From: an uncultured Candidatus Actinomarina sp.
GTDB taxonomy: Bacteria; Actinomycetota; Acidimicrobiia; Actinomarinales; Actinomarinaceae
Assembly (NCBI GenBank): GCA_902609285.1
Contig: CACLRL010000002.1
Coordinates: forward strand, 15,421 to 79,420
Direction of reading: 5' to 3'
Length of the DNA stretch: 64,000 bases
In this document: piece after piece, positions 1 through 64,000 of the stretch
Layout of the letters: every line of letters starts with the position of its first letter
Position numbering within the stretch: position 1 is the first letter of the stretch
Program-made: the position numbers and the translations under genes
The notes under the pieces: model-generated
The model's input: the letters and a program-made list of their open reading frames with translations, nothing else
Databases searched by the model: none
What the model was told of the DNA's origin: nothing

Positions 1-907
1 TAACAAAATATTTCCAAACTAAAAAAATATTTTCCATTAGATTACTTAAGTCGTAAAACCGAGATAATCTTTCTGTAACAGCCCATCCAGTGGATGGATA
101 AATATCTCTTTGAAAAAATGTAAGAATACCATATAGAAAGTAAGTATGAAGTAAAAAAAGACCTGCACCAATAACAAGCCCTACATAGTAACTAACACTC
201 TTATAAATTCTCTTAATATTCCTATTATTTAGATAGATATAAATCAAAGGGACTAAAAATAAATGCAAATTGTTCCATCTATTTAATAACATTAAAAATT
301 GGGTAACCCCTAGTAAAAAAATAAAATAGTTTTGATATTTAAAATTTTTTAAATTATAAATCTTATTGACTACAAAAAGTATCAAACATATTGAAAAAAA
401 TTCATAAACAGCGCTCATACTAAATCTTTCAAATGAGTAATAGGAAATTCCAGAACCTAGTGTAAACAGTAAAATTTTTCCAGAATCATTGATATTCTTT
501 ACATTGATTATCTTCTTAATGAAAACTAGAGATAAACATAGATAAAAGCTTGAAATAAAGGAATATATAAAATAATTAAATGATGTATTCGAGTTTATTG
601 TAAAAAATCTTGAAATGAAATTTGATATTAATAAAAATGGAGCACTTAACACCCCCGGACCAAATGATTGTCTCGGGACCGGCTTGTTATCATCCCTAAT
701 AAAAGCATCTCTTAAGTTACCATCTAACTGGTTTGTATAATCTAAGTCAAAATCAATAGCTAGAGTTTCTGTATGATAAAAATAAACTGAATCATCTTGA
801 GAGCCTCCTGGAAATATTTCTTTAAACCTGTAATCAACTTTAATAAATAAAAGAATCACAAGAGTCAAAATAATATAGGTAAAAAATTGTTTTTTATCTT
901 TAATCAT
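1..907 (-). CDS. Polytopic membrane protein, N-terminal ~302 codons (gene runs off the window start); putative GT-C-type glycosyltransferase
   Basis: Absent from the ORF track because no stop lies inside the window. Own translation downward from ATG (complement of 905-907) gives MIKDKKQFFTYIILTLVILLFIKVDYRFKEIFPGGSQDDSVYFYHTE..., open to position 1. Several long hydrophobic stretches. Acidic DD-x-x-Y motif just after the first TM. Confidence 0.55.
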   Translation of the reverse strand, partial: MIKDKKQFFTYIILTLVILLFIKVDYRFKEIFPGGSQDDSVYFYHTETLAIDFDLDYTNQLDGNLRDAFIRDDNKPVPRQSFGPGVLSAPFLLISNFISRFFTINSNTSFNYFIYSFISSFYLCLSLVFIKKIINVKNINDSGKILLFTLGSGISYYSFERFSMSAVYEFFSICLILFVVNKIYNLKNFKYQNYFIFLLGVTQFLMLLNRWNNLHLFLVPLIYIYLNNRNIKRIYKSVSYYVGLVIGAGLFLLHTYFLYGILTFFQRDIYPSTGWAVTERLSRFYDLSNLMENIFLVWKYFV

Positions 908-919
908 GCTTTTTCCTAT

Positions 920-2557
920 CTAAAAATGACCCTCTTTTCTTGAGAAAGCGATGATCAATGCTGAATTTAAAATTATAAAAAAGCCTGCAATAGTATTAAA
1001 AATTTTAACTCTTGGTTGTCTTTTAAAGTTGTCATAATTCTCATAGTCTTTGTAATTTAATGAAAATATCCTGTCTTTTGTTTCGCACTGTAAAAGATCT
1101 TTATTATCAGATGTAATTTGAATTATTGGTTTATTTAATTTACAAAAAGATGAATAACTATTTACTTGAGCAATCCCAGATTCATATTCAGTACTATTTA
1201 ACTTTGGAAATCCCAAAATGAAAAGAATTAATAAAACGTATGGCAACACAATTAGCTTTATTTTTTTTCTTTCATTAAATATTTGTATGCACAAGAATAA
1301 AAATCCTAAGCATAAAAAATATCCGTAGTAGTAGGGCTTTATAGAATCTCCAACTAACGGATCGTAGTTTTTTGATGGAAAGCCAAAAACTGACTGAATT
1401 ATCATTATTGACATTCCTAAGAGTGGAGCAAATAAAAATTTTGAAAACTTATTTCCTTTTTTTATATATATAAATAGAAATATAAAAAATAAAAGAGACA
1501 AAATTAAACTCAAAAAAGGCCTTAAATAAATATCCGTATTGTTTTGAAGATAAAAAGTAATATTTTTTTCACTTATATCAAGTTTGGGAACTCCGATACT
1601 CCTCGATTCCTCAAATAAAAATAATTCTTTTCTATGTTTTCTAAATAAATTAGAATCTTCGTTCCAGTAGAGATCAAAGTAATCACCAAATGTATCCAGT
1701 AATGTTAAAGAAATAAAAGAGTCTGCATGGTCAAACTTTACAGGTGATTTAATTAGTTTTGGAAAATCTACTTTGTAAATAAAATTTACATCTGCTTGAT
1801 TGTTATATTTTTCATCATGCACGACTTGAAGTAAGTTACTACCGTTACTTTCATAATCTTCAAAAGAAATTAGTGACGCAAATAATACAAAGCAGATAAA
1901 AATAAGAAATACCTTTTTCTTGTCCCCTTTCAAAATTGGTAGCAAGTAAAATAATAGAAAAAACAATCCAAAACTCCCTAACACAGATCCCTTAGCAAAG
2001 AGTGCGACAGTAAATGGTAGCGCTAAAAATAAATATGAATATTTTTTACTTTTCTTGTGCAGCTCAACACAAAGAATTATCCATGGTAAAAAAGATAGAG
2101 CTAATATTTCAGGCTTGAAAACCATCCTGATGGCAATTGCTAGAGGAAAAAAATTTAACATTGTTAATGCAATCAAGACATCTCTCTTCTTAAAACCAAA
2201 ATGTAACAAAAGAAAATAAAAACCAATTAATGAAAAGACAAAAAGTAAGAAGTTAAGTTCTTGAATGCTTTTGTCTAAATAATAAAAAAAGTTGTCTGAG
2301 GTTAACACCTCGTGGTATCGATAAAAATTTAATGAATTTAAATAGTAATAAAAAATCCCTTGTTCTCTTCCTGTAAGATCTAATAAATATGAGTTTTGTT
2401 CAAGATAAACAAAATATTTATCAAAATCTGGTCCCGATGTCGTATTGTAATGAAGGAAAGTCAATTCTTTGATAAAAATTGAACTGGCAACTAATGTAAA
2501 AAAAGATATGATTTCCTTATATTGCCTTTTAGCAATTTCCAAAATTCGATTTTTCAT
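920..2557 (-). CDS. Polytopic membrane protein (545 aa), putative GT-C-type glycosyltransferase
   Basis: Long ORF with more than 10 hydrophobic segments. PDFDKYFVY acidic motif after the first TM. Loop motif FGDYFDLYW resembles WGDYWGYF in the 51500..52855 product. Confidence 0.5.
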   Translation of the reverse strand: MKNRILEIAKRQYKEIISFFTLVASSIFIKELTFLHYNTTSGPDFDKYFVYLEQNSYLLDLTGREQGIFYYYLNSLNFYRYHEVLTSDNFFYYLDKSIQELNFLLFVFSLIGFYFLLLHFGFKKRDVLIALTMLNFFPLAIAIRMVFKPEILALSFLPWIILCVELHKKSKKYSYLFLALPFTVALFAKGSVLGSFGLFFLLFYLLPILKGDKKKVFLIFICFVLFASLISFEDYESNGSNLLQVVHDEKYNNQADVNFIYKVDFPKLIKSPVKFDHADSFISLTLLDTFGDYFDLYWNEDSNLFRKHRKELFLFEESRSIGVPKLDISEKNITFYLQNNTDIYLRPFLSLILSLLFFIFLFIYIKKGNKFSKFLFAPLLGMSIMIIQSVFGFPSKNYDPLVGDSIKPYYYGYFLCLGFLFLCIQIFNERKKIKLIVLPYVLLILFILGFPKLNSTEYESGIAQVNSYSSFCKLNKPIIQITSDNKDLLQCETKDRIFSLNYKDYENYDNFKRQPRVKIFNTIAGFFIILNSALIIAFSRKEGHF

Positions 2558-2559
2558 TG

Positions 2560-4179
2560 TTAAAGTTTTATTTCTTCAACTATTGTAATCTCGTTTGATT
2601 GAGATAATTTTAATTCGACATCATAATTTATAAGCTCTTCGCTACTGTGGGTTGAATTTACTATTGTTATGTCTAAATCGTTTAAAATATCATAAACTAA
2701 TTTTTTTGATTTAGTATCTAAGTTAGAAGTCGATTCATCTAAAAGTAATAAGTCTGGATCTGCTAACAATGCTCTTATGAACGATAATTTTTGCATTTGC
2801 CCTGAAGATAGAACTTTATTACTTACTTCCAGTTTTAATACTTCATTGCTAATCTCAGGAAATAATTCAAACTTTTTTATCATATCCATAATCTCGTCTT
2901 CACTTATTTTTTTATTGTTTCCATATAGAATATTATCTTTTAAAGTTCCTCTGATAATCATTGGATAAGCGCTGATATAACCATAGTTCTTGGTTTTACT
3001 AATTACTTTCCCAAATTGTGGATAAAATATTCCAGATAACAAACCTAACAAAGTACTTTTGCCAATTCCATTTGGTCCAGTAATAATTGTGTGAGTTCCT
3101 TCTTTAATTTCTATATTGAAGTTTTCAAATATATTCTTATCAGAGTTTAGATATTTGAATTTTACATTTTGTATTTCTATAATATTTTCAGTTTTCACTT
3201 TTTCTGATATTTCAAAATTTTCACTGTAAACTTCAAGTTTGTTGTTCTCAATTACCTCTAATTTCTCTAGATGCACAAAAGTTGCTGAAGACATACTAAG
3301 ATGCTTGTTGAACTCGCCTACGCTTTGAAAAAGCCTTAATAATATTGCAATTAGATCTAAGGTCACTATGTTTTTTCCGTTTGGGAGCAGTAAAGTTATG
3401 GAAAGTAGGATCATTGCAATAAATGTTGGAAAAAGACTGTTTATTGTTCCGTACTTTTGATTATTTAGCTGAGCGTCATAGTAAGTTCTTAAGTTATCCT
3501 TAAAAATGTTTATTTCGTCTTTAAACTTTTTTAAAATTTTTATTAAGTAAAGATTGTCCAATACCCTTTCTAGATCAGAGCTAATTGACTGTCCATATTC
3601 ATATGAAGTATGTGAATATCGTCTATTGAGTGAAGTAAAGTACCTAGTTGGAAATGAGAGTATAAGAAAACCAATCCCAAAATAAATTAATACTTCACTT
3701 TCAGTAAAAATTAGAAATAAAGAAAATGCTACAACTTTTACAAGTGATGAAATTAGCATTGTAAAAGTCTGATAAAACTGTGAAATGTGCTGTGATAGTG
3801 TATTTAAATAGAAATAAGAGTCAGCGATAGACAAGTTTCCTCTTAAAAAAACTTCTTTCAGCAAATCTATTCTAAGATTTTCTTCAATATTAAGCCTTAA
3901 GCCGTGAATATTCATTGTGTCTAAATAAATAATTAAAAAGCGTCCAATAATAAATAAAGGTAACAGTATCTCAACTTCAATTAACAAATCTAAATTAAGT
4001 ACCGATGGAACATTAACAACTTCAAAAAATGAAGTGAAAAAATAGATAATCAGTAAATCAAAAAAAACTACAAGATTTGAGAGTACAACTGAGTAGAAAA
4101 TCCTTAATTTTTTATTTCTTACTGGAATTAACTTTGAAATTCTTAAAATATCTGTCAGATTTTTATAAATTTTATACAT
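2560..4179 (-). CDS. ABC exporter, fused permease plus ATPase (MsbA-like; likely lipid-linked glycan or polysaccharide export)
   Basis: N-terminal half is hydrophobic. C-terminal half has Walker A GPNGIGKST, ABC signature LSSGQMQK and Walker B LLLLDEST. Confidence 0.85.
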   Translation of the reverse strand: MYKIYKNLTDILRISKLIPVRNKKLRIFYSVVLSNLVVFFDLLIIYFFTSFFEVVNVPSVLNLDLLIEVEILLPLFIIGRFLIIYLDTMNIHGLRLNIEENLRIDLLKEVFLRGNLSIADSYFYLNTLSQHISQFYQTFTMLISSLVKVVAFSLFLIFTESEVLIYFGIGFLILSFPTRYFTSLNRRYSHTSYEYGQSISSDLERVLDNLYLIKILKKFKDEINIFKDNLRTYYDAQLNNQKYGTINSLFPTFIAMILLSITLLLPNGKNIVTLDLIAILLRLFQSVGEFNKHLSMSSATFVHLEKLEVIENNKLEVYSENFEISEKVKTENIIEIQNVKFKYLNSDKNIFENFNIEIKEGTHTIITGPNGIGKSTLLGLLSGIFYPQFGKVISKTKNYGYISAYPMIIRGTLKDNILYGNNKKISEDEIMDMIKKFELFPEISNEVLKLEVSNKVLSSGQMQKLSFIRALLADPDLLLLDESTSNLDTKSKKLVYDILNDLDITIVNSTHSSEELINYDVELKLSQSNEITIVEEIKL

Positions 4180-4300
4180 ACAGTTTTTATAATTATATGA
4201 CTTGAAATGCTTTAACGATTATTTTTTATTTTTCTTAATTTTTAGTATTGAATATTTATAAGTTTTAAACAAAGCCCTATGAACCAATTAATCTTAAAAA

Positions 4301-4996
4301 GTGGAAAACTTAACAGTCTTGGTCCCTTTTTATAATGAAGAAAACACAATTTATGCATCTGTAACAAAATTGATTTCGTCTTTAAAATTAGAAAGAGTAA
4401 TACTGATCAATGATAATTCAAATGATACCTCTGAAAAGATTGCACTTGAATTAACTTCGAAATATGACTTCATAGAGTTAATATCATCAAAAGAGAATCT
4501 TGGGAAAGGAGCTTCTATCGCTATTGGGTTAAAAAATTCAGAATCAGATTTTATAATTGTTCATGATGCTGATTTAGAATATAATCCAACTGACATCAAT
4601 AAAATAATAGATGCAATACCTGATAATCAAAAAGAAAAAGTAGTTATTTTAGGATCAAGATTTATTGGAGACATCAAAAGAGAAAATATATATTTGAGAA
4701 CGTATCTTGCAAATAAACTATTTTCTTATTTATTTTCAATATTTAACAAATTTAAAGTTACAGATGTTGCAACATGTTATAAATTAATTTCAAAAGATAT
4801 TTATAAAAATATTAATATTGAAAAGAATGGATTTGATTTTGAAATTGAGATTCTCGCAAAAGCTTTGAAACAATGTACTTTTTATGCTGAAATTCCAATT
4901 AATTATAAAGGGCGAAGTTATAAAGAGGGGAAAAAAATTAAACTTTCAGATGGATTCCGTTATTTAAAAGCAATATTGTTTGAATACAGAAAATGA
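4301..4996 (+). CDS. GT2 glycosyltransferase, polyprenol-phosphate sugar synthase type (DPM1/GtrB/ArnC-like)
   Basis: GTG start. VLVPFYNEE N-terminus and VHDADLEY DxD motif, ~230 aa as in GtrB/DPM1-like enzymes. About 40% identical by eye to the 54977..55699 product. Confidence 0.75.
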   Translation: MENLTVLVPFYNEENTIYASVTKLISSLKLERVILINDNSNDTSEKIALELTSKYDFIELISSKENLGKGASIAIGLKNSESDFIIVHDADLEYNPTDINKIIDAIPDNQKEKVVILGSRFIGDIKRENIYLRTYLANKLFSYLFSIFNKFKVTDVATCYKLISKDIYKNINIEKNGFDFEIEILAKALKQCTFYAEIPINYKGRSYKEGKKIKLSDGFRYLKAILFEYRK

Positions 4997-6297
4997 AAAT
5001 AAATAAACTCAATACAGTAACTGTTTTATTTTTTTCGATCATAACAATCTATTTATTAGATTTTTACATTCTTAAAAATAATGGAAATGAACATTTTTGG
5101 TGTGTCCAAATTATAGATAATTTCTCCATAAGAAATTTAAATAATATTCGTCTCCCTATTCATTGTGACGAAGGCACTTACAGATTAGCCTCTAGGTCAT
5201 TAGAAAATTTTTTTGATAGAAATAATCCCTATCAAGGAAGACCATTATATGTAGGTTTTATTTCGATATTTATGTCTTTAGTAAATAGTATTCCATTTAT
5301 TGAATTATCAGAGTACCAACAATTTAAAATTGCTATATTTTTAGTGCAATTTACAATTCTTTTTTTTATTGTTAGAACATTTATTTCTATCTCAAAATTT
5401 AAACAATTTTATAAAAATGAATACATCGTTATATTTTTACTTTGTAGTATTCCAGGAATAAGGTGGAATATATTTTTTCCATCTGTTGGAAACTTAACTT
5501 TTTTGTTTTTCTTAATTTCCTTAAAATATTTGCTTATCAACAATATAAGTAATAAAGAAGAAAATCGATTATATATAATATTTGGATTGCTTAGTTTGGC
5601 TCATCTGTCAGCAATAGTTTATGGATTGATTATTAAATTTTATTTTTATATTAAAAATAGACAAATAAATAAAAATACTCTATTTCATATTATTATGTTA
5701 ACTTTTCCATATATTTTGTACCGGCAAATTGTTTCAATAAGTAGGTATGAATATTACGACTGGCATAGAAGTGTTTACAATCAGTTTTACTGGATTCTTG
5801 AAGTTTTTCAATCAGACTCTGAAGTTTCAATTCAAAGAGAATGTCAATCACTATCAACTTTTTTCAAATGTAATAACTTAGTTACTCTAAACTATTTAGG
5901 ATATTTTGGAATACTAATTTTTTACTTTTTAGTTTTAATAATTATAAATAAATACAAGGAAAATAGATCGATTGAAATTATTAATAAGTCATTCTTTATT
6001 TGTTGTTTAATCTTCATTTTTTGGTCTTTTCAGGGGTATTATGAATTTTTTAGATTTACAAATTACAGTATTGGTTATTTCTTATTTACTTCCTTAATTT
6101 TTTTCGCTGTCCTTAATTTCAAAAATGATATATTTTTATTAATTTCTTTACTAATTTATGTCTATTCAATACCTTATCTAGAGCCATACAACCAAGCCTT
6201 CAAGTTTCCAAGATTAAATTACCTAACAATTACATCAATATTATTTTTCTTTCTATTTATTTTTAAAAATTTAAATAACAAAAAAACATATATTTAA
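4993..6297 (+). CDS. Polytopic membrane protein (434 aa), putative GT-C partner of the upstream GT2
   Basis: Start overlaps the GT2 stop by 4 nt (ATGA). Many TM segments. HCDEGTYRLA acidic motif in the loop after TM1. Confidence 0.5.
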   Translation: MKINKLNTVTVLFFSIITIYLLDFYILKNNGNEHFWCVQIIDNFSIRNLNNIRLPIHCDEGTYRLASRSLENFFDRNNPYQGRPLYVGFISIFMSLVNSIPFIELSEYQQFKIAIFLVQFTILFFIVRTFISISKFKQFYKNEYIVIFLLCSIPGIRWNIFFPSVGNLTFLFFLISLKYLLINNISNKEENRLYIIFGLLSLAHLSAIVYGLIIKFYFYIKNRQINKNTLFHIIMLTFPYILYRQIVSISRYEYYDWHRSVYNQFYWILEVFQSDSEVSIQRECQSLSTFFKCNNLVTLNYLGYFGILIFYFLVLIIINKYKENRSIEIINKSFFICCLIFIFWSFQGYYEFFRFTNYSIGYFLFTSLIFFAVLNFKNDIFLLISLLIYVYSIPYLEPYNQAFKFPRLNYLTITSILFFFLFIFKNLNNKKTYI

Positions 6298-6401
6298 ATT
6301 TTATTTTCTTTGAAATATTCAATAAAATTTTCTGCAATTTGATCGTCTGTTAAAGCTGTTGTAGGTTCGTTAACAAGAGAGTATCTACAGTTTTAGAAAA
6401 A

Positions 6402-6423
6402 ATGTGGGTGTTTTGTGGGTGTG
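6402..6423. repeat. Imperfect tandem 11-mer pair atgtgggtgtt/ttgtgggtgtg, 20 nt from the tRNA-Val repeat copy
   Basis: Read directly. Same position relative to the 61-nt core repeat as the pairs at 8043-8064 and 13319-13340. Confidence 0.6.
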
Positions 6424-6443
6424 AACAGTTTTTTTCTTACTAG

Positions 6444-6504
6444 ATTTCTGAAAAACCCTTGTGGGCGCTACAGGATTTGAACCTGTGACTTCTTCCTTGT
6501 AAGG
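6444..6504 (-). repeat. Direct-repeat copy: last 43 nt of tRNA-Val (6462-6504) plus 18-nt downstream flank; att-like scar
   Basis: 61/61 identical to 13363-13423 and 8086-8146. Confidence 0.9.
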
Positions 6505-6622
6505 TAAGAACCTTTATATTCGGCAACCTATGAAGACCTACGGCTATTTTTAGTCCAATGATTAATGGCTTATACGGATGCATCTGAAAGCATATGGAAA
6601 CCTATGGAAATAATTCTTTTAA

Positions 6623-6644
6623 AAAGTAGGGGGAAAGTAGGGGG
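6623..6644. repeat. Tandem 11-mer aaagtaggggg x2 (distal end of cassette A)
   Basis: 26-nt alignment of 6622-6647 against 8042-8067 has 2 mismatches, both at the same unit position. Confidence 0.8.
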
Positions 6645-6653
6645 AAATTTAAT

Positions 6654-7589
6654 TTATGGTCGGAAATATGGTGTTCTATCAAAAGTATCAAAAGAGGACC
6701 ATAGAAATGTATATGATGGATTTACCCAACCTAAGTTAACGGGGGCATCCCAGCCTAGCTGCCAAGCATAAGTCCCTACACCACCTACTACTCTATACTC
6801 AACTATTCCTGTCCATTTAGATGAATCAGAACCTTTTTTATAATCTTCTATTTGCAAAGTGATTTTATCAACAAAATAAAAGTACCCAGGATAAAAAAAG
6901 TTTGTATCATTAACTGGATCGTCATATCCGACCAAATCATAAATGTATTCAATCACTTCACCAAATTTCCAAGCTCTATAATCAAATTCAGTTAACAATA
7001 CTTCGTAATCACTATATCCAAAATCATTCACACAACGAATAGATAAATCTTTACAAGCTTGTAAAGTTATAGATACACCAGTCACTCTATAATCTTCAGG
7101 AACTTCAATAGATATTTCACCAAAAGCCCTATTTCCACCTGAATATGGAAGTGATAAACTAACATTAAAAATACCAGGAAAGTTATCGAAAAGAGATTTA
7201 CAACCTCCTCTTCTGGAAGCATCACAATTTTTGTCTTGCCATCCATTATTGATAACAAAATCACCTTCATAACCTCGAAAACCTTCATAAAAAGTCATAT
7301 CTAATTTATGTTGAAAATATTCTCTTTTAGTTTTAAAAACTGACAATCCATAACCCTCTTCAGCAATTGTTGTTGTCGTTGTCTTGGGAACAGTTGTTGT
7401 CGTTGTCTTGGGAACAGTTGTTGTCGTTGTCTTGGGAACAGTTGTAGAAGAAGTTACGACAGAAGGTGTTGTTTGATTTTCCACGGATGCTGAATTATTG
7501 GAACCTAATTCACCACCTATAATAATAAATAAAGCAAAAGCTAAAATCCATACCCCACTTATATTGGATATAAATTTATCTAATTTCAT
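6654..7589 (-). CDS. N-terminally anchored or secreted protein with Thr-rich repeat linker and Cys-containing aromatic-rich C-terminal domain, function unknown
   Basis: 311 aa. Hydrophobic N-terminus GVWILAFALFIIIGG. TTTTTVPK x3 linker. C-terminal ~230 aa carries two closely spaced Cys pairs (CDASRRGGC, CKDLSIRC). No enzymatic motif recognised. Confidence 0.6.
   Translation of the reverse strand: MKLDKFISNISGVWILAFALFIIIGGELGSNNSASVENQTTPSVVTSSTTVPKTTTTTVPKTTTTTVPKTTTTTIAEEGYGLSVFKTKREYFQHKLDMTFYEGFRGYEGDFVINNGWQDKNCDASRRGGCKSLFDNFPGIFNVSLSLPYSGGNRAFGEISIEVPEDYRVTGVSITLQACKDLSIRCVNDFGYSDYEVLLTEFDYRAWKFGEVIEYIYDLVGYDDPVNDTNFFYPGYFYFVDKITLQIEDYKKGSDSSKWTGIVEYRVVGGVGTYAWQLGWDAPVNLGWVNPSYTFLWSSFDTFDRTPYFRP
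7369..7440. repeat. Perfect 3 x 24 bp tandem repeat inside the CDS (encodes the TTTTTVPK units)
   Basis: The unit gttgttgtcgttgtcttgggaaca occurs at 7369-7392, 7393-7416 and 7417-7440 with no mismatch. Confidence 0.95.
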
Positions 7590-7600
7590 TACCTAAAAAA

Positions 7601-8014
7601 CTAATCATTAGCAAAGTTGATTATGCAAGATATATATGAAGATCTGAAATTTTCATCTAATACATCAACGTTAACTTCAAAACTATCGGGATAAATACCA
7701 CGTTCAGCAATAAAACCAAACCTTTTTGTTTCAAAAGCTTTTGGTAAATCAAAAAGATCTGATGACTCTATTTCTTTATCAATGTAGAATCTTGCTAGAT
7801 ACATTCCATTTTCAGTAATTAAAACAAATATATTTACAATATCTGAATTCCCAGCAGTTATATCAAACTCTAAACTAACCTCATCTTGAACAACAGGAGT
7901 ACTTGGACAAACAACACTTTTTATTAAAGGATTTGTCTTTGAGTAAATAAAAGCTGAGAGAGAAATAAATACTATAAAAAAAATTACAAAAGTTGAATCT
8001 TTAATTGCTTTCAT
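7601..8014 (-). CDS. Small secreted or membrane-anchored protein (137 aa), function unknown
   Basis: Hydrophobic N-terminus FVIFFIVFISLSAF. Lies 11 nt upstream of the 311-aa gene on the same strand. Confidence 0.55.
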   Translation of the reverse strand: MKAIKDSTFVIFFIVFISLSAFIYSKTNPLIKSVVCPSTPVVQDEVSLEFDITAGNSDIVNIFVLITENGMYLARFYIDKEIESSDLFDLPKAFETKRFGFIAERGIYPDSFEVNVDVLDENFRSSYISCIINFAND

Positions 8015-8042
8015 AATTTTATTCTATAAATAATATTCACCA

Positions 8043-8064
8043 AATGTAGGGGGAATGTAGGGGG
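8043..8064. repeat. Tandem 11-mer aatgtaggggg x2 (tRNA-proximal end of cassette A)
   Basis: Partner of 6623-6644. Lies 21 nt from the core repeat starting at 8086. Confidence 0.8.
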
Positions 8065-8085
8065 AAACGTCTGTTTTTGAATATG

Positions 8086-8150
8086 ATTTCTGAAAAACCC
8101 TTGTGGGCGCTACAGGATTTGAACCTGTGACTTCTTCCTTGTAAGGGAAG
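8086..8150 (-). repeat. Direct-repeat copy: last 47 nt of tRNA-Val (8104-8150) plus 18-nt downstream flank; att-like scar
   Basis: 65/65 identical to 13363-13427. Confidence 0.9.
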
Positions 8151-8262
8151 AACGATTAAATACTAGAGAGTATCGGAGAGTATCAAATTAGATCATCAAT
8201 ATATATAGGGCTTGTATCAGGTTGTACTAGATAGTATCAGACTATATCTCTAGTTTTTGACT

Positions 8263-8286
8263 CAAATGTGGGTCAAATGTGGGTCA
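8263..8286. repeat. 24-mer caaatgtgggtcaaatgtgggtca (tandem 11-mer aaatgtgggtc x2), distal end of cassette B
   Basis: 24/24 identical to 13318-13341. Confidence 0.9.
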
Positions 8287-8367
8287 GATTATCATTAATT
8301 TAGATTTAAAAAATCTAATTGATGCCATAGTAGAAGATTAGAGACAGCGTGTGATGCTATTTTTGAT

Positions 8368-10800
8368 TTAACTAAATAGATTACTTATAGTATTGTTAAT
8401 TAATTTCTCGTTCTTATTTATTATGTTTTTAAAACTTTGTAAGATTTCAAATTCTTTTTGTAGTTCACTAGAAATCTCCTTTTGAATCTCCAAACTAGGT
8501 AAGGGGATTTTAATTTTTCTTATTTCAACTAGGTGGAGATTAGTTACAGTACCAGATTTACTCAAATTCATTGCCTGTTTGTAAACAAAGCTAGAGTTAA
8601 GAATGTTTGCAAGAAAATTAGAATTCACTTTGTTTTTATCAGGTTTAATTAAGCATAAACTTACAAATATACTGAATTCATCTTCTCTAGTCACCAACTC
8701 CGCAACACCAATTGTTCCATTTTTTGAATAAAGAATATCTCCTTTTTCTGGATGACATCTTTTTATAAGTTCTGTGTGTTCCTCTTTTGAAATGTATTTA
8801 TTCTCTTTTGATGTTTTCGTGATATCGCTAACTCTTAAAAATGGAATGCCTTCACTTACATATTTAGGAGTTGCGTGAGTTCCATCTGTAATTTTTGTTG
8901 CTATGTCTTCTAGCGATACTAACTCCCAATCTGAATGTATTTCTATATTTGGCCTATAGTTCTCAACAACCTGCCTTGCTCCATCAATAACTTTTTGATA
9001 CTGCTCAATCTCTTCTACTATTTCTAGTTGTTTTTCTAAAGGTGGGAGTGGAATTAAAAGTTCTGCAAATTTTAAATTAATACCCGGTATGATTCCTTGA
9101 ATTTTGTTTTCTAGTGATCTTTGAAACTCTTCTGAGCGTAAGACATAATATAAATATTCAGGTATTAAATTTTCATTCGCTCTAAGAATGAATACATGCT
9201 CATTGATAGCCGCATTTTTAAACTCATTTTTATAAATACCTACTTTGCCTGTTGTTGCTCCATCTTTAACTATCAATACATCTTTATTGAGTAAAATCCC
9301 CTTTTTCATAGTTTTAAAAAATTCCTCGGAAACATATTTTTCTTTTTCAAAACTAATTTCACCTTTAGAAGTTATGTGCTGACCACCAAGAGATGGGATG
9401 CCCTTATTTTTTGCACCACCTTTCTCTCTTTTTCCTGACTCAATCTGCACTACTTTATTTAGTTCGATTAATTCAAAACTTGACTGCATGTTTACAGTTT
9501 TGTAATTATTAATTGCTAAAGATATATTTGAATCTTCAAGGACAATGTCTTTTGATATCTCCATATCATCGATTCTGGGTTCAAAAGATAAAATTGCAGA
9601 TATTACCTGTGGCAAATCATTTTGTTTTATTTTAGTTCTCTGATCGCCAAGTGAGTAGCCATCATTCTTTATTTCGTTGAAAAGGATAGTCTCTTTTTGC
9701 AATGACTTATTAATAAATAGTATTGATGTTTTTACTCCTGAATATGGTTTAAAAACTCCTGAAGGTAAAGAAACAACTGCAAACAAACCATTTTCTACTA
9801 ATTTTTTCCTAAGTTCTTTATAAGCTTTACCTGATTGAAAAATAATACCTTCAGGAACAATTATTCCAGCTCTACCTTTTGGCTTTAAGTGTGTAAGGAT
9901 GTAGTCAACAAACAGAGCTTCAGCTCTATTTGATTTAAGTCCAAATTTATTATGAGGTCTAATACCTCCTTTTGGAGTCATAAAAGGTGGATTAGCAAGA
10001 ATGACATCATAGTATTCACTCCACCTATCTTCTGAAGTTAACGCATCATATTCAACTACATTTGGTTCAGGAAATCCATGAAGATACATATTGGCAAGTC
10101 CAATTCGAACCATGTCTGGAGAGATGTCATAACCATTAATATTTTCCATTATTTTTTTTCGTTCAGCTGCAGAAAGTAAGTCTCCACTACTTTTCTCAGA
10201 GTTGGAGTTAACAATATGCTTAAATGCTGAAATTAAAAATCCTGAAGTTCCTGAGGCAGGATCTAAAACAGTTTCATCTTTTTTAGGATCAACTATTTCA
10301 ACAATAAAGTCAATAATGTGTCTTGGAGTTCTGAATTGTCCTGCATCTCCTTGAGAGCTAAGTGAGTTTAAAATATGCTCAAAAGCATCACCGAGTTGTT
10401 CAGAGTCTTTTGAGTAATCAAAATCATCAATCTGGCTTAAAAAGAGTCTTAGTGTTTCAGCATCCTTATAAGGTATATAGGCATTTTTAAATATATCTCT
10501 AAAGAGTTGTGGGATATAAGGATTTTCCTCCATTGACTCAACTGCTGTTGAATACAGGTCTACCAGCTCACTTCCAGAAACCTTTGTACCAAATAAATTG
10601 TCCCAAGAATACTTTTCAAAGTCGCCAACAAAAAATGAAGCCTCTCCGCCTAAGTCTGTAGATTCTTTGTCCATATCATTCATGAATTTGTAAATTAATG
10701 CAATCATGATTTGCTCTACTTGGCTTTTTGGATCTGGAACTTTTCCTACGAGAGTATCTCGAAGGTCATTAATTTTTTTCTTTGTCTCTTGGTCTAACAT
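8368..10800 (-). CDS. hsdMS: Type I restriction-modification methyltransferase fused to specificity subunit (HsdM-HsdS fusion, 810 aa)
   Basis: The N-terminal ~440 aa carry AdoMet motif I DPASGTSGFL and catalytic motif IV NPPF (ILANPPFMTPKGG). The C-terminal ~370 aa carry two target-recognition-domain-like repeats, each ending in a conserved helix (IPLPPLEKQLEIVEEIE and IPLPSLEIQKEISSEL). Confidence 0.85.
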   Translation of the reverse strand: MLDQETKKKINDLRDTLVGKVPDPKSQVEQIMIALIYKFMNDMDKESTDLGGEASFFVGDFEKYSWDNLFGTKVSGSELVDLYSTAVESMEENPYIPQLFRDIFKNAYIPYKDAETLRLFLSQIDDFDYSKDSEQLGDAFEHILNSLSSQGDAGQFRTPRHIIDFIVEIVDPKKDETVLDPASGTSGFLISAFKHIVNSNSEKSSGDLLSAAERKKIMENINGYDISPDMVRIGLANMYLHGFPEPNVVEYDALTSEDRWSEYYDVILANPPFMTPKGGIRPHNKFGLKSNRAEALFVDYILTHLKPKGRAGIIVPEGIIFQSGKAYKELRKKLVENGLFAVVSLPSGVFKPYSGVKTSILFINKSLQKETILFNEIKNDGYSLGDQRTKIKQNDLPQVISAILSFEPRIDDMEISKDIVLEDSNISLAINNYKTVNMQSSFELIELNKVVQIESGKREKGGAKNKGIPSLGGQHITSKGEISFEKEKYVSEEFFKTMKKGILLNKDVLIVKDGATTGKVGIYKNEFKNAAINEHVFILRANENLIPEYLYYVLRSEEFQRSLENKIQGIIPGINLKFAELLIPLPPLEKQLEIVEEIEQYQKVIDGARQVVENYRPNIEIHSDWELVSLEDIATKITDGTHATPKYVSEGIPFLRVSDITKTSKENKYISKEEHTELIKRCHPEKGDILYSKNGTIGVAELVTREDEFSIFVSLCLIKPDKNKVNSNFLANILNSSFVYKQAMNLSKSGTVTNLHLVEIRKIKIPLPSLEIQKEISSELQKEFEILQSFKNIINKNEKLINNTISNLFS

Positions 10801-13290
10801 CTATGCAAACTTTTCAATCTCTATATTATTTTTTATATATGACAATATTGTATCCCTCATACCCTCAGGTATTGCTTTAAAATGCTCTAATAAATTAGAG
10901 GAGTGTGTATTGAGATCTGCATATTTTCTACTATCAATAATCTCTCTTACTTCTTTATCCACTAAGTAAGTCTCAAAGAAATAACGAACACTTCTAAAAT
11001 ACACTTCATCTGGTTGGTGTTCATTATCAAACTTATCAAAAGCCTCTTCAAGTTGTTCCTTTTTTGATTTAATTCTGTCGGTAAACCCAAAGCTGTACAT
11101 CAAAATATCCAATACAGATAGCTTTCTGTCAGTCTTTAATGCAATCTCAAGATTTTTAAGCGTGAAGTACTCCTCAGGCTTATCAAATACTTTTTTAGCT
11201 AAGTACTCTTCTATTTTTGACACTTCTCCAAGCTCAACCAGTTCTCTTAATTCTGGATGGTCTTGAATAGTATCTATAAATCTATCAAAATATACTTGAT
11301 CAATTTTCATTCCCTGAGTGGTTAAAGGAATTTCTTCTAGTGATTTAAGTGGGTCTAAAACATAGCTTTCAGCTGTATCTAGCTCTGGTGTATCAATATC
11401 TATAGGAGGTTCTCCAGGCTTAGAGGGTTTAGCTGGTAGTTTCAGCTTTTGGTCATAATCAAACTCTTTTTCAAAATATTCATAATTTCCGAAGAAATCG
11501 AAGAGTGCAAAATCATGTTTTATAGAATTAATAGCTTCATTGACTTCGTCTTTATCTATCCAATCCTCGCTAAAGTCTTTTCTTCTTGTGCCTCTTCCTT
11601 TCATCTGAATAAAGTCTGATGGAGAGTAAATTGGTCTCATCATGGCAATATTTAATAAATCTGTACAGTCATAACCTGTGGTCATCATCCCCACTGTGAC
11701 ACATACTCTTGTCTTAGAAGTTCTGTAATACTCGTTTACTGTAGAAAATCCATTGAGTGTGTTGTTTGCAAAATCTACTGTCATTTGTTGCGAGCCCATT
11801 ACATTAGAAGTCACTTGAACTGCAAAATCGCTTTGATATTTATTTGGAAACATCTCAAGTGCATACTCGTTCAAAATCTGAGTTACTTTTGCTGCATGCT
11901 TTTGTGAGACACAGAATATTAAAGATTTCCCTATCTCTCCTGTGTAGGGATCTTTTCTTGCATTCTGTAAAAAGGTCTCGCAGAATTTTCTATTTGTCTC
12001 CTCAGAGAAAAACTTCTTTTCAAAATCTTTCTTGGTAAATGTCTCTTCGACATCATTACCATCTTCATCGGTGCCTTCAAAAAGATACCCTTCTTCACTC
12101 AGTAACTCTGTTGTGATATCTGTTCGTGCATCGTATACAAATGGATTGATAAGAAACCCCTCTTTAACACCATCTAAAAGAGAGTACCTAAAAGTAGGTT
12201 CGCCACTTCTACATCCAAAAGTTGTATAGGTATCTAACATCATTCTACGCTCTAACTCTCTTGGATCTCTCTCAGTTAAGCCAGAGATATTGACTGACTT
12301 TAAATAGTCTTTTGGTGTTGCAGTAAGTCCTAATTTAAATCCAACAAAGTACTCAAATACTCTTCTGCTTTTTCTACCTAAAGACCTATGTGCTTCGTCT
12401 GAGATAACGAGATCAAAATCACTTGGTTTGAATATTCTCTTATATTTATTGTCAGAAATAAAAGACTGAACAGTAGAGACAACGATCTGTGCACTATTCC
12501 AATTCTTGGAGTTTTCTTTCCAAATTACTGTGGTGTAATCATTTTTCAGAACCTTATTGAACTCTTTTTGAGCTTGTGTCTCAAGTTCTAATCTATCAAC
12601 AAGAAACAAGACTCGTTTTACACCAAAATTGCGTAAAAACATTTTGATAATCGCACTAGAGGTAAGAGTTTTACCTGTACCTGTTGCCATCTCTAAAAGA
12701 AAACGCTCTGAACCCTCTTGAACGCCTTTTTGGATAGTAAGTAATGCCTCTAATTGATATTTTCTTAAAAACCTTAAACCATTGCTAAATATGAACTCTT
12801 CTCTAGTTGATTCGTCTTTGTATTCTGGCTTATTTGCGTAATCAGGCATCTGAGACAATGCAATATAATCATTTCCTATCTCATCAATGTTCTCTTTGTC
12901 CTGATGTGGATTGAATCCTTCTTTTCTATCTTCAAGATTTCTTTGTTGTGGAAACTCTCCGATAGTGTTTGGATTGCCAGTTTCAATATCCCAGAAATAG
13001 TGCTCTCGTCCATTTGAAAGAATAATAAAGCGACAATTGAGTGCATTGGCATACTCTCTTGCTTGTTCTTTTGCTGAAAGTGGATCTATATCAAAATTTT
13101 TAGCTTCTAAAACACATAGAGGAAATCCATCTGAATCCATTAAGACATAATCTGCAGGTTTGCCTATGGGTGTTCTGTACTCGACTTCTACATTGTGTTG
13201 GTCAGAATCAGCATCAAGAACCCAACCAGTTTGTGCAAGCATTGCATTGATCTGAATTCTACTTTGAGCTTCATTTTTACTAGCAACCAT
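10801..13290 (-). CDS. hsdR: Type I restriction enzyme R subunit (HsdR, EcoEI-like C-terminus)
   Basis: N-terminal PD-(D/E)xK region (ADYVLMDSDG...VLEAKNFD). Helicase motifs MATGTGKT, DEAH (VISDEAHRS), TATP and MKGRGTRR. Stop TAG directly abuts the hsdMS ATG. Start placed at the internal ATG (MVASKNEAQ, 13290) rather than the ORF-track 13320, which would run into the 24-mer repeat. Confidence 0.85.
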   Translation of the reverse strand: MVASKNEAQSRIQINAMLAQTGWVLDADSDQHNVEVEYRTPIGKPADYVLMDSDGFPLCVLEAKNFDIDPLSAKEQAREYANALNCRFIILSNGREHYFWDIETGNPNTIGEFPQQRNLEDRKEGFNPHQDKENIDEIGNDYIALSQMPDYANKPEYKDESTREEFIFSNGLRFLRKYQLEALLTIQKGVQEGSERFLLEMATGTGKTLTSSAIIKMFLRNFGVKRVLFLVDRLELETQAQKEFNKVLKNDYTTVIWKENSKNWNSAQIVVSTVQSFISDNKYKRIFKPSDFDLVISDEAHRSLGRKSRRVFEYFVGFKLGLTATPKDYLKSVNISGLTERDPRELERRMMLDTYTTFGCRSGEPTFRYSLLDGVKEGFLINPFVYDARTDITTELLSEEGYLFEGTDEDGNDVEETFTKKDFEKKFFSEETNRKFCETFLQNARKDPYTGEIGKSLIFCVSQKHAAKVTQILNEYALEMFPNKYQSDFAVQVTSNVMGSQQMTVDFANNTLNGFSTVNEYYRTSKTRVCVTVGMMTTGYDCTDLLNIAMMRPIYSPSDFIQMKGRGTRRKDFSEDWIDKDEVNEAINSIKHDFALFDFFGNYEYFEKEFDYDQKLKLPAKPSKPGEPPIDIDTPELDTAESYVLDPLKSLEEIPLTTQGMKIDQVYFDRFIDTIQDHPELRELVELGEVSKIEEYLAKKVFDKPEEYFTLKNLEIALKTDRKLSVLDILMYSFGFTDRIKSKKEQLEEAFDKFDNEHQPDEVYFRSVRYFFETYLVDKEVREIIDSRKYADLNTHSSNLLEHFKAIPEGMRDTILSYIKNNIEIEKFA

Positions 13291-13317
13291 TACGCAATTA
13301 TAAACTATGAATGAATG

Positions 13318-13341
13318 CAAATGTGGGTCAAATGTGGGTCA
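13318..13341. repeat. 24-mer caaatgtgggtcaaatgtgggtca (tandem 11-mer x2), tRNA-proximal end of cassette B
   Basis: Identical to 8263-8286. Lies 22 nt from the core repeat starting at 13363. Confidence 0.9.
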
Positions 13342-13380
13342 CTTTGAATTTTTTCTTACTGTATTTCTGAAAAACCCTTG

Positions 13381-13454
13381 TGGGCGCTACAGGATTTGAA
13401 CCTGTGACTTCTTCCTTGTAAGGGAAGTGCTCTGCCAGACTGAGCTAAGCGCCC
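13381..13454 (-). tRNA. tRNA-Val (anticodon TAC), 74 nt, no encoded CCA
   Basis: Hand-folded. Acceptor GGGCGCT/AGCGCCC, D stem GCTC/GAGC, anticodon stem CTTCC/GGAAG with loop CTTACAA, T arm ACAGG-TTCAAAT-CCTGT, discriminator A. Confidence 0.9.
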
Positions 13455-13473
13455 TGTTAGAAAATTATAGTTC

Positions 13474-15114
13474 TTACTTTGTAGAAAATATATCGAAAAT
13501 TATTATATTACTTTTTTCTATGTATTTTTTGTTTTGTACACAATCAAACTTTACCCAACATTGGCTTCCTTCTTCTGGATAAACACCGTAGCCATCTTTA
13601 GCAACATAATTAATTGATTGTGCTTTTAACTCATTAATATAAAAAGGATTATCAATAAAAGATATGTAATTGCTAACTCTGGGCAATAGAAGAGTTGAAA
13701 TTATTATCAAAAGATAAAGTACTATTTTGTTATTTAAGAGTTTAATTCTGAATTCTAAATTTTGAAAAATTAAACCAATACAACCAATAATTAGTGTAAA
13801 AATTCCTAGACCAAGTCTTATACCAGGTGAGGATATTATCCAAGCAACAATAATAAAAATTAGATAAAGACAAATTATTAGTAAATCTTTTTTTGATGTA
13901 TTTTTGTTACCTCTTTTGTTAATAATCGTTGAGATAATAACTATTAATAAAAAAGAAAGTATAAAATTTCTGAGTACAACCGAATTTATTTCTTTAGAGT
14001 ACCAATCTGAAAACCAAGATGAAATAGGTGTGCCAAAGTAATATCCTAAATGAAAGTCTTTAATTACATCCATTTCATTTAAAGCAGAATTCTTTGAATA
14101 CCAACTTAAATTGTTTAAACAAGTTAGATTGACTGGGAAAAAAAGACATCCACTTATGAGTATATTTTTTAATAACCATAAAGAGCCAATGAAGACTGTT
14201 GGTAAAATTGGGTAAATTTTATTTATTGATAACGGTTTATTAACTAGTAAAACTATAAAATACAAAACTAATGTACTTGCACCAAAAATTCTCATTTCAA
14301 TAGAAAATAAAATAATTAATGAAAGATAAAATAATTCAGATTTAGACAGATTTTTATTTATAAGTCTGTAGATCAGAAAAGTGTTTGATAGATAAAAAAG
14401 AATTGCAAAAGGTGTGTCTTGTTTTGTAACAGCTTCAATATCAAAAAATCCATTTCTACCTCCACTAAAACCAAAATTATCCAGTATGCCAAAAACTATC
14501 AAAAAGTAAGAAGAACTTTTAAGGAAGCCACTTTTATTGTTGAAAATATTATATGAGATGATTCCAAAAAACGAGGCTATAAATGATAGATTGACATAAT
14601 GTAGTAAATAATATTTGCCACCTAACCAAAAATTTGCCGAAATATATTCAATAATTGAAGAAAACCCATATCTGTAATGAAGGTTATAAAAACCGATGGG
14701 TATATTGCTTTCTCTTATCCAAAGTTGATTATTTAAATGATACAACCCTGCATCGTATGCTAATCCCATTTCAATAGTGCTTATCGCGAGAATTGAAGGC
14801 AAAAGTATAAAATTAAATAGACTTAAGAAATCGAATCTAAGTTCAAACCTTCGTAAGAAGTTAAATAATATTATTGATAAAAGTAAGAGTTGATACATTA
14901 ATGTGTTTGTTTTTATAAAAAAATTAAGAATAAAGGTAAAATTTCCAATATAAAAGAGACCAATAATTACATAAAAGTAGTGAAGAGGAATGTTAAAAAG
15001 AGATTTCTCATTTGAATTATTTTTGTTCAATGATGTATTGAAAAGTAAAACTGTTCCTCTGCCAACTAAAAGAATAAGTACATAAAAAATAATAAATGTG
15101 AAAATATGAAACAC
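13474..15114 (-). CDS. Polytopic membrane protein (546 aa), putative GT-C partner of the upstream GT2
   Basis: More than 10 hydrophobic segments. YDAGLYHL acidic loop motif similar to YDAEAHYEY in the 51500..52855 product. Lies 31 nt downstream of the GT2 gene at 15146..15856. Confidence 0.5.
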   Translation of the reverse strand: MFHIFTFIIFYVLILLVGRGTVLLFNTSLNKNNSNEKSLFNIPLHYFYVIIGLFYIGNFTFILNFFIKTNTLMYQLLLLSIILFNFLRRFELRFDFLSLFNFILLPSILAISTIEMGLAYDAGLYHLNNQLWIRESNIPIGFYNLHYRYGFSSIIEYISANFWLGGKYYLLHYVNLSFIASFFGIISYNIFNNKSGFLKSSSYFLIVFGILDNFGFSGGRNGFFDIEAVTKQDTPFAILFYLSNTFLIYRLINKNLSKSELFYLSLIILFSIEMRIFGASTLVLYFIVLLVNKPLSINKIYPILPTVFIGSLWLLKNILISGCLFFPVNLTCLNNLSWYSKNSALNEMDVIKDFHLGYYFGTPISSWFSDWYSKEINSVVLRNFILSFLLIVIISTIINKRGNKNTSKKDLLIICLYLIFIIVAWIISSPGIRLGLGIFTLIIGCIGLIFQNLEFRIKLLNNKIVLYLLIIISTLLLPRVSNYISFIDNPFYINELKAQSINYVAKDGYGVYPEEGSQCWVKFDCVQNKKYIEKSNIIIFDIFSTK

Positions 15115-15145
15115 TATTAAATTTTAATTGTATTCATTGAAGCAA

Positions 15146-15856
15146 TCATTTTTTTACAATAATTTTTAACATGAATTTCAGATGATCAATAACTGAACTC
15201 ACAATATGTATTTTAGATTCGCCTACTTGCCTAATTGAAAGTGTGCATGGAAATTCTTTAGTTGAAGAACCATTCTGAACTGACCGTATAAATAGTTCAG
15301 CAACAGAGACAAAACCAGTATTGTAAATTTCAATATTTTTAATTGTATTTGTTCTGTACATTTTGAAAATAGAAGTAAAAGTATATGATTTAACTTTGGT
15401 AATTCTTCTATAAATAAAATTGCATAAATAACTTATTGCTAACCGAGATTTTTTTACTCCATCTATTTTTCCATCTGGGTGATAAGGCGATCCATTAATA
15501 ATATCAGTTTTTTCATCAAGTATTTCCAACATATCGAATATATATCCAGGGTCAAAGGTACAATCACTGTCTAAAAAAACTACTAAATCAGTTTCACAAT
15601 TGTTAATGATGGTAGTGAGAAATCCTCCTAGATTTAAATTTTTATCATGATTTATAATTTTTAAATTACTTATTTTAGAAAAATATTCAAAAAGTAATTT
15701 TTCTGTATTATCAGTGCTGCCATCATTTACAAGAATAGTATTTATTGGTCTATCAGATTTTAATCTTTCAATTATAGGTGTTAACACCATATGAAGTTTT
15801 TTAATGCCCTCTTCCTCATTGAATAAGGGGATCGCAATTGTTAATGAATCTTTCAT
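15146..15856 (-). CDS. GT2 glycosyltransferase, polyprenol-phosphate sugar synthase type
   Basis: IAIPLFNEEEGI N-terminus and FLDSDCTFDP DxD motif, 236 aa. Confidence 0.7.
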   Translation of the reverse strand: MKDSLTIAIPLFNEEEGIKKLHMVLTPIIERLKSDRPINTILVNDGSTDNTEKLLFEYFSKISNLKIINHDKNLNLGGFLTTIINNCETDLVVFLDSDCTFDPGYIFDMLEILDEKTDIINGSPYHPDGKIDGVKKSRLAISYLCNFIYRRITKVKSYTFTSIFKMYRTNTIKNIEIYNTGFVSVAELFIRSVQNGSSTKEFPCTLSIRQVGESKIHIVSSVIDHLKFMLKIIVKK

Positions 15857-16906
15857 TTATTTATTTTTTTGTATCTCTATCTCTTCAAGTATGTCAACAA
15901 TCTTGGTTGATACATTTTTTCCATAAGGATTTTCGGCATTAGAATTTTTTGTTTCCAAAAATTCTTTATTTTTATTTATCTCTGTTCCGATTAATTTTCC
16001 AAATCCTGACTCAATTGTTTCTGGTCTTTCAGTTGTATCTCTACAAATTAATATATTTTTATTTGCAGATAAAACTTCTTCCTGCATTCCTCCACTGTCT
16101 GAAATAACACCAGAACAATTTTCAATTAGATAGACGATGTCGAAATAATTAACTGGTTCAATCAGTCTAATTTTTTCTGATAAATTATTTCTTGCTTCAA
16201 TAATGGATGGATGGTTAATATAAATTATATTTTTACTTTCACTTAGAATATTTAGCTCATTCCATAATATTTCCATATTCTTCCTGTTTTCTCTTCTATG
16301 TAATGTACAAACAATATAATCATCGATTGATTTGACTAAGTTTTTAATTTCATCAGATTCTAGGTTTTTTTTAGATATTAAATTAAAACTATCAACGATT
16401 GTATTTCCTACAAGATAAACGTTTTTGTTAATCCCTTCTGTTGATAAATTATCAACTGCTCTTTGTGTTGGACAAAAATGAAAACTAGCTAACTTTGAGA
16501 CGAGTGTCCTATTTGCTTCTTCTGGAAATGGACTTTGTAAATTATGCGTTCTTAAACCTGCTTCGACATGAATCACATCATTACCATTCTGAAACCCCGC
16601 AAGTGCAAGTGCGAAGGCAGTTGAAGTATCTCCCTGAACAATTACTTTAAAGTCTGTATTTTGATTTAAAAGTTTACCCGAACTTTCTAAAATTTTTGAT
16701 ACAAGCCGATTCAATGACTGGCCATGTGTAATTATGTTTTCAAAAAAATAATCTGGCTGCCCTATTAAATCGATAAAATCTTTTATGAGATCTTCATGTT
16801 GGCCTGAAAATAGAGTTTTATAAGGAATTTTCCTACTGTTCATTTCCTGTATTAAAGGAAACTGTTTAATAATTTCCGGTCTAGTGCCAAATGAAAATAA
16901 GAACAT
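15857..16906 (-). CDS. wecB: UDP-N-acetylglucosamine 2-epimerase (non-hydrolysing)
   Basis: FGTRPEIIK, HVEAGLRT and SDSGGMQEE motifs, 349 aa. Confidence 0.85.
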   Translation of the reverse strand: MFLFSFGTRPEIIKQFPLIQEMNSRKIPYKTLFSGQHEDLIKDFIDLIGQPDYFFENIITHGQSLNRLVSKILESSGKLLNQNTDFKVIVQGDTSTAFALALAGFQNGNDVIHVEAGLRTHNLQSPFPEEANRTLVSKLASFHFCPTQRAVDNLSTEGINKNVYLVGNTIVDSFNLISKKNLESDEIKNLVKSIDDYIVCTLHRRENRKNMEILWNELNILSESKNIIYINHPSIIEARNNLSEKIRLIEPVNYFDIVYLIENCSGVISDSGGMQEEVLSANKNILICRDTTERPETIESGFGKLIGTEINKNKEFLETKNSNAENPYGKNVSTKIVDILEEIEIQKNK

Positions 16907-16922
16907 TCTTTTGCTATTTTAG

Positions 16923-18869
16923 TTAGTTGAATAAGGTGCTGTTCTTCTTTTTAAGAATAAAGTAGATGATTATTGTGTAAAAAGTAAAAGAAGATAAGTA
17001 GATTAGAGAATCGCTTTTAATAATATTTAACAATATAAATAAAATAAATACTTTACCGATTGTGTTTAAATTACTTTTATTTTTTAGGTACTGAAAAATA
17101 AAAAATATAGTCACTAATAATAAACCAAAAATTCCTACAAATACTAATAAAGAAAGAATTGAAGAGTGTGGAAATAATAAAGATCTTGTTTCTTTAATGT
17201 AAGTTTCTCCGTACATTTGTCCAAAATTGAAAGGACCACTGCCAAATAAATATTCAACAAAATTTGGGTTATATCTTGAGAAAAAGATTCCCCAAAGTTC
17301 TGATCTGTTTAAATAAAAAGAAATAAAACTTAAAAAGCTAAAAATATAAGAGAATAATGTTTTATTTTCATAGCTATTATTCAAAGCAATTAAAGCACTA
17401 TTTCCAAATTCCCCACTTTTATAAAGGTTTGCCTGGGTTAGGATACTATTTCCAGAAAAAGATATGGACTGTAAAATATTTTCAAATCCTATTGAATAGA
17501 TTAAAAGTATTAAAAAGGAAGAAACTCCTATTAAAACTTTAACCTGGCTCAATTTTTGTTTTTTTGAGAAATAAATCAAGAAAACAAGCACTAGAGCCAA
17601 AAATGCTGCTCGATTATTTGATAAATATAATCCAAATAAAGAGAACATGAGTACGAATGACTCAAGTAGAGTAGTTTTTCTCTCTTTAACAATTTTAAAT
17701 AATCCCAATATTGCAACTAGTGCAAAAAATTCTCCTACAGTTTCTGCACTTGAAGAAAACCCTCTCCAAGAAAGTCTTTCAGACCACTGGTTTAACAAAA
17801 GGGGGCTAGAGTTATTTGTACCTACTTTTTGCTGACCAAAATAATAGAAGTTCATGAAGTTAAAAAATGGATTTGCTGAACCTACATAGCCCAACGACAA
17901 GATTGGAACTACTACAAGTAGAGAATTTTTATACATACTTTGAAATTTAAATTCTTTAAGATTATTTTTATATAAATATAGAAGACCGCTGATTAAAAAA
18001 AAGAAATATATACTCCAGTAAAATGTCGAATTAAGATCGTACATTGTGCTTACTAAACCTCTTAGCTTGTCTGGTTTAAAATAATATGCTGGTCCCACAG
18101 AATTGATGCACCATAATGATGCAAAAATTAAGTATGCGGTTGTAAATTTTTTATTTATATTTTTTGTAAAAAACGAAACAAACCCAAAAAAAACAAATAT
18201 TAGAGAATAAAAATGAAAATTTAAACCGCTAAATACACCAATGAAAAGATACATAAATGGAACAAAATATATGACACTATTAAATCTATTTAAAAGTACA
18301 TCAATTAAGTTGTTTAAAACAAAAGCTAATATTATAAACAATAGAAAGTATGATCGTGTATCAGATAAATCTAAAAGATAAAATGCTTTTTCATAAAATC
18401 TAACTTCAGCAAAAAAGGAAAAAGAAAATAGTGCTGCGGTAAAAATTAGGCTTCTTAAATAATCAATTTTTTTTACGTAAAATCTTTCTTTATCTTTTGA
18501 AATAAAAGATATTAATAAAGTCCAAAATGCCCCTTGAAGTAAAATGCTAATTAGGGAATTTGTACCTACATTAATGTAGAAATTGTATCCAACCTGGGTT
18601 ATTCCTGCAATTTTTCCAAAACAAGTAATAGATGAATAATCACTTGATTTAATAAAGTAATGATCTTGATAAATTACATTAATATTTTTTATCAAAAACT
18701 CTGTCAGAGAAACTTCACAGGTATGGATCTCATAAAAAGCAAGATCAGACGTAATTTTTTGAGCTTCAATTGAATCCGTCAGATTACTTATGCTCCAAGG
18801 GACAATCAATATTAATAAAAGAAAGATAATTTTTGTAAAGTTGTTTTTAAGAAAGAATGTTTTCATCAA
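16923..18869 (-). CDS. O-antigen ligase/polymerase family (Wzy_C-like) membrane protein with extra N-terminal Cys-pair module
   Basis: 648 aa and polytopic. SNNRAAFLALVLVFLIYF and PHSSILSLLVFVGIFG motifs typical of the WaaL/Wzy family. N-terminal C-x31-CFGKI module. Confidence 0.6.
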   Translation of the reverse strand: MMKTFFLKNNFTKIIFLLLILIVPWSISNLTDSIEAQKITSDLAFYEIHTCEVSLTEFLIKNINVIYQDHYFIKSSDYSSITCFGKIAGITQVGYNFYINVGTNSLISILLQGAFWTLLISFISKDKERFYVKKIDYLRSLIFTAALFSFSFFAEVRFYEKAFYLLDLSDTRSYFLLFIILAFVLNNLIDVLLNRFNSVIYFVPFMYLFIGVFSGLNFHFYSLIFVFFGFVSFFTKNINKKFTTAYLIFASLWCINSVGPAYYFKPDKLRGLVSTMYDLNSTFYWSIYFFFLISGLLYLYKNNLKEFKFQSMYKNSLLVVVPILSLGYVGSANPFFNFMNFYYFGQQKVGTNNSSPLLLNQWSERLSWRGFSSSAETVGEFFALVAILGLFKIVKERKTTLLESFVLMFSLFGLYLSNNRAAFLALVLVFLIYFSKKQKLSQVKVLIGVSSFLILLIYSIGFENILQSISFSGNSILTQANLYKSGEFGNSALIALNNSYENKTLFSYIFSFLSFISFYLNRSELWGIFFSRYNPNFVEYLFGSGPFNFGQMYGETYIKETRSLLFPHSSILSLLVFVGIFGLLLVTIFFIFQYLKNKSNLNTIGKVFILFILLNIIKSDSLIYLSSFTFYTIIIYFILKKKNSTLFN

Positions 18870-19183
18870 TTCCTGAAAAATGAAAAATTAATTCTTGAAT
18901 AAATAAATTTTATAAAAACAAAAACTAATATTACGCCAACTAGCAAAGTCTGCAAATTTGATTCTAAAATTACACTTGGTTTGTAACCCCAGCCTCCCGA
19001 GACATAATGCTCACACTCAATAAATGAATTTACAAATACAGCATTTTCATCTTTGTCATAAAGTTCAACTGCAGAATAATTTGAGTCGTTTTCAAAAACA
19101 AAATTTGGGTTACTAGCAATATCTTGCTTTATGAAATCATCAGGATAATCCCCACAAAGATCAACTACCGTTTGGTTTTCCAT
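18866..19183 (-). CDS. Small protein with C-terminal TM anchor (105 aa), unknown function
   Basis: Stop overlaps the downstream start by 4 nt. C-terminal LLVGVILVFVFIKFIY hydrophobic segment. Confidence 0.45.
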   Translation of the reverse strand: MENQTVVDLCGDYPDDFIKQDIASNPNFVFENDSNYSAVELYDKDENAVFVNSFIECEHYVSGGWGYKPSVILESNLQTLLVGVILVFVFIKFIYSRINFSFFRN

Positions 19184-19277
19184 TTATATAATGATAGTAA
19201 TAAAATTCATCAATTATATTTTCAACAAAACTAAAAACGATAATTAAAAAAAATAAATTTTCGAATATAATCTTTAA

Positions 19278-20030
19278 ATGATCAATTTGTTAATTTATTA
19301 TATAAAGAAAGTACTTCTTATAATTAATAGAAAAAATAAGGCAGATGAAATTTACCCCTACAGATTTCATTTATTTCAGGAGCTAATTCAAATATACGGA
19401 AAGTCTTTTTTCAAAGATAAACGATTTTTAGAGATTGGACCAAAAGATGGGAATGATACTCAAAGACTTATGAGTCTAGAACCAAGTAAATATTTTTTAT
19501 TTGATTTACCTGATAAGTCTGCAGAAAATGAAAAATGGAAAGAAAATTTAGATAGTAATCAAGAGCTAATAATAAAAAACTTTCTTTATCTTTCGCAAGA
19601 AGAATACGACAAATTGGGTTTTTTTGATCTCATATATTTTACTGGTGTTCTCTATCACAACCCAGAACAGTTAAGATTTATCAAAAAACTTTATGACAAG
19701 TTGAACAATGGTGGAATTTTAGTTTTAGAAAGTGCCACAATAAGAAATTACTTTTACAGAAATAAAAACTTAGTCCAAATATGGCATCCTGAGACTTATA
19801 GAAATACAACTACGATGAGCCATTTGCCTTCAAAGAAAGCAATCAAAAGTTGGCTACAAATGGTTGGGTTTGAAAAAATTTATGATTCAAAATGTTATGA
19901 TAAACAAAATTATAATGTCAGAGATATAAGATACGCATGTATTGCAGAAAAACAATCAAGTGATAAAGTTGAAACCTACTACAAGAAACAAATAGAAGAT
20001 TCAGATTACTTTATCGGTGGTTCAACTTAA
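19278..20030 (+). CDS. Class I SAM-dependent methyltransferase
   Basis: FLEIGPKDGNDT (motif I-like) and GGILVLES (post-I/II). Confidence 0.65.
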   Translation: MINLLIYYIKKVLLIINRKNKADEIYPYRFHLFQELIQIYGKSFFKDKRFLEIGPKDGNDTQRLMSLEPSKYFLFDLPDKSAENEKWKENLDSNQELIIKNFLYLSQEEYDKLGFFDLIYFTGVLYHNPEQLRFIKKLYDKLNNGGILVLESATIRNYFYRNKNLVQIWHPETYRNTTTMSHLPSKKAIKSWLQMVGFEKIYDSKCYDKQNYNVRDIRYACIAEKQSSDKVETYYKKQIEDSDYFIGGST

Positions 20031-21179
20031 TTTGATTATTTTTTTTACTGTTTTATGAAATTCATTTAAATTTAATTTTTCTTTAACAAGATTTTTTGCA
20101 TTAATTGATACTTTCTCTAACAATTCCAAATTGTCATACAAATTATTTATTTTATAAACCCATCCATTTAGTGAATTATCTGAAATAAAAAAGATTTCTT
20201 GATTGTCTCTAAATAATTCTTTATCCCAGAATCCTTCAGTTTCTGAAATTAAAACTGGAGTACCTAAGGACATAGATTGCAAAGCAACACTCTGACCAGA
20301 TGGTTGAGATGATTCTTTTAATGGTAAAATCGTTAACCTTGCATCTAAGTATAAACTTTTAAGCTCTTCGTCATTTAGTCCTTCTTTGGCCCATCCGTCT
20401 CCTAAAACTTTTACATTATCTAATTCAATACTTTTCAGTGAATCAAGCTTAGAAACAAAAATAAATTCAAAATTAGTAAAGGATTTTGCAATTTCTAAAA
20501 GCAATTTAGTATCTCTATTTCCATCATTCCCTACAAAAATAATTTTTTCTTTATTTCTCAAATCAGAATTTATATTTGTAGTCCAAAAATCTTCATCTAT
20601 AGAAAATGATACAAAATGAAATTTCTCATGATTATCTTTTATTTTTTTTGCTCTTTCCAATTCACCTTTACCTAAAAAAAATAAATTGTCTAGTGAATTA
20701 ACTAAAAAATTTATGACAAAATTTTGAAGAAATTTAAATTTGTTGTATTTTAATTTTTTGCTGTACAAACCCATTACAAACATATGCACCTTAGCATTAT
20801 TTTTTTTAAATAATTTCAAGGCTCTTACCATTGGGAGAACCGAAAACCCTGTGCTTTCGTTTATTAAAAAAATATGATCCGATTTCTTTAAAATTTTATA
20901 ATTTTTGTTATTTGTAAGTTTATGCATATAAAAAGGTAAACTTAGAAATTTATTAAAAATTCTATCAATAACATAAAGAAAATTATTTTTTTTTAAATTA
21001 TCGCTATCAAACTCTATTACATTGATGTTGTATTTTTGTTTGTCATACAATGGCAGTGTATAAAAGTGTTCTCTTGCCTCAATCAAATCATTAACATATA
21101 AGTCTTTTCTGCCTGAAACAAATATAAAAGTTAAACTCTTTTTTTGGTTTACGTTTTCTATATGAATATTATCGTCCAT
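20022..21179 (-). CDS. GT4-type (GT-B) glycosyltransferase
   Basis: C-terminal SQPSGQSVALQSMSLGTPVLISETEGF resembles the EX7E region. Confidence 0.7.
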   Translation of the reverse strand: MDDNIHIENVNQKKSLTFIFVSGRKDLYVNDLIEAREHFYTLPLYDKQKYNINVIEFDSDNLKKNNFLYVIDRIFNKFLSLPFYMHKLTNNKNYKILKKSDHIFLINESTGFSVLPMVRALKLFKKNNAKVHMFVMGLYSKKLKYNKFKFLQNFVINFLVNSLDNLFFLGKGELERAKKIKDNHEKFHFVSFSIDEDFWTTNINSDLRNKEKIIFVGNDGNRDTKLLLEIAKSFTNFEFIFVSKLDSLKSIELDNVKVLGDGWAKEGLNDEELKSLYLDARLTILPLKESSQPSGQSVALQSMSLGTPVLISETEGFWDKELFRDNQEIFFISDNSLNGWVYKINNLYDNLELLEKVSINAKNLVKEKLNLNEFHKTVKKIIKLS

Positions 21180-21189
21180 GATTTTAATA

Positions 21190-22050
21190 CTATTGAGAAG
21201 AATTTTTAAATAAGCTTATTTCTCTGTATGGACTTACTGCTACTACTTGAAAATTGTTTTTATATAGAAAATCAAATACTTCAACTGTTGTTTTTTCCTG
21301 ATTAAATCCGCGCTCATCTGAATGATCAATGGCAATATATTCAACATTTTTAAGCGTCTCTGTCAACCCAGTCAATACTTCTGGTTCATGTCCTTCAGCA
21401 TCAATTTTTAGCAGTTTAATATTTTTTAGATTAAAAGAATCAAGTGTTTTAGTGTCAATTTCTTCAACGGTTGTTGATTCAAATTCAGACAATGAAGTAT
21501 TTCCACCATCGGTATCTTTATACAAGTTTTGTTTCTCATTTTTATCAGATAACGCCAAATTATATAGTTGTTTGTTAGCATTTTTAGTATTCTTTTCTAA
21601 TGAGCTGAAAGCTTTTTTGTCTGGTTCAAATGCTACATAACTTATTTTGATTTTTTTTTCATCTAATGCAAGATAAAGTTCACCTATATTTGCTCCACAA
21701 TCAATAACCAAGTCATTATCTTGAAAATTAATTTCATCTAAACAATATGTTTTAAAAAATTTGTTAATGTGTAACTTATAATCAATAAAGATATTGGATA
21801 TTCTTCTATTTGGATAAAATACTTTTCTATCTTTCATTTTTTTGACGTAATAATTGTTTTCAAAATAAATTTTCCCATCCTTACCATGAAGATAGTTCAT
21901 TATTAAGCAAAATAAATATTCAGATTTTATGCTAAAAATCAAAGCAATTAATTTACCTTTTATAATAAGTTTGACTTTTTGAAAATTGCTAAAATTGTTT
22001 AGGTCTAAATTTATATATAAATAGTCAGGTATATTTATCAAATTTTTCAT
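21190..22050 (-). CDS. FkbM-family methyltransferase
   Basis: VIDCGANIGE and KIDAEGHEPEVL motifs. Confidence 0.75.
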   Translation of the reverse strand: MKNLINIPDYLYINLDLNNFSNFQKVKLIIKGKLIALIFSIKSEYLFCLIMNYLHGKDGKIYFENNYYVKKMKDRKVFYPNRRISNIFIDYKLHINKFFKTYCLDEINFQDNDLVIDCGANIGELYLALDEKKIKISYVAFEPDKKAFSSLEKNTKNANKQLYNLALSDKNEKQNLYKDTDGGNTSLSEFESTTVEEIDTKTLDSFNLKNIKLLKIDAEGHEPEVLTGLTETLKNVEYIAIDHSDERGFNQEKTTVEVFDFLYKNNFQVVAVSPYREISLFKNSSQ

Positions 22051-22176
22051 TTGAAACTAATACTAACTTACTTTTACATCTAAAAATATTAGATATATTC
22101 TATTTTGATAACATAAAATATTTTTAATTTCTGAATTAATTTAAATCAATAAAAATTTGAATATTATTATAACCTT

Positions 22177-23298
22177 GTGCGTATTGGTCTCTTGTTTACA
22201 TATGGATACTCATTAAATACATGGAAAGAATCTGGAATATTAAATAGGGAGGTTCTTTTTTACAAAAAATTGGCGGAAGAAAAAAATATTCAATTTACGT
22301 TTTTTACATTTGGAAACAAAAATGATTTACTAATTGATATCCAGTCCAAAAATATCGAAATTGTCCCAATATATGAATTGATAACTAAATCACGAAATAA
22401 ATATATAAATTTAATTAAATCACTTTATATTCCATTCAAATTGAAAAAATACTTCACTTCAGTAGATCTAATTAAGCAAAATCAACTTCAAGGTGTTTGG
22501 ATAGCGATCATTCTAAAACTCTTAACTGGTCTTCCACTTTTCACACGAACTGGTTATGACGTATTTAAATTTAGTATCCACGAAAAAAAGGGATTTATCA
22601 AAATTTTCTTTTACTTTTTACTAACCCAAATAGCTTTGGCTTTTTCAAATCTTTATACTGTCTCAAATAAAACCGAATTAAATTTTCTTAAAAAAAGATT
22701 TTTATTTTCTAAAAATATTTTACATAGGCCAAACTGGATAGCTGATTCAGGACCAGTTGATATTGGTAAAAAAGTAAAGTTTGGCATTATCTCAGTTGGG
22801 AGATTGGAAAAACAAAAAAATTTTGAAGAATTAATTAATTTGTTTGAAGATTCAGAATTTGAAATAAATATTGTTGGTTCAGGTACCAAAAAACATAACT
22901 TAATAGAATTAGCAAAACAAAAGAATGTTAAAGCAAATTTCTTGGGAAGATTAGAAAATGAAGACCTCCAAAAACTTTATGATAAATATCTTTTTTTTGT
23001 TTCAACATCAAAATTTGAAGGTAATCCAAAATCGGTACTAGAAGCTATGTCAAGAGGTTGCGTAGTTATAGCTAGCAATATTGAAAACCACAGCGAATTA
23101 ATTACCGATGAACAAAATGGGTATTTGATACCAGATAATTGTTTTTCACTAAGTTCATTTATAAATTCCCTTCTTCAAAACGAAAAAAAATTAATCGACG
23201 TCTCTTTGAATTCAAGAGAGTATGTCATAAAAAATAATAATATCAATAACTTATGTGAGTTTGAATACAATGACTTCAAGGAGTTAAAGAAAAACTAG
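22177..23298 (+). CDS. GT4-type glycosyltransferase
   Basis: GTG start. STSKFEGNPKSVLEAMSRGCVVIAS (EX7E region). Confidence 0.75.
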   Translation: MRIGLLFTYGYSLNTWKESGILNREVLFYKKLAEEKNIQFTFFTFGNKNDLLIDIQSKNIEIVPIYELITKSRNKYINLIKSLYIPFKLKKYFTSVDLIKQNQLQGVWIAIILKLLTGLPLFTRTGYDVFKFSIHEKKGFIKIFFYFLLTQIALAFSNLYTVSNKTELNFLKKRFLFSKNILHRPNWIADSGPVDIGKKVKFGIISVGRLEKQKNFEELINLFEDSEFEINIVGSGTKKHNLIELAKQKNVKANFLGRLENEDLQKLYDKYLFFVSTSKFEGNPKSVLEAMSRGCVVIASNIENHSELITDEQNGYLIPDNCFSLSSFINSLLQNEKKLIDVSLNSREYVIKNNNINNLCEFEYNDFKELKKN

Positions 23299-25109
23299 AT
23301 TAAATTATCTAAAGATCGAAGATATTTTTCTATAAAATATAATCTCCAAATTCTCTGAGCATTAATTCTAGATTTTACAATTGATAGTTTATTTATAGTT
23401 GATTTTGAAATGTTATATGTATTTAATTTTTCGAACTCATTTTTAATTCTATTAATATTGCTAAAAGTCCATTTTTCAAGATTAAAAACAAATCCCATCT
23501 TTTTTCTATTAATAAATTCACTTTCAAAATCATCAGCTAGATAATTCTTTAAAATAGCTTTTGAATTATTTGTATCATAATAGCTCGGAGAAGTCGAAAG
23601 TATGTATTGGACTAACCTGTGATCAACAAACGGTGATCTCACTTCTAGTGAATTAGCCATTGAAGTTCTGTCTACTTTTAACATCATCATTTCAGATAAA
23701 TACAACTTATACTCAAATAGCATTAATTTTTTATAATCAGATATTTGATTATAAAAAACAGATTTAAATTCTTGATTTGTATGATCTATCTTGAGCAAAT
23801 TTAATAATTTCTTATCGTGAAAAAAAGATCTATACCTGGTTTCTATATTTTCCGACCTTGACAAGATCTTAGAGCCTGTGCCAAAAATGGGATTATAAAT
23901 ATCAAAGGATTTTTCACTTAAATTAAATTTCAGTTTTTTATTATTTAATGAAAGGTTTGTTCTGAGGTATCCTCCTAAAAGTTCGTCTCCCCCATCACCG
24001 GATATTGCAACCTTGTATTTTTTTGATATCAGCTTACTTAGCATAAATGATGGAAGAGTAGAGGGGTCAGAATAGGGCTCATCAAAAATTTCAATTGATT
24101 CATCAATATAGTCACTAACTTCTTCAATCAATATTTTTTCTGATAGGTGATTTGTTTTATATCTTTGGACTACTTTAGAAGACCATATTGTCTCATCATA
24201 TCTTTCATCATCATATGCGACTGAAAAAGTATTTATTGATTGTCCATTATCATTTAAGCTTTTAACCAATGAAGAAGAATCAATCCCTCCAGATAAAAAA
24301 TTTGCAACGGGAACATCTGAAACAAGACGAGAGTTGACTGAATCATTAAAGAGATCAAAAAATTTTGTTGAATCAAATTTTTCTTCTGAAACAAACTCCT
24401 CAATGTTCCAGTATTGGATGTTAGTTTTTTTAAATTTATTGTTTTGAAATTCAAACTTTATTATTTCTCCTGGTTTTACTTTGTATAGATCCTTAATTAT
24501 TGTCTTTGGAGATGGAACTACTCCTAAATCTAAGTATGTAAACAAAGAAGTTTCATCAATAGATTTATCTTTGTTTAAAGCAATTAAAGATTTTAAATTT
24601 GATGAAAAGCTAAAACTATCAGGTAATGATTTATAGAATAAAGGTTTTTGTCCTAACCTATCACGAATTAGATATACGTTATTTTTATTAAAATCAAAAA
24701 AAACTATCGCAAATTGGCCAATGACTTTATTTAAAAATTCTAAACCATAGTATGAAAGGCCATTTAAAAGAACTTCCGTATCAGAATGATCGGTAAAAAA
24801 ATTTATATTCTTTTTTTCAAGATCTCTTCGTAAATCTTGATGATTGAATATTTCACCATTAAACAATATTAGTGAGTTAAATTGTTTTGAAATCATGGGT
24901 TGGGATGCCGACCCAGATAAATCTATAATTGAAAGTCTGTTAAAAATTAGTGAAAAATTAAAGTCAATATTTGATTTAAAATTATCTGAGGAATTACCAG
25001 TCAATTGTTTCTTTTCGTCAGGACCTCTGCACTCAATTAGATTATTGCAATTGAGAACTTCTTGACTGTTTATTTCATCAAAAGAAACTTTTCCAATAAA
25101 TCCACACAC
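23295..25109 (-). CDS. asnB: Asparagine synthase (glutamine-hydrolysing) family amidotransferase
   Basis: N-terminal MCGFIG nucleophile. SGGIDSS PP-loop. 604 aa. Confidence 0.85.
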   Translation of the reverse strand: MCGFIGKVSFDEINSQEVLNCNNLIECRGPDEKKQLTGNSSDNFKSNIDFNFSLIFNRLSIIDLSGSASQPMISKQFNSLILFNGEIFNHQDLRRDLEKKNINFFTDHSDTEVLLNGLSYYGLEFLNKVIGQFAIVFFDFNKNNVYLIRDRLGQKPLFYKSLPDSFSFSSNLKSLIALNKDKSIDETSLFTYLDLGVVPSPKTIIKDLYKVKPGEIIKFEFQNNKFKKTNIQYWNIEEFVSEEKFDSTKFFDLFNDSVNSRLVSDVPVANFLSGGIDSSSLVKSLNDNGQSINTFSVAYDDERYDETIWSSKVVQRYKTNHLSEKILIEEVSDYIDESIEIFDEPYSDPSTLPSFMLSKLISKKYKVAISGDGGDELLGGYLRTNLSLNNKKLKFNLSEKSFDIYNPIFGTGSKILSRSENIETRYRSFFHDKKLLNLLKIDHTNQEFKSVFYNQISDYKKLMLFEYKLYLSEMMMLKVDRTSMANSLEVRSPFVDHRLVQYILSTSPSYYDTNNSKAILKNYLADDFESEFINRKKMGFVFNLEKWTFSNINRIKNEFEKLNTYNISKSTINKLSIVKSRINAQRIWRLYFIEKYLRSLDNLI

Positions 25110-25208
25110 ATAACTAATCTTAAATATGTTTTTTTTAATTCGATTATATAAATTAAATAAATTAAATTACTTTAATATAGTGATATTGAATAGATTGGCA
25201 ATAATCAT

Positions 25209-26129
25209 ATGAAAGTATTGATACTTGGTGGCACTGGTTTGGTTGGAACCTCTTTGACGAGATTACTTGAGACAAAAAAAGATTACGATGTGGTTAGCGC
25301 TACAAGAAAAGATGCAGATCTTTTCTCTTACAAAGAAACTTATGAACTTATTTCTAAAACTGATCCTGATGTTTTAATTAATGCAGCAGCAAAAGTTGGA
25401 GGTATTTATGCTAATAATTCTCAAAGAACAGAATTTATACTTGAAAACTTAAAAATAAATATAAATATTCTTGAAGCATGTATAGATTACTCAAATATTT
25501 TTGTAATAAACCTTGGTAGTAGCTGTATTTATCCTTTAGATTCGAAAAATCCAATAATTGAAGAAAGTATTATGACTGGTGCTCTAGAGCCTACTAATTC
25601 TCCTTATGCAATGGCAAAGCTGACTGCTATCGAGCTAGCAAATTCATTAAGCATCCAATATGGCCATAAGATACTAAATTTAATGCCAACAAATTTATAT
25701 GGACCAGGAGACAATTTTTCTGAGTTAGATAGTCATGTAATTCCAGGCCTTATATTTAGGATGCACCAAGCAAAGATACATAACGAGGAAAGTTTTAATA
25801 TATGGGGCACAGGTAAGCCTTTAAGAGAATTCCTTTATGTCGACGATTTATCTAAAGCTATTGAATTTTTGATTAATAATCCTACTGACCAATCCTTATT
25901 AAATGTTGGTAGTGGATATGAAATTTCAATCCTTGAATTGGCTAAAAAGATAAAAGAAGTAGTTAATTTTGATGGTTCTCTTGTATTTGATAATACAAAA
26001 CCTGATGGTAACCCAAGAAAGTTATTGGATTCTTCTAAAATCTTCAAACTTGGTTGGAAACCAGAGACTAGTATTGATGAGGGTTTACAAAATTCTTATA
26101 GATGGTATTTAGAAAGCTTGAATATTTAA
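25209..26129 (+). CDS. fcl: GDP-L-fucose synthase (GDP-4-keto-6-deoxymannose 3,5-epimerase/4-reductase)
   Basis: GGTGLVG Rossmann motif, YAMAK catalytic dyad, NIWGTGKPLREFLYVDDL. Convergent with gmd. Confidence 0.8.
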   Translation: MKVLILGGTGLVGTSLTRLLETKKDYDVVSATRKDADLFSYKETYELISKTDPDVLINAAAKVGGIYANNSQRTEFILENLKININILEACIDYSNIFVINLGSSCIYPLDSKNPIIEESIMTGALEPTNSPYAMAKLTAIELANSLSIQYGHKILNLMPTNLYGPGDNFSELDSHVIPGLIFRMHQAKIHNEESFNIWGTGKPLREFLYVDDLSKAIEFLINNPTDQSLLNVGSGYEISILELAKKIKEVVNFDGSLVFDNTKPDGNPRKLLDSSKIFKLGWKPETSIDEGLQNSYRWYLESLNI

Positions 26130-27157
26130 ATAGAAGAATTTTCCCAAGTAGGATACAATAACCCTTTATCAATTAACAATTTTTCTTGCTTAGCTTGTTC
26201 ATTATCGCTCTCGACCATCATTGAAATTAAATCTTCAAAAGATGTTTTGGGTTCCCAATTTAATTCTTTTTTTGCTTTACTTGAATCTCCTAAAAGATGT
26301 TTTACCTCATTGGGTCTTTTATATTTTTCATCTGTCTCTACATATGCTTTCCAATCTAAATCTAGAATTTCAAAAGCTTTTTTTGTAAACTCTTTAACAG
26401 AATGGGATTCTCCAGTTGCTAATACCCAATCGCTAGGTTCTTTATGTTGCATCATTAGCCACATTCCTTCTACATAATCACCAGCAAACCCCCAGTCTCG
26501 AAATGCGTCTAAGTTTCCAAGAGTTAATTTTGTTTGTATTCCCTGTTTAATTCTTCCAACTGCTTTAGTTACTTTTCTTGTTACAAATGTCTCACCACGA
26601 TGTGGTGATTCATGATTAAATAAAATACCGTTAACAGCAAACATGTCATATGACTCTCTATAGATTTTTGTCATTTCATGAGCAAAGACTTTAGAAATGG
26701 CATAAGGGCTTTTTGGAGTAAATTGTGACTCCTCGTTTAACAAACTGTCATCTTTTCCGCCATACATTTCTGAAGATGACGCTTGATAAAACTTTATATT
26801 TTTAGATGAATTTTTTACAGCTTCGAGTAATGAGATTACCCCGATTGTTCCAACCTGGGATGTATAAAGAGGATTTTTAAATGAAACAGCAACATGAGAT
26901 TGCGCAGCAAGATTATAGACTTCATCTGGTTCGATAAGGTTAATTAAAGAAGTTATAGAAGATGAATCTAAAAGGTCTGAGTAATAAAGCTTTAATTTAT
27001 TTTCAGATTCGTATTTAGACATCAGAGGTTCAATTCTGCTTGTATTAAATGAGGAAGACCTTCTAATTAATCCATGAACTTCATAGCCTTTTTCAAGTAA
27101 AAGTTTTGATAAGTAGTATCCGTCTTGACCTGTAATCCCAGTAACTAGTGCTTTCAT
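26126..27157 (-). CDS. gmd: GDP-mannose 4,6-dehydratase
   Basis: MKALVTGITGQDGYYLSKLLLEKGYEVHGLIRRSSSFNTSRIE, SSSEMYG and FNHESPHRGETFVTRK. Confidence 0.9.
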   Translation of the reverse strand: MKALVTGITGQDGYYLSKLLLEKGYEVHGLIRRSSSFNTSRIEPLMSKYESENKLKLYYSDLLDSSSITSLINLIEPDEVYNLAAQSHVAVSFKNPLYTSQVGTIGVISLLEAVKNSSKNIKFYQASSSEMYGGKDDSLLNEESQFTPKSPYAISKVFAHEMTKIYRESYDMFAVNGILFNHESPHRGETFVTRKVTKAVGRIKQGIQTKLTLGNLDAFRDWGFAGDYVEGMWLMMQHKEPSDWVLATGESHSVKEFTKKAFEILDLDWKAYVETDEKYKRPNEVKHLLGDSSKAKKELNWEPKTSFEDLISMMVESDNEQAKQEKLLIDKGLLYPTWENSSI

Positions 27158-27198
27158 ATTAAATTATTTCTCTAAATATACTCTAACAAACAATTAGA

Positions 27199-28497
27199 TC
27201 AATATTCCTTAATATATAGCCTTCCTAAAAAAAAGTAATATAGTAAAGGAAAATGTGCATTTTCCATTGCAGCATCAAAAAATGCACAAAACAAAATTGG
27301 AAGAATATAAATTAGTATATTGTAATTTCCATGCTTGTCTTTATATGAAGTAACAATAAAATAATAAAAACTGAAAAACAGAAAAAGCTGTATTAGCCCT
27401 CCCCTGGCAAGAATATTAACAAAGTTGTTATGTACATTTTCATTCATAAGATCAATTCCTTGTCGCTCTTCAATATCCATTGCAGGAATTTTATCTTTGT
27501 ACCCATACCCAATTAAAATACTATTTCCTGAATTGCTCAGATCATGCCATACATCCTGCCATATTTGCAATCTCCAATTTAAATTGCCATCAGCAGAATA
27601 GAGTCTTTTGTCTCTGATAAAAAATATAGGCAATCCCTCATCTTGCTCATTGTAAGATTGATATCTAAATTCAATAATTGATGCAAGGCCAACAATTGAG
27701 TCGTCTTTGTCTAATGTTTTGCTTTCAGAAATAAATGAAACTGAAAGGCTAAAAAGTAAGATAAATACTAAAAAAAATGACAATATTTTTTTATTATTTG
27801 AAAATAAGTTTTTTCTATTTTTAAAAACTTCAATTATAAAAAAGAGAACTGCAGAAATGAATGCTGCCCTGCTTTTGAACATTAAAAGTGGTAAAAATAA
27901 TCCTGATAAACTTACAAAGTAATAATTTTCGAAATTTTTTTCACTCAAATTTTTATTATTTATCATCATTACAATTAAAAATATTATTAATAAATCAGAT
28001 CCCTTGTGTAGTTCAAATTTATCTGAATAGATTCCAAAAAAATTTGTAAGAAATTCTTTTATTATAGGGGGAGCCAAAACAAGTAAAAAATAAACTAGAG
28101 GTAAAATAAATCTGAAAATTTTTAAAAAAATTTCATCAAAATTTGTATTTTCATATATATAAATTCCAACAAATATAAATGATATTGTCCATATGTATGA
28201 ACTGGATTTGAATGTATAAGTATCAAGAATATTTGAATTTGAAATAAATGAAATTAGAAAAAAGCTAAAAATGACCAATAAATAAATTAAATCTACAGAT
28301 TTGCCCAATAGTTTTTTTTTATAAATAGATAAAACATAAAAACCTGTCAATATAAAACAAAAAAGTACACCTAATTCTCCTAGTCTGTAGTTAAACACAT
28401 ACAATCCCATGAAAGATCTAACGAATAAAAAGACTCCACCAAAGAAGCCTAAAACTAAATAACTTAGAATTTTTGGGCTAATAATTTTGTTTTTCAT
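27199..28497 (-). CDS. O-antigen polymerase/ligase family (Wzy_C-like) membrane protein
   Basis: 432 aa and polytopic. KSRAAFISAVLFFII and NVHNNFVNILARGGLIQ motifs. Confidence 0.6.
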   Translation of the reverse strand: MKNKIISPKILSYLVLGFFGGVFLFVRSFMGLYVFNYRLGELGVLFCFILTGFYVLSIYKKKLLGKSVDLIYLLVIFSFFLISFISNSNILDTYTFKSSSYIWTISFIFVGIYIYENTNFDEIFLKIFRFILPLVYFLLVLAPPIIKEFLTNFFGIYSDKFELHKGSDLLIIFLIVMMINNKNLSEKNFENYYFVSLSGLFLPLLMFKSRAAFISAVLFFIIEVFKNRKNLFSNNKKILSFFLVFILLFSLSVSFISESKTLDKDDSIVGLASIIEFRYQSYNEQDEGLPIFFIRDKRLYSADGNLNWRLQIWQDVWHDLSNSGNSILIGYGYKDKIPAMDIEERQGIDLMNENVHNNFVNILARGGLIQLFLFFSFYYFIVTSYKDKHGNYNILIYILPILFCAFFDAAMENAHFPLLYYFFLGRLYIKEY

Positions 28498-28562
28498 TAA
28501 GCATAAGTAATTATATAAAGCTAAATGTTTTTAAGATTAAATTAATTTAAATGTCAATTTAA

Positions 28563-29627
28563 TTAAGAAATAAGTTCTTTTATAAAATGTTTAAATATTC
28601 TGTAATATTTTTTTTTCAATTGATTGAGTAAAAATAACCTTCCTCTTACAGTTATTTTTTGATTTTTGAAACTTCTTTTATCATATAAATTTTTAAATAA
28701 AAAAAGATACTCTTCTGACATTGTTTCAGCATTTAATGAATATTGGTCCATTTTTTTTATATAAATATCATAATTTGCAATTATTTGCTCGAGTTTTAGT
28801 TCAAAATCGTCAGTAAACCCAAGTCCAAAATCCTTGCAGTACTCAGTTGTTCCGCCACTATCTAAAAATAGTATTGGTAAGCCACATTGAGCTCCTTCAA
28901 TATGATGGTTGCCTGATGGTTCATTTATAGAGCCAGTAACGTAAAGATGATAATCTTTAAGAATTTTTGCAAGTTCATCTCCTTCTTTTGGAGGTATGAT
29001 TTTTGTGTTGACTAAGTTAAATTCCTCAGAAATGTTTCCGACATAAGCAAATTCAATTTTATCTTTCCACTTTTTTGTGCTTATAAGATCATCAAGTAAT
29101 TTATAAACGGCATAACCTTTGTTTAAATTGGCACTCCAGTGATGAGTAATTATTTTTAGTTTTGAATCTTTTTTCCAAATTGAAGAATTAATATTGTTAA
29201 AAATATCTTTGTCTGATCCTGACAATATTACAGAAGATTTATTTGAACTCATTCCTAGATTTAAAAAAATATTTCTTAACCATTCACTAACAAAAACCAC
29301 TTTATTAGCAACTTCACTTGCTCTTAAATATAAATCATTCAGTCCCGTTGTCTGTTTTCTTTCATCACATTCATTGATCCTGTGTACAACAACAACATTG
29401 GGGTTTACAAACTTTTTATATTTTTGAATATCAATATGATCGTAAGATGATGATGAAGAATTTTTTCCTCTTGGATCTGTCAATAAAATTAGATCAATGT
29501 CATCATCAACTAAGTTGTAAATGACTGTATGCCCCTTTTTGATTAAATAATTTGATAAGTTTATTACAAATAGGTTTCCCCCTCCCCAAGGTCCTTTTAC
29601 TACATGAGATCCAATACTAATTTTCAT
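28563..29627 (-). CDS. GT-B fold glycosyltransferase (GT4-like)
   Basis: NEPSGNHHIEGAQCGLPILF region resembles EX7E. 354 aa. Confidence 0.55.
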   Translation of the reverse strand: MKISIGSHVVKGPWGGGNLFVINLSNYLIKKGHTVIYNLVDDDIDLILLTDPRGKNSSSSSYDHIDIQKYKKFVNPNVVVVHRINECDERKQTTGLNDLYLRASEVANKVVFVSEWLRNIFLNLGMSSNKSSVILSGSDKDIFNNINSSIWKKDSKLKIITHHWSANLNKGYAVYKLLDDLISTKKWKDKIEFAYVGNISEEFNLVNTKIIPPKEGDELAKILKDYHLYVTGSINEPSGNHHIEGAQCGLPILFLDSGGTTEYCKDFGLGFTDDFELKLEQIIANYDIYIKKMDQYSLNAETMSEEYLFLFKNLYDKRSFKNQKITVRGRLFLLNQLKKKYYRIFKHFIKELIS

Positions 29628-30543
29628 TTTTTACCGACTTAAAAAGGGTTATAAAAGCTTCAAATCCTTTTGGGATGATTAATTCTTTTGATTTATTGTA
29701 AGCAAACTCAACAGATGGTTCAGCCCCATCAAAATTTTCCATGTTAAAAATTGACTTTGCTGCAAGGATATCGTCAGCTATTCCAACATTTGTAGAAATT
29801 ATTGGTGTTTTAGTAATTCCACATTCAACAATTGCTTGAGGTCCACCCTCAAGCCTCGATGAAACTATGTATAGATCCAACAAATTATAAAGCTCATTCA
29901 ATTCCGAAATTGTAACCATTTCAAAATACGAAAATTTTATTTTTTCCTTTTTCAATTCATTTATAACATAATTTCTTCTTTTACCAGCTAGTAGAACATG
30001 AAGATTATCCTTTTCTTTTTTAAAATGCTTAACAATTGTAATAAATTGATCCGGTCCTTTAATTAATTTGGGCATTTCCTGATTCGAGCCCTCCGAGTCT
30101 CGTTGAAAACTACCAACTATATATTCATCATCTGAAAATTTATATTTAGATCGAAGAGATTTTTTATCTTTTATTTCAAACCATTTATTCTGATTTACCC
30201 AAAAAGGAATATAAGTAATTTTTTTATTAGTTAACTTTTCTAATTGTGGAATGGTTTTTTTTGAAATTACATGATATTCAGATACATATCTATCTCTATC
30301 TCTAAAATCTTTTAAATCTTCCTGATTAAATTTATTTTCATCAATATGATAAATTGAGCAAATTACTTTTTTTTCTTTTAAGTATTTTGTAGGTAATTTT
30401 TGCCATGTCCATGGAGAAATTATCCAAATTATATCTGCTTTTTTTATTCTTTTGGTTGTTATAAATCTATTGTTATCAGACCACTCCTTTTTAAGCCTAT
30501 CGACTATCCAGGATTCATTTAACTTGTTGATATAAATTTTCAT
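29617..30543 (-). CDS. GT-B fold glycosyltransferase (GT4-like)
   Basis: SSRLEGGPQAIVECGITKTPIIS. 308 aa. Overlaps the downstream gene by 11 nt. Confidence 0.55.
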   Translation of the reverse strand: MKIYINKLNESWIVDRLKKEWSDNNRFITTKRIKKADIIWIISPWTWQKLPTKYLKEKKVICSIYHIDENKFNQEDLKDFRDRDRYVSEYHVISKKTIPQLEKLTNKKITYIPFWVNQNKWFEIKDKKSLRSKYKFSDDEYIVGSFQRDSEGSNQEMPKLIKGPDQFITIVKHFKKEKDNLHVLLAGKRRNYVINELKKEKIKFSYFEMVTISELNELYNLLDLYIVSSRLEGGPQAIVECGITKTPIISTNVGIADDILAAKSIFNMENFDGAEPSVEFAYNKSKELIIPKGFEAFITLFKSVKNEN

Positions 30544-30630
30544 TTCTCTTTATAAATAAAGAATAACAATTGTTAACTATAATTCTTATAATATTTTTTT
30601 TAAAAGATAGATTGGAAAATTCTTTAAAAT

Positions 30631-31593
30631 ATGAAAAAAGTAGTTATCACAGGTATTACAGGTCAAGATGGTATATTTCTAACAAATACCATTATTAAAA
30701 ATCAAAAAGATTATATGATTTTTGGAATATCAAGAAATAAAAATAATAAGGTGTTTTACAATAAATTAAAATCTCTTAATACAAATGACTTTTCTAGAGT
30801 AAAAATAGATAACGTAGACTTACTAAATAAAGATAATGTTCAGGACTATCTAGAACATATAAGTCCAAATTATATCTATAACCTTGCAGGACCAAGTTCT
30901 GTTTATAAATCATTTCAAAATCCTGAGAAGGTATCTCTACAAATTAATGGAATTTTTGATAACCTCAGTAATTATATAATTAGAGCAAAAAACTCACCTA
31001 ATTTTTTTCAAGCTTCAAGTTCCGAAATGTTTGGAGATAATGGAAAAGATTATCAAGATGAAAATGGAATATTTATACCAATCTCTCCTTATGCAATTTC
31101 AAAGTTGGAAGTCCACAATAAAATAAATGATTTGAGAAAAAAATATAATTTAAAAGTAATATCTGGAATAATGTTCAACCATGAATCAGAATTAAGATCT
31201 GATGAGTATCTTATAATGAAAATAATCAAATATGCAAAAAACATAGCAAGTCAAAAAAGAAAATTAACAATTGGAAGTTTGGATTATGTCAGAGACTGGA
31301 GTTTTGCTGGTGATATAGCTAATTGCATATATTTTCTTAACGAAAAGAATATAAATGAAGATTTTGTAATTGGCTCTGGTCAGGGAAGGAAAATATCGGA
31401 TATATTAGATTTAGTTTTTAATGAAGTTAATAAAGATTGGAAAGATTTTGTTGAGATTGATGAATCTTTGTTAAGAAAAGGAGACCCAAAGATAATTATT
31501 TCTAAGCCAACAAAGTTAATCTCTTTCTTAGACTGGAAACCTAAGTTAAATTTTGAATCTTTGATTCTTAGGTGTTTTAATTTGTCTAATTAG
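30631..31593 (+). CDS. Divergent Gmd-like NAD(P)-dependent sugar dehydratase/reductase
   Basis: ITGITGQDG, SSSEMFG, YAISK and FNHESELRS. These parallel gmd, but the HESPRRG motif is altered and the protein is shorter (320 aa). Confidence 0.6.
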   Translation: MKKVVITGITGQDGIFLTNTIIKNQKDYMIFGISRNKNNKVFYNKLKSLNTNDFSRVKIDNVDLLNKDNVQDYLEHISPNYIYNLAGPSSVYKSFQNPEKVSLQINGIFDNLSNYIIRAKNSPNFFQASSSEMFGDNGKDYQDENGIFIPISPYAISKLEVHNKINDLRKKYNLKVISGIMFNHESELRSDEYLIMKIIKYAKNIASQKRKLTIGSLDYVRDWSFAGDIANCIYFLNEKNINEDFVIGSGQGRKISDILDLVFNEVNKDWKDFVEIDESLLRKGDPKIIISKPTKLISFLDWKPKLNFESLILRCFNLSN

Positions 31594-32255
31594 CTATTTC
31601 TTACTAATTTTGCATAAAAGTTTTGTTCTTTTTTCATAATTGAAGAAATATTGTCTTCTGTATTCAAAAAATATAAAAATTTATTTAAAGAATTAACTTT
31701 ATATCCTTTATCTATAAGGTCTTTAAACAATTTATAATCCTGAGCATAATAAAAATTTTCATCATACTTTTCAATTTCAATTAATGCATCTTTCTTAATC
31801 AATAGAGTGCCGTGAATAAAGGGATTCTTATATCTCATTGAAAATTTTATAGGTAAGTAAAAAGACAATCCAGGCCTTGCTTTGCCATTACCTATAATTT
31901 TAGATCTTGATGTACAAGCATCTAAATTATGCTCTCTTAAAAAAGCAACTTGAGTTGAAAGTCTGTCTTTAGAACTGTAGTCATCTGCATCTTGCCTAGC
32001 AATAAGTTGACCGGTTGCATTGTCAATTAATATATTTAAAGATTTAGTCAGTCCAATATTTTTTTTGTTATGAAAAATTTTTATTCTTGAATCTTTGTTT
32101 TCAAAGTTTTTTAAGATTTCTTTTGAGGAATCGTTAGAACAATCATTCATTATTAAAAATTCAAAGTTTTCATAATCTTGATTTAATATACTTTCTATTG
32201 ACCTTTTCAATGTTTTTGAATTGTTAAAAACGGACATAACTATTGAAATCTTCAT
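31590..32255 (-). CDS. GT2 glycosyltransferase
   Basis: ISIVMSVFNNSKTLKRSIESILNQDY and RQDADDYS DxD. Confidence 0.75.
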   Translation of the reverse strand: MKISIVMSVFNNSKTLKRSIESILNQDYENFEFLIMNDCSNDSSKEILKNFENKDSRIKIFHNKKNIGLTKSLNILIDNATGQLIARQDADDYSSKDRLSTQVAFLREHNLDACTSRSKIIGNGKARPGLSFYLPIKFSMRYKNPFIHGTLLIKKDALIEIEKYDENFYYAQDYKLFKDLIDKGYKVNSLNKFLYFLNTEDNISSIMKKEQNFYAKLVRNS

Positions 32256-32256
32256 A

Positions 32257-33414
32257 TCATACTTCCTTCAAGATGTTCTCTAAGTTATTAAATAAAGAAT
32301 CCCTATTTAACTTTTTTTTGATATGATTGTAGGCTTTGTTACCTTCATTTTTTAAGAAATTAGTATCATTAAGCAGATTGAGCTTTTCCTTCAAATCTGA
32401 ATAATTGTATTGTTCAAAAGATAAACTGTAGTCATCAGGAAAAAAGTCATCCATTCCCCCAAAAGATGGATAAATAGATGGAATCCCAAGGCTTGAGGCT
32501 TCACATAGTAACCTTGGCTGCCCTTCAAACATCTTCGTTGCTGTGATAACAGCTCTAGCATTTTTAATTTGAGAAATAGTATCCTCATTGCTCAGCTCTC
32601 CTATAAATTTGATACTTTTGCTCTCATAATTTTTAATGAGCTCTTTTTCAATATCCCCTGTACCAATAATTTTTAAAACTATGTCTTTTTGTTCTACTTC
32701 TTTCCATGAAGATAGAAGTTCATTTACCCCTTTTGAGTTTGTTAATCTGCCGGCAAAAACAACGTATTCACTTTCTTTTCTATTATCTATTAAATTATTA
32801 TCTTCAAAATTTATTGGATTACAAAATATACCAACTCTATCATTGGAAATTCCTAAATTCTTTAAATATTCCTGATGAAATTGGTTCATTACAAGTAGTT
32901 TCATAGGATGATTTTGTAAAATATTGTAATATTTTTTCCCGTATCGTACAGCTAAGAATGACTTTATGAATGATTCTTGGAAATACTTGTTAAAAAATCC
33001 AAGTTGTTTTTTAGTTAGACCACACTTCGGACAAAAGATCTTATCTTTTAAATGGTTCTTTGTAAGATATGAATTTGTACAGTCATATCTAAAGTTGTGT
33101 AATTTAAGTAGTGTAAAAATATTGTTTTTTTTCAACAAATCAAAGATTCCTAAATTTGCCTTAAACCACGTATTGTGAACATATGCAACATTTGGTTTAA
33201 ATTTAGAAATTACAGAATCTAATTCATTATTTGATAATTGATTTGAATTAGTTAAAAAAGCTATAAAGTCACGAAATGTAAGTTTTTTTGAATTATCAAA
33301 CTCTAGGTACTCTACGTCAAAATAATTTCGTAGAAACACTAATTCATCAATAATATTTGAGTCTTCTCCTCCGAATGTTTTGTACTTATTGTTAATTACC
33401 AGCAACTTTTTCAT
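32257..33414 (-). CDS. GT4-type glycosyltransferase
   Basis: FEGQPRLLCEASSLGIPSI EX7E region. 385 aa. Confidence 0.7.
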   Translation of the reverse strand: MKKLLVINNKYKTFGGEDSNIIDELVFLRNYFDVEYLEFDNSKKLTFRDFIAFLTNSNQLSNNELDSVISKFKPNVAYVHNTWFKANLGIFDLLKKNNIFTLLKLHNFRYDCTNSYLTKNHLKDKIFCPKCGLTKKQLGFFNKYFQESFIKSFLAVRYGKKYYNILQNHPMKLLVMNQFHQEYLKNLGISNDRVGIFCNPINFEDNNLIDNRKESEYVVFAGRLTNSKGVNELLSSWKEVEQKDIVLKIIGTGDIEKELIKNYESKSIKFIGELSNEDTISQIKNARAVITATKMFEGQPRLLCEASSLGIPSIYPSFGGMDDFFPDDYSLSFEQYNYSDLKEKLNLLNDTNFLKNEGNKAYNHIKKKLNRDSLFNNLENILKEV

Positions 33415-33477
33415 TTATTTCATCTTTATGTGACACATCTAATTTTATAGGGTTAATTACCATAAAATTTAGATAAG

Positions 33478-34479
33478 ATGAATAATATGAATGTTTTAGT
33501 GACAGGATGTTTCGGTTTTATAGGTTATAATTTTTTAAATTATCTAACTAAAAATTTTTCTGAAGATATAAATATAACTGGTATAGATTCTTTAATCACA
33601 AATACATCAAAATTAAATCAAATTGAATATGAGGATTCTAAGAATTTTAAATTTTTTCAATTAGACATAAATGACGTTTCTTCATTAGAAAAAAAAGATT
33701 TTGATTTAATTATAAATTTTGCTGCTGAGTCGCATGTCGATAATTCAATTTCCGATCCCAACAAATTCATTAGAAGTAATGTTATGGGTACAAATGAATT
33801 ATTAAAGTTTGCTTACAAAAATCAAATTCAGAGTTTTATTCATATTTCAACAGATGAAGTTTATGGAAGTAATCCTAATGGATTCTCAGTAGAAGGTGAT
33901 GTCCTTGATCCTTCATCACCTTACTCGGCATCAAAAGCCTCTGCAGAAATGATTTGTAATGCATTTGTAAAGACTTATGACATGAAGATAAAGATTTGCA
34001 GGCCTGCAAATAATTACGGAAACTATCAACAACCAGAAAAATTAATACCTTATACAGTAGCTAATTTATTATCTGGAAAAAATATAGAACTTTATGGAGA
34101 TGGAAAAAATATAAGACACTGGCTTCATGTGGAAGATACTTGTTTAGCGATTATGACAATTTTAAAGAATGGCGAAAGTAATTCTATATACAACATTGGT
34201 TCTGATGAGTATTTTAATAATCTTGAAATTGCAAATATGATACTAGATGCTCTTGAATTAGATTCGAATAAAATTACTTTTGTTGAAGATAGGCCTGGAC
34301 ATGACTTTAGATATGCTGTAAATTTTGATGAATTAAAAAATATAGGATTCGTTCCACAAAAAAATGTAAGTACTGAAATTTCAAATATTGTTCAATGGTA
34401 TAAAGAAAACAGAGCTTGGTGGGAAGAAGATTATTTAAAAGTTCTTGAAAATAGACTTAATAGAACGAAGTTAAATTAG
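33478..34479 (+). CDS. rfbB: dTDP-glucose 4,6-dehydratase
   Basis: VLVTGCFGFIGYNF, STDEVYG, YSASKASAE and RPGHDFRYAV. The start could instead be the ATG at 33487. Confidence 0.85.
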   Translation: MNNMNVLVTGCFGFIGYNFLNYLTKNFSEDINITGIDSLITNTSKLNQIEYEDSKNFKFFQLDINDVSSLEKKDFDLIINFAAESHVDNSISDPNKFIRSNVMGTNELLKFAYKNQIQSFIHISTDEVYGSNPNGFSVEGDVLDPSSPYSASKASAEMICNAFVKTYDMKIKICRPANNYGNYQQPEKLIPYTVANLLSGKNIELYGDGKNIRHWLHVEDTCLAIMTILKNGESNSIYNIGSDEYFNNLEIANMILDALELDSNKITFVEDRPGHDFRYAVNFDELKNIGFVPQKNVSTEISNIVQWYKENRAWWEEDYLKVLENRLNRTKLN

Positions 34480-35445
34480 ATGTTTACATTTATATATTGT
34501 TTTGATGAAAACTACAATATTCAAGGCTTTATATCAATAATGAGTCTTCTTGATAAAGTTAGTGAAAAAATCAATATTGTTATAGTTCACAAGCAAAAAG
34601 AAAAATTTTCTAAATATGAGAAGTTAATAAATAATCATAATCATTTAGAAAGTCTTGAAATTAAAGCGATCAATACAAAAGATATTGAATTTCCCAATGT
34701 TGACAATAATCATGTTTCCGAAGCTACGTACTACAGAATGTATCTTGATCAAATTCAATTTGATAATACATTCAATAAGTGTGTTTATCTAGATGCTGAC
34801 ATAATATGTTTGAATAATCCTATCAATTATTTTCAAGAAATTTATACAAAATTAAAAGAACAGGGTAAGCCATTAGCTGCTAGAACGGACTATATCAAAT
34901 TTAAAGACGAGCAGCATGAAGATGATGTCTTTATAAGAAATAAACTAACATCAATTAATTATTTTAATGCAGGAGTTTTATTATTTGATTATCAAAATTG
35001 GATTGAGAAAGGGTACTTTAAGGAACTAAGAAATATACAAAAAAATTATGACGGTACGATAAAGTTTTGGGATCAAGATTTATTAAATGTATTAATTGAT
35101 GGTAATTATTTAGAAATGAATCATTTTTCAAATTTTCATATTGCCGCAGATTGGAATTATCCTGCTCATATTACTGAATCACATGCAATATTTCTTCATT
35201 ACCAAGGAAAACCAAAACCGTGGCATATTTCTTTTATAAATGATTCCAGTACACAATTTTTTCAAGAAAATTATAGGAAACTATTGGGTAAGAAAGTATT
35301 TGTTACAAAAAGCACATTCTCAAGGGATTTGAAAGGATTTCTTAAATTGATATTTAGTTTACAAATATTAAAATGTTCATATCCATTATCTACTTTAAAA
35401 GAAGCTGTAAAAGCTCTATTCTTCTCTTCATCTATTAATCAATAA
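34480..35445 (+). CDS. GT8 glycosyltransferase
   Basis: YLDADIICLN (DxD), FNAGVLLFD and WDQDLLN motifs. Confidence 0.75.
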   Translation: MFTFIYCFDENYNIQGFISIMSLLDKVSEKINIVIVHKQKEKFSKYEKLINNHNHLESLEIKAINTKDIEFPNVDNNHVSEATYYRMYLDQIQFDNTFNKCVYLDADIICLNNPINYFQEIYTKLKEQGKPLAARTDYIKFKDEQHEDDVFIRNKLTSINYFNAGVLLFDYQNWIEKGYFKELRNIQKNYDGTIKFWDQDLLNVLIDGNYLEMNHFSNFHIAADWNYPAHITESHAIFLHYQGKPKPWHISFINDSSTQFFQENYRKLLGKKVFVTKSTFSRDLKGFLKLIFSLQILKCSYPLSTLKEAVKALFFSSSINQ

Positions 35446-36409
35446 GATTATATTTTGTTTTTATGTAAAGTCTTTTTGCAATATTAGAAATAATCTTTAA
35501 TAGATTTATTTTTGGCTTATAGGGAAGATCTATGTAAATGTCTTTAAATCGTTTATCAAATCTTGATTTAAATTTTATATTAAATAATATATTCTGAATC
35601 TGTCGCAATTGTATTCGATCTATATTTGTTTCAAATTTATCAATAAGTCTCAAAAGAGCAAAAAAATTACAGTACGATAAGAGTGAAATTTTTATATTTA
35701 ATGTCATAGAATCTTTACCAGCCCAAGAGTTTGCTAGGGAGCTATTTGTCATATAAGTTCCTGTTGTGTCAAAAGAACAGTAATAATTCATAAGAAAATC
35801 AAAACCGAAAAGTTGTTTTGTACATTCAAAATGTTTCAATGCAAAATAAAAACTCTCTTTTAATTTATCTGAAAGCATAATTGAGGCTGTGGGCGTTGCT
35901 GGCAAAATACTGTCAATTTTTAAATAGCTATTTATTACATTTTCGGTAGAAACAACTCCAGTCTCAAAAGAGTAGTAGTCCTTGATTGTTTTGTTTTTAT
36001 TTTCCGTCTCCTTATGAATGTTTATATTAGAAATTGCACAGCTAGTATTTTCTTTTTGCATTTTATTTATCAATATTGAGATATAGTCCAAATTTAACCA
36101 ATCATCATCACATAAGAATTTTGAATACTTTGTGTTAATTTCTTCTATTCCAAGTACCCAGTTATCTATTGGGAAAGAACTTTTGTCATTTTTAATATAC
36201 TTTATTTCTCTATTTGCTACTTCTAAAATTTGTTCTTGAGTCTGAAATATATTATTTTTTGTTTCTTGATTTGTTGAGCTATCTACAATTACACATATTA
36301 TTTTCTCTTTGTAATCTTGATTTATAACTGAGTTGATTGCTCTAATTACCAAATCTGGCCTATTAAATGTTGGGATTACAACTGTTACTTCATTACTCAT
36401 AAAATTCAA
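35435..36409 (-). CDS. GT2 glycosyltransferase
   Basis: VTVVIPTFNRPDLVIRAINSVINQDY N-terminus. Confidence 0.7.
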   Translation of the reverse strand: MNFMSNEVTVVIPTFNRPDLVIRAINSVINQDYKEKIICVIVDSSTNQETKNNIFQTQEQILEVANREIKYIKNDKSSFPIDNWVLGIEEINTKYSKFLCDDDWLNLDYISILINKMQKENTSCAISNINIHKETENKNKTIKDYYSFETGVVSTENVINSYLKIDSILPATPTASIMLSDKLKESFYFALKHFECTKQLFGFDFLMNYYCSFDTTGTYMTNSSLANSWAGKDSMTLNIKISLLSYCNFFALLRLIDKFETNIDRIQLRQIQNILFNIKFKSRFDKRFKDIYIDLPYKPKINLLKIISNIAKRLYIKTKYNLID

Positions 36410-36472
36410 TTCTACAATTTAAATGTATATATAACCATCCTTTTAACCATATGTAATTTATAATCTAAAATA

Positions 36473-37261
36473 ATGCTTCAAGAAAAAACTATAAAACAAA
36501 AAAAATTAGACTTTAACAATTTAAAGGACGACGTTAGAAAAATTTTTCCTGAACTTTCTGAATTCGAATTAGAAAAAATAGTTGAAAGAAATCTTTGTAC
36601 CAATATTTTTTCAGAAATAAAAGACGTTGATGAATGGTTTAAGAAAATAATTGAAACATCAAATACCTCTGTAGAAGAAATTAGTATTAATGAATGTGAC
36701 TCTTGGAATGTTGATGATAAAGGTAATGTTTCACACAATTCAGGAGGATTCTTTAAAATTATTGGACTAAGGACTAAGAATTCAACGACAAGAGAAGTCG
36801 GAAATCAGGGATGGGATCAACCTATAATCTCAGAAGTAAATAATGATGGTGGAATTCTAGGTTTAGTAAGAAGTTATATTGAAGGGCTTCCCCACTATCT
36901 AGTTGAAGCAAAATTTGAGCCAGGCAATTATGGTTTTATTCAATTAAGTCCAACTCTTCAGGCAACATTTTCAAATATTGAAAAAGCTCATGGTGGTAGA
37001 CTACCAAACTATTATGATTTTTTTAATGACTACGAAACTAGTAATAAAGATTACTTATTTAATCAATGGTTAAATGAGGATGGTGGAAGACTAAATCAGA
37101 AACGTAATAGAGGTCTTGTTAAGAATGTTCCTTATGAAGAAATTGAAGTTAAAAATACAAATTTTGCTTGGGTAAGCTTTTATCAAATCGATCAGTTTAT
37201 TAAACAAGGAAGCATAGTCAATCCCCATTTAGCTAGATTGATATATTTAACATCCTCTTAA
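36473..37261 (+). CDS. NDP-hexose 2,3-dehydratase family protein, single-domain (half-size) form
   Basis: GGFFKIIGL, WDQPII, GGILGLV, EAKFEPGNYGFIQLSPTLQATFSN and EDGGRLNQKRN match the EvaA/TylX3-type signature. Only 262 aa. Confidence 0.65.
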   Translation: MLQEKTIKQKKLDFNNLKDDVRKIFPELSEFELEKIVERNLCTNIFSEIKDVDEWFKKIIETSNTSVEEISINECDSWNVDDKGNVSHNSGGFFKIIGLRTKNSTTREVGNQGWDQPIISEVNNDGGILGLVRSYIEGLPHYLVEAKFEPGNYGFIQLSPTLQATFSNIEKAHGGRLPNYYDFFNDYETSNKDYLFNQWLNEDGGRLNQKRNRGLVKNVPYEEIEVKNTNFAWVSFYQIDQFIKQGSIVNPHLARLIYLTSS

Positions 37262-38372
37262 AAAATTTATTAAACGTATTTTCAATATATTTGATATCTT
37301 CGTTTTTAATATTTGTGTGGACTGGAAGCCTTACTATTCTATTTGAAAGTTTTTCTGTAATTTCAAGTCTTGAATTTAATTTAAGATCTTTACCTTTTTT
37401 TGAATTATGTAATGGAACATAACCTATGTAGCAGTTGACACCTTCATTTTTTGTAAATTCGATAAACTTTTTCGCTATCGTGTTGTTTTTAAATATAAGA
37501 ACAAAAGCATGATAATTTGTTGTAGACAATGATGGCCCTTTTTGTACATATAAAGTATTTTTTAATTCTTCTTTTGAGAAATATGATGAATAAAAATTAT
37601 GTATTTTTTTTCTTTTTCTAATTATTTGATCATAGTCTTCTAATTGAGCATAAATTATTGCACTTAATATATCAGGAACTTGAAAACTTGAACCAATTTC
37701 TACCCATTCATATTTATTTTTAATTCCAGAAATTACTTTTGATCTGTCGGTACCTCTCTCGTAAATAAATTTTGCCTTTTCTATATATTTTGAATCATTA
37801 ACTGTAAGAAGTCCTGCATATCCACCTTGAATATTTTTAGTGTGATGAAAGGATATTGCAGATAAACTTCCAAATAGACCAACTTGTTTATTGTCCCAAG
37901 TAGTTCCTATGCCCTGAGCTGCATCTTCAATAATTGTTCCATTTTTTTTGAAATCTTTATAGCCAGACATATCGACTGAATAACCTCCATAATGTACAGG
38001 TACTAAGATATTATTCTTAGCATTTTTTATTACCCTATCTAAATTAATCATTAAATCATCAGGATTAATATCAAGGAACTCTATGTCATATCCCGCTCTT
38101 AAAAAGGCATTTGCTGTCGATGAAAATGTATAAGATGGTAAATAAACTTTTTGCTTTTTATTTTCCTTTGTTAATAAAGCTGCCATTTCTAATGCACCTG
38201 TTGCACTATGTGTAATAAATGTGTTTTTTAATCCAAATTTGTTTTTCAGTAAGTCTTTACATTTATCTTCAAAATAATCAGCTGTATAGTAATTAGAGTT
38301 GAGTGATTGATTGACATATTTTTTGACTTTATTTGATTTATAAGGTTCCTGAAAAAGGATATTTTTTTTCAT
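37233..38372 (-). CDS. DegT/DnrJ/EryC1-family sugar aminotransferase, WecE-like (dTDP-4-keto-6-deoxyhexose aminotransferase)
   Basis: HSATGALEMAALL and PSYTFSSTANAF closely parallel E. coli WecE. 379 aa. Confidence 0.75.
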   Translation of the reverse strand: MKKNILFQEPYKSNKVKKYVNQSLNSNYYTADYFEDKCKDLLKNKFGLKNTFITHSATGALEMAALLTKENKKQKVYLPSYTFSSTANAFLRAGYDIEFLDINPDDLMINLDRVIKNAKNNILVPVHYGGYSVDMSGYKDFKKNGTIIEDAAQGIGTTWDNKQVGLFGSLSAISFHHTKNIQGGYAGLLTVNDSKYIEKAKFIYERGTDRSKVISGIKNKYEWVEIGSSFQVPDILSAIIYAQLEDYDQIIRKRKKIHNFYSSYFSKEELKNTLYVQKGPSLSTTNYHAFVLIFKNNTIAKKFIEFTKNEGVNCYIGYVPLHNSKKGKDLKLNSRLEITEKLSNRIVRLPVHTNIKNEDIKYIENTFNKFFKRMLNISI

Positions 38373-39241
38373 TGATTAATTATTGAAGCTAGGTTTTCAG
38401 AATATTCAGAACCCTCAATTGATTTTATATAATTTACGAGTAAAACTTCATCAATCCAATTATTTCGAAATGCTATTTCATGAGGAGAGCAAACCAACAA
38501 TCCTTGTCTTTCTTGTATGGTCCTAACAAAAGATGAGCTATTGTAAAAAGACTCTGTTGTTCCCATGTCAAACCAAGCTGTTCCTCTACCAATTTCACGA
38601 TGTTGTACATTCTCTAATTTGTAATTTTTAATTATGTCTATTATTTCAAATTCATCTCTTCCAGAAACTTTTGTGTTCTTAAAATGTTCTTCGAATTTAT
38701 CGTCAAAAATATATAACCCGATAACTGCATTGTTTGATATAAATTTTTTTGGTTTTTCAACAAGTGATAAAATTTTCTTTTTATCTTTAGATAGTTCAGC
38801 TATTCCAAATCTCTCTGGATCTTTAACATGTTGAGTAAAGACAGTTGTTTGATTATTTTCATTGAAGAAACTATGTAAATTAGAATAAAAGTTTTGACCA
38901 AAAATAAAATTATCGCCTAACGCACAAATAAATTTTTCGTAGTTATTTGTATCTAAAGCAGAAGAGATTCCATGTGGAATCCCCAAAGGAGAATCTTGAA
39001 CGGCATAGTTTATTTGTACACCAAATTCTTCACCATCTTTTAAAAGTGATTTAAAACTATTTAAATCATTTCTATCACAAACAATAGTAATGTCTTTTAT
39101 TTCAGCCAAAAGCAGTATTGATAACGAATAATATATCATAGGTTTATCGTAAATCGGAATAAGATGTTTGTTAATGTAGCTAGTTGTTGGAAGAAGTCTT
39201 GTACCGTATCCTCCACAAAGTAAAATTCCACCTGTTTTCAT
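38369..39241 (-). CDS. rfbA: Glucose-1-phosphate thymidylyltransferase
   Basis: GGILLCGGYGTRLLPTTSYINKHLIPIYDKPMIYY. 290 aa. Confidence 0.85.
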   Translation of the reverse strand: MKTGGILLCGGYGTRLLPTTSYINKHLIPIYDKPMIYYSLSILLLAEIKDITIVCDRNDLNSFKSLLKDGEEFGVQINYAVQDSPLGIPHGISSALDTNNYEKFICALGDNFIFGQNFYSNLHSFFNENNQTTVFTQHVKDPERFGIAELSKDKKKILSLVEKPKKFISNNAVIGLYIFDDKFEEHFKNTKVSGRDEFEIIDIIKNYKLENVQHREIGRGTAWFDMGTTESFYNSSSFVRTIQERQGLLVCSPHEIAFRNNWIDEVLLVNYIKSIEGSEYSENLASIINQ

Positions 39242-39313
39242 AGTTACTAATAATAATATTTACTTTTTTTGAAAGATACATTGATTATTTTTATTATTTA
39301 AAATGAAATTAGA

Positions 39314-40231
39314 TTGAAAATATTAATTTCTGGCTTTGGAAGCCATGCAAAAAGAAGAATTATTCCTGCTTTACTTAACTGTAATGAAGTCAAAGAAATT
39401 GATGTAATATTAAGAAACAACAATAAGGACGATAGCCCAAATATTAAATTTGTTGATCTCCCTGAGATTAAGAATAAAAAATACGACAATGTAATTATTT
39501 CTTCACCTCCTTATGCCCATAAAGAAAATTTAATTTCTCTTAAAGAAAATTCCGATAACTTCATTATTGAAAAGCCTATTTTTGATAATTTAAATGACCT
39601 TACAGATGACAACCTAATATCTGAATTTAAAGGTAAAAATATTTTTGAGGGATTAATGTATATTTACCATCCTGTATGGAGTGAAGTTAAAAATATATTT
39701 GATACTGAATCTGTAATAGAATTTTCATCTTCATTCACAATACCCCATATTGAAGATACAAACTATAGATACATTAAAGACAAAGGTGGGGGGTTTACCT
39801 TAGATTTAGGAGTATATCCAATTTCATTATTTTTTAACTTAATTGGACATAACTTCGAAATAATAAAACAAAATTTGTATTGTGAAACTGATTTTCAGGT
39901 AGACCTCGGTGGAAATATACAGATAAAGACGGAAAAGGATATTATTTATACAGCAAAATGGGGTGCCGGATTTGAATATACAAATCATTTAAATATTAAA
40001 ACAAATAAAAAAACATATAATTTTCCATTTATTTTTACAAAAGATGAGAATTTTTATTCATATTACATTGAGAAAGAAAAGAATATACAAAGAAAAATTG
40101 AAATTGGTAAGTATGACCAATTCCAGTTAATGTATGAATATTTTTTTTCAAAAAAAATAAATCAATACGGACTTAACAACGATTTATTCAAAACTTACAA
40201 ATTATTATTCGATTTAATTAATAACAAATAG
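39314..40231 (+). CDS. Gfo/Idh/MocA-family oxidoreductase (possible sugar ketoreductase)
   Basis: TTG start. N-terminal Rossmann KILISGFGSHAKRRIIPAL. Context is next to rfbA and the 2,3-dehydratase. Confidence 0.55.
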   Translation: MKILISGFGSHAKRRIIPALLNCNEVKEIDVILRNNNKDDSPNIKFVDLPEIKNKKYDNVIISSPPYAHKENLISLKENSDNFIIEKPIFDNLNDLTDDNLISEFKGKNIFEGLMYIYHPVWSEVKNIFDTESVIEFSSSFTIPHIEDTNYRYIKDKGGGFTLDLGVYPISLFFNLIGHNFEIIKQNLYCETDFQVDLGGNIQIKTEKDIIYTAKWGAGFEYTNHLNIKTNKKTYNFPFIFTKDENFYSYYIEKEKNIQRKIEIGKYDQFQLMYEYFFSKKINQYGLNNDLFKTYKLLFDLINNK

Positions 40232-40260
40232 AATAATAACTAGTGACTATGATGAATTCA

Positions 40261-42096
40261 CTAACTCTTAAGATTTAATAGATATGATTTAAAATAATTT
40301 TCATAAACATATCTAGCAAAGATAGCAAGAAGTAAAAATATTGCTATATTATTTACAATTAAGAGGCCGTTGCTTATGAAATCTAGAGTATATAATGCTG
40401 GATTAAATGACAAAGCAAAAAATAAAATCCACTTAACAACATTCTCACTATTTTTAAATAATTGGAAAAATAGAATATAGAAAAGTGGAAGTCTGTAGAC
40501 ATGATTTACATAAAGTATTGTTGGTAAGAACCAAAACATTAAACCGTACATAAGGTAACTGTTCATAAAATTCTCAAACTTTATATTCTTGTATATTAAA
40601 TTAACTCTATCTGACAGCGTGACTACCGTAAAAATAAAGATAAGTAATACATAGAAAATTTTCCAATCAATATTAAAAATTCGTTCAAATACTAAGGCGT
40701 TATTTAAGAATCCATAACTTTGTACCCATAAAGTTGCTAAGGCAGTTGGATACTCATTTATAAATTTATCAAACGCAAAAATTAAAAAACTAAATGTAAG
40801 TAAAGTAATGTTAAAAATATATATTTTTTTCTCTTTTATTTTGAATGAGTAAAAAATTATACCTAACAAAATACCCATAACATGAATCTTATAAAGAGAG
40901 AATACAAAAATAATTAAACTGATGAGTCTTGGAAACACTCTATATTTTGTTAGGCAAAAAATAGAGATAATTAGCAATATTAGATCTACATTTAATAGAA
41001 ATGTTAAAAAATTAAGAGGAGGACTTAAAAATAAGAATGAAACTATGTACCAATCAAATTTTAATTTGAAAACTATATAGAAATAAATAAATAACAGAAA
41101 AAGTAAAGTAGCAGTACCTATATTTCTAGTAATTAAGAGAACATCTCCATTTAAAGGTAAATATCTTTCTAAAGTACCCCCACCGGCCCAAACCTTTACT
41201 CCGATACTCTCATAGCAGTCTGGAATATCTCTATTGATACACCAACTAGCAAAAAGATTTTTTCTTAGGTCATCATACCTGTTTAATCCTAAATAAATTC
41301 TTTGAGCAGTAGTAGCCCACCAATGATGTGTTGACGGATCAAAATAAAAACCTGAAACAATTCTTGCAAAGTAAAATAAAAAAACTGTGGATACCATGGA
41401 ATACTTTCTAAAGAGATTTTTATCATAAATATCATCTTTATTTATTAGATAATTAAAAAGAAAGAGAAATGGAAGAAATTCAATTTGGTAAAAAATAAAA
41501 AAGATAAAAGAAAAAGAAGTTATATATTTATTATTCAACTTTGATATAAGAACGGTCATAAAAAGGAAATACATAAAAAGATTATTTTGAGTTGGATCCA
41601 ATTGAGAGAGGTCAAAAAGTTCATCCCTGTGAGGAGTAATTAAGAAAGTGTAATTTGTGATATTTTGGTTAAAAAAGTAATTTACAAAATAATTAAAAAT
41701 TAAAAAACTCACTAAATTTAAACTCTGTTTATTTAGATTTTTTATTCTGAAACAATTAAAAATAAAGATACTATTAACTAGAAAAGTTATCACGATTGAA
41801 ATTATTGAGCTTGTCCCAATGTAAAAAATATTTGAATCTCCAGATTCAAATTTCATTAATTTGCCAATACAAGCTAAATTTTTATAATTTGAACGAATTT
41901 CTAAATTATAATTTTTAAAAATGTTTGGTTTTTGATTTTCAACAATCTGATTTGTTTCATGTTTATATAATTCGCAATTATTTTGAATTCCTTTATCAAT
42001 AGATAGTAATGAGCTAAACAATAGAAGAAAAACAGGTACGGCAGAAAGAAATATTATAAATTTATAGTTATTAAGTTTGTTCTCTATGTTTGTCAC
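40261..42096 (-). CDS. Polytopic membrane protein (611 aa) with N-terminal Cys-pair module, function unknown
   Basis: More than 10 hydrophobic segments. N-terminal C-x34-CIGKL followed by NIFYIGTSSIISI, homologous to the N-terminus of the 16923..18869 product. Confidence 0.5.
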   Translation of the reverse strand: MTNIENKLNNYKFIIFLSAVPVFLLLFSSLLSIDKGIQNNCELYKHETNQIVENQKPNIFKNYNLEIRSNYKNLACIGKLMKFESGDSNIFYIGTSSIISIVITFLVNSIFIFNCFRIKNLNKQSLNLVSFLIFNYFVNYFFNQNITNYTFLITPHRDELFDLSQLDPTQNNLFMYFLFMTVLISKLNNKYITSFSFIFFIFYQIEFLPFLFLFNYLINKDDIYDKNLFRKYSMVSTVFLFYFARIVSGFYFDPSTHHWWATTAQRIYLGLNRYDDLRKNLFASWCINRDIPDCYESIGVKVWAGGGTLERYLPLNGDVLLITRNIGTATLLFLLFIYFYIVFKLKFDWYIVSFLFLSPPLNFLTFLLNVDLILLIISIFCLTKYRVFPRLISLIIFVFSLYKIHVMGILLGIIFYSFKIKEKKIYIFNITLLTFSFLIFAFDKFINEYPTALATLWVQSYGFLNNALVFERIFNIDWKIFYVLLIFIFTVVTLSDRVNLIYKNIKFENFMNSYLMYGLMFWFLPTILYVNHVYRLPLFYILFFQLFKNSENVVKWILFFALSFNPALYTLDFISNGLLIVNNIAIFLLLAIFARYVYENYFKSYLLNLKS

Positions 42097-43199
42097 TTTT
42101 TCATAAAATAGTCTTTGATCTTATGAATTGTATAATCTAATTCTTTTGAAGTCATTAAGGGAAATATAGGTAAAGAAACAATTTTTTTTGAAAAATTTTC
42201 GCTATTTTTTAACTCATTAGATTTTATTTTTAGATACTTATAGGCTTTTTGGTTGTGAATTGGTATAGGATAATGGATCCCTAATTCAACACCTGATTCA
42301 TTCATAAATGACATAAAGTTATTTCTATTAGGAACCCTGATAACAAATAAATGCCAAGTGTGATAGTTTAAATAAAACGTTTCAGGCAATACTAAGTTTT
42401 CAAATTCAATTAGTTCAGATAAATACAAATTTGCCACTTTATTTCTCTGCTTATTCCAGTCATCGATGTAATTTAATTTTTCTGACAAAACAATAGCTTG
42501 AAGAGTATTTAATCTTGAATTAAAGCCTATTTCATCATGTATATACTTTTTTTTACTTCCCCAGTTTCTTATTGATATTAACTTTTCAGCAAGCTTACCA
42601 TTATTAGTTGTTATCGCACCACCATCACCCCATGCTCCAAGATTTTTACCAGGATAAAAACTATAAGCTGCAGCAACACCATACTTTCCAGGACTATTTT
42701 CTTTAAATGTAGAACCATGTGCCTGAGCTGAATCTTCAATATAAAATAAACCATTTTCTTTACATATTTTCTTAATTTCAACATTATCCGCTTGCTGACC
42801 ATATAAATGTACTCCGATAATTGCTTTGGTTTTATTTGAAATATTCTCAACAATTTTTTCAACATCAATTAAATAGAAATTGTTATTGTCTGTAAAAATT
42901 GGTTTTGCACCTGTTCTTGTAACTGCTAGTGCTGTGGCAATAAAGGTATTACTCGGAATAATTACTTCATCACCATGACCAATATTTAGAGCTCTTAATA
43001 TTAGTTCGATAGCATCAGTTCCACTGGAACAGCTTATTGCATATTTTGAATTTGTATATTTGGCAAAACTCTTTTCAAAATCTAAAACTGAATTACTTAA
43101 AATAAATTCACTCTTATCAATAGTGTGATCTAGTTTGCTCATTACTGTTTTTTTGATAGGTTTATGAATTCTATTTAGATCATTGAATGGAACTTTCAT
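42093..43199 (-). CDS. DegT/DnrJ/EryC1-family sugar aminotransferase
   Basis: SCSSGTDAIELILRAL and SFYPGKNLGAWGDGGAITT (PLP lysine region). Confidence 0.8.
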   Translation of the reverse strand: MKVPFNDLNRIHKPIKKTVMSKLDHTIDKSEFILSNSVLDFEKSFAKYTNSKYAISCSSGTDAIELILRALNIGHGDEVIIPSNTFIATALAVTRTGAKPIFTDNNNFYLIDVEKIVENISNKTKAIIGVHLYGQQADNVEIKKICKENGLFYIEDSAQAHGSTFKENSPGKYGVAAAYSFYPGKNLGAWGDGGAITTNNGKLAEKLISIRNWGSKKKYIHDEIGFNSRLNTLQAIVLSEKLNYIDDWNKQRNKVANLYLSELIEFENLVLPETFYLNYHTWHLFVIRVPNRNNFMSFMNESGVELGIHYPIPIHNQKAYKYLKIKSNELKNSENFSKKIVSLPIFPLMTSKELDYTIHKIKDYFMKK

Positions 43200-44191
43200 T
43201 TGTTTAAACTTAAACTAATTTTTTCCATTGTCTCAATTATTTTTAAGGTTAGTTCTTTTGAATTGACTACGTTAAATTCATTATCAATTATAAGTTTATA
43301 GAAATCTAAAACAACATTCATTAGTGGTTCAGATCTTATAATATTTGGAATTGTAATTATTCCTGATTTGACTTTAAACATGTTGATTTTGTAATCTGAA
43401 ATATTGTTTTCTTTTTCAACACCTTTGTCCATAATCTTAAGTTCTTGATCAGGAAGAAGACCATTCCAAACTGCCATCTTTTTGTCTCCAACAACTTTGA
43501 TGATCCTAGATTTTTCGGGATGTAGCCAACTTGAAAAAAGCGTAGCAAAAATATTTTCAAACTCTAAAGAAATATTAACTATATCCTCATTGGTTTTATT
43601 CAAAAGAGCTATTCCATTGGCCTCAACTTTAATTGGGGTATCATCAATTAATGCAAATAGAATTGAAAGGTCGTGGGTACTTAAATCCCAAGCAGCATTT
43701 GTATCTGTTCTTACTGGACCTAGATTTGTTCTTTCAAAACTTAAATGCAATAAATCTCCAAGTTCATTATTTTCAATTATTTTTTTAAGTTCTAAAATGC
43801 TTTGGTCATACAAAAATGTGTGATCAACTAGTAATTTTAATTTGTTTGATTCAGCTAAATCGTATAATTCTTTCGCCTCTGAATAAGATGTCGTTAATGG
43901 TTTTTCAACTAAACAGTGGATATTATTGTTAAGTAAAACTTTAGTTATTTCATAGTGTGTTGTTGTTGGCGTAGCAACAATAGCACAATCAATATTGTCA
44001 AGAATATCAATAGCATCATTTACATTGTTAAGTACTGGATAATTTTGAATTGACTCATTGTTTTCATATACAAAATTTTCATCGACTATTCCAACTAAAT
44101 TAAAAAAGGAACTTTTATCTTCAATTATTCTATAAAAGTTCTTACCCCAGTATCCAAAACCCACCAGCAAAATGTTTAATTGTTTTTTCAT
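43196..44191 (-). CDS. Gfo/Idh/MocA-family sugar dehydrogenase (WbpB-like)
   Basis: LNILLVGFGYWGKNF Rossmann motif. CLVEKPLT motif. Overlaps the aminotransferase gene by 4 nt. Confidence 0.7.
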   Translation of the reverse strand: MKKQLNILLVGFGYWGKNFYRIIEDKSSFFNLVGIVDENFVYENNESIQNYPVLNNVNDAIDILDNIDCAIVATPTTTHYEITKVLLNNNIHCLVEKPLTTSYSEAKELYDLAESNKLKLLVDHTFLYDQSILELKKIIENNELGDLLHLSFERTNLGPVRTDTNAAWDLSTHDLSILFALIDDTPIKVEANGIALLNKTNEDIVNISLEFENIFATLFSSWLHPEKSRIIKVVGDKKMAVWNGLLPDQELKIMDKGVEKENNISDYKINMFKVKSGIITIPNIIRSEPLMNVVLDFYKLIIDNEFNVVNSKELTLKIIETMEKISLSLNK

Positions 44192-44292
44192 TAATTTTTC
44201 ATTTTATTCTTAAATAAAAGATTAGTTTAAAATTATGTTTAGAAATATAGAAAAAGCAATCTATTTCCTAATCTGTATAATAAATATTAAAA

Positions 44293-45027
44293 ATGGATAA
44301 TGTGCCCAGCTTTCATAAAAGTATTTCAGCTGTAGTAACTTTACACAATAAATCTTCAACAATATTGCCTACGTTAGACAAGTTGAAAATTGACTTAACA
44401 AATTTAGATTACGAAATAATTATTGTTGAGAATGGATCATCTGATAATTCTTTTGAACTAACTAAAAAATGGTGTTTGGATAATCCTGATGTTGATGCAC
44501 ATTTAATTACTTCTGAAATTGGCTTAGGTAATGCTTTCAAAAAAGGAATCGATTCTTCTACTAAGGACTTTATATGGTCTGTTCCTGCTGATATGCAGTT
44601 TGGTACATCAGACTTACTTTCATTCATAAGAAATTATTCAGAGGATATTTCACTTTATATTGGTTCCCGTCTTCACGATGATTCTGTAGTTGTTAGAAAT
44701 TGGAATAGAAAGTATATTTCTTTAGTTTTTAATTTTGTTAAAAAGATATTAATCAATTCGAATGTTAAAGACACTATGGGAACAATAATTGGTGATGCGA
44801 AAACTATGAAGAAATATTATTTGCTCCCAAAAACCACTAAGTTTTTTTATATTACAGAGTTGATTGCATATTATGAAAAAGATGATTTAAAAATATTAGA
44901 AGTGCCTGTTGAAACCTTCACAGAGATAGATTTATCGAGTGGTAACTCTTCAACAGTTAATTTATTTCTGACGCCTATTGAAGTTTTCTTTAATCTAATT
45001 TCTCTAAGTTTTAGGTTAAGAAGATAG
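44293..45027 (+). CDS. GT2 glycosyltransferase, DPM1-like size
   Basis: ISAVVTLHNKSSTI and IIIVENGSSDNS. 244 aa. Divergent from the dehydrogenase/aminotransferase/membrane-protein operon. Confidence 0.6.
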   Translation: MDNVPSFHKSISAVVTLHNKSSTILPTLDKLKIDLTNLDYEIIIVENGSSDNSFELTKKWCLDNPDVDAHLITSEIGLGNAFKKGIDSSTKDFIWSVPADMQFGTSDLLSFIRNYSEDISLYIGSRLHDDSVVVRNWNRKYISLVFNFVKKILINSNVKDTMGTIIGDAKTMKKYYLLPKTTKFFYITELIAYYEKDDLKILEVPVETFTEIDLSSGNSSTVNLFLTPIEVFFNLISLSFRLRR

Positions 45028-45050
45028 TAATTAAACTTTGTAGGGAAATG

Positions 45051-45791
45051 TTAATATTTTTCAAGAAAAACACTTCCCTCGTTTAAATTAAATTTAATAA
45101 GTTTTTTATTTTTTAAATTATATAAATAAACATTCTTTATACAAATTCTTTTAGAATTCATAATTATATATGGGCGATAGTTTTCATTCATTAATGCCTT
45201 TGTCATATTTTTTATTGTCTGAAAGTTTAAGTTTTTTGTAATTCTTGAATCGCTAGGAATTCTTTTTGGTGCAATTTTACTTACATTTCGTTCTTGCTTT
45301 TTTGCATTTTTAAACCCACTTTTATAATTCAAAAATAAATATTCAACCAATTCGACACTATGTCTAACCATTAATCTCCTAACTGTTACCTCATTTGGAA
45401 CACTCTTAAATGCTTTAACTGTTTGTTTAACTATTTTTCCTGTGTCATACTCTTTTTCAAGGAAATGAAGAGTACATCCATACTTTTTTTCTCCATTGAT
45501 TATCATTGCTTGAATGGGATGCCTTCCTCTATAATCAGGCAAAATTGATTGATGAATATTAAATGCGCCGTAATTTGAGATTATATTTGATACTTGGAGT
45601 TTTTCTGAAAAGCCTATGCTTATTGCAAGATCACACTCAAAAATATCGTTTTTATCATATTTTTTATATTTATAGTTAACATAACTATTTGAAATTAATT
45701 CAATTTTATATTGATCTAAAATATTTTTGTCAAGATTGTTAAGTATCTGTAAAGAGAACTCGCTACTTACAAAAAAAATAACCTTCTTCAT
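45051..45791 (-). CDS. Formyltransferase-domain protein (probable sugar N-formyltransferase)
   Basis: FNIHQSILPDYRGRHP (HxSLLPxxRG motif) and YDTGKIV. 246 aa. Lacks the Fmt C-terminal tRNA-binding domain length. Confidence 0.7.
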   Translation of the reverse strand: MKKVIFFVSSEFSLQILNNLDKNILDQYKIELISNSYVNYKYKKYDKNDIFECDLAISIGFSEKLQVSNIISNYGAFNIHQSILPDYRGRHPIQAMIINGEKKYGCTLHFLEKEYDTGKIVKQTVKAFKSVPNEVTVRRLMVRHSVELVEYLFLNYKSGFKNAKKQERNVSKIAPKRIPSDSRITKNLNFQTIKNMTKALMNENYRPYIIMNSKRICIKNVYLYNLKNKKLIKFNLNEGSVFLEKY

Positions 45792-45794
45792 ATC

Positions 45795-46751
45795 TTATGG
45801 AATGTTTATTAAGTAAGTTTCTCTAATTGTTGCAAGAGTATTAAATTTTTCTTTAAACGAATTGAGATTACCATTAACCACCATTCCTTTTTTTTCTGTT
45901 GAGATTCCCAAACTATAATTCTTAAAACCTAAACTTTTATAATTATGAGCTATAAAATCAATCGTATTTATTAACGGACTTGATTTTATAAAATCATAAT
46001 CTGTACAAAAATAAAAAGAATGAACCGTTTTAGTATCTAATTTCATTACTAGAGAAGCTGATATAATTTTACCTTCTAGATTTTTTGTAACAAAAAGATC
46101 AAAATCATCATTTAAATTTTCGATTAAATAATTTAATTCTTCAATTGAGTGAGTTGGTTTTGTATCGTGTTTTACTAAATTTTTTTCTAATATTTTATAA
46201 AAATTTAAAATATCTTTTTTTTCTAAAGATTGCAATGTATGGAAATTTTTGTTTTTCTTTAGAATCCTTTCAAAGTTTTTTGAATATTTAGTATTATCCA
46301 GTTCATCAAGAGGTATATATTGGGAGATTTCCTTAAATACTTTTGTAGTTTCAGAGTTAGTTACATACTTAAATTTATCAAAATAATTTTTAGACATAAT
46401 GCTATAAGGAAATCTTATTTCAAGTTCATTTAATTTTCTTACTTTACATTCTTGATAGATTATATTCTTTATCTCACTCACTTGCTCTAACTTCAAGTTT
46501 TGTTTGTATATTAACCCGCCATAAGATGCTCCAGGATGAGATACTAATTTGTCATTTAATACCGCGGCTGCCAATACAGCAACTATTTCATTATCCAATG
46601 TAAATATAAAAGAAAGATCTTCAAATTTTTCCTTATGGTAATTTAGAAATTCTCTTCTTGAATGCAGAGTCCCTCCGCTGGTACTTAATACAAATTGATC
46701 CCACTCATCAGATACGTTTTGGGAAAAAATAGAATACTTTATTTGATCCAT
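45795..46751 (-). CDS. FemAB-like / GNAT-fold acyl- or aminoacyl-transferase
   Basis: WDQFVLSTSGGTLHSRREFLNYH N-terminus and C-terminal NLNSFKEKFN resemble the FemAB/Acetyltransf_6 family. Confidence 0.45.
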   Translation of the reverse strand: MDQIKYSIFSQNVSDEWDQFVLSTSGGTLHSRREFLNYHKEKFEDLSFIFTLDNEIVAVLAAAVLNDKLVSHPGASYGGLIYKQNLKLEQVSEIKNIIYQECKVRKLNELEIRFPYSIMSKNYFDKFKYVTNSETTKVFKEISQYIPLDELDNTKYSKNFERILKKNKNFHTLQSLEKKDILNFYKILEKNLVKHDTKPTHSIEELNYLIENLNDDFDLFVTKNLEGKIISASLVMKLDTKTVHSFYFCTDYDFIKSSPLINTIDFIAHNYKSLGFKNYSLGISTEKKGMVVNGNLNSFKEKFNTLATIRETYLINIP

Positions 46752-46841
46752 AGCTTTAAATTATATAGATTGTATTTAAAAAATTCATTAAATTTTTATA
46801 CAAAGAAATAGAAAAACAAATCTTGTTTGAATAAATTTTAC

Positions 46842-49358
46842 TTATCTGGTTAATACTTCTTTATTTTTTTCCCAGAACTCATTCATTATATTTAGGCCAT
46901 ACTCAGTTATGTGGGGAGATAAATCTGAATAATACAATCTATTAGTGCTTATATCAACAATCGAGCATTGCTCTTCATTACAAAAATATTCATGAGGATC
47001 AACAAAATAAATATTATCACCCAAATAGTCATCAAATATATTTGTAAGCACCTCTCTGTCTTCTAGGGATACATCTTTATCAACAGTACAAATCTCAAAA
47101 TTTCCTTTTAATATAATGTCGTTGATATAGTTAACATTACCCTCACAAGTTTTAGGTATGTCACCAATAAGTATTATTTTCGAGTTTTTTGATGAAATCG
47201 TTTTTATTAAAACATCAAATTTTTCTTCAAAATTTTCAAGTTTTACCTTATTGTCTTTACGAGGTAAATCACCATCTAATTTAAACCAATCTCTTGAGAA
47301 AGAAATAAGAACTATATCATCAATAGTTAAGTTTTCATTATAAAAATTAAGGTGTTTTTGATAACTATTAGCAATACAATTTTGACCAACCCCACAACCC
47401 TCAATACCTTGCATCTCTCTAATAAATCCCCAATCTACTAAATGACTAAAATTATATTCTGGCTTGGAATTATAAATTTTTGAAAGACTAAAATAATGAT
47501 TCGTTGAATGACTATCGCCAATTAAATAAACATTTTTTTTCTCAGGACTGTGGGTCATACAATTACCAAAAGGGTCTATAGTTTCTTCTGGGTGATAACA
47601 CTCTATCTGGTTAATTATATTTTTATAATCATTTTCTTCAAAAATCACAGGATTTTTACCGGACAATATATTGTTTCTTTCTGTATTTTGAATAACTACA
47701 AAAATTGAAACAAATAAAATTGAAGTCGTAGCAAGTATTGAACCAATTACTTTACTTTTATTTTCTGGCAAAACTTTTCTAAATGGTTGCTCTACATATT
47801 TAAATGAAAAATAAGACAACAAAATTATTAGTAATGTTTGAGCTTCAATATTTAAAAAAGAAACATTCGACCATTTAGTAAGTGTTATTACTGGCCAATG
47901 CCATAAATAAATCGAATAGGATAGTGTCCCTACGAGTGCCAGTTGTTTGTTGTTTAAGAGTTTTGAACTTTTAACTTTATACCCTGAAAGATAAATTATA
48001 AAAGCTCCGATAATTGTACTTATTAGCGTTAAGTTTCTTGAGTACTCTGTATTCACAACAAAAGTTGCCAGTAAAAGAAAAATACTTAAATTTAATGGAA
48101 TTTTGTTTAAAATTTTAGACAGTTCGTCTTTATAAATTGAAAGTAAGCATCCTATTCCTAATTGCCAGAATCTAAAATGTATCAAATAGTAAGTTGCGTT
48201 AGGATCACGGTTTTGATAAATATAAAACAAAATAAACGAAGTTAAAACCAATGTGGTGAATAAGTGTTTACTGTATTTTTTATTTTTAATCAAATACAAC
48301 AAAATAGGAAAAATTAAATAAAATTGCTCTTCAATACCTAAAGACCATGTATGTGTAAATGCATTCAACGAAGATTCGGTTGAAAAATAATCAAGGGAGG
48401 AAAGATACAAATAAATATTTGAAATGGCAATTGATGAAAAAAGACCCACTCTCAAAGTACTTTTATAATAAAAATCTAAAAAATAAACAAATATAGAGGT
48501 TGATGCAATAAAGAATAAAAGTACTGGAATTATTCTTCTTAATCTAAAGAAAATAAAATCTGAGAAAAAGCTTCGCATATTTTTATATTCCATAGAAAAA
48601 TACTTATTAGTAATTACGAAACCGGAGATTATAAAAAATAAATCTACTCCAAGATATCCACTGTTGAAGTATTTAAAGTCAAAATGATTTAAAATTACTG
48701 CAACTACAGCGATACCTCGCAAACTATCAATGGAAATATTATGCTTTACGTTTATAAGTTTTAGATATTTAGATTCCTCCAAATTAAGAAATATAAAAAA
48801 AAGATTGTAAAATAAACTTTCGATAAAAAATTTAGTTGCATCAAAATCAAGTGAAAAGAAATAATTAAGAACAAATATAAAGTATGTGATAAATATAAAG
48901 ACATATGTATTTGTAAAATTGTTTTTAAAATTTACTATTTTTGTTGTAAAGAAAATAAGAAATAGTAAAAATATTTTAAAAAAGTTTAATAGCTTTTCAC
49001 CTGTGAATGTAAATAAATTTACTTTGATATAAGATGTGTCGTCTATTTGTTCAAAAAAAGTTACTTCATAATTTATAACTTTTCCCAAGCAGAGAATATT
49101 TTTAATATCAGGAAATATTGATACAGAAGTATTCTTATTTTGTATTTCTAGGAGAACATAGTTTTCTTGAAGGAATTTTTCTTCAAAATTAGAACTTCTG
49201 AATTTACATAATGATTGATCAATTGTATCTAAAGAATAACTATCTATTGGTTGGAATATTTGAAAAAGTAACGATAATAATATAAAAGATATAACTATAA
49301 GAATCGTAATCGAAAAGTTTCCCCTCAAATTCAAGCTTTTGTTTATAAAATTTTTCAT
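46842..49358 (-). CDS. Acyltransferase-3 (OafA/YrhL-type) with C-terminal SGNH domain and extra N-terminal Cys-pair module
   Basis: IDSLRGIAVVAVILNHF and GVDLFFIISGFVIT (AT3). LIGDSHSTNHY (SGNH block I). About 200-aa N-terminal extension containing C-x38-CLGKV. Confidence 0.8.
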   Translation of the reverse strand: MKNFINKSLNLRGNFSITILIVISFILLSLLFQIFQPIDSYSLDTIDQSLCKFRSSNFEEKFLQENYVLLEIQNKNTSVSIFPDIKNILCLGKVINYEVTFFEQIDDTSYIKVNLFTFTGEKLLNFFKIFLLFLIFFTTKIVNFKNNFTNTYVFIFITYFIFVLNYFFSLDFDATKFFIESLFYNLFFIFLNLEESKYLKLINVKHNISIDSLRGIAVVAVILNHFDFKYFNSGYLGVDLFFIISGFVITNKYFSMEYKNMRSFFSDFIFFRLRRIIPVLLFFIASTSIFVYFLDFYYKSTLRVGLFSSIAISNIYLYLSSLDYFSTESSLNAFTHTWSLGIEEQFYLIFPILLYLIKNKKYSKHLFTTLVLTSFILFYIYQNRDPNATYYLIHFRFWQLGIGCLLSIYKDELSKILNKIPLNLSIFLLLATFVVNTEYSRNLTLISTIIGAFIIYLSGYKVKSSKLLNNKQLALVGTLSYSIYLWHWPVITLTKWSNVSFLNIEAQTLLIILLSYFSFKYVEQPFRKVLPENKSKVIGSILATTSILFVSIFVVIQNTERNNILSGKNPVIFEENDYKNIINQIECYHPEETIDPFGNCMTHSPEKKNVYLIGDSHSTNHYFSLSKIYNSKPEYNFSHLVDWGFIREMQGIEGCGVGQNCIANSYQKHLNFYNENLTIDDIVLISFSRDWFKLDGDLPRKDNKVKLENFEEKFDVLIKTISSKNSKIILIGDIPKTCEGNVNYINDIILKGNFEICTVDKDVSLEDREVLTNIFDDYLGDNIYFVDPHEYFCNEEQCSIVDISTNRLYYSDLSPHITEYGLNIMNEFWEKNKEVLTR

Positions 49359-49420
49359 TTTACTTATTATTAATTAAAACATATTTACTGATTGATTTTT
49401 AAACTAATTAGGAATACTCT

Positions 49421-50293
49421 CTAACTGTACTTTTTTATTGCTCTGTTATTCAAATATTTTTTAGCTTTGCCTTGAAAATGGATGTTTGCAATATCAATAT
49501 TTTTCATATTCAATTCATCAAAAATTTGAAATTTATTCAAATCTTTATTATTAAGAATCTTAATCATTCCTCTAAAATTTTCCTTATATTGTTTTGAAGA
49601 CTCGTAACCTTCGGGATCATTGAGATCATTCATAAATACAATTTCATCTCCCACATTATTTTTAATTGGAAGCATTAAGTTTTTAACATTAATTAAATCT
49701 AAATTATTAAGTAAATAGAAGAGAGTCATATCACAAATTCCGCCACCTCCGTTTTCTTCATGGAATAAAATTTTTTTCTCTATCAATTCAAATTTAGATT
49801 TATTCAAAAACAAATCTTCATAAAGTTGTATAAACTCAGAGAAAAAATTTCTACTTAGTAAAGATGAATGGATGCTTGCAGTCATATGTTGAGGATTATC
49901 AAAATTATTACTAATTAAATATCCATTTTCTTCATCAATTAAAAGATCATTTACATTTGAAAGTAAAATATTGTCACTATCAATATGAAAGATTTTATCT
50001 AAGTTATAGTCTTCCATAAACAAGCCAGTAATAAAAACTCTTAAGTACCAAAGCCAAACAAATTCTTCCTGAGTTGTGTTGTAAGGTTTAAAATATTTTT
50101 TAAATTCTTCTATCGTATAATGATTTAGATATTTCGTATAATCAACAAACTCAACATTATTCATACTTGACAAAGAACTGACACTTGAATCACCAACTAT
50201 TACAATTTCGTTATTTTTTGATGTAATTTCACAATTATTTTTTAAATATTCTTGATAATTAGTATGAAATATAACTACTTTTGTACCTGTCAT
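49421..50293 (-). CDS. Hypothetical protein, possible DxD glycosyltransferase
   Basis: 290-aa soluble ORF. FHIDSDNILL DxD-like motif. No firm family assignment. Confidence 0.4.
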   Translation of the reverse strand: MTGTKVVIFHTNYQEYLKNNCEITSKNNEIVIVGDSSVSSLSSMNNVEFVDYTKYLNHYTIEEFKKYFKPYNTTQEEFVWLWYLRVFITGLFMEDYNLDKIFHIDSDNILLSNVNDLLIDEENGYLISNNFDNPQHMTASIHSSLLSRNFFSEFIQLYEDLFLNKSKFELIEKKILFHEENGGGGICDMTLFYLLNNLDLINVKNLMLPIKNNVGDEIVFMNDLNDPEGYESSKQYKENFRGMIKILNNKDLNKFQIFDELNMKNIDIANIHFQGKAKKYLNNRAIKKYS

Positions 50294-50387
50294 CTATTTA
50301 ATGTTAATTTAAAAATGAACGTAATATTCGATTTAAATTTTTGATGTAAAAAAAATGATTTTAAATTAATTAAAAATCGAGGTTATA

Positions 50388-51443
50388 TTGAGATTATCAA
50401 TGAATAATTTCGAAAACAGGGATAATAAATTAATCAACAGCTACGAGTTTGCTAGAAATGCAGACATTGTTTTTTCGGAAGTAGTTTCTAACAATGAATT
50501 CAGTAAATTAAATTTAAAAAATTTTACTATAGTTTTTAAGCAAAATTCAACAATTCTTTATAAAACAAAAAACTTTACCCTTAGAGAAAACACAGTAATT
50601 TTTACAAGTATTGTTTTGATTGAAGAACTATTTAAACTACTTTATCAAATTAAAGATTTTAGAAATATAAAAATAATTTGTGCCCAAGGAGATGACGAAT
50701 TCTCCAATATACTTTTAGAAAAAAAGCCGAATTGTGTATCAAAAATCTATAGTACTAACGTTTCTGCAAAAAATGAAAAACTGATACCAATACCAATTGG
50801 TTTATCAAATAACTATTCACCAAAAAATTTGCTAAGCAAAGATTTTAATAAATTAAATATTGCAGATTATTTCAAATCTAAAGAAAACTTTTTATATGTT
50901 AATTTTCAAGAAAATACAAATAGTTCTAAGCGTGAAAATATATATAGTTTCTTTGAGACTAAAGAATGGGCAAAAGTTGAACATCCAAATTTAGAATTAA
51001 ATGATTACAAAAAAAATCTAGAGAATTCATCATTTGTTCTTTGCCCATGGGGGAATGGTTTTGATACCCATAGAGTATGGGAAAGCTTATATTCTGGATC
51101 TATTCCAATAATTGAAAATCACTTGGCTTATCAATATCTTGAAAGTCTTCCTGTCATCTTTATAGATAATCTTGTTAATTTAAACGAAGAATATCTAAAT
51201 GACTCAATAAAAAGCCTATCTGAAAGTGACTTCAATTTTGAAAAACTTTATATGAATTATTGGATAAATAAAATAAGACAAGAGGAAGTTTTAGGAGAAA
51301 TAGGATACACAGTAAAACAAAGTCCTTTTTCAAATTATCTATTTATATTTCGATTTAAATTGAAACAAAAATTATTGAGTATTGATAAAAAAATTAACTT
51401 TAGATTTAAACAAATTAAAAATTTTTTTTCAAAACAAAATTAA
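50388..51443 (+). CDS. Exostosin-like (GT47-like) glycosyltransferase
   Basis: SSFVLCPWGNGFDTHRVWESLYSGSIPII matches the exostosin C-terminal signature. The start may be the ATG at 50400. Confidence 0.55.
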   Translation: MRLSMNNFENRDNKLINSYEFARNADIVFSEVVSNNEFSKLNLKNFTIVFKQNSTILYKTKNFTLRENTVIFTSIVLIEELFKLLYQIKDFRNIKIICAQGDDEFSNILLEKKPNCVSKIYSTNVSAKNEKLIPIPIGLSNNYSPKNLLSKDFNKLNIADYFKSKENFLYVNFQENTNSSKRENIYSFFETKEWAKVEHPNLELNDYKKNLENSSFVLCPWGNGFDTHRVWESLYSGSIPIIENHLAYQYLESLPVIFIDNLVNLNEEYLNDSIKSLSESDFNFEKLYMNYWINKIRQEEVLGEIGYTVKQSPFSNYLFIFRFKLKQKLLSIDKKINFRFKQIKNFFSKQN

Positions 51444-51499
51444 GTAATTTATAAAGTTGAAGGTTGAATCTTTCTAAAGACCTTAAAATATAACTTTAT

Positions 51500-52855
51500 A
51501 TGATTAAAGATGAAAAAATTAATTTTTATATATCTCTTTTACTAATTGTTCTAATTTTTGTTATATTCGTTTTTAACTTTCTTAATTATGATCCTATATA
51601 TGGCTATGATGCTGAAGCACACTATGAGTATGTAGAGGGCTTCTTTGCACTACTAATACCAAATTTATCAGACCAGGCAAGTGATGAAATTACTAGTGAA
51701 TTTTTTAGTCCTCCTTTGCCCTATGCTGTACCTGCAATATTTAGTTTTATATGTAAGAATATGATTGATGTAGCTGATGAGGCTAAATACTGTCAAAAAT
51801 ACTATGGAAAAATTATTCAGCTGATAAATGCATCGTTATATTTTCTTACTTTATTTTTTTATTTATTGACTTTTAAATTTATTACTAAAAAGAAACTTAT
51901 CAATTTAAACGTCTTATTGCCAATATCTATATTGGCTGTGAACTATAGAACTTTCTCAATGCTGAGGGGTGAACCGTATATTATTTTTATAAATAGTATT
52001 CTATTATTTCTGTTGTCAAAACATCTCGATAAAAACTTTAAACTTGAAAAGAGAGATTATCTTATATTTGGAATATTACTTGGTTTAATGGGCTTAAGTA
52101 GACAATGGGCATTTCTATTATTTCCAGCTTATGCCTATTTTCTTTTTTTTAAAAATAGTAAAGATATAAGAAAAAAAGTTTTTAAATTTTTAGTTTATTC
52201 TTTTTCAATAGCATTTATTGTATGTTCTTGGTTTTATTTTAAATTGTTCTTTGAGTTTGGAACCTTTACTGCATTTAATATGACCCCAACTAATTTCAGT
52301 CTATATAATCAACCAATTGATTTTTACTTAATAAATAGTGATGAAATCCTGTATCTTTTCACAAAACCCATAAGGCCATATTTGAATAGTTTTTTTGGAA
52401 TCATTTATTCTGATGTATGGGGTGATTATTGGGGATACTTTGTGTTTACAAGTAAATATTTAGATATTGGAAGAAATCAACTTGCAATTGGGGATTATTT
52501 GGCAAGAGTGAATTTAATTTCAATCATTCCAACTATATTTATTTTTATTGGATTATTAAAAAGTAAACTTGCTTTACAAAAAAATAATCTTGAGAAGTTT
52601 CAGCCTTTTCTAAATTTTATAAAACTTTCAGCATTATTCACTATATTTGGATACTTTTGGTTTTTGATCAAATTTCCTGTGAGTGATGCAATTAAAGCTA
52701 CATATTTGATTCAATTTTTTCACTTAATAACTATTCCATTAATTTTTTATTTAAACTACTTACAAAAAACAAAAAAGAAAATGTATGGTTTTTTTATTAC
52801 AACATTGATGCTGGTGTTTGTTCATAATTTTTCAGCTTATCTAAGTCATTTTTAA
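51500..52855 (+). CDS. GT-C-type membrane glycosyltransferase (ArnT/PMT-like)
   Basis: 451 aa and polytopic. YDAEAHYEY acidic motif in the loop after TM1. Confidence 0.55.
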   Translation: MIKDEKINFYISLLLIVLIFVIFVFNFLNYDPIYGYDAEAHYEYVEGFFALLIPNLSDQASDEITSEFFSPPLPYAVPAIFSFICKNMIDVADEAKYCQKYYGKIIQLINASLYFLTLFFYLLTFKFITKKKLINLNVLLPISILAVNYRTFSMLRGEPYIIFINSILLFLLSKHLDKNFKLEKRDYLIFGILLGLMGLSRQWAFLLFPAYAYFLFFKNSKDIRKKVFKFLVYSFSIAFIVCSWFYFKLFFEFGTFTAFNMTPTNFSLYNQPIDFYLINSDEILYLFTKPIRPYLNSFFGIIYSDVWGDYWGYFVFTSKYLDIGRNQLAIGDYLARVNLISIIPTIFIFIGLLKSKLALQKNNLEKFQPFLNFIKLSALFTIFGYFWFLIKFPVSDAIKATYLIQFFHLITIPLIFYLNYLQKTKKKMYGFFITTLMLVFVHNFSAYLSHF

Positions 52856-52876
52856 TTATAATTTTTTTCAAAAAAG

Positions 52877-53470
52877 TTAATCCACAGTCTTCCATAAATG
52901 GAGTGACGCGATTGTTCTGAAAGGTAACCACTTTTCAGCATATATATCATATAATTCCCAATCCACTCCATCTTTAACCATTCCTGCCTTGTTCATTGCA
53001 AGTCGTAAACCTGCGTCTCTACTTGAAAATATATTTTGCTTTCCTAAGCAAAATATTTCAAACATATTTACTGACCATGGACCAATCCCAAAGACTGACA
53101 AGAGCTTATAATTTAATTCATCATTATTCATTTTGCTTAAATCAATAAAGTCTTTCTTCAAGTAACGTTCTGATAGCTCTTTGATGGTCTTTGCTTTATT
53201 TTTGCTTAGACCAAGATCTTTAATATCGTCAATGTTCAATTTTTTAAAATGTTTTTCATTTAAATATTTAGTGTTGAAATTTTGTTTAATATTTTGAAAT
53301 ATAGAATTTGCTGCTTTAGTAGAGATAAACTGTGAGATTACAATTCCAGCAAGACTATCGAATTGGTTTTTTTTACTTGATTTAAAAATTATATGTCCAT
53401 TACTATCAATAATTTTTTTTAATTTTTTGTCTGCACTTCTTAAGTACTCTTCTTGTTTTGAAAATTTCAT
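52877..53470 (-). CDS. HhH-GPD DNA glycosylase (AlkA-like 3-methyladenine DNA glycosylase II)
   Basis: GIGPWSVNMFEIFCLG helix-hairpin-helix followed by SSRDAGLRLAM. Confidence 0.75.
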   Translation of the reverse strand: MKFSKQEEYLRSADKKLKKIIDSNGHIIFKSSKKNQFDSLAGIVISQFISTKAANSIFQNIKQNFNTKYLNEKHFKKLNIDDIKDLGLSKNKAKTIKELSERYLKKDFIDLSKMNNDELNYKLLSVFGIGPWSVNMFEIFCLGKQNIFSSRDAGLRLAMNKAGMVKDGVDWELYDIYAEKWLPFRTIASLHLWKTVD

Positions 53471-53584
53471 AAATTTATTACAATATTATTTTTTCACTTT
53501 AATAATATCTCCTTTTTGTTCTAGAGACTTAATTTAGTCTGATAATATGGTTCGAATTCATAGTTATAATCGTTTAGAGGTTAA

Positions 53585-54997
53585 ATGAACGAAAATAAAT
53601 TAAAAGTTTTACTAAAAAAAAATATGCTTTTTATATTTTCACTTCCTATAGTTTTGAATGCTGTTTTCAACCTTATTCAAAATATTGATTCTGAATTCTT
53701 TGATCAAATAAGCTATGCAAAAGTTTGTTCTTTTATATTTGGTTCAATATTTTTTATATATTTATCGGATATATTAAACAATCTATTTAATATTGGTGGA
53801 AGATCACTCGCGTTAGTTTTATTTTTAACAAGCTTCTTCACATTTGATGCAATATTTTTATTTATAGGAAAAACATTTAGCTTTCAATCTGTAGTAATTT
53901 TTATATCATTTGTTTGGATGGTCTTAGTTTTCTTAAAAACAAAAAGTTTTTCGTATATTTTAAAAATTTTCTCCATATTTTTATTTTATAGAATATTTAA
54001 TAACGTATTTCTTACTGATATTTTAGATAATTCTACCTATCAAGAACTTAATACTGATGTTCCTGTGCAGTGGTTTGATATTGCAAGGATGATTTATGAA
54101 AATAACTATTACTTTGCTCTACAAAATAATTTAATTGAAGGACAAGGATTGCTCCCTAGCTATATCCAAGCCCTATTGGTTGAAATTGGATTTAGTGTTG
54201 AGATTTTTCAGTTTGTTCAGGTAAATTCCTATTTATTTTTAACTTTTAGCCTGTTACTGGTGGCAGATTTAAAAATAACAAATAAAAATAAGTTGATTTT
54301 GTCTCTTCTTTTTATGTCTTTAATTCTGAATAATAACTGGCTCGAATATTTATTAATTAATTCCTTGATGCTTGAGGGAATTGTGAGCTTTTTAATATGT
54401 GTATATTTAATTAATTATGAGCGAATGTTAAAAAAATCTGAGTCTGTCTCACTAATATTTTTTATTACTTTTGGTGGTATGGCTCTTACAAAAAATTTCG
54501 TCTCACTAATTTGTATATCCTTGATTGTCTTTAGTATTTTTCTAATAAGAAAAAATATTTATGTTATTGGTAGTTTTCTGATTTATGTTTTAAACCTTCT
54601 TTATCAAAAGATTTATTTTACGGAAGTACAAAATTTTGCGTACACTAGTGAAATTGATTTCAGAGATCTTATACTTGATTTCATCAATTTAAGGGATTTG
54701 GATTTTACAAATATAGTAAATATCATTAATCAGTTTTATATTGATAAACCTACTAGCTATCTAGTTGTTGGGTTTTTAATATTTAATTTCATCAATCTGT
54801 ATAAATATGGAACAAATTTGAGGACAGAAAATTTGATGTTTTTCTTTGTTGTCTTGAATTACATTTTAGTAAATTTACTATATGTATCTTACTGGAGAAA
54901 TGTAGAATACGAATCTTCATATAGATATATCATTAATTGTTTTCATTTAATTTTTATATCTTTAAGTATTCAGCTTTCAAAACTTGAAAAAGTTTAA
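53585..54997 (+). CDS. Polytopic membrane protein (470 aa), putative GT-C partner of the convergent GT2
   Basis: More than 10 hydrophobic segments. FFDQISYAK motif after TM1. The 3' end overlaps the GT2 gene by 21 nt. Confidence 0.45.
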   Translation: MNENKLKVLLKKNMLFIFSLPIVLNAVFNLIQNIDSEFFDQISYAKVCSFIFGSIFFIYLSDILNNLFNIGGRSLALVLFLTSFFTFDAIFLFIGKTFSFQSVVIFISFVWMVLVFLKTKSFSYILKIFSIFLFYRIFNNVFLTDILDNSTYQELNTDVPVQWFDIARMIYENNYYFALQNNLIEGQGLLPSYIQALLVEIGFSVEIFQFVQVNSYLFLTFSLLLVADLKITNKNKLILSLLFMSLILNNNWLEYLLINSLMLEGIVSFLICVYLINYERMLKKSESVSLIFFITFGGMALTKNFVSLICISLIVFSIFLIRKNIYVIGSFLIYVLNLLYQKIYFTEVQNFAYTSEIDFRDLILDFINLRDLDFTNIVNIINQFYIDKPTSYLVVGFLIFNFINLYKYGTNLRTENLMFFFVVLNYILVNLLYVSYWRNVEYESSYRYIINCFHLIFISLSIQLSKLEKV

Positions 54998-55699
54998 TAG
55001 TTTAGAATATTTTATAATTTTAAAAAATATTAAAATTCCATCTTTGATGTTTATTTTTTTACCGTCGCTATATAGTCTTCCATCATAATTTATTGGCACT
55101 TCGATAATGTTTAAATTTTTTTGAAGAACTTTTGATAATACTTCTACTTCGATTGCAAATCCTTTTTCTTTTATATCTAAACTTTTCAATACATCTGTCT
55201 CAATCAACCAATAGCAGCTTGCAATATCAGAAACTTTGTAAAAATTTATTATCGAAAAAAAATATGTAAGATATTTGTTGCCATAGTAAGTAACTTTGTA
55301 TTGATTATTTCTTTTTTTGGTACCAATTGTTCTAGAACCTAAAATTAAAGTTCCTTGATTTTCTTTTGATACATTAAACATTTCTGGAATATCCGATGGA
55401 AAATACTCTAAATCAGCATCATGAACAATCAAGTGTGAGGTTTTTACACATTCAAGACCAGCTTTAATTGCATTACCTTTTCCTTCTTGTTTTTTTAAGT
55501 TAATTAGTCTTAAAAAATTATATTTTGAACATAACATATTTGCGATTTCCATGCTTTTATCTGTTGACTTATCGTTAATTAAAATTATTTCTTCAAACAA
55601 ATTAGTTTCTATGAGTCTTAAAACTGATTTTTCTAAATATCTTTCCTCATTAAGAAAAGGAACAATTGCGGAAATTTTTTTACTTGGAAATTTATTCAC
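54977..55699 (-). CDS. GT2 glycosyltransferase, polyprenol-phosphate sugar synthase type (paralog of 4301..4996)
   Basis: ISAIVPFLNEERYL, VHDADLEYFP and GSRTIGTKKRN...YKVSDIASCYWL are collinear with the 4301..4996 product. Confidence 0.75.
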   Translation of the reverse strand: MNKFPSKKISAIVPFLNEERYLEKSVLRLIETNLFEEIILINDKSTDKSMEIANMLCSKYNFLRLINLKKQEGKGNAIKAGLECVKTSHLIVHDADLEYFPSDIPEMFNVSKENQGTLILGSRTIGTKKRNNQYKVTYYGNKYLTYFFSIINFYKVSDIASCYWLIETDVLKSLDIKEKGFAIEVEVLSKVLQKNLNIIEVPINYDGRLYSDGKKINIKDGILIFFKIIKYSKLLNFFKF

Positions 55700-55777
55700 T
55701 ACTAGCCATTTTATTTAAATTTCGATCTTCGTTCAAGATAAACAAATTTTTAGATTTTTTGTTTGATAAAAATTTTA

Positions 55778-55999
55778 TTATTTTTCAAAAGGATGTTTTA
55801 TATTTAGAATTTTAAAAACTCGAAATATTATAAATATAATAATTCCGAAAATAGCCCAAGCAAAAATTGTAGTACCTAGGCCAATACCTGCAGCGTTAGC
55901 ACCCCCCAGGCCGGCCCCCAAAGATCCTGCACTCCAACTTATCGTTCTATATAGTTCAATTTTTTGTTTTTTATCTAATCTGTCAAACCATTTACGCAT
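55778..55999 (-). CDS. Small membrane protein with glycine-zipper-like segment (73 aa)
   Basis: GSLGAGLGGANAAGIGLGT followed by the TM IFAWAIFGIIIFIIF. Confidence 0.45.
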   Translation of the reverse strand: MRKWFDRLDKKQKIELYRTISWSAGSLGAGLGGANAAGIGLGTTIFAWAIFGIIIFIIFRVFKILNIKHPFEK

Positions 56000-56066
56000 A
56001 AAATCCCTAGTTATCTTTCAAATATTTTAACCTAATGATAATTAAATTTTCTATAAACTTTTATCA

Positions 56067-56315
56067 CTACATAATTTTGAAATATCTCAAAGCTTGAATA
56101 GAAAAATAAATTATTATAAAAAGTAAAAATACAGCAAAAATAATATCCCTTAGGCTTACGTCTGCAGGTAAATGAATGGCGCCATACCCTAAAGCAAGCA
56201 CACTACCAAAAGCTATTTGGATCCATTGTTTTTTTCTTTCATTTGGATCTTCTGTTTCTTTAAGTTTGTTAAGATTTTGCTTAATATATGCAGCGATAAG
56301 TTGAAAAAAATTCAT
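56067..56315 (-). CDS. Small two-TM membrane protein (82 aa)
   Basis: Two hydrophobic segments. No recognised family. Confidence 0.4.
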   Translation of the reverse strand: MNFFQLIAAYIKQNLNKLKETEDPNERKKQWIQIAFGSVLALGYGAIHLPADVSLRDIIFAVFLLFIIIYFSIQALRYFKIM

Positions 56316-56372
56316 TAATCAAATTATAAAAGTTTTTGACGAGGATTTGTTTTAAAATAAATAAAAGATTTG

Positions 56373-56445
56373 TGGCCAGAGGCAGAATCGAACTGCCGAC
56401 CCCTTGTTTTTCAGACAAGTGCTCTACCGACTGAGCTATCTGGCC
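56373..56445 (-). tRNA. tRNA-Phe (anticodon GAA), 73 nt, no encoded CCA
   Basis: Hand-folded. GGCCAGA/TCTGGCC acceptor, anticodon arm CTTGT-CTGAAAA-ACAAG, T arm GGCAG-TTCGATT-CTGCC. Confidence 0.9.
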
Positions 56446-56451
56446 GTATAG

Positions 56452-56526
56452 CGGGGACGACGGGATTCGAACCCGCGACCTCCTGCGTGACAGGCAGGCG
56501 TAAACTCCAGACTTTACCACGCCCCC
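56452..56526 (-). tRNA. tRNA-Asp (anticodon GTC), 75 nt, no encoded CCA
   Basis: Hand-folded. GGGGGCG/CGTCCCC acceptor (one G-U), anticodon arm CCTGC-CTGTCAC-GCAGG, T arm GCGGG-TTCGAAT-CCCGT, discriminator G. Confidence 0.85.
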
Positions 56527-56597
56527 GTATTGATAAATAGATTATAATCTAAAAAAAAATTCTTCGTAATGAAATTTTTATCAATACAATATAACTG

Positions 56598-58031
56598 ATG
56601 AAATTAATTAACATTTCTAAATATTTTTTTAGGTTTGCCTTACTTCAAACAATCCTCACATCGTTGACTATATTTTATTTTGATAATTTTCTAATTTCTA
56701 ATCAAGAATTTAAACAGATTATTTATCAAAATCTTGTTGAGGATACTCAAAGATTTTTTCCTTTTGTAGAATTTGAACTCGTTACCGTTGATACATTTTT
56801 TGCAGTTTTAATATTTATCTTCTTAGTTATTCTTTATTCGACTAAATTTTATACATATGTAAATGAATTATCATTTTCTGTAAACAGAAATTTATTAGAT
56901 GAATACTTCCAAATTTATTTACTTTGGACAAGTTATCTTTTTATGAGTTTTTATGTATTTAGATTTGAGAATGTTTCAAGAGGGTATTTGTTTCTTTTCT
57001 CTTTTATAGTTCCATTAATTCTGCTTTTATTTCGCAATCCAGAATTTATATCTTCATTACTAGGAAGATCTGTTACCAATGAAAATTATATATCGATCAA
57101 TCTAGATGAGAATTCAAATTTCAGAAATTTAAGAATTATAACTTTTAGGAAAAATCTAGGAAATATGGAGTTAGATACTAATGATTCAAGTCTAATTATC
57201 GATAAAATTGACGAATTAAATAAAGTTGAAAAAATAAATCTAATAGTTATCAATTTAGAAGATATTACGACTTTGAAGAAAAAATTGGAAAAGTACTTAA
57301 TCGAGGTCAATAAAAAGGTTCTGTTAATTTCAAATTCAAAACCAAAATTTAATGCAAACTTTATATTTAGACAAGATATTTTAGATGGAACTTTTTTTAC
57401 ATACTTTAATAATGATATACAATATGGATCAAAATACATTATCAAAAGGTTCGTAGATATAGTACTTAGCACGATTGGGATAATTATTTTTTCGCCAATA
57501 ATGCTTATTATTGGAATTTATATTGTTGTCTTAGATGGTTTCCCATTCTTTATAAAACAAAAAAGAGTTGGTCTTCATGGTGAAATGTTTAATATGTATA
57601 AATTTAGAACTATGAAAAAAGACTCTCATAAATTGAGAAAGTCATTGAACGACTTAAATAAATCAGATGGACCATTATTTAAAATAGAAAATGACCCAAG
57701 GATTATCAAAAGTCTTGGGTTTGTAAGGGAATATAGTCTTGATGAGATTTTACAATTTTTCAACGTCTTAAAAGGAGATATGTCAATTGTTGGACCTAGA
57801 CCATTATTCGATGATGATACACAACTATTTAATACAAAATATATGAGAAGACTAAATGTCCTTCCTGGTATTACAGGATTGTTACAAATAAATGAAAGAA
57901 ATACTTCAGAATTTGAAACATGGTATAAATATGATATTGAGTACATTGAGAATTGGAGCCTGTATCTTGATTTAAAAATTATTTTAAGGACACCGATTGC
58001 AATTTTTTCAAAAAAAATAAAAGGTTTATAG
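56598..58031 (+). CDS. Initiating phosphoglycosyl transferase (bacterial sugar transferase, WbaP/EpsB-like)
   Basis: C-terminal domain has KRFVDIVLSTIGIIIFSP, MYKFRTM, GPLFKIENDPRI and LKGDMSIVGPRP. N-terminal multi-TM region. Confidence 0.85.
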   Translation: MKLINISKYFFRFALLQTILTSLTIFYFDNFLISNQEFKQIIYQNLVEDTQRFFPFVEFELVTVDTFFAVLIFIFLVILYSTKFYTYVNELSFSVNRNLLDEYFQIYLLWTSYLFMSFYVFRFENVSRGYLFLFSFIVPLILLLFRNPEFISSLLGRSVTNENYISINLDENSNFRNLRIITFRKNLGNMELDTNDSSLIIDKIDELNKVEKINLIVINLEDITTLKKKLEKYLIEVNKKVLLISNSKPKFNANFIFRQDILDGTFFTYFNNDIQYGSKYIIKRFVDIVLSTIGIIIFSPIMLIIGIYIVVLDGFPFFIKQKRVGLHGEMFNMYKFRTMKKDSHKLRKSLNDLNKSDGPLFKIENDPRIIKSLGFVREYSLDEILQFFNVLKGDMSIVGPRPLFDDDTQLFNTKYMRRLNVLPGITGLLQINERNTSEFETWYKYDIEYIENWSLYLDLKIILRTPIAIFSKKIKGL

Positions 58032-58038
58032 AGTTTTG

Positions 58039-58111
58039 TGGGTCGGGTGGGAATCGAACCCACGACCTTGAGCTTAAAAGGCTCCTGCTCTACCAATTGA
58101 GCTACCGACCC
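58039..58111 (-). tRNA. tRNA-Lys (anticodon TTT), 73 nt, no encoded CCA
   Basis: Hand-folded. GGGTCGG/CCGACCC acceptor, anticodon loop CTTTTAA, T arm GTGGG-TTCGATT-CCCAC. Confidence 0.9.
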
Positions 58112-58150
58112 TGATACATAATATTACATGATAAAAATTTAAAAACTAAT

Positions 58151-58345
58151 CTATTCTTCTTCTCCAAAAGAATTCGATAAACGCTCAATTTTTAATCTGT
58201 AATCTTCAACAACTTTTAATAATTCTTTTGATTCGTTAACGGATCTAAGTTTTGTATTTAAGTCTTTATTTAATTGATCAAGTAAATTTTTTAATCCATT
58301 CATATTTTCATTAAAATTTTTATCTAAATTGTTTAAATCGTTCAC
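58151..58345 (-). CDS. Small coiled-coil protein (64 aa), unknown function
   Basis: Heptad-like L/N/K-rich sequence with no TM. The ORF sits in an otherwise empty gap. Confidence 0.35.
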   Translation of the reverse strand: MNDLNNLDKNFNENMNGLKNLLDQLNKDLNTKLRSVNESKELLKVVEDYRLKIERLSNSFGEEE

Positions 58346-58357
58346 TTTCTAACTTTT

Positions 58358-59200
58358 CTATATTTTCGCTTTGTCATTAAATTTTAAACCTGGATTTTTT
58401 GTAAGCCTTTGTTTTGCCCATCTAGCTGGCGGTATCAACCTGAAAAACGGTGGAAGAAAAGGTCTTGTAATTTTTAAGAAAGTTAAGTTAAAAATAAGAA
58501 TTAAAGATTTTAACTTTGTAGTTTTTATTCCATATAAGTTTTTAAATTCATTGGGCAATGTATTAAATGCTGTAAAAGCAATGAAGGGCCATATAGGTTT
58601 AATATGTTTCGGAACAGGACCACCAGATATTATATCTTCAACGTCTCTTGCAACATCAGTCATAATCAAATAATTTTTCTCTTTACTTTTTTGAATTACC
58701 CAATCTCTGAGGTCGTTATGTGTCTTAGGCATTTGTTCTATATCAATTAAAACTAATTTTGCAGATAACATATTTTCTCTGTGATATTGATTTTTTTCTT
58801 CTTCCGACAGCTTTTTAACAGTTTTTTCGTAAAAATATATGGATGATATCTGTAGGCATGCATGGACCCAGAGCAATTGTTCATGATCAAGTGCGTCATA
58901 AATGTTTCCCGTTATTTCATCTTCTCCTTTTATTACTTCATGCAATCTATTAATTCTTGTAGCACTATCATCTGCTTCTTCAATTGTTCCAAAAGTTACA
59001 GAATTCTGTAAAGATAAGGTTCTAATTAATCTTTTCCATGGGTCACGCTGATAAAAAGAAGTCTGTCTTGCTCCAGCAGCAATAAGAGGATGTGCTGCGT
59101 GCATAAGTAAAGCTCTTGCCCCACCAAAAAGAACAGTAATCTCTTTATTAACCTTCCACATCATTGATTCTGGGCCAAAATATCCTGGGTCACCGGTCAT
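58358..59200 (-). CDS. MpaB-family (DUF2236) oxygenase-like protein
   Basis: GPESMMWKVNKEITVLFGGARALLMHAAHPLIAAG is the typical family N-terminus. Confidence 0.7.
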   Translation of the reverse strand: MTGDPGYFGPESMMWKVNKEITVLFGGARALLMHAAHPLIAAGARQTSFYQRDPWKRLIRTLSLQNSVTFGTIEEADDSATRINRLHEVIKGEDEITGNIYDALDHEQLLWVHACLQISSIYFYEKTVKKLSEEEKNQYHRENMLSAKLVLIDIEQMPKTHNDLRDWVIQKSKEKNYLIMTDVARDVEDIISGGPVPKHIKPIWPFIAFTAFNTLPNEFKNLYGIKTTKLKSLILIFNLTFLKITRPFLPPFFRLIPPARWAKQRLTKNPGLKFNDKAKI

Positions 59201-59274
59201 AAGTAAATTTTATCAATATCACACTCTATAAAAAATATTTTTCATTAATAAAAAATTTATAGTAGCTTTGAATT

Positions 59275-60381
59275 ATGAAGCAAACTTTGAATTATGTAAC
59301 TTATCAGACATTTCCTGCATCAACAGCAAATAGTCTTCAATCTATTTCTAACATCAAGTATTTTATTAAAAAAGGTATAAATGTATGTCTATATTTTCCT
59401 CTTAGAGAAAAAACGAGTTCTAGTGATTTAAAGGTTTTGCAAGAATATTATTCCTTCACTGAAAGTCTTGAGATTAAAGGTACAAGTCATTATCTTCCAC
59501 ATGGAAGGATCAAAATATTTAAAAAAACTATGTTTCATGTAAGTCATTTTCTTTGGTCGAGAAGAACAATTTCAAAATATTTTAAAAAAAACAATGAAGA
59601 AATTATCTTTACAAGATCTGATTGGATTGCATTTTTTGCTGCAAAAAAGAAATATAAGGTAATTTTTGAATGTCATCAAAAGTCTAGAATCAGAAATTTT
59701 GTCCTCAAAAAAATTGGTTTTTATGATAATGTATACATAATATTTCTAAATAAAAATTTACAAGAAAACTATAAGAATATAAGCAATTCAATTGTTCTTC
59801 ACAATGGAGTAGACATTGACTTATTTAAAGAAGACCTTCAACAAAAAAGGAATTCTATTGTTTATGCCGGTAACTTATCACGTTTTGGAGTTTCTAGGGG
59901 TTTTCCAGAGTTTTTAAAAAAATACAATGATGAAAATATTTTTCAAGAGTTCAATCTTGAAATCATAGGTGGAGATCTTGATCAAATAGAAGAATTGAAA
60001 ACTATAGTAAAAGATTTGAATATTGAAAAATATGTAATTTTTCATGGAAGGAAAAATAGAAGTGAGACAATTAATATAATAAGAATGTGTAAGATAGGTT
60101 TGCTTTTAAATAATGCAAATAATACTCATTCTTATCAACATACATCTCCTTTAAAATATTTTGAATATATTTATGCAAAACTGTCTGTAATAGCACTGGA
60201 CTTTCCTTCTCATAGATCCCTTCCTTTAAATCAAAAAATTTCTTATTTTCATCTTGATAAGAATGGGAGTTTAAATGTAGCAATTAATCAGTCTAAAAAT
60301 GATGATGAATTGAGTACTGCAGAATTTAAAGATATAAGTCTAGAGACACGAATTAAAAAAATATTAGATTTTGCTTTTTAA
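59275..60381 (+). CDS. GT4-type glycosyltransferase
   Basis: TYQTFPASTANSLQ N-terminus and SPLKYFEYIYAKLSVIALDFP near the C-terminus. Confidence 0.6.
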   Translation: MKQTLNYVTYQTFPASTANSLQSISNIKYFIKKGINVCLYFPLREKTSSSDLKVLQEYYSFTESLEIKGTSHYLPHGRIKIFKKTMFHVSHFLWSRRTISKYFKKNNEEIIFTRSDWIAFFAAKKKYKVIFECHQKSRIRNFVLKKIGFYDNVYIIFLNKNLQENYKNISNSIVLHNGVDIDLFKEDLQQKRNSIVYAGNLSRFGVSRGFPEFLKKYNDENIFQEFNLEIIGGDLDQIEELKTIVKDLNIEKYVIFHGRKNRSETINIIRMCKIGLLLNNANNTHSYQHTSPLKYFEYIYAKLSVIALDFPSHRSLPLNQKISYFHLDKNGSLNVAINQSKNDDELSTAEFKDISLETRIKKILDFAF

Positions 60382-60384
60382 AAG

Positions 60385-60458
60385 CACGCCTGGAGGGATT
60401 CGAACCCCCAACCCTCTGATCCGAAGTCAGATGCTCTATCCAATTGAGCTACAGGCGC
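60385..60458 (-). tRNA. tRNA-Arg (anticodon TCG), 74 nt, no encoded CCA
   Basis: Hand-folded. GCGCCTG/CAGGCGT acceptor (G1-U72), anticodon arm TCTGA-CTTCGGA-TCAGA, T arm GGGGG-TTCGAAT-CCCTC. Confidence 0.8.
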
Positions 60459-60517
60459 TTAAATTGTTTATAAATTATATCTTTAATTAGATTTTCATTT
60501 ATATAATAGTTTCAATT

Positions 60518-61252
60518 ATGGATAGTGTTCGTATTTTAAAGACTAAGATATCACTCACAAATATTGAAGAGGTATCGGAAGTTTTAATTAACAGTAGGAA
60601 AATTTCTGTTGCTATATGCAATGCAAATACTCTCGTGAGAAGCTATAAAGATGAAATAATTTGTAATACTATTAATTCTTTTTCAATAAGATGTCCGGAT
60701 GGATTCCCAGTTGCTAAGTCATCAAGATTGCTTTACAAAAATAGACAGAAGAGGGTTGATGGATACAAATTGTTTCTGAATACAATCCAAGAAGGTATAG
60801 AAAGTAATACTTCACATTATTTTTTTGGTAATACTCAGGATATAACAAAAAAAATGATTGATGAAATAATCAAAATACACCCAAAAGTAAACATAAAGGG
60901 GTTTGCTTGTCCTCCAATGCATGAGGTAAATGAATTGTCTAAAAAGAAATATTTAGAGGATATATTAAAATTAAATCCTGACATTGTATGGGTTTCTTTA
61001 GGATTCCCCAAGCAAGAACAATTTATAGATTTAATTAATAAAAAATATGATATTAACTCAAACATGGTCGGAGTTGGTGCTGTTTTTGAATGGGTTGCTA
61101 AAACAAAAATTAAAGCCCCTGAGTTAATCGCTAATGTAGGGCTAGAGTGGCTCTTTCGCTTGGTACAGGAGCCAAAAAGATTATTTAGACGCTATTTGAT
61201 TGATAATTTTTTATTTATAATTTATTTTATAAAGCAATACTTAAGTAAATAA
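60518..61252 (+). CDS. WecG/TagA/CpsF-family (GT26) glycosyltransferase
   Basis: VSLGFPKQEQFI motif and ~240 aa size typical of N-acetylmannosaminyl-type transferases. Confidence 0.75.
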   Translation: MDSVRILKTKISLTNIEEVSEVLINSRKISVAICNANTLVRSYKDEIICNTINSFSIRCPDGFPVAKSSRLLYKNRQKRVDGYKLFLNTIQEGIESNTSHYFFGNTQDITKKMIDEIIKIHPKVNIKGFACPPMHEVNELSKKKYLEDILKLNPDIVWVSLGFPKQEQFIDLINKKYDINSNMVGVGAVFEWVAKTKIKAPELIANVGLEWLFRLVQEPKRLFRRYLIDNFLFIIYFIKQYLSK

Positions 61253-62895
61253 TGTATCAATTAAGAAAATTAATAAAAAATTTAGAAAACGAAATTCAAG
61301 AACTAGTTGGTCCAGAATCTATTTCCTTAAGAATTTCAAATAATCCAAATTTTGATTTTCAAATAAATAATTTAGTTAAATTTCAAAATCATAAGAAGAT
61401 AAAAAATATTGTGAATTCGTTTTACAAGATAATAGATAAAGAATCTTCAATTAAAAAATTTGAAATTACTGATAATTATTTTATAAATTTAGAAATTAAT
61501 ATTGAAACATTTACTCATAATTTTGACAAAGTAAGAAATAATATAAAAGTTGAAAACCCCCAAACAGTCCTTCTTGATTATGGAGGGCCAAATATCGGTA
61601 AACCACTTCATGTTGGGCATCTTAGGTCATTAAATATTGGTAGAAGCTTATATCGCATATACAAACTGGCAGGTCACAATGTTTTAAGTGATATTCATAT
61701 GGGTGATTGGGGAATGCCAATTGCCCAGATTATTAGTTACATTGATCAAAATAAAATTGATATTGATAATATTAATATAGATAGTCTAGAAAAAATTTAT
61801 CCCAAAGCTTCAAACCTCTATTTTGAAGATAATGAATTCAAAGAATTAGCTCAAGCAAACAACAAAATGCTGAATGAAAATAACTCAAAAATTATAAAAA
61901 AATGGCATAAGTTACGTGAAATCTCAATTGAATCAATTAAAAATACTCTTCAAGTGCTTAATCAACAGTTTGATTTATGGATGGGTGAAAGTAACGTTAA
62001 CCATCTTATCCCTGGAATGATTAAAAAACTAAAAGATGATGGAAAAATATCACATGATGATGGTGCATATGTTTCAAATTTTATATCTGAGCCTAAAATT
62101 TTGATAACAAAATCAGATGGTTCATACCTTTACTTAACTACCGACTTAGCAACTGTTTTAAATAGAACAAAACAAAATAAAGTAGATAAAACTCTTTACA
62201 TAGTTGATAAAAGACAAAAGTTGCATTTTGAACAGCTTTTTAAATCTATAAAGTATTTTGAGTTTAGTGATAAAGATTATCAACATATTGCATTTGGAAC
62301 AGTAAATGATTCAAATGGGAATCCGTACAAAACAAGAGAGGGGGATGCAAAAAAATTAATTGATTTGTTTAAAGAAACTTCCTTGAGAATAAAACAAATA
62401 AATAAAGATTTAGATGACGATACAAATAAATTGCTTGCAAACACTGTTCTAACTTTTAGCGATCTTAAAACAAATAGAATGACTGACTATAAATTTGATT
62501 TAGATAAATTTACCAACATAAGTGGAAAAACTGGTATCTATGTTCAATATGCCTTAGTAAGAGCAAAAAAATTATTAAACAATGCTTCTATAAACACAAA
62601 TACTCTAAATCTTAATATTCCAGATTTTGATGAAAGTGATTTAAACCTTACTAGAGAATTGATAAAATTTGAATATTTTTTTAATTTGGCATTAGAAAAT
62701 AACGAACCTCATCATTTAGCCGACTATCTTTATGAACTATCAAATTTATTTAACTCAATGTATCAAAATGAAAGTATATTAGAAAATAAAAATGAAATAG
62801 TAAAATTTAATAAATTAAAAATCACAGAATATTTTATTGCGTATTCAAGTTTACTAATGGAGTGTCTAGGTTTAGAACCAGTAGAAGAGATGTGA
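61252..62895 (+). CDS. argS: Arginine--tRNA ligase
   Basis: PNIGKPLHVGHLRS (HIGH region) and a C-terminal DALR-type anticodon-binding region. Start shares one nt with the upstream stop (TAATG). Confidence 0.9.
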   Translation: MYQLRKLIKNLENEIQELVGPESISLRISNNPNFDFQINNLVKFQNHKKIKNIVNSFYKIIDKESSIKKFEITDNYFINLEINIETFTHNFDKVRNNIKVENPQTVLLDYGGPNIGKPLHVGHLRSLNIGRSLYRIYKLAGHNVLSDIHMGDWGMPIAQIISYIDQNKIDIDNINIDSLEKIYPKASNLYFEDNEFKELAQANNKMLNENNSKIIKKWHKLREISIESIKNTLQVLNQQFDLWMGESNVNHLIPGMIKKLKDDGKISHDDGAYVSNFISEPKILITKSDGSYLYLTTDLATVLNRTKQNKVDKTLYIVDKRQKLHFEQLFKSIKYFEFSDKDYQHIAFGTVNDSNGNPYKTREGDAKKLIDLFKETSLRIKQINKDLDDDTNKLLANTVLTFSDLKTNRMTDYKFDLDKFTNISGKTGIYVQYALVRAKKLLNNASINTNTLNLNIPDFDESDLNLTRELIKFEYFFNLALENNEPHHLADYLYELSNLFNSMYQNESILENKNEIVKFNKLKITEYFIAYSSLLMECLGLEPVEEM

Positions 62896-62896
62896 C

Positions 62897-63439
62897 CTAT
62901 AAAAATAACTGTGAAGACAACACCCACAGAAAATAAGTTAAAGAATATGAGAAGTTATCTGAAAAACCAATAGTTCTTTTTAAGTTGTGTTGTAAAAATA
63001 AAATTAGTGGTATTGCAATAAAACCAGAGAAAGACACTGCTTTGCCAATATCAATAAGATCAATTAAAACTAAATTGGAAGGAGTCAAAAAAAACTGAAA
63101 AAACACTAGTGAAATCAGAGAAGTAAATATTACTAAAACTATGTTCACTATTAAATCTTTGAAAGTTAGATTATAAATTTTAAATATATTTAGAAATTCA
63201 ACAGGTATAAATAAAATAAATAAAGATAGAGAGAAAAGGATCAGGAACCAGAAAAGACCTTGTGCATTCCAAGTAATTACCGATTTTGCAACTATCCCTA
63301 GTGACTCGAGTAATAGATAATTAGAATAACCAAGTATTGTTGTGCCAATTGAAAATAAATAAAGACCAAAAATACTATATAAATATTTTTTTTGAAAACT
63401 AATTCCCGAGATTTCTTTATTTAAATTTTGATAATTCAT
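62897..63439 (-). CDS. Membrane protein (180 aa, ~5 TM), unknown function
   Basis: Hydrophobic ORF. Lies 1 nt from the argS stop. Confidence 0.45.
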   Translation of the reverse strand: MNYQNLNKEISGISFQKKYLYSIFGLYLFSIGTTILGYSNYLLLESLGIVAKSVITWNAQGLFWFLILFSLSLFILFIPVEFLNIFKIYNLTFKDLIVNIVLVIFTSLISLVFFQFFLTPSNLVLIDLIDIGKAVSFSGFIAIPLILFLQHNLKRTIGFSDNFSYSLTYFLWVLSSQLFL

Positions 63440-63483
63440 ACTGTCATATATTAATAATATTTATATTAAAATAAATCTTAATT

Positions 63484-63687
63484 ATGGAATTAATTGATAC
63501 ACCAAATCCAAATGCCAAAAAAATATTATTTGATCAAAAAAACGATGACATTTCAAAATCTTTAATGGAAGTGGTTGGTGTTGCTACAGTATTTGTGGGG
63601 CCTGGATTTCTGACTGTAACAAAAGAAGAAAATTTTGACTGGGAAGTAATAACTAAAGATATTGTTAGCATCTTTGATAAACTGTAA
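63484..63687 (+). CDS. Nfu/NifU N-terminal-domain-like small protein
   Basis: ELIDTPNPNAKKILFD...GVATVFVGPGFLTVTKEE resembles the Nfu_N scaffold domain. Confidence 0.55.
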   Translation: MELIDTPNPNAKKILFDQKNDDISKSLMEVVGVATVFVGPGFLTVTKEENFDWEVITKDIVSIFDKL

Positions 63688-63689
63688 AC

Positions 63690-64000
63690 ATGGATACATT
63701 TAACGAAGACCCTAAACCTGGACGACTGGTATTACCGCTAGTTCTTATTGGAATGATTGCCACAACATATACATTTATAAATAGAGTCACTACTAATAAT
63801 AACTTGGAGATCGAGCCTTCTGTTGAACAGGTGGTTGTTGATCCAGAAGAAGAGCCTGTATCTGAAGACACAACTACAACAACTACAACTACGTTACCTA
63901 GCGAAGTTGTTACTTACCTTGAAGAAATTTCATCAGAAAAAATTCAATCTATTGATCTTGCAACAAAGGTTTTAGAGACAAATGACAAATGGGACAATGA
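63690..64000 (+). CDS. N-terminally anchored protein with poly-Thr linker, partial (runs off the window end)
   Basis: Not in the ORF track. Own translation from ATG 63690 gives MDTFNEDPKPGRLVLPLVLIGMIATTYTFINRV...EDTTTTTTTTLPSEVV..., open to 64000. Confidence 0.55.
   Translation, partial: MDTFNEDPKPGRLVLPLVLIGMIATTYTFINRVTTNNNLEIEPSVEQVVVDPEEEPVSEDTTTTTTTTLPSEVVTYLEEISSEKIQSIDLATKVLETNDKWDN

Follow-up and report, generated by a model that had tools for sequence, protein, structure and literature searches.

Lambda and mycobacteriophage L5 use heterobivalent tyrosine integrases, L5 integrating in an actinobacterial tRNA gene. Cis-mobilisable elements (CIMEs), which occur at the att sites of ICEs such as the Streptococcus ICESt3 family, have functional-looking attL and attR sites and are without recombination genes; they lie in tandem with or beside integrase-encoding relatives, and their mobilisation in trans (accretion-mobilisation) has been proposed. 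Within the bacteria of the surface ocean, Actinomarina ranks with the most abundant and the most strongly genome-reduced, and its genomes have been described as almost without mobile elements.

CIMEs are listed as a category in ICEberg 2.0 (PMC6323972). The tycheposons of Prochlorococcus are tRNA-targeted tyrosine-recombinase elements with PICI-like and cargo forms, whose tandem integrations, split by partial tRNAs, build genomic islands; Actinomarina, arm-type sites and direct-repeat words are unmentioned in that paper (Hackl et al., bioRxiv 10.1101/2020.12.28.424599). The island fGI1 of Candidatus Actinomarinales, which is the island analysed here, holds cassettes at five tRNAs marked by partial-tRNA direct repeats, and the text of its description uses the term 'integrase' zero times and names neither arms nor words (Lopez-Perez et al. 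2020, PMC7771536). This flexible island turns over fast, and a 2026 preprint regards its integration mechanism as yet to be identified (10.64898/2026.04.03.716425).

The window analysed here is the whole stretch of 64,000 nt (64 kb) and belongs to Candidatus Actinomarina. We consider it likely that integrase-less cargo cassettes are arrayed in tandem at the 3' half of its tRNA-Val gene, each of them with a complete minimal att site of the lambda/L5 type, split into attL and attR. We infer within this reading that an N-terminal domain of the integrase reads the words and that the cassettes move in trans.

The tRNA-Val locus and its paired 11-mers

Three copies of the tRNA-Val core were found in the window (Table 1), each consisting of about 18 nt of 3' flank followed by the 3' part of tRNA-Val reaching the anticodon stem. 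The identity among the copies spans 61-65 nt and encloses the anticodon stem-loop CTTCC-TTGTAAG-GGAAG, and the core has the form of predicted inverted core-type sites around an overlap of ~7 bp. Partial copies of the other four tRNAs were absent from the 64-kb window.

Table 1. Features of the tRNA-Val array, with positions in the window.
Feature	Position	Strand	Remark
End remnant of ~112-nt att arm (AGAGTATCTACAGTTTTAGAAA)	6378..6399	+	Rest of arm lost upstream
Pair 0: AAATGTGGGTG/TTTTGTGGGTG	6400..6421	+	Word also flanks attP of integrase-bearing L128
Spacer ~21 nt, pair 0 to core copy 1	6422..6443	+	
Core copy 1: partial tRNA-Val (3' part to anticodon stem-loop) and 18 nt of 3' flank	6444..6504	-	
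Arm A, 118 nt	6505..6622	+	Inner CCTAYG repeats
Distal pair, cassette A: AAAGTAGGGGG x2	6623..6644	+	
Cargo A: two ORFs, without recombinase	6645..8042	-	
Cargo A ORF, 311 aa	6654-7589	-	Thr-rich repeat, secreted-protein-like
Cargo A ORF, 137 aa	7601-8014	-	
Proximal pair, cassette A: AATGTAGGGGG x2	8043..8064	+	
Spacer 21 nt, cassette A proximal pair to core copy 2	8065..8085	+	
Core copy 2: partial tRNA-Val and 3' flank	8086..8150	-	
Arm B, 112 nt	8151..8262	+	Inner AGTATC repeats
Distal pair, cassette B: 24-mer CAAATGTGGGTCAAATGTGGGTCA	8263..8286	+	
Cargo B: type I restriction-modification system	8287..13317	-	Pfam N6_Mtase, Methylase_S, ResIII, HSDR_N
Fused HsdM-HsdS	8368-10800	-	
HsdR	10801-13290 (ATG start) or to 13320 (TTG start)	-	
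Proximal pair, cassette B: identical 24-mer CAAATGTGGGTCAAATGTGGGTCA	13318..13341	+	
Spacer 21 nt, CTTTGAATTTTTTCTTACTGT, cassette B proximal pair to core copy 3	13342..13362	+	
Core copy 3 inside intact tRNA-Val(TAC), with 17 nt of 3' flank	13363..13454	-	Core at 13363-13423
tRNA-Val(TAC) gene	13380-13454	-	

The initial annotation had described tandem 11-mers at a fixed distance from the core. Its coordinates hold on re-checking, including the gaps of 20-22 nt to the core, the distal gaps of 112 and 118 nt, and the two bases by which the ends of cassette A differ, which occupy the same position in both units (A,A versus T,T). The single exception is the first pair, which exists and lies at 6400-6421, 2 nt off the register of 6402-6423 given for it.

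The paired words at the cassette ends are real and not a product of chance. Word B was found five times with at most one mismatch against 0.77 expected and word A six times against 0.88, and none of 100 shuffles reached either count. A scan of the whole window for tandem pairs (period 11, at least 10 of 11 positions identical, at least four G/C) returned only the four cassette-end pairs, which together with the chance tests argues against a dispersed repeat. A likeness between the words and tRNA-Lys, which had itself been offered as possible chance, was dismissed because the shared bases belong to the acceptor stem and a tandem pair is absent there. The use of the pair as a -35 box for hsdR was also considered and dropped, since TTGACC lies 23 nt from TATAAT, too great a distance.

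No recombinase was found in the window cargo, either by a Pfam scan of the cargo ORFs or by an integrase-family HMM run against the six-frame translation of the 64-kb window. An exact look-up of the 137-aa protein of cassette A gave no record. Arm A is related to the arms of the clade-I integrase-bearing elements L050, L059 and L099 and shares 88-93% identity with those of GTAGGGG-class cassettes in L076, L038 and L020, the last of which also contains a near-identical copy of the spacer at 8065-8085. Because a clade-I-type arm is joined here to a 21-nt proximal spacer of clade-II type, cassette A may be a non-functional hybrid. Arm B represents the most frequent arm type in the Actinomarina genomes examined, and its first 15 nt (AACGATTAAATACTA) also follow the core in the integrase-bearing L112.

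The unit at 6378-6443 has a context of distal-arm type on the left of its pair and of proximal-spacer type on the right. The sequence of the remnant on its left was also found ahead of the distal GTGGGTG pair of L018 and L047 and, in closely similar form, ahead of the distal pairs of L023, L034 and L039, and the spacer TGAACAGGTTTTTTCTTACTAG follows the word of pair 0 in L010, L027, L043 and L047 as well. This unit is cargo-less ('empty'), and its single pair is best explained by deletion between two pairs. A similar one-pair, cargo-less scaffold with a hybrid pair was observed in L042.

Conservation of the layout among Actinomarina genomes

In about 50 other Actinomarina genomes, likewise, a core is followed by an arm of ~112 nt, a pair, the cargo, a second pair of the same word, ~21 nt and the next core. 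The offsets are fixed across these genomes, at 19-23 nt for the proximal pair and, counted from the core anchor, at 158-165 for the distal pair, so that the conservation of spacing in homologous cassettes, named as a check in the initial annotation, is borne out. A core on either side delimits 33 cassettes, and in 25 of them both ends have pairs. In each of these 25 testable cases the two ends have a word of at least 9 nt in common, against 68 of 600 in a control with mismatched cassettes; the words fall into at least 13 classes. Between L023 and L024, whose homologous cassettes are ~85% identical, the same difference (GTGTGTG versus GTGCGTG) was seen in all four word units.

The cargo within a word class is variable. 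Other cassettes of the word class of cassette A hold different cargo, and four different cargoes were found in the GTAGGGG class, where homology ends no more than ~5 nt from the distal pair and ~33 nt before the proximal pair. One integrase-less cassette of 788 nt was observed in four species-level genomes with 96.6-99% identity, the left flanks being unrelated in all four and the sequence to the right of the tRNA unrelated where comparable; the presence of this same cassette in four species amid unrelated flanks points to its spread as a unit and bears only indirectly on the proposed movement in trans.

Integrase genes are nearly absent from these loci: of 53 loci around tRNA-Val core matches in the reference genomes, only one contains such a gene. 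Genes beside odd partial cores (L003, L010, L036) that had been candidates for element genes proved to have ordinary metabolic or transport functions, and when 92 representative ORFs were scanned in batch against Pfam only the commonest families came up.

Circular elements and their integrases

The integrase came to light by reading the cargo ORFs of L050, an element with a cassette-like layout, in which a tyrosine integrase was identified (Pfam PF00589, E = 5e-19). A phmmer search with the L5 and lambda integrases as queries, covering all six-frame ORFs in the window and in L001-L053, had found none and missed even this one. The L050 integrase has 23 close relatives and belongs to a family of elements of 5.5-7.4 kb that assemble as circles from marine metagenomes; the contigs of the relatives either overlap at their ends by exactly one assembler k-mer (127 or 141 nt) or can be converted into one another by circular permutation. 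The elements encode the tyrosine integrase, a replication-type DUF3631 protein, a small terminase subunit (PHROG 4102, E = 2e-21) and HTH regulators, the HTH matches being weak. Scans of IMG/VR with core, arm and word gave no related element and no contig with this attP, the candidates L056 and L057 being high-GC or unrelated and L080-L084 being chance iteron-like arrays. A viral_contigs search with the integrase gave a single distant match.

In the circular form the tRNA fragment has one word on both sides, 21 or 56 nt away on one side and ~113 nt on the other, and the pair-to-pair spacing of the attP is 220-222 or 241-245 nt. The same tandem 11-mer was found on both attP arms in at least 12 distinct elements, mostly contigs that assemble as circles or have an uninterrupted attP; the word differs from one integrase lineage to the next. 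The attPs sit at two different tRNAs, namely tRNA-Val (L086) and tRNA-Ile (L088), and L070 represents the L072 circle integrated through recombination in the core.

The words of the window recur in these elements. In L112 and L127 the integrase gene has on its downstream side the cassette B 24-mer and its 21-nt spacer, with one mismatch to CTTTGAATTTTTTCTTACTGT; as L112 also shares the start of arm B, cassette B is flanked by the predicted attL and attR of an integrase-encoding relative. L086, L088 and L099 carry the cassette A word as AAATGTAGGGG x2, and L128 carries that of pair 0. The search for integrases travelling with the same words elsewhere, suggested in the initial annotation, has therefore an answer for all three. 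The claim that each cassette has its own cognate integrase stands in so far as integrases with the same words exist; none lies inside the window cassettes, so the cognate enzyme would have to be supplied in trans.

The integrase has an extra N-domain of ~60 aa before its SAM-like core-binding and catalytic domains, with invariant Cys/Cys/His residues. The whole protein matches Tn1549, lambda (full-length) and Xer recombinases in Foldseek (E = 1e-15 to 1e-9). The N-domain gave no Pfam match and no match in a profile search of PDB sequences. Its AlphaFold2 model (pLDDT 83) has a strand-strand-strand-helix topology, and a fold search of the domain gave nothing significant, the N-domain of Tn916 integrase ranking second (E = 1.9). 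The predicted fold is consistent with the arm-site model.

Sequence comparison indicates that the words follow the N-terminal domain of the integrase and not the DUF3631 protein, one word corresponding to one N-domain hairpin. Word distance and N-domain distance are correlated (Mantel rho 0.49, reached in 0 of 2000 permutations). L078 and L113 have identical catalytic domains (100%), N-domains that are 74% identical and different words; L050 and L086 likewise have different words, with catalytic domains 91% and N-domains 72% identical. L086 and L088, at their two different tRNAs, have a common word and N-domains that are 84% identical, whereas L123 and L078 have DUF3631 proteins that are 97% identical and unrelated words, differing at 8 of 11 positions. 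One pair counts against the N-domain reading, as the words of L087 and L102 are 1 nt apart and their N-domains dissimilar. This covariation agrees with the earlier proposal that different integrases with different words share one tRNA.

Interpretation and relation to known systems

A cassette circularised through the tRNA repeat has its pairs ~21 nt and ~113 nt from the core; the cassette pairs therefore occupy the positions of the pairs in the element attP, and three words are equal. The element circles, the words and the conserved spacing support the initial proposal of putative arm-type sites in an attP-like layout. Since the 64-kb window is without an integrase and one of 53 tRNA-Val loci has one, trans action would be required. 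In the proposed mechanism the tandem 11-mers would be bound by the N-domain of the integrase, and its core-binding and catalytic domains would work on the anticodon stem-loop, this bridging assembling the intasome. A newcomer would enter at the intact tRNA, which leaves older units farther out. Cassettes A and B would derive from such elements, reduced to the pair-to-pair attP after their integrase and their replication module had gone, and could still be excised or integrated in trans by the same-word integrase of a visiting element, the word serving as an address by which an attL is matched with its attR. In the unit at 6378-6443, a former cassette, the cargo would have gone by deletion between the two pairs. 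The cassettes are thus probably integrase-less cargo units with a minimal attP, moving in trans; a circular integrase-less cassette was not observed, which counts against this explanation.

Four other explanations were weighed. The cassettes could be dead remnants of integrated elements, for whose spread and loss RecA-type homologous recombination between the 61-nt cores (and arms) is now the sole route, and the pairs functionless leftovers. The near absence of integrases from the loci and the window would fit such relics, as would cores identical over 61-65 nt, long enough to support homologous recombination, and deletions between pairs do occur, as in the 6378-6443 unit and the hybrid pair of L042. 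We nevertheless think this unlikely: all 25 cassettes with two detectable pairs keep matched words in the correct geometry across at least 13 classes, cassettes are trimmed near to the pair-to-pair attP with varied cargo inside the same arms, and the joint change of four word units in diverged homologues is hard to obtain without selection on word identity. Slightly less likely still is that the 11-mers are bound by another element protein shaping the intasome, either a directionality factor or the ORF of 233-301 aa that lies upstream of int and is translationally coupled to it. In the 11 elements with all proteins comparable, divergence of this ORF correlates with word distance at rho 0.44 against 0.29 for the N-domain, and the latter lacks a significant match to known arm-binding domains. 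On the other hand, no recognisable DNA-binding domain was found in the upstream ORF, the N-domain is placed like arm-binding domains and has the topology described above, and element pairs whose catalytic domains are identical differ in N-domain and word alike.

The initial annotation had offered as an alternative that the 24-mers are attL and attR of cargo inserted into an existing scaffold and recombining at the pair. The one-pair, cargo-less scaffolds at 6378-6443 and in L042 are of the kind that such nesting predicts; they equally fit simple deletion between direct repeats of 22-24 bp, which is the reading we prefer. This alternative is contradicted for the integrase-bearing elements because their free circles contain the tRNA core and both pairs, and the comparison of L070 with L072 places the crossover in the core, outside the pair, so that nesting seems very improbable overall. 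Tandem 11-bp direct repeats are also typical of replication-origin iterons, here for a DUF3631/primase-type initiator, and unrelated phage contigs show arrays of CAAATGTAGGG x3. This reading was rejected, and we give it hardly any weight: the words fail to covary with the DUF3631 initiator (L123 versus L078), the distance from pair to core is fixed on both sides at two different tRNAs, and pairs persist in cassettes without a replication gene.

With the tandem array of integrase-less cassettes retained as the preferred explanation, several missing parts of the island can now be supplied, namely an integrase family, its free circular elements and an attP with two tandem 11-mer pairs. The rule of matching words predicts which integrase should move which cassette. 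The integrases also form a natural series with a common core site and different arm words, useful for the study and engineering of arm-site specificity in heterobivalent recombinases. Cassettes with a complete att site and no integrase are a pointer to how a bacterium with a tiny genome swaps genes in its variable island. More tentatively, the hypervariable island might be an integron-like cassette system built on lambda-type sites, in which visiting satellite-like circles provide the integrases that insert integrase-less units with an attP of ~240 bp at tRNA genes and take them out again; the word classes, at least 15, would then be an address code that partitions a shared landing pad, only attL and attR of the same cassette recombining.

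The att sites resemble the attP of lambda and L5 in their size of ~240 bp, their core within a tRNA, and their repeated 10-11-bp words, which are unrelated to the core and lie as adjacent pairs on both arms; the integrase likewise has an extra N-terminal domain before the SAM-like core-binding and catalytic domains. The tyrosine recombinase catalytic domain is encoded by the related elements and not in the window itself. The Actinomarina system differs from lambda and L5 in an N-domain that has no sequence match to arm-binding domains and carries the invariant Cys/Cys/His, in having one symmetric pair per arm at a fixed distance, and in at least 15 word classes on the same core, the sites being putative. 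Like CIMEs, the cassettes have the attL and attR of a relative and no recombinase, whereas they are trimmed to a minimal attP with 0.2-5 kb of cargo, are strung together in arrays of several units at a tRNA of a ~1-Mb genome, have small satellite-like circles and not conjugative elements as their proposed helpers, and are sorted by their arm words into compatibility classes. The likeness to tycheposons is one of lifestyle only, in a streamlined marine host, and in contrast to them the integrase-less form is dominant in the Actinomarina window. By their genes, the elements resemble PICI-like phage satellites, with an integrase, regulators, a replication protein and a small terminase in a small size; the analysis turned up no helper phage for them. 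In function, though not in membership, the arrays recall integrons, as small-cargo arrays with their own recombination sites and an integrase encoded elsewhere; they differ in having no attC hairpin, IntI or attI platform, the site being instead a lambda-type attP split around a tRNA fragment.

tRNA-Val core repeats and tandem 11-mer pairs

Three copies of a partial tRNA-Val repeat (the core) were found in the window, each comprising about 18 nt of the 3' flank and the 3' part of the tRNA through the anticodon stem-loop, the latter included. Tandem 11-mer pairs, here termed words, lie beside these copies at gaps of 20-22 nt on the proximal side and of 112 and 118 nt on the distal side. The positions given by the initial annotation were reproduced, except that the register of the first pair was off by 2 nt. 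The words are not dispersed: the four cassette-end pairs were the only GC-containing period-11 tandem pairs in a scan of all 64 kb, and the observed word counts were reached by no dinucleotide-preserving shuffle.

Features of the tRNA-Val locus and its cassettes in the window
Feature	Position	Strand	Remark
tRNA-Val(TAC)	13380-13454	minus	
Core copy, ~61 nt	6444-6504		
Core copy, ~61 nt	8086-8150		
Core copy, ~61 nt	13363-13423		
Cargo-less unit	6378-6443		
Tandem pair	6400-6421		AAATGTGGGTG/TTTTGTGGGTG
Arm A	6505-6622		CCTAYG x4
Tandem pair, cassette A	6623-6644		AAAGTAGGGGG x2
24-nt tandem repeat	7345-7464		3-4 copies
Tandem pair, cassette A	8043-8064		AATGTAGGGGG x2
Arm B	8151-8262		AGTATC x4
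24-mer, cassette B	8263-8286		identical to next copy
Fused methylase-specificity ORF	8368-10800		810 aa
24-mer, cassette B	13318-13341		

Cassette A carries two small ORFs that resemble secreted proteins, one of which (311 aa) contains a 24-nt tandem repeat coding for a linker rich in Thr, as is typical of secreted or surface proteins. The cargo of cassette B is a type I restriction-modification system in which HsdR is accompanied by an HsdM-HsdS fusion (N6_Mtase and two Methylase_S domains in one ORF). A recombinase gene is absent from both cassettes. The arms also contain a second layer of inner repeats, which are unchanged between cassettes with differing outer words and occur in versions of their own (GTACC, GTATCT, CCTAC) in the integrase-bearing circles described below; a directionality factor or a DNA-bending protein of the host may act at these motifs.

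An exact core search with one genome per species yielded 53 loci, nearly all from Candidatus Actinomarina (OCS155, Actinomarinales), in which the order core, ~112-nt arm, pair X, cargo, pair X, 19-23 nt and next core recurs, the distal pair being offset from the core anchor by 158-165 in every case. Pairs were detectable at both ends of 25 of the 33 cassettes bounded by two cores, and in all 25 the two ends have in common a word 9 nt or more in length, compared to 68 of 600 in the mismatched-cassette control. At least thirteen word classes were found (GTGGGTG, GTGGGTC, GTGTGTC, GTGTGTG, GGTGTCT, GGGCGTC, GTTCGGT, GTGCGTG, GTGCGGT, GTGGGGT, GTAGGGG, GTGCGTC and GTGGGGG). The cargo is highly varied, with 170 protein clusters that include restriction-modification systems, HNH and NucS-type nucleases and surface proteins.

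Some partial tRNA-Val copies at five loci (L005, L010, L036, L046 and L127) have longer tRNA identity, up to GCGCTC, and adjoin ordinary chromosomal genes (cytochrome b561, cation efflux, ABC permeases); they may represent a rearranged or secondary junction type. One contig labelled as a Bacteroidia MAG (L052) has the Actinomarina tRNA-Val core and flank and is probably mis-binned. The iteron-like CAAATGTAGGG x3 arrays of three unrelated viral contigs (L081, L082 and L084) were rejected as relatives of the cassette A word, the likeness being due to chance.

Integrase-bearing elements and circles

Of the 53 genome loci, only L050 (SAG AG-891-I09) has an integrase. Here an element of ~6 kb has a partial core on one side and the intact tRNA on the other, in the same layout as the cassettes, and is flanked on both sides by AAAAGTGGGGG x2. 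In addition to a DUF3631 protein it encodes a tyrosine integrase, whose frame reaches upstream to a GTG start and thereby includes an extra N-terminal domain. Twenty-three close relatives of this integrase (42-100% identity) were found in marine metagenomes on contigs of 5.5-7.4 kb. These contigs overlap at their ends by 127 or 141 nt, the k-mer of the assembler, or are mutual circular permutations, indicating free circles. A small terminase subunit in these elements (PHROG 4102, E = 2e-21) likens them to PICI-like satellites. A 9-mer x3 follows directly after the integrase stop in circles (L059 4650-4680, TGTTACNNT; L072 2213-2240, ATGTTCCAG; L074 just after the stop, TGTGTCTNA) and is not found in the integrase-less cassettes.

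Downstream of int, the attP of the circles has a tandem 11-mer pair separated by a spacer of 21 or 56 nt from the tRNA fragment, after which come a ~113-nt arm and the same pair again. Spacing between the two pairs is 220-222 nt for one clade and 241-245 nt for the other. A further 48 loci were obtained by scanning metagenomes with the integrase alignment. Each element lineage has a word of its own, such as ATTGGGGGG, TGTGGGGG, ATCAGGGGG, ATCGGGGGG, GTGGGGACT, TAATTGGGG and TTAGTAGGGG, or GTGTGTG, GTGCGTT, GCGGGTC, TCGTGTCTT, TTGTGTCTT and AAGGGTYTGA, and some lineages target tRNA-Ile(GAT) in place of tRNA-Val. The words of the window were also found to travel with integrases elsewhere. In L112 and L127, CAAATGTGGGTCAAATGTGGGTCA, CTTTGTATTTTTTCTTACTGT and the core follow int with a single mismatch to window 13318-13379, and the next sequence after the core of L112 is AACGATTAAATACTA, with which arm B begins. 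The cassette A word occurs as AAATGTAGGGG x2 on L086, L088 and L099, and the word of 6400-6421 as AATGTGGGTGT x2 on L128.

One element was found in both states, L070 being the L072 circle after integration. The sequence left of the core in the circle is located at the tRNA-proximal junction of L070 and that right of the core at the distal junction, so that recombination takes place inside the core. The initial annotation had proposed that the pairs are integrase arm-type sites or, alternatively, that they are att sites of nested cargo. The latter is contradicted by the circles, which hold the core together with both pairs, while the arm-site reading is supported by the occurrence of the same attP layout and words on circle-assembling integrase elements and by the covariation of words with the integrase.

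Recognition of the words

Where the word is the same, the integrases have an N-domain hairpin in common, and the distances between words are correlated with those between N-domains (Mantel rho 0.49, reached by none of 2000 permutations). When the two clades were taken separately, the N-domain gave rho 0.48 and 0.64 and the remainder of the protein 0.34 and 0.33. The words differ between L078 and L113 (catalytic domain 100%, N-domain 74% identical) and between L050 and L086 (91% and 72%), and the same word is found in L086 at tRNA-Val and L088 at tRNA-Ile (76% and 84%). We infer that the words are bound by the integrase N-domain. The AAATGTAGGGG word class and near-identical N-domains occur at two tRNAs, Val in L086 and Ile(GAT) in L088 and L099, from which arm and core specificity are seen to evolve as separate modules.

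Two other proteins of the elements were compared with the words. The DUF3631 proteins of L123 and L078 are 97% identical despite unrelated words, and the words as iterons were therefore ruled out. The ORF coupled upstream of int qualifies the N-domain reading: among the 11 elements with all proteins, its correlation with the words (rho 0.44) was at least as good as that of the N-domain (rho 0.29).

The N-domain was modelled as strand-strand-strand-helix (pLDDT 83). Cys6, Cys11 and His32 are invariant (alignment A3, P0001 numbering) and suggest a zinc site, with Cys15 conserved in one clade; to our knowledge, the arm-binding domains of lambda and Tn916 have no such site. The N-domain had no sequence match in Pfam or PDB and no significant match in a fold search, where the Tn916 integrase N-domain ranked second (E = 1.9). 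The full-length model matches the Tn1549 integrase and full-length lambda integrase.

Integrase-less cassettes and known systems

On sequence comparison, the integrase-less cassettes behave as constrained units. Four GTAGGGG-class cassettes (window, L020, L038 and L076) have only the att parts in common (88-96% identity); homology stops ~5 nt or less from the distal pair and ~33 nt before the proximal pair, and none of the four cargoes is related to another. In the homologous cassettes of L023 and L024 (~85% identity), the same T to C change is present in all four word units. A 788-nt cassette was observed with 96.6-99% identity across four species-level genomes, with unrelated left flanks in each, unrelated sequences right of the tRNA where comparable, and varying array positions. 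The integrase-less cassettes are probably moved in trans, with the words serving as putative compatibility addresses. A plausible route to them is provided by cargo-carrying integrase elements (L095, L097 and L118) in which the cargo sits between int and the proximal pair.

The unit at 6378-6443 consists of a distal arm end, a single pair, a proximal spacer and the core, and its flanks correspond to those found around this word in distal and proximal positions in other genomes. We read it as a cassette minus its cargo, which would have been lost via deletion between its pairs. A similar cargo-less unit at ~5482 of L042 (oriented coordinates) has a hybrid pair, TTGGGGGTG then TTTTGTGTGTC, which suggests a deletion between the pairs of two different cassettes.

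The cassettes and tRNA-fragment repeats of this island were described by Lopez-Perez et al. 2020 (PMC7771536), with no integrase, arms or words, and according to a 2026 preprint on 84 complete Actinomarina genomes (10.64898/2026.04.03.716425) the mechanism of integration has yet to be identified. The tycheposon preprint (Hackl et al., 10.1101/2020.12.28.424599) covers neither Actinomarina nor arm sites, and a literature search for Actinomarina and integrase returned nothing relevant. The attP logic of the cassettes and elements is in common with lambda and L5, and the integrase-less units of the array resemble CIMEs. What is new here is that lambda/L5-type attP logic and CIME-like units lacking an integrase are combined in a new family of elements, whose set of arm words is unusually diversified.

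Follow-up and report, generated by a model that had tools for sequence, protein, structure and literature searches.

Mobile elements that retain attachment sites, but have no recombination or transfer genes, include the cis-mobilisable elements (CIMEs) related to ICESt1 and ICESt3 of Streptococcus thermophilus. As in the cassettes described here, the attL and attR of the CIMEs are related to those of an autonomous element, the copies are found in tandem at one site, and a partner integrase has been proposed. In the attP of lambda and of mycobacteriophage L5, pairs of adjacent arm-type sites are present on both arms, and the L5 core lies in a tRNA-Gly gene. Structures of heterobivalent integrases include 1z1b and 6en2.

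The hypervariable islands bounded by tRNAs are common to the streamlined marine bacteria (Actinomarina, Pelagibacter, and Prochlorococcus). In Prochlorococcus, intact tycheposons represent 3.6% of the island material (Hackl et al., bioRxiv 10.1101/2020.12.28.424599). In Ca. Actinomarinales, Lopez-Perez et al. 2020 (PMC7771536) described the flexible genomic island fGI1, or tRNA-bounded HVR, which contains envelope glycosylation genes and five tRNAs (Val, Phe, Asp, Lys, and Arg), together with small cassettes delimited by a partial tRNA sequence in direct repeat, for which no mechanism was given. Neither this study nor "Actinomarina, resolved" (bioRxiv 2026) reports mobile elements or mentions an integrase, and the latter states that the integration mechanism remains to be identified. 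The iteron pairs, the iteron shared by both ends of an element, and the elements carrying cognate-type integrases are new here in relation to these two studies, in which the arm iterons, the cognate integrase family, and the circular elements are not described.

Organization of the tRNA-Val Array

The window, that is, the whole 64-kb stretch of DNA analyzed, is the envelope-glycosylation island of Ca. Actinomarina, in which ARAGORN recovered all five of the fGI1 tRNAs. The array at the tRNA-Val has the following features:

6376–6443, + strand: cargo-less remnant of a third element, with the terminal 25 nt of a P' arm, an iteron pair, TGTGGGTG x2 (6403–6420), and a complete P arm
6444–6504, + strand: att copy 1, distal end of the array, exact 61-nt match
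6505–6647, + strand: P' arm of cassette 1, subfamily A type, with the iteron pair GTAGGGGG x2 at its end (6626–6646), 121 nt from the core
6654–7589, − strand: cassette 1 cargo, a protein of 311 aa in which a hydrophobic N-terminal segment is accompanied by a tandem repeat rich in Thr and Pro (DNA 7345–7464)
7601–8014, − strand: cassette 1 cargo, a protein of 137 aa, also hydrophobic in an N-terminal segment, for which Pfam gave no match
8042–8085, + strand: P arm of cassette 1, with the iteron pair GTAGGGGG-aat-GTAGGGGG (8046–8066), then a 19-nt spacer
8086–8150, + strand: att copy 2, junction of cassettes 1 and 2, where identity with the tRNA side spans 65 nt
8151–8286, + strand: P' arm of cassette 2, with a conserved backbone and the iteron pair TGTGGGTC x2 at its end (8267–8284), 116 nt from the core
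8368–10800, − strand: cargo of cassette 2, fused HsdM-HsdS (Pfam N6_Mtase and two Methylase_S stretches)
10801–13290, − strand: cassette 2 cargo, HsdR, the restriction subunit of a type I system (Pfam ResIII, 1.2e-38, and HSDR_N_2)
13318–13362, + strand: P arm of cassette 2, with the iteron pair TGTGGGTC-aaa-TGTGGGTC (13322–13339), then a 23-nt spacer
13363–13423, + strand: att copy 3, tRNA-proximal junction, exact 61-nt match, comprising 18 nt of flank and the 3' part of the tRNA as far as the anticodon loop
13380–13454, − strand: intact tRNA-Val(TAC) (ARAGORN; 13381–13454 in Rfam, tRNA, 74 bits)

As the initial annotation had noted, the 61-nt string occurs in three direct copies on the + strand with no mismatches (6444–6504, 8086–8146, and 13363–13423; none are expected, based on 100 shuffles), and the identity of the middle copy runs on to 8150. 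The tRNA-Val, which it had placed at 13381–13454 (−), is intact and has the same coordinates in Rfam, with only the ARAGORN boundary, at 13380, differing. No further degenerate att copy was found in the window with a tolerance of up to 11 substitutions in 42 positions, and no fourth copy lies to the left of the remnant. The direct repeats of the 3' part of the tRNA bound the inserted segments, and the intact tRNA is restored at one end, as in other tRNA-targeting integrative elements. The 3' 44 nt of the tRNA-Val (13380–13423) lie within att copy 3, and were, therefore, contributed by the last element to be integrated. The perfect identity of the repeats had also been read as a sign that the islands are recent. 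The identity stands, but is weak evidence of recency, because each incoming element must bring a functional tRNA 3' half.

Short-read assemblers can be misled by repeats, which raises the question of an assembly or chimera artefact. The repeats of 61–65 nt are shorter than typical reads, however, every junction has a distinct and internally consistent arm, and the same array type is found in dozens of independent genomes (SAGs and long-read MAGs), all of which leaves this explanation with a negligible probability.

Each of the cassettes has its own pair of iterons (11-nt-spaced repeats) at each end, approximately 23 nt and 116 nt from the core, and the cargo directly abuts both arms of what is a complete attachment site of the lambda/L5 type. 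In the circular form, the order of the sites would be the iteron pair, ~23 nt, the 61-nt core, ~116 nt of P' backbone, and the same iteron pair, in an attP of ~245 bp. This length and the paired arm sites are shared with lambda and L5, as is an integrase with an N-terminal arm-binding domain, which is predicted here, and the core lies in the tRNA-Gly in L5 and the tRNA-Val in Actinomarina. In both the cassettes and the circular attP, the arm-type sites are set apart from the core on both arms (~−23 and ~+116 nt), as is typical of heterobivalent systems. Unlike lambda and L5, the arm sites persist here on cargo with no integrase.

In an alignment of 31 P' arms, the homology extends through the register of the iterons and ends there, and the backbone of cassette 2 presents GTATC(A/G)G motifs at intervals of ~10 nt. 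In cassette 1, the P arm is nearly identical to that of another locus, L028, while the P' arm is 85% identical to those of L028 and L052, and resembles that of L071. The remnant is 100% identical to the P' end of L026, and matches the P arms of L063, L037, and L015 at 98% identity. The iteron pairs at both cassette ends and the remnant at 6376–6443 had been overlooked in the initial annotation.

The cargo of segment 8151–13362 was confirmed by Pfam as a type I R-M system (hsdR plus an hsdM-hsdS fusion), in which hsdR probably starts at ATG 13290, as reasoned from the sequence, with the mechanical ORF beginning at TTG 13320. The two ORFs with N-terminal hydrophobic segments found in 6505–8085 agree with the two secreted proteins originally proposed for this segment. 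Neither segment contains recombination or transfer modules, the cargo consisting only of R-M genes or secreted proteins. No recombinase was found in either segment, or in the rest of the 64-kb window, by Pfam (50 window ORFs) or motif screens, and a six-frame HMM search of the window for the relevant integrase family returned nothing significant (best E 0.08–0.11), which bears out the earlier claim of its absence from the visible 64 kb of the genome. A tyrosine recombinase is found in related elements elsewhere (L066, L097, and others). The window also lacks the tycheposon hallmark genes, which are a tyrosine recombinase of the tycheposon clade and a replication module.

Like an integron, the array is formed by stacked, promoter-poor cassettes, each with its own recombination site, on a fixed chromosomal platform, but it has no intI, attI, or attC hairpin, and its sites are tRNA-derived cores with lambda-type arms. 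Its identity as an integron is ruled out by the lack of an integrase in the window and the presence of tRNA-derived cores instead of attC.

Variation of the Array among Genomes

The same layout of arms and core recurs across the Ca. Actinomarina genomes, and the view that the array is unusual does not hold for this lineage, for which arrays of this type were published in 2020 (PMC7771536). The tRNA-Val locus is highly variable among relatives, which present apparently empty sites and forms with one, two, or three cassettes of differing cargo. Integrase-less cassettes with 98–99% identity are found in different GTDB species representatives, and the left neighbors of L028 and L032 differ. A string of at least 10 nt is common to the P' and P iteron positions in 23 of the 25 two-core elements, compared with 58 of the 600 mismatched pairs. 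R-M modules homologous to the cargo of cassette 2 (71–83% identity) occur elsewhere with no arms, and the homology stops 12–35 nt from the iterons.

These patterns may be compared with those expected from homologous recombination, in which RecA would integrate imported DNA through the inter-cassette unit of ~200 nt (the core plus the arm backbones), with no site-specific recombinase. The cassettes have identical 61-nt cores, and 70–85% of the P' backbone is conserved between them, while the presence in L002 of 607 nt of the L011/L019 cassette, embedded in a larger cassette, suggests reshuffling, and double-crossover replacement is accepted for the glycosylation islands of other taxa. This process nevertheless leaves unexplained both the element-specific iteron common to the two ends of a cassette and the tracking of the integrase N-domain by the iterons, and the direct duplication of the 3' part of the tRNA is the signature of a circle integrated through one site-specific crossover, which makes homologous recombination an improbable origin of the array.

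Among the loci compared, no integrase-less cassette was detected as an excised circle or through an empty-site junction, and neither its excision nor its transfer was observed. An integrase element is present in only one of ~40 genome loci, so opportunities for mobilization in trans would be rare. Of the three P' backbones, B1 and B3 (the latter being the type found in the window) occur only in integrase-less cassettes in this sample.

Integrase-Bearing Elements

In L066, a 366-aa integrase (PF00589, 5e-19) adjoins the tRNA-Val, and AGTGGGGG iterons are present in both arms. The homologues of this integrase form 24 clusters, all from marine metagenomes. In total, 48 loci were recovered, including several circular contigs with a single attP. 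These elements, of 6–8 kb, share the tRNA-Val core and arm architecture with the cassettes of the window, and encode Int, small HTH proteins, DUF3631, and a small-terminase-like protein (phrog_4102, 4.9e-17), but no conjugation genes. No hits were obtained in IMG/VR.

In their size, integrase, regulators, small-terminase-like gene, DUF3631, and defense cargo, these elements are similar to the PICI-like satellites and marine VEIMEs (Eppley et al. 2022, PMC9618062), and circles have been assembled from marine metagenomes in both cases, although no sign of a helper phage or of encapsidation was seen for the elements found here. The main text of PMC9618062 mentions neither Actinomarina nor Actinobacteria nor tRNA, and the window itself, in contrast with these satellites, contains only integrase-less derivatives. 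The putative helpers also resemble the tycheposons, which are small, bear an integrase, and insert at tRNA genes in a streamlined marine host, leaving behind partial repeats of the tRNA, with intact elements being a small minority of the island material in both Prochlorococcus and Actinomarina. The host phylum differs, however, and arm-type sites are apparently not described in the tycheposon paper (Hackl et al.).

The P arm of L097/L112, which follows the integrase gene, matches that of cassette 2 at 97.8% identity over 45 nt. The iterons of L071 are TGTAGGGG, as in cassette 1. The assignment of a cognate integrase to cassette 1 is tentative, because the spacing between the iterons and the core of its P arm is 38–40 nt, as opposed to ~60 nt in the nearest integrase-bearing elements, L066 and L071.

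Defense cargo is frequent in the 6–8 kb elements, and L097 has an MTase and GmrSD/HNH next to its P' arm, which means that a single internal deletion could convert an autonomous element into cargo plus arms. The cassettes may thus be immobile relics of integrated satellite-like elements, whose core genes have been deleted and whose arms are intact only through recency, with nothing to move them now. The rarity of the integrase elements is consistent with this, and the remnant at 6376–6443 shows that decay by deletion does occur. Even so, there are no integrase pseudogene fragments in the window or in 68 genome blocks, the end points of the supposed deletions would be flush with the iterons in many independent cassettes, matched and perfect iteron pairs are kept in the 23 of 25 elements, and the near-identical integrase-less cassettes are found in different species with different neighbors. 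On balance, the relic scenario seems unlikely.

Probable Mobilization of the Cassettes in Trans

The array in the window is probably composed of non-autonomous cassettes that are moved in trans by cognate integrases. The dependence of the cargo cassettes on an integrase supplied in trans, which the initial annotation had proposed, gains support from the lack of a recombinase in the window, the variability of the locus, the integrase family that shares the same core, the arm match with L097/L112, and the cassettes found across species. The anticodon stem of the core (CTTCC/GGAAG) would provide the core-type sites and its 7-nt loop would form the overlap region, while the iterons would be the arm-type sites, recognized by a heterobivalent tyrosine integrase through its N-terminal domain. 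Such an integrase is encoded by the 6–8 kb satellite-like elements, in many iteron/integrase specificity types. Cassette 2 would be served by the L097/L112 type, cassette 1 by an L071-like type, and the remnant by an L113-like type. Successive integrations at the tRNA, or its partial copies, would then produce a stacked, additive island. The evidence suggests that the variable island was built in this way, from integrase-less cassettes and satellite-borne integrases.

The likeness to CIMEs, also proposed initially, is partial. The cassettes are flanked by att sites, with arms that match those of integrase-bearing elements, and lack recombination and transfer genes, but their partners are satellite-like elements of 6–8 kb with no conjugation module, rather than integrative conjugative elements. 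In addition, many orthogonal arm specificities are found here on one core, and the matched iterons on both arms make excision by a cognate integrase acting in trans a better fit than accretion with a neighboring element.

Mobilization in trans would explain the gain of defense and surface genes in nearly integrase-free genomes through rare satellite-like helpers and abundant cargo-only cassettes. The anatomy of the array offers a testable mechanism, in which the attP is defined (~245 bp), there are candidates for the integrase, and the iteron-to-integrase specificity can be read, as well as a natural panel of orthogonal pairs of integrases and arm sites.

It is conceivable, albeit somewhat doubtful, that the iterons act as mutually orthogonal "address labels" on a single tRNA-Val core, with each type of integrase moving only its own pool of cassettes, in an integron-like network at the population level, constructed from att arms of the lambda type. 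If so, a cassette network would assemble the defense and envelope island of a marine bacterium that ranks among the most abundant, and the cargo-only cassettes would spread as independent lineages, far more numerous than their helpers.

The integrase has the Pfam domains PF14659/PF22022 and PF00589, and Foldseek aligned its model with full-length lambda Int over 335–373 columns, and with Tn1549 Int (E 9e-16). It is predicted to combine an N-terminal arm-binding domain with core-binding and catalytic domains. In the AlphaFold model, residues 4–52 form an N-terminal strand-strand-strand-helix, and the iteron sequence covaries with residues of the N-terminal strand, so that covariation and predicted fold both point to this domain as the one that would bind the iterons. 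Unlike the situation in lambda and L5, at least 15 iteron variants are found on one core, each with a matching integrase N-domain, in which Cys6, Cys11, and His32 are invariant, and, under the address-label reading, this co-diversified domain may bind zinc.

Partial copies of the tRNA-Val gene and their cargo

The tRNA-Val(tac) gene, identified by ARAGORN on the minus strand at 13380-13454, is followed to its right in the window by four further tRNA genes (Phe, Asp, Lys and Arg). The initial annotation had reported a 61-nt string repeated three times in direct orientation, and exactly this was recovered, with three exact copies beginning at 6444, 8086 and 13363, where zero would be expected by chance; in the middle copy, the identity to the tRNA side extends through 8150. 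The string is composed of 18 nt downstream of the tRNA and the 3' end of the tRNA through the anticodon loop, and the boundary of the repeat is therefore the anticodon stem-loop (CTTCC TTGTAAG GGAAG). A search of the window tolerating 11 substitutions recovered no decayed extra copy of this core, and no partial copies of the other four tRNAs of the island were found in the window. The three copies delimit two cassettes, and the principal features are as follows.

6403-6420: third iteron pair, TGTGGGTG x2, left of the first core copy, with the same 23-nt spacing
6505-8085: cassette 1, two proteins, each with a hydrophobic N-terminal segment and neither with an informative domain
6626-6646 and 8046-8066: iteron pair of cassette 1, GTAGGGGG x2
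8151-13362: cassette 2, HsdR and a fused HsdM-HsdS
8267-8284 and 13322-13339: iteron pair of cassette 2, TGTGGGTC x2

The type I methylase and specificity subunits form a single 810-aa ORF (8368-10800; N6_Mtase and two Methylase_S stretches), a fusion common to all close homologues. In cassette 1, the product of the 311-aa ORF has a Thr/Pro-rich linker behind its N-terminal hydrophobic segment, made of TTVPKTTT units that are encoded by 24-nt tandem repeats (7345-7464). The GC content is 30-35% in the two cassettes (6-13 kb) vs approximately 24-29% over the glycosylation island (window 1-64000). Exact-protein look-ups returned no record for most of the window proteins, and one protein was present on a Tara Oceans contig.

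The Pfam search of 50 window ORFs recovered glycosyltransferases, sugar epimerases/dehydratases, aminotransferases, an O-antigen-ligase-like protein, an acyltransferase, an ABC exporter and similar proteins, with no recombinase or transposase among them, while an integrase-family profile run against the six frames of the window, with all filters off, gave a best E of about 0.1. The earlier claim that the window lacks a recombinase thus holds on both searches. A screen by regular expression, covering HxLRH and the motifs of serine recombinases, also returned nothing credible; this screen overlooked the genuine integrase of L066, a locus from a related genome (motif YDLRH), and was superseded by the family HMM and tblastn searches. 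The possibility that the array is framed by a recent duplication was rejected, since the flanking glycosyltransferases are distant paralogues with only 26% identity.

Paired motifs in the arms of the cassettes

At both ends of each cassette lies a pair of 8-nt motifs (iterons) specific to that cassette, in direct orientation with an 11-nt period. In the tRNA-proximal (P) arm, about 19-23 nt separate the end of the pair from the 61-nt repeat, and in the distal (P') arm, the pair starts 116-121 nt after the repeat. A circularised cassette would read as an iteron pair, 23 nt, the core, about 116 nt, and the same iteron pair, which would constitute an attP of approximately 245 bp with paired arm-type sites, as found likewise in lambda and mycobacteriophage L5. 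Before the TGTGGGTG pair, which matches locus L113, lie the final 25 nt of a P' arm; this region (6376-6443) is the cargo-less remnant of a third element, whose own distal core is gone.

Two other readings of the iterons were rejected. A role as promoter or operator of hsdR does not account for the second pair, which is downstream of the operon, or for the recurrence of this layout around unrelated cargo. An origin as target-site duplications conflicts with their internally tandem structure, their constant distance from the core and their occurrence in circular attP forms. No known RNA was recovered in the arms with Rfam.

The same arms in related genomes

When species-representative genomes were searched for exact matches to the 42-nt tRNA part of the core, 68 blocks were recovered, nearly all from SAGs and MAGs of Candidatus Actinomarina/OCS155, with two or three copies in many of them. 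Scans of IMG/VR with the 42-nt core, a 28-nt core piece and the core-P' junction gave no match. An iteron pair at the same distance precedes nearly every core copy in these blocks, and its motif varies by element (TGTGGGTC, TGTGGGTG, TGTGCGGT, TGTTCGGT, GGTGTC, TGTGTGTC, GGGCGTC, TGTGCGTG, TGTGTGTG, TGTGGGGT, ACGCGTC and GTAGGGG). A string of at least 10 nt is common to the expected P' and P positions in 23 of the 25 two-core elements, compared with 58 of 600 mismatched pairings. The alignment of 31 P' arms revealed conserved blocks, including GTATCAG-type motifs at a spacing of approximately 10 nt, and iterons that are in register, with variable sequence, just past which the similarity stops sharply.

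The initial annotation had regarded an invariant locus in relatives as evidence against mobile cassettes. This objection is removed, given that 37 of 40 intact tRNA-Val loci are occupied and three are apparently empty, and the locus is thus highly polymorphic.

Integrase-bearing elements

In the SAG AG-891-I09 (L066), a 5.9-kb element adjoins the tRNA-Val gene, with AGTGGGGG pairs in both arms. It encodes a 366-aa tyrosine integrase (PF00589, 5e-19; PF14659), an HTH_3 protein, a DUF3631 protein, and a protein weakly similar to HTH and small-terminase proteins. This integrase is the sole member of its family found among the 68 genome blocks and the window; a search of a protein collection recovered 24 related clusters (42-100% identity), which are exclusively of marine metagenomic origin and lie for the most part on contigs of approximately 6 kb. 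The metagenome scan yielded 48 integrase loci, around 25 of them with the tRNA-Val core beside the integrase gene. Terminal overlaps were found in seven of the metagenome loci, six of which (99-127 nt) were taken as circular, and the core match in three of these six (L075, L101 and L111) was interpreted as a single attP. Wherever both arms of an attP are present, its architecture is the same, with an identical iteron on either arm.

The metagenome locus L097 encodes the integrase, a DUF3631 protein, a small-terminase-like protein (phrog_4102, 4.9e-17) and small ORFs, together with an EcoRI-like methylase and a GmrSD/HNH nuclease as cargo beside the P' arm; judged from its sequence, it appears to be a PICI-like satellite with defence cargo. 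An inverted repeat (GACCCC..GTGTCAATGT..GGGGGG, then TATAT) lies just past the P' iteron in L097 (~830-880), L102, L093, L071 and L111. It is conserved, occurs only in integrase-bearing elements and is absent from the window cassettes, and is a candidate origin or packaging site.

The iteron and the N-terminal strands of the integrase change together across the eight locus groups compared.

Table. Integrase N-terminal residues and iterons (locus; residues; iteron)
L097; RYRVRWRDKAGKQKSLH; TGTGGGTC
L103-107; RYRVRWYDKAGKEKSLH; AGCGGGTC
L092/93/102; RYNVRWRDKAGKQKF; TGTGTGTG
L100/101; KYVVRWRDKAGKQKTRH; TGTGCGTTT
L071/73; KYFVRYKTRSG; TGTAGGGG
L066; KYVVRYKDRAGKVKEKH; AGTGGGGG
L085/86; KYLVSYKDRYGKWREKH; ATCAGGGGG
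L087/88; VYFISYKDRYGKWREKH; ATCGGGGGG

The AlphaFold model of the integrase (pLDDT 81) has three strands and a helix (residues 4-52) before the core-binding and catalytic domains, and the structures closest to it are those of two heterobivalent integrases, Tn1549 Int and full-length lambda Int. Position, covariation and predicted fold together suggest that the iterons are arm-type sites, to which the N-terminal domain of the integrase would bind. In the family alignment of residues 1-35, C6, C11 and H32 are invariant and a third Cys is usual, which suggests a metal-stabilised variant of the fold in this predicted arm-binding domain.

The same integrase family is also found beside a different tRNA-like core (L073:2107-2424 and L079:3857-4300), whose anticodon-loop sequence would read as Ile(GAT). 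The iteron of L073 is TGTAGGGG, and that of L079 is the related TAGTAGGGG; core specificity and arm specificity thus seem to assort independently.

Probable origin and spread of the window cassettes

In L097 and L112, the integrase gene is followed by a P arm with which the 45 nt from iteron to core in cassette 2 share 97.8% identity, and the start, motif layout, spacing and iteron of its P' arm are common to these two loci. In its GTAGGGGG iterons and P' arm, cassette 1 resembles L071. Between iteron and core, cassette 1 is approximately 20 nt shorter, equivalent to about two helical turns, and its 19-nt flank is that of the other subfamily, an architecture common to L028 and L052; the assignment of an L071-like cognate integrase is therefore tentative.

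The cargo of either cassette is absent from every other fetched locus, where the arms alone match. The closest RM homologues, at 71-83% identity, are found in other contexts that lack the arms. No second copy of cassette 2 was found, and the nearest hsdM-S homologues (L118-L120), which lack the arms, mark only the limits of the cargo module. The RM homology extends to within about 12 nt of the P iteron at one end and about 35 nt of the P' iteron at the other, and the module therefore lies flush between the arms. Approximately 50 nt downstream of hsdM-S (AATCTAATTGMTGCCATAGTAGAAGATTAGAGACAGCGTGTGAYGCTA; window 8300-8367, L119 and L120), with a short inverted repeat (TCTAAT/ATTAGA), accompany the RM module into unrelated contexts.

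Integrase-less cassettes are near-identical between different species representatives, at 99.2% over 1194 nt in L028 and L032, whose left neighbours differ, and 98.2% over 727 nt in L011 and L019, an identity best explained by recent horizontal spread. Three other readings, in which the cassettes are immobile relics, were exchanged by homologous recombination, or owe their repeats to an assembly artefact, are all less consistent with arms that are flush and matched and with the identity between species. Under the preferred reading, the window cassettes would be excised and integrated in trans, now or formerly, with the crossover probably in the anticodon loop.

Lopez-Perez et al. (PMC7771536, 2020) described small cassettes in this island with direct repeats of part of a tRNA at their boundaries, and stated that identifiable mobile elements were absent, and the word "integrase" appears nowhere in their paper, while a 2026 preprint on 84 complete genomes ("Actinomarina, resolved", bioRxiv) confirmed the tRNA-bounded hypervariable region, with the mechanism of integration still to be identified. 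The array described in the initial annotation is therefore an instance of a published phenomenon. Non-autonomous att-flanked elements and additive tRNA islands are already known; the novelty lies in the many apparently orthogonal arm specificities that share a single tRNA core, and in cargo-only cassettes far more numerous than the putative satellite-like helpers. This many-specificity variant would answer a question left open by the Actinomarina literature.

Other partial copies

Partial copies of tRNA-Val of 52 nt, which reach 9 nt further into the tRNA (GAAGCGCTC) before unrelated sequence begins, occur at L015:1280, L039:5909, L062, L030, L049, L043:5167, L068, L023 and L118:3361-3409, about 370 kb from the real tRNA-Val and with no tRNA nearby. 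Some adjoin type I RM genes (L015 and L118) and one a rhodanese gene (L043). The copies resemble a secondary attachment site, which probably corresponds to the second RM island that has been reported in some genera. The island of the relative in L118 also contains a long run of CACACACC-type short repeats (11330-11590).
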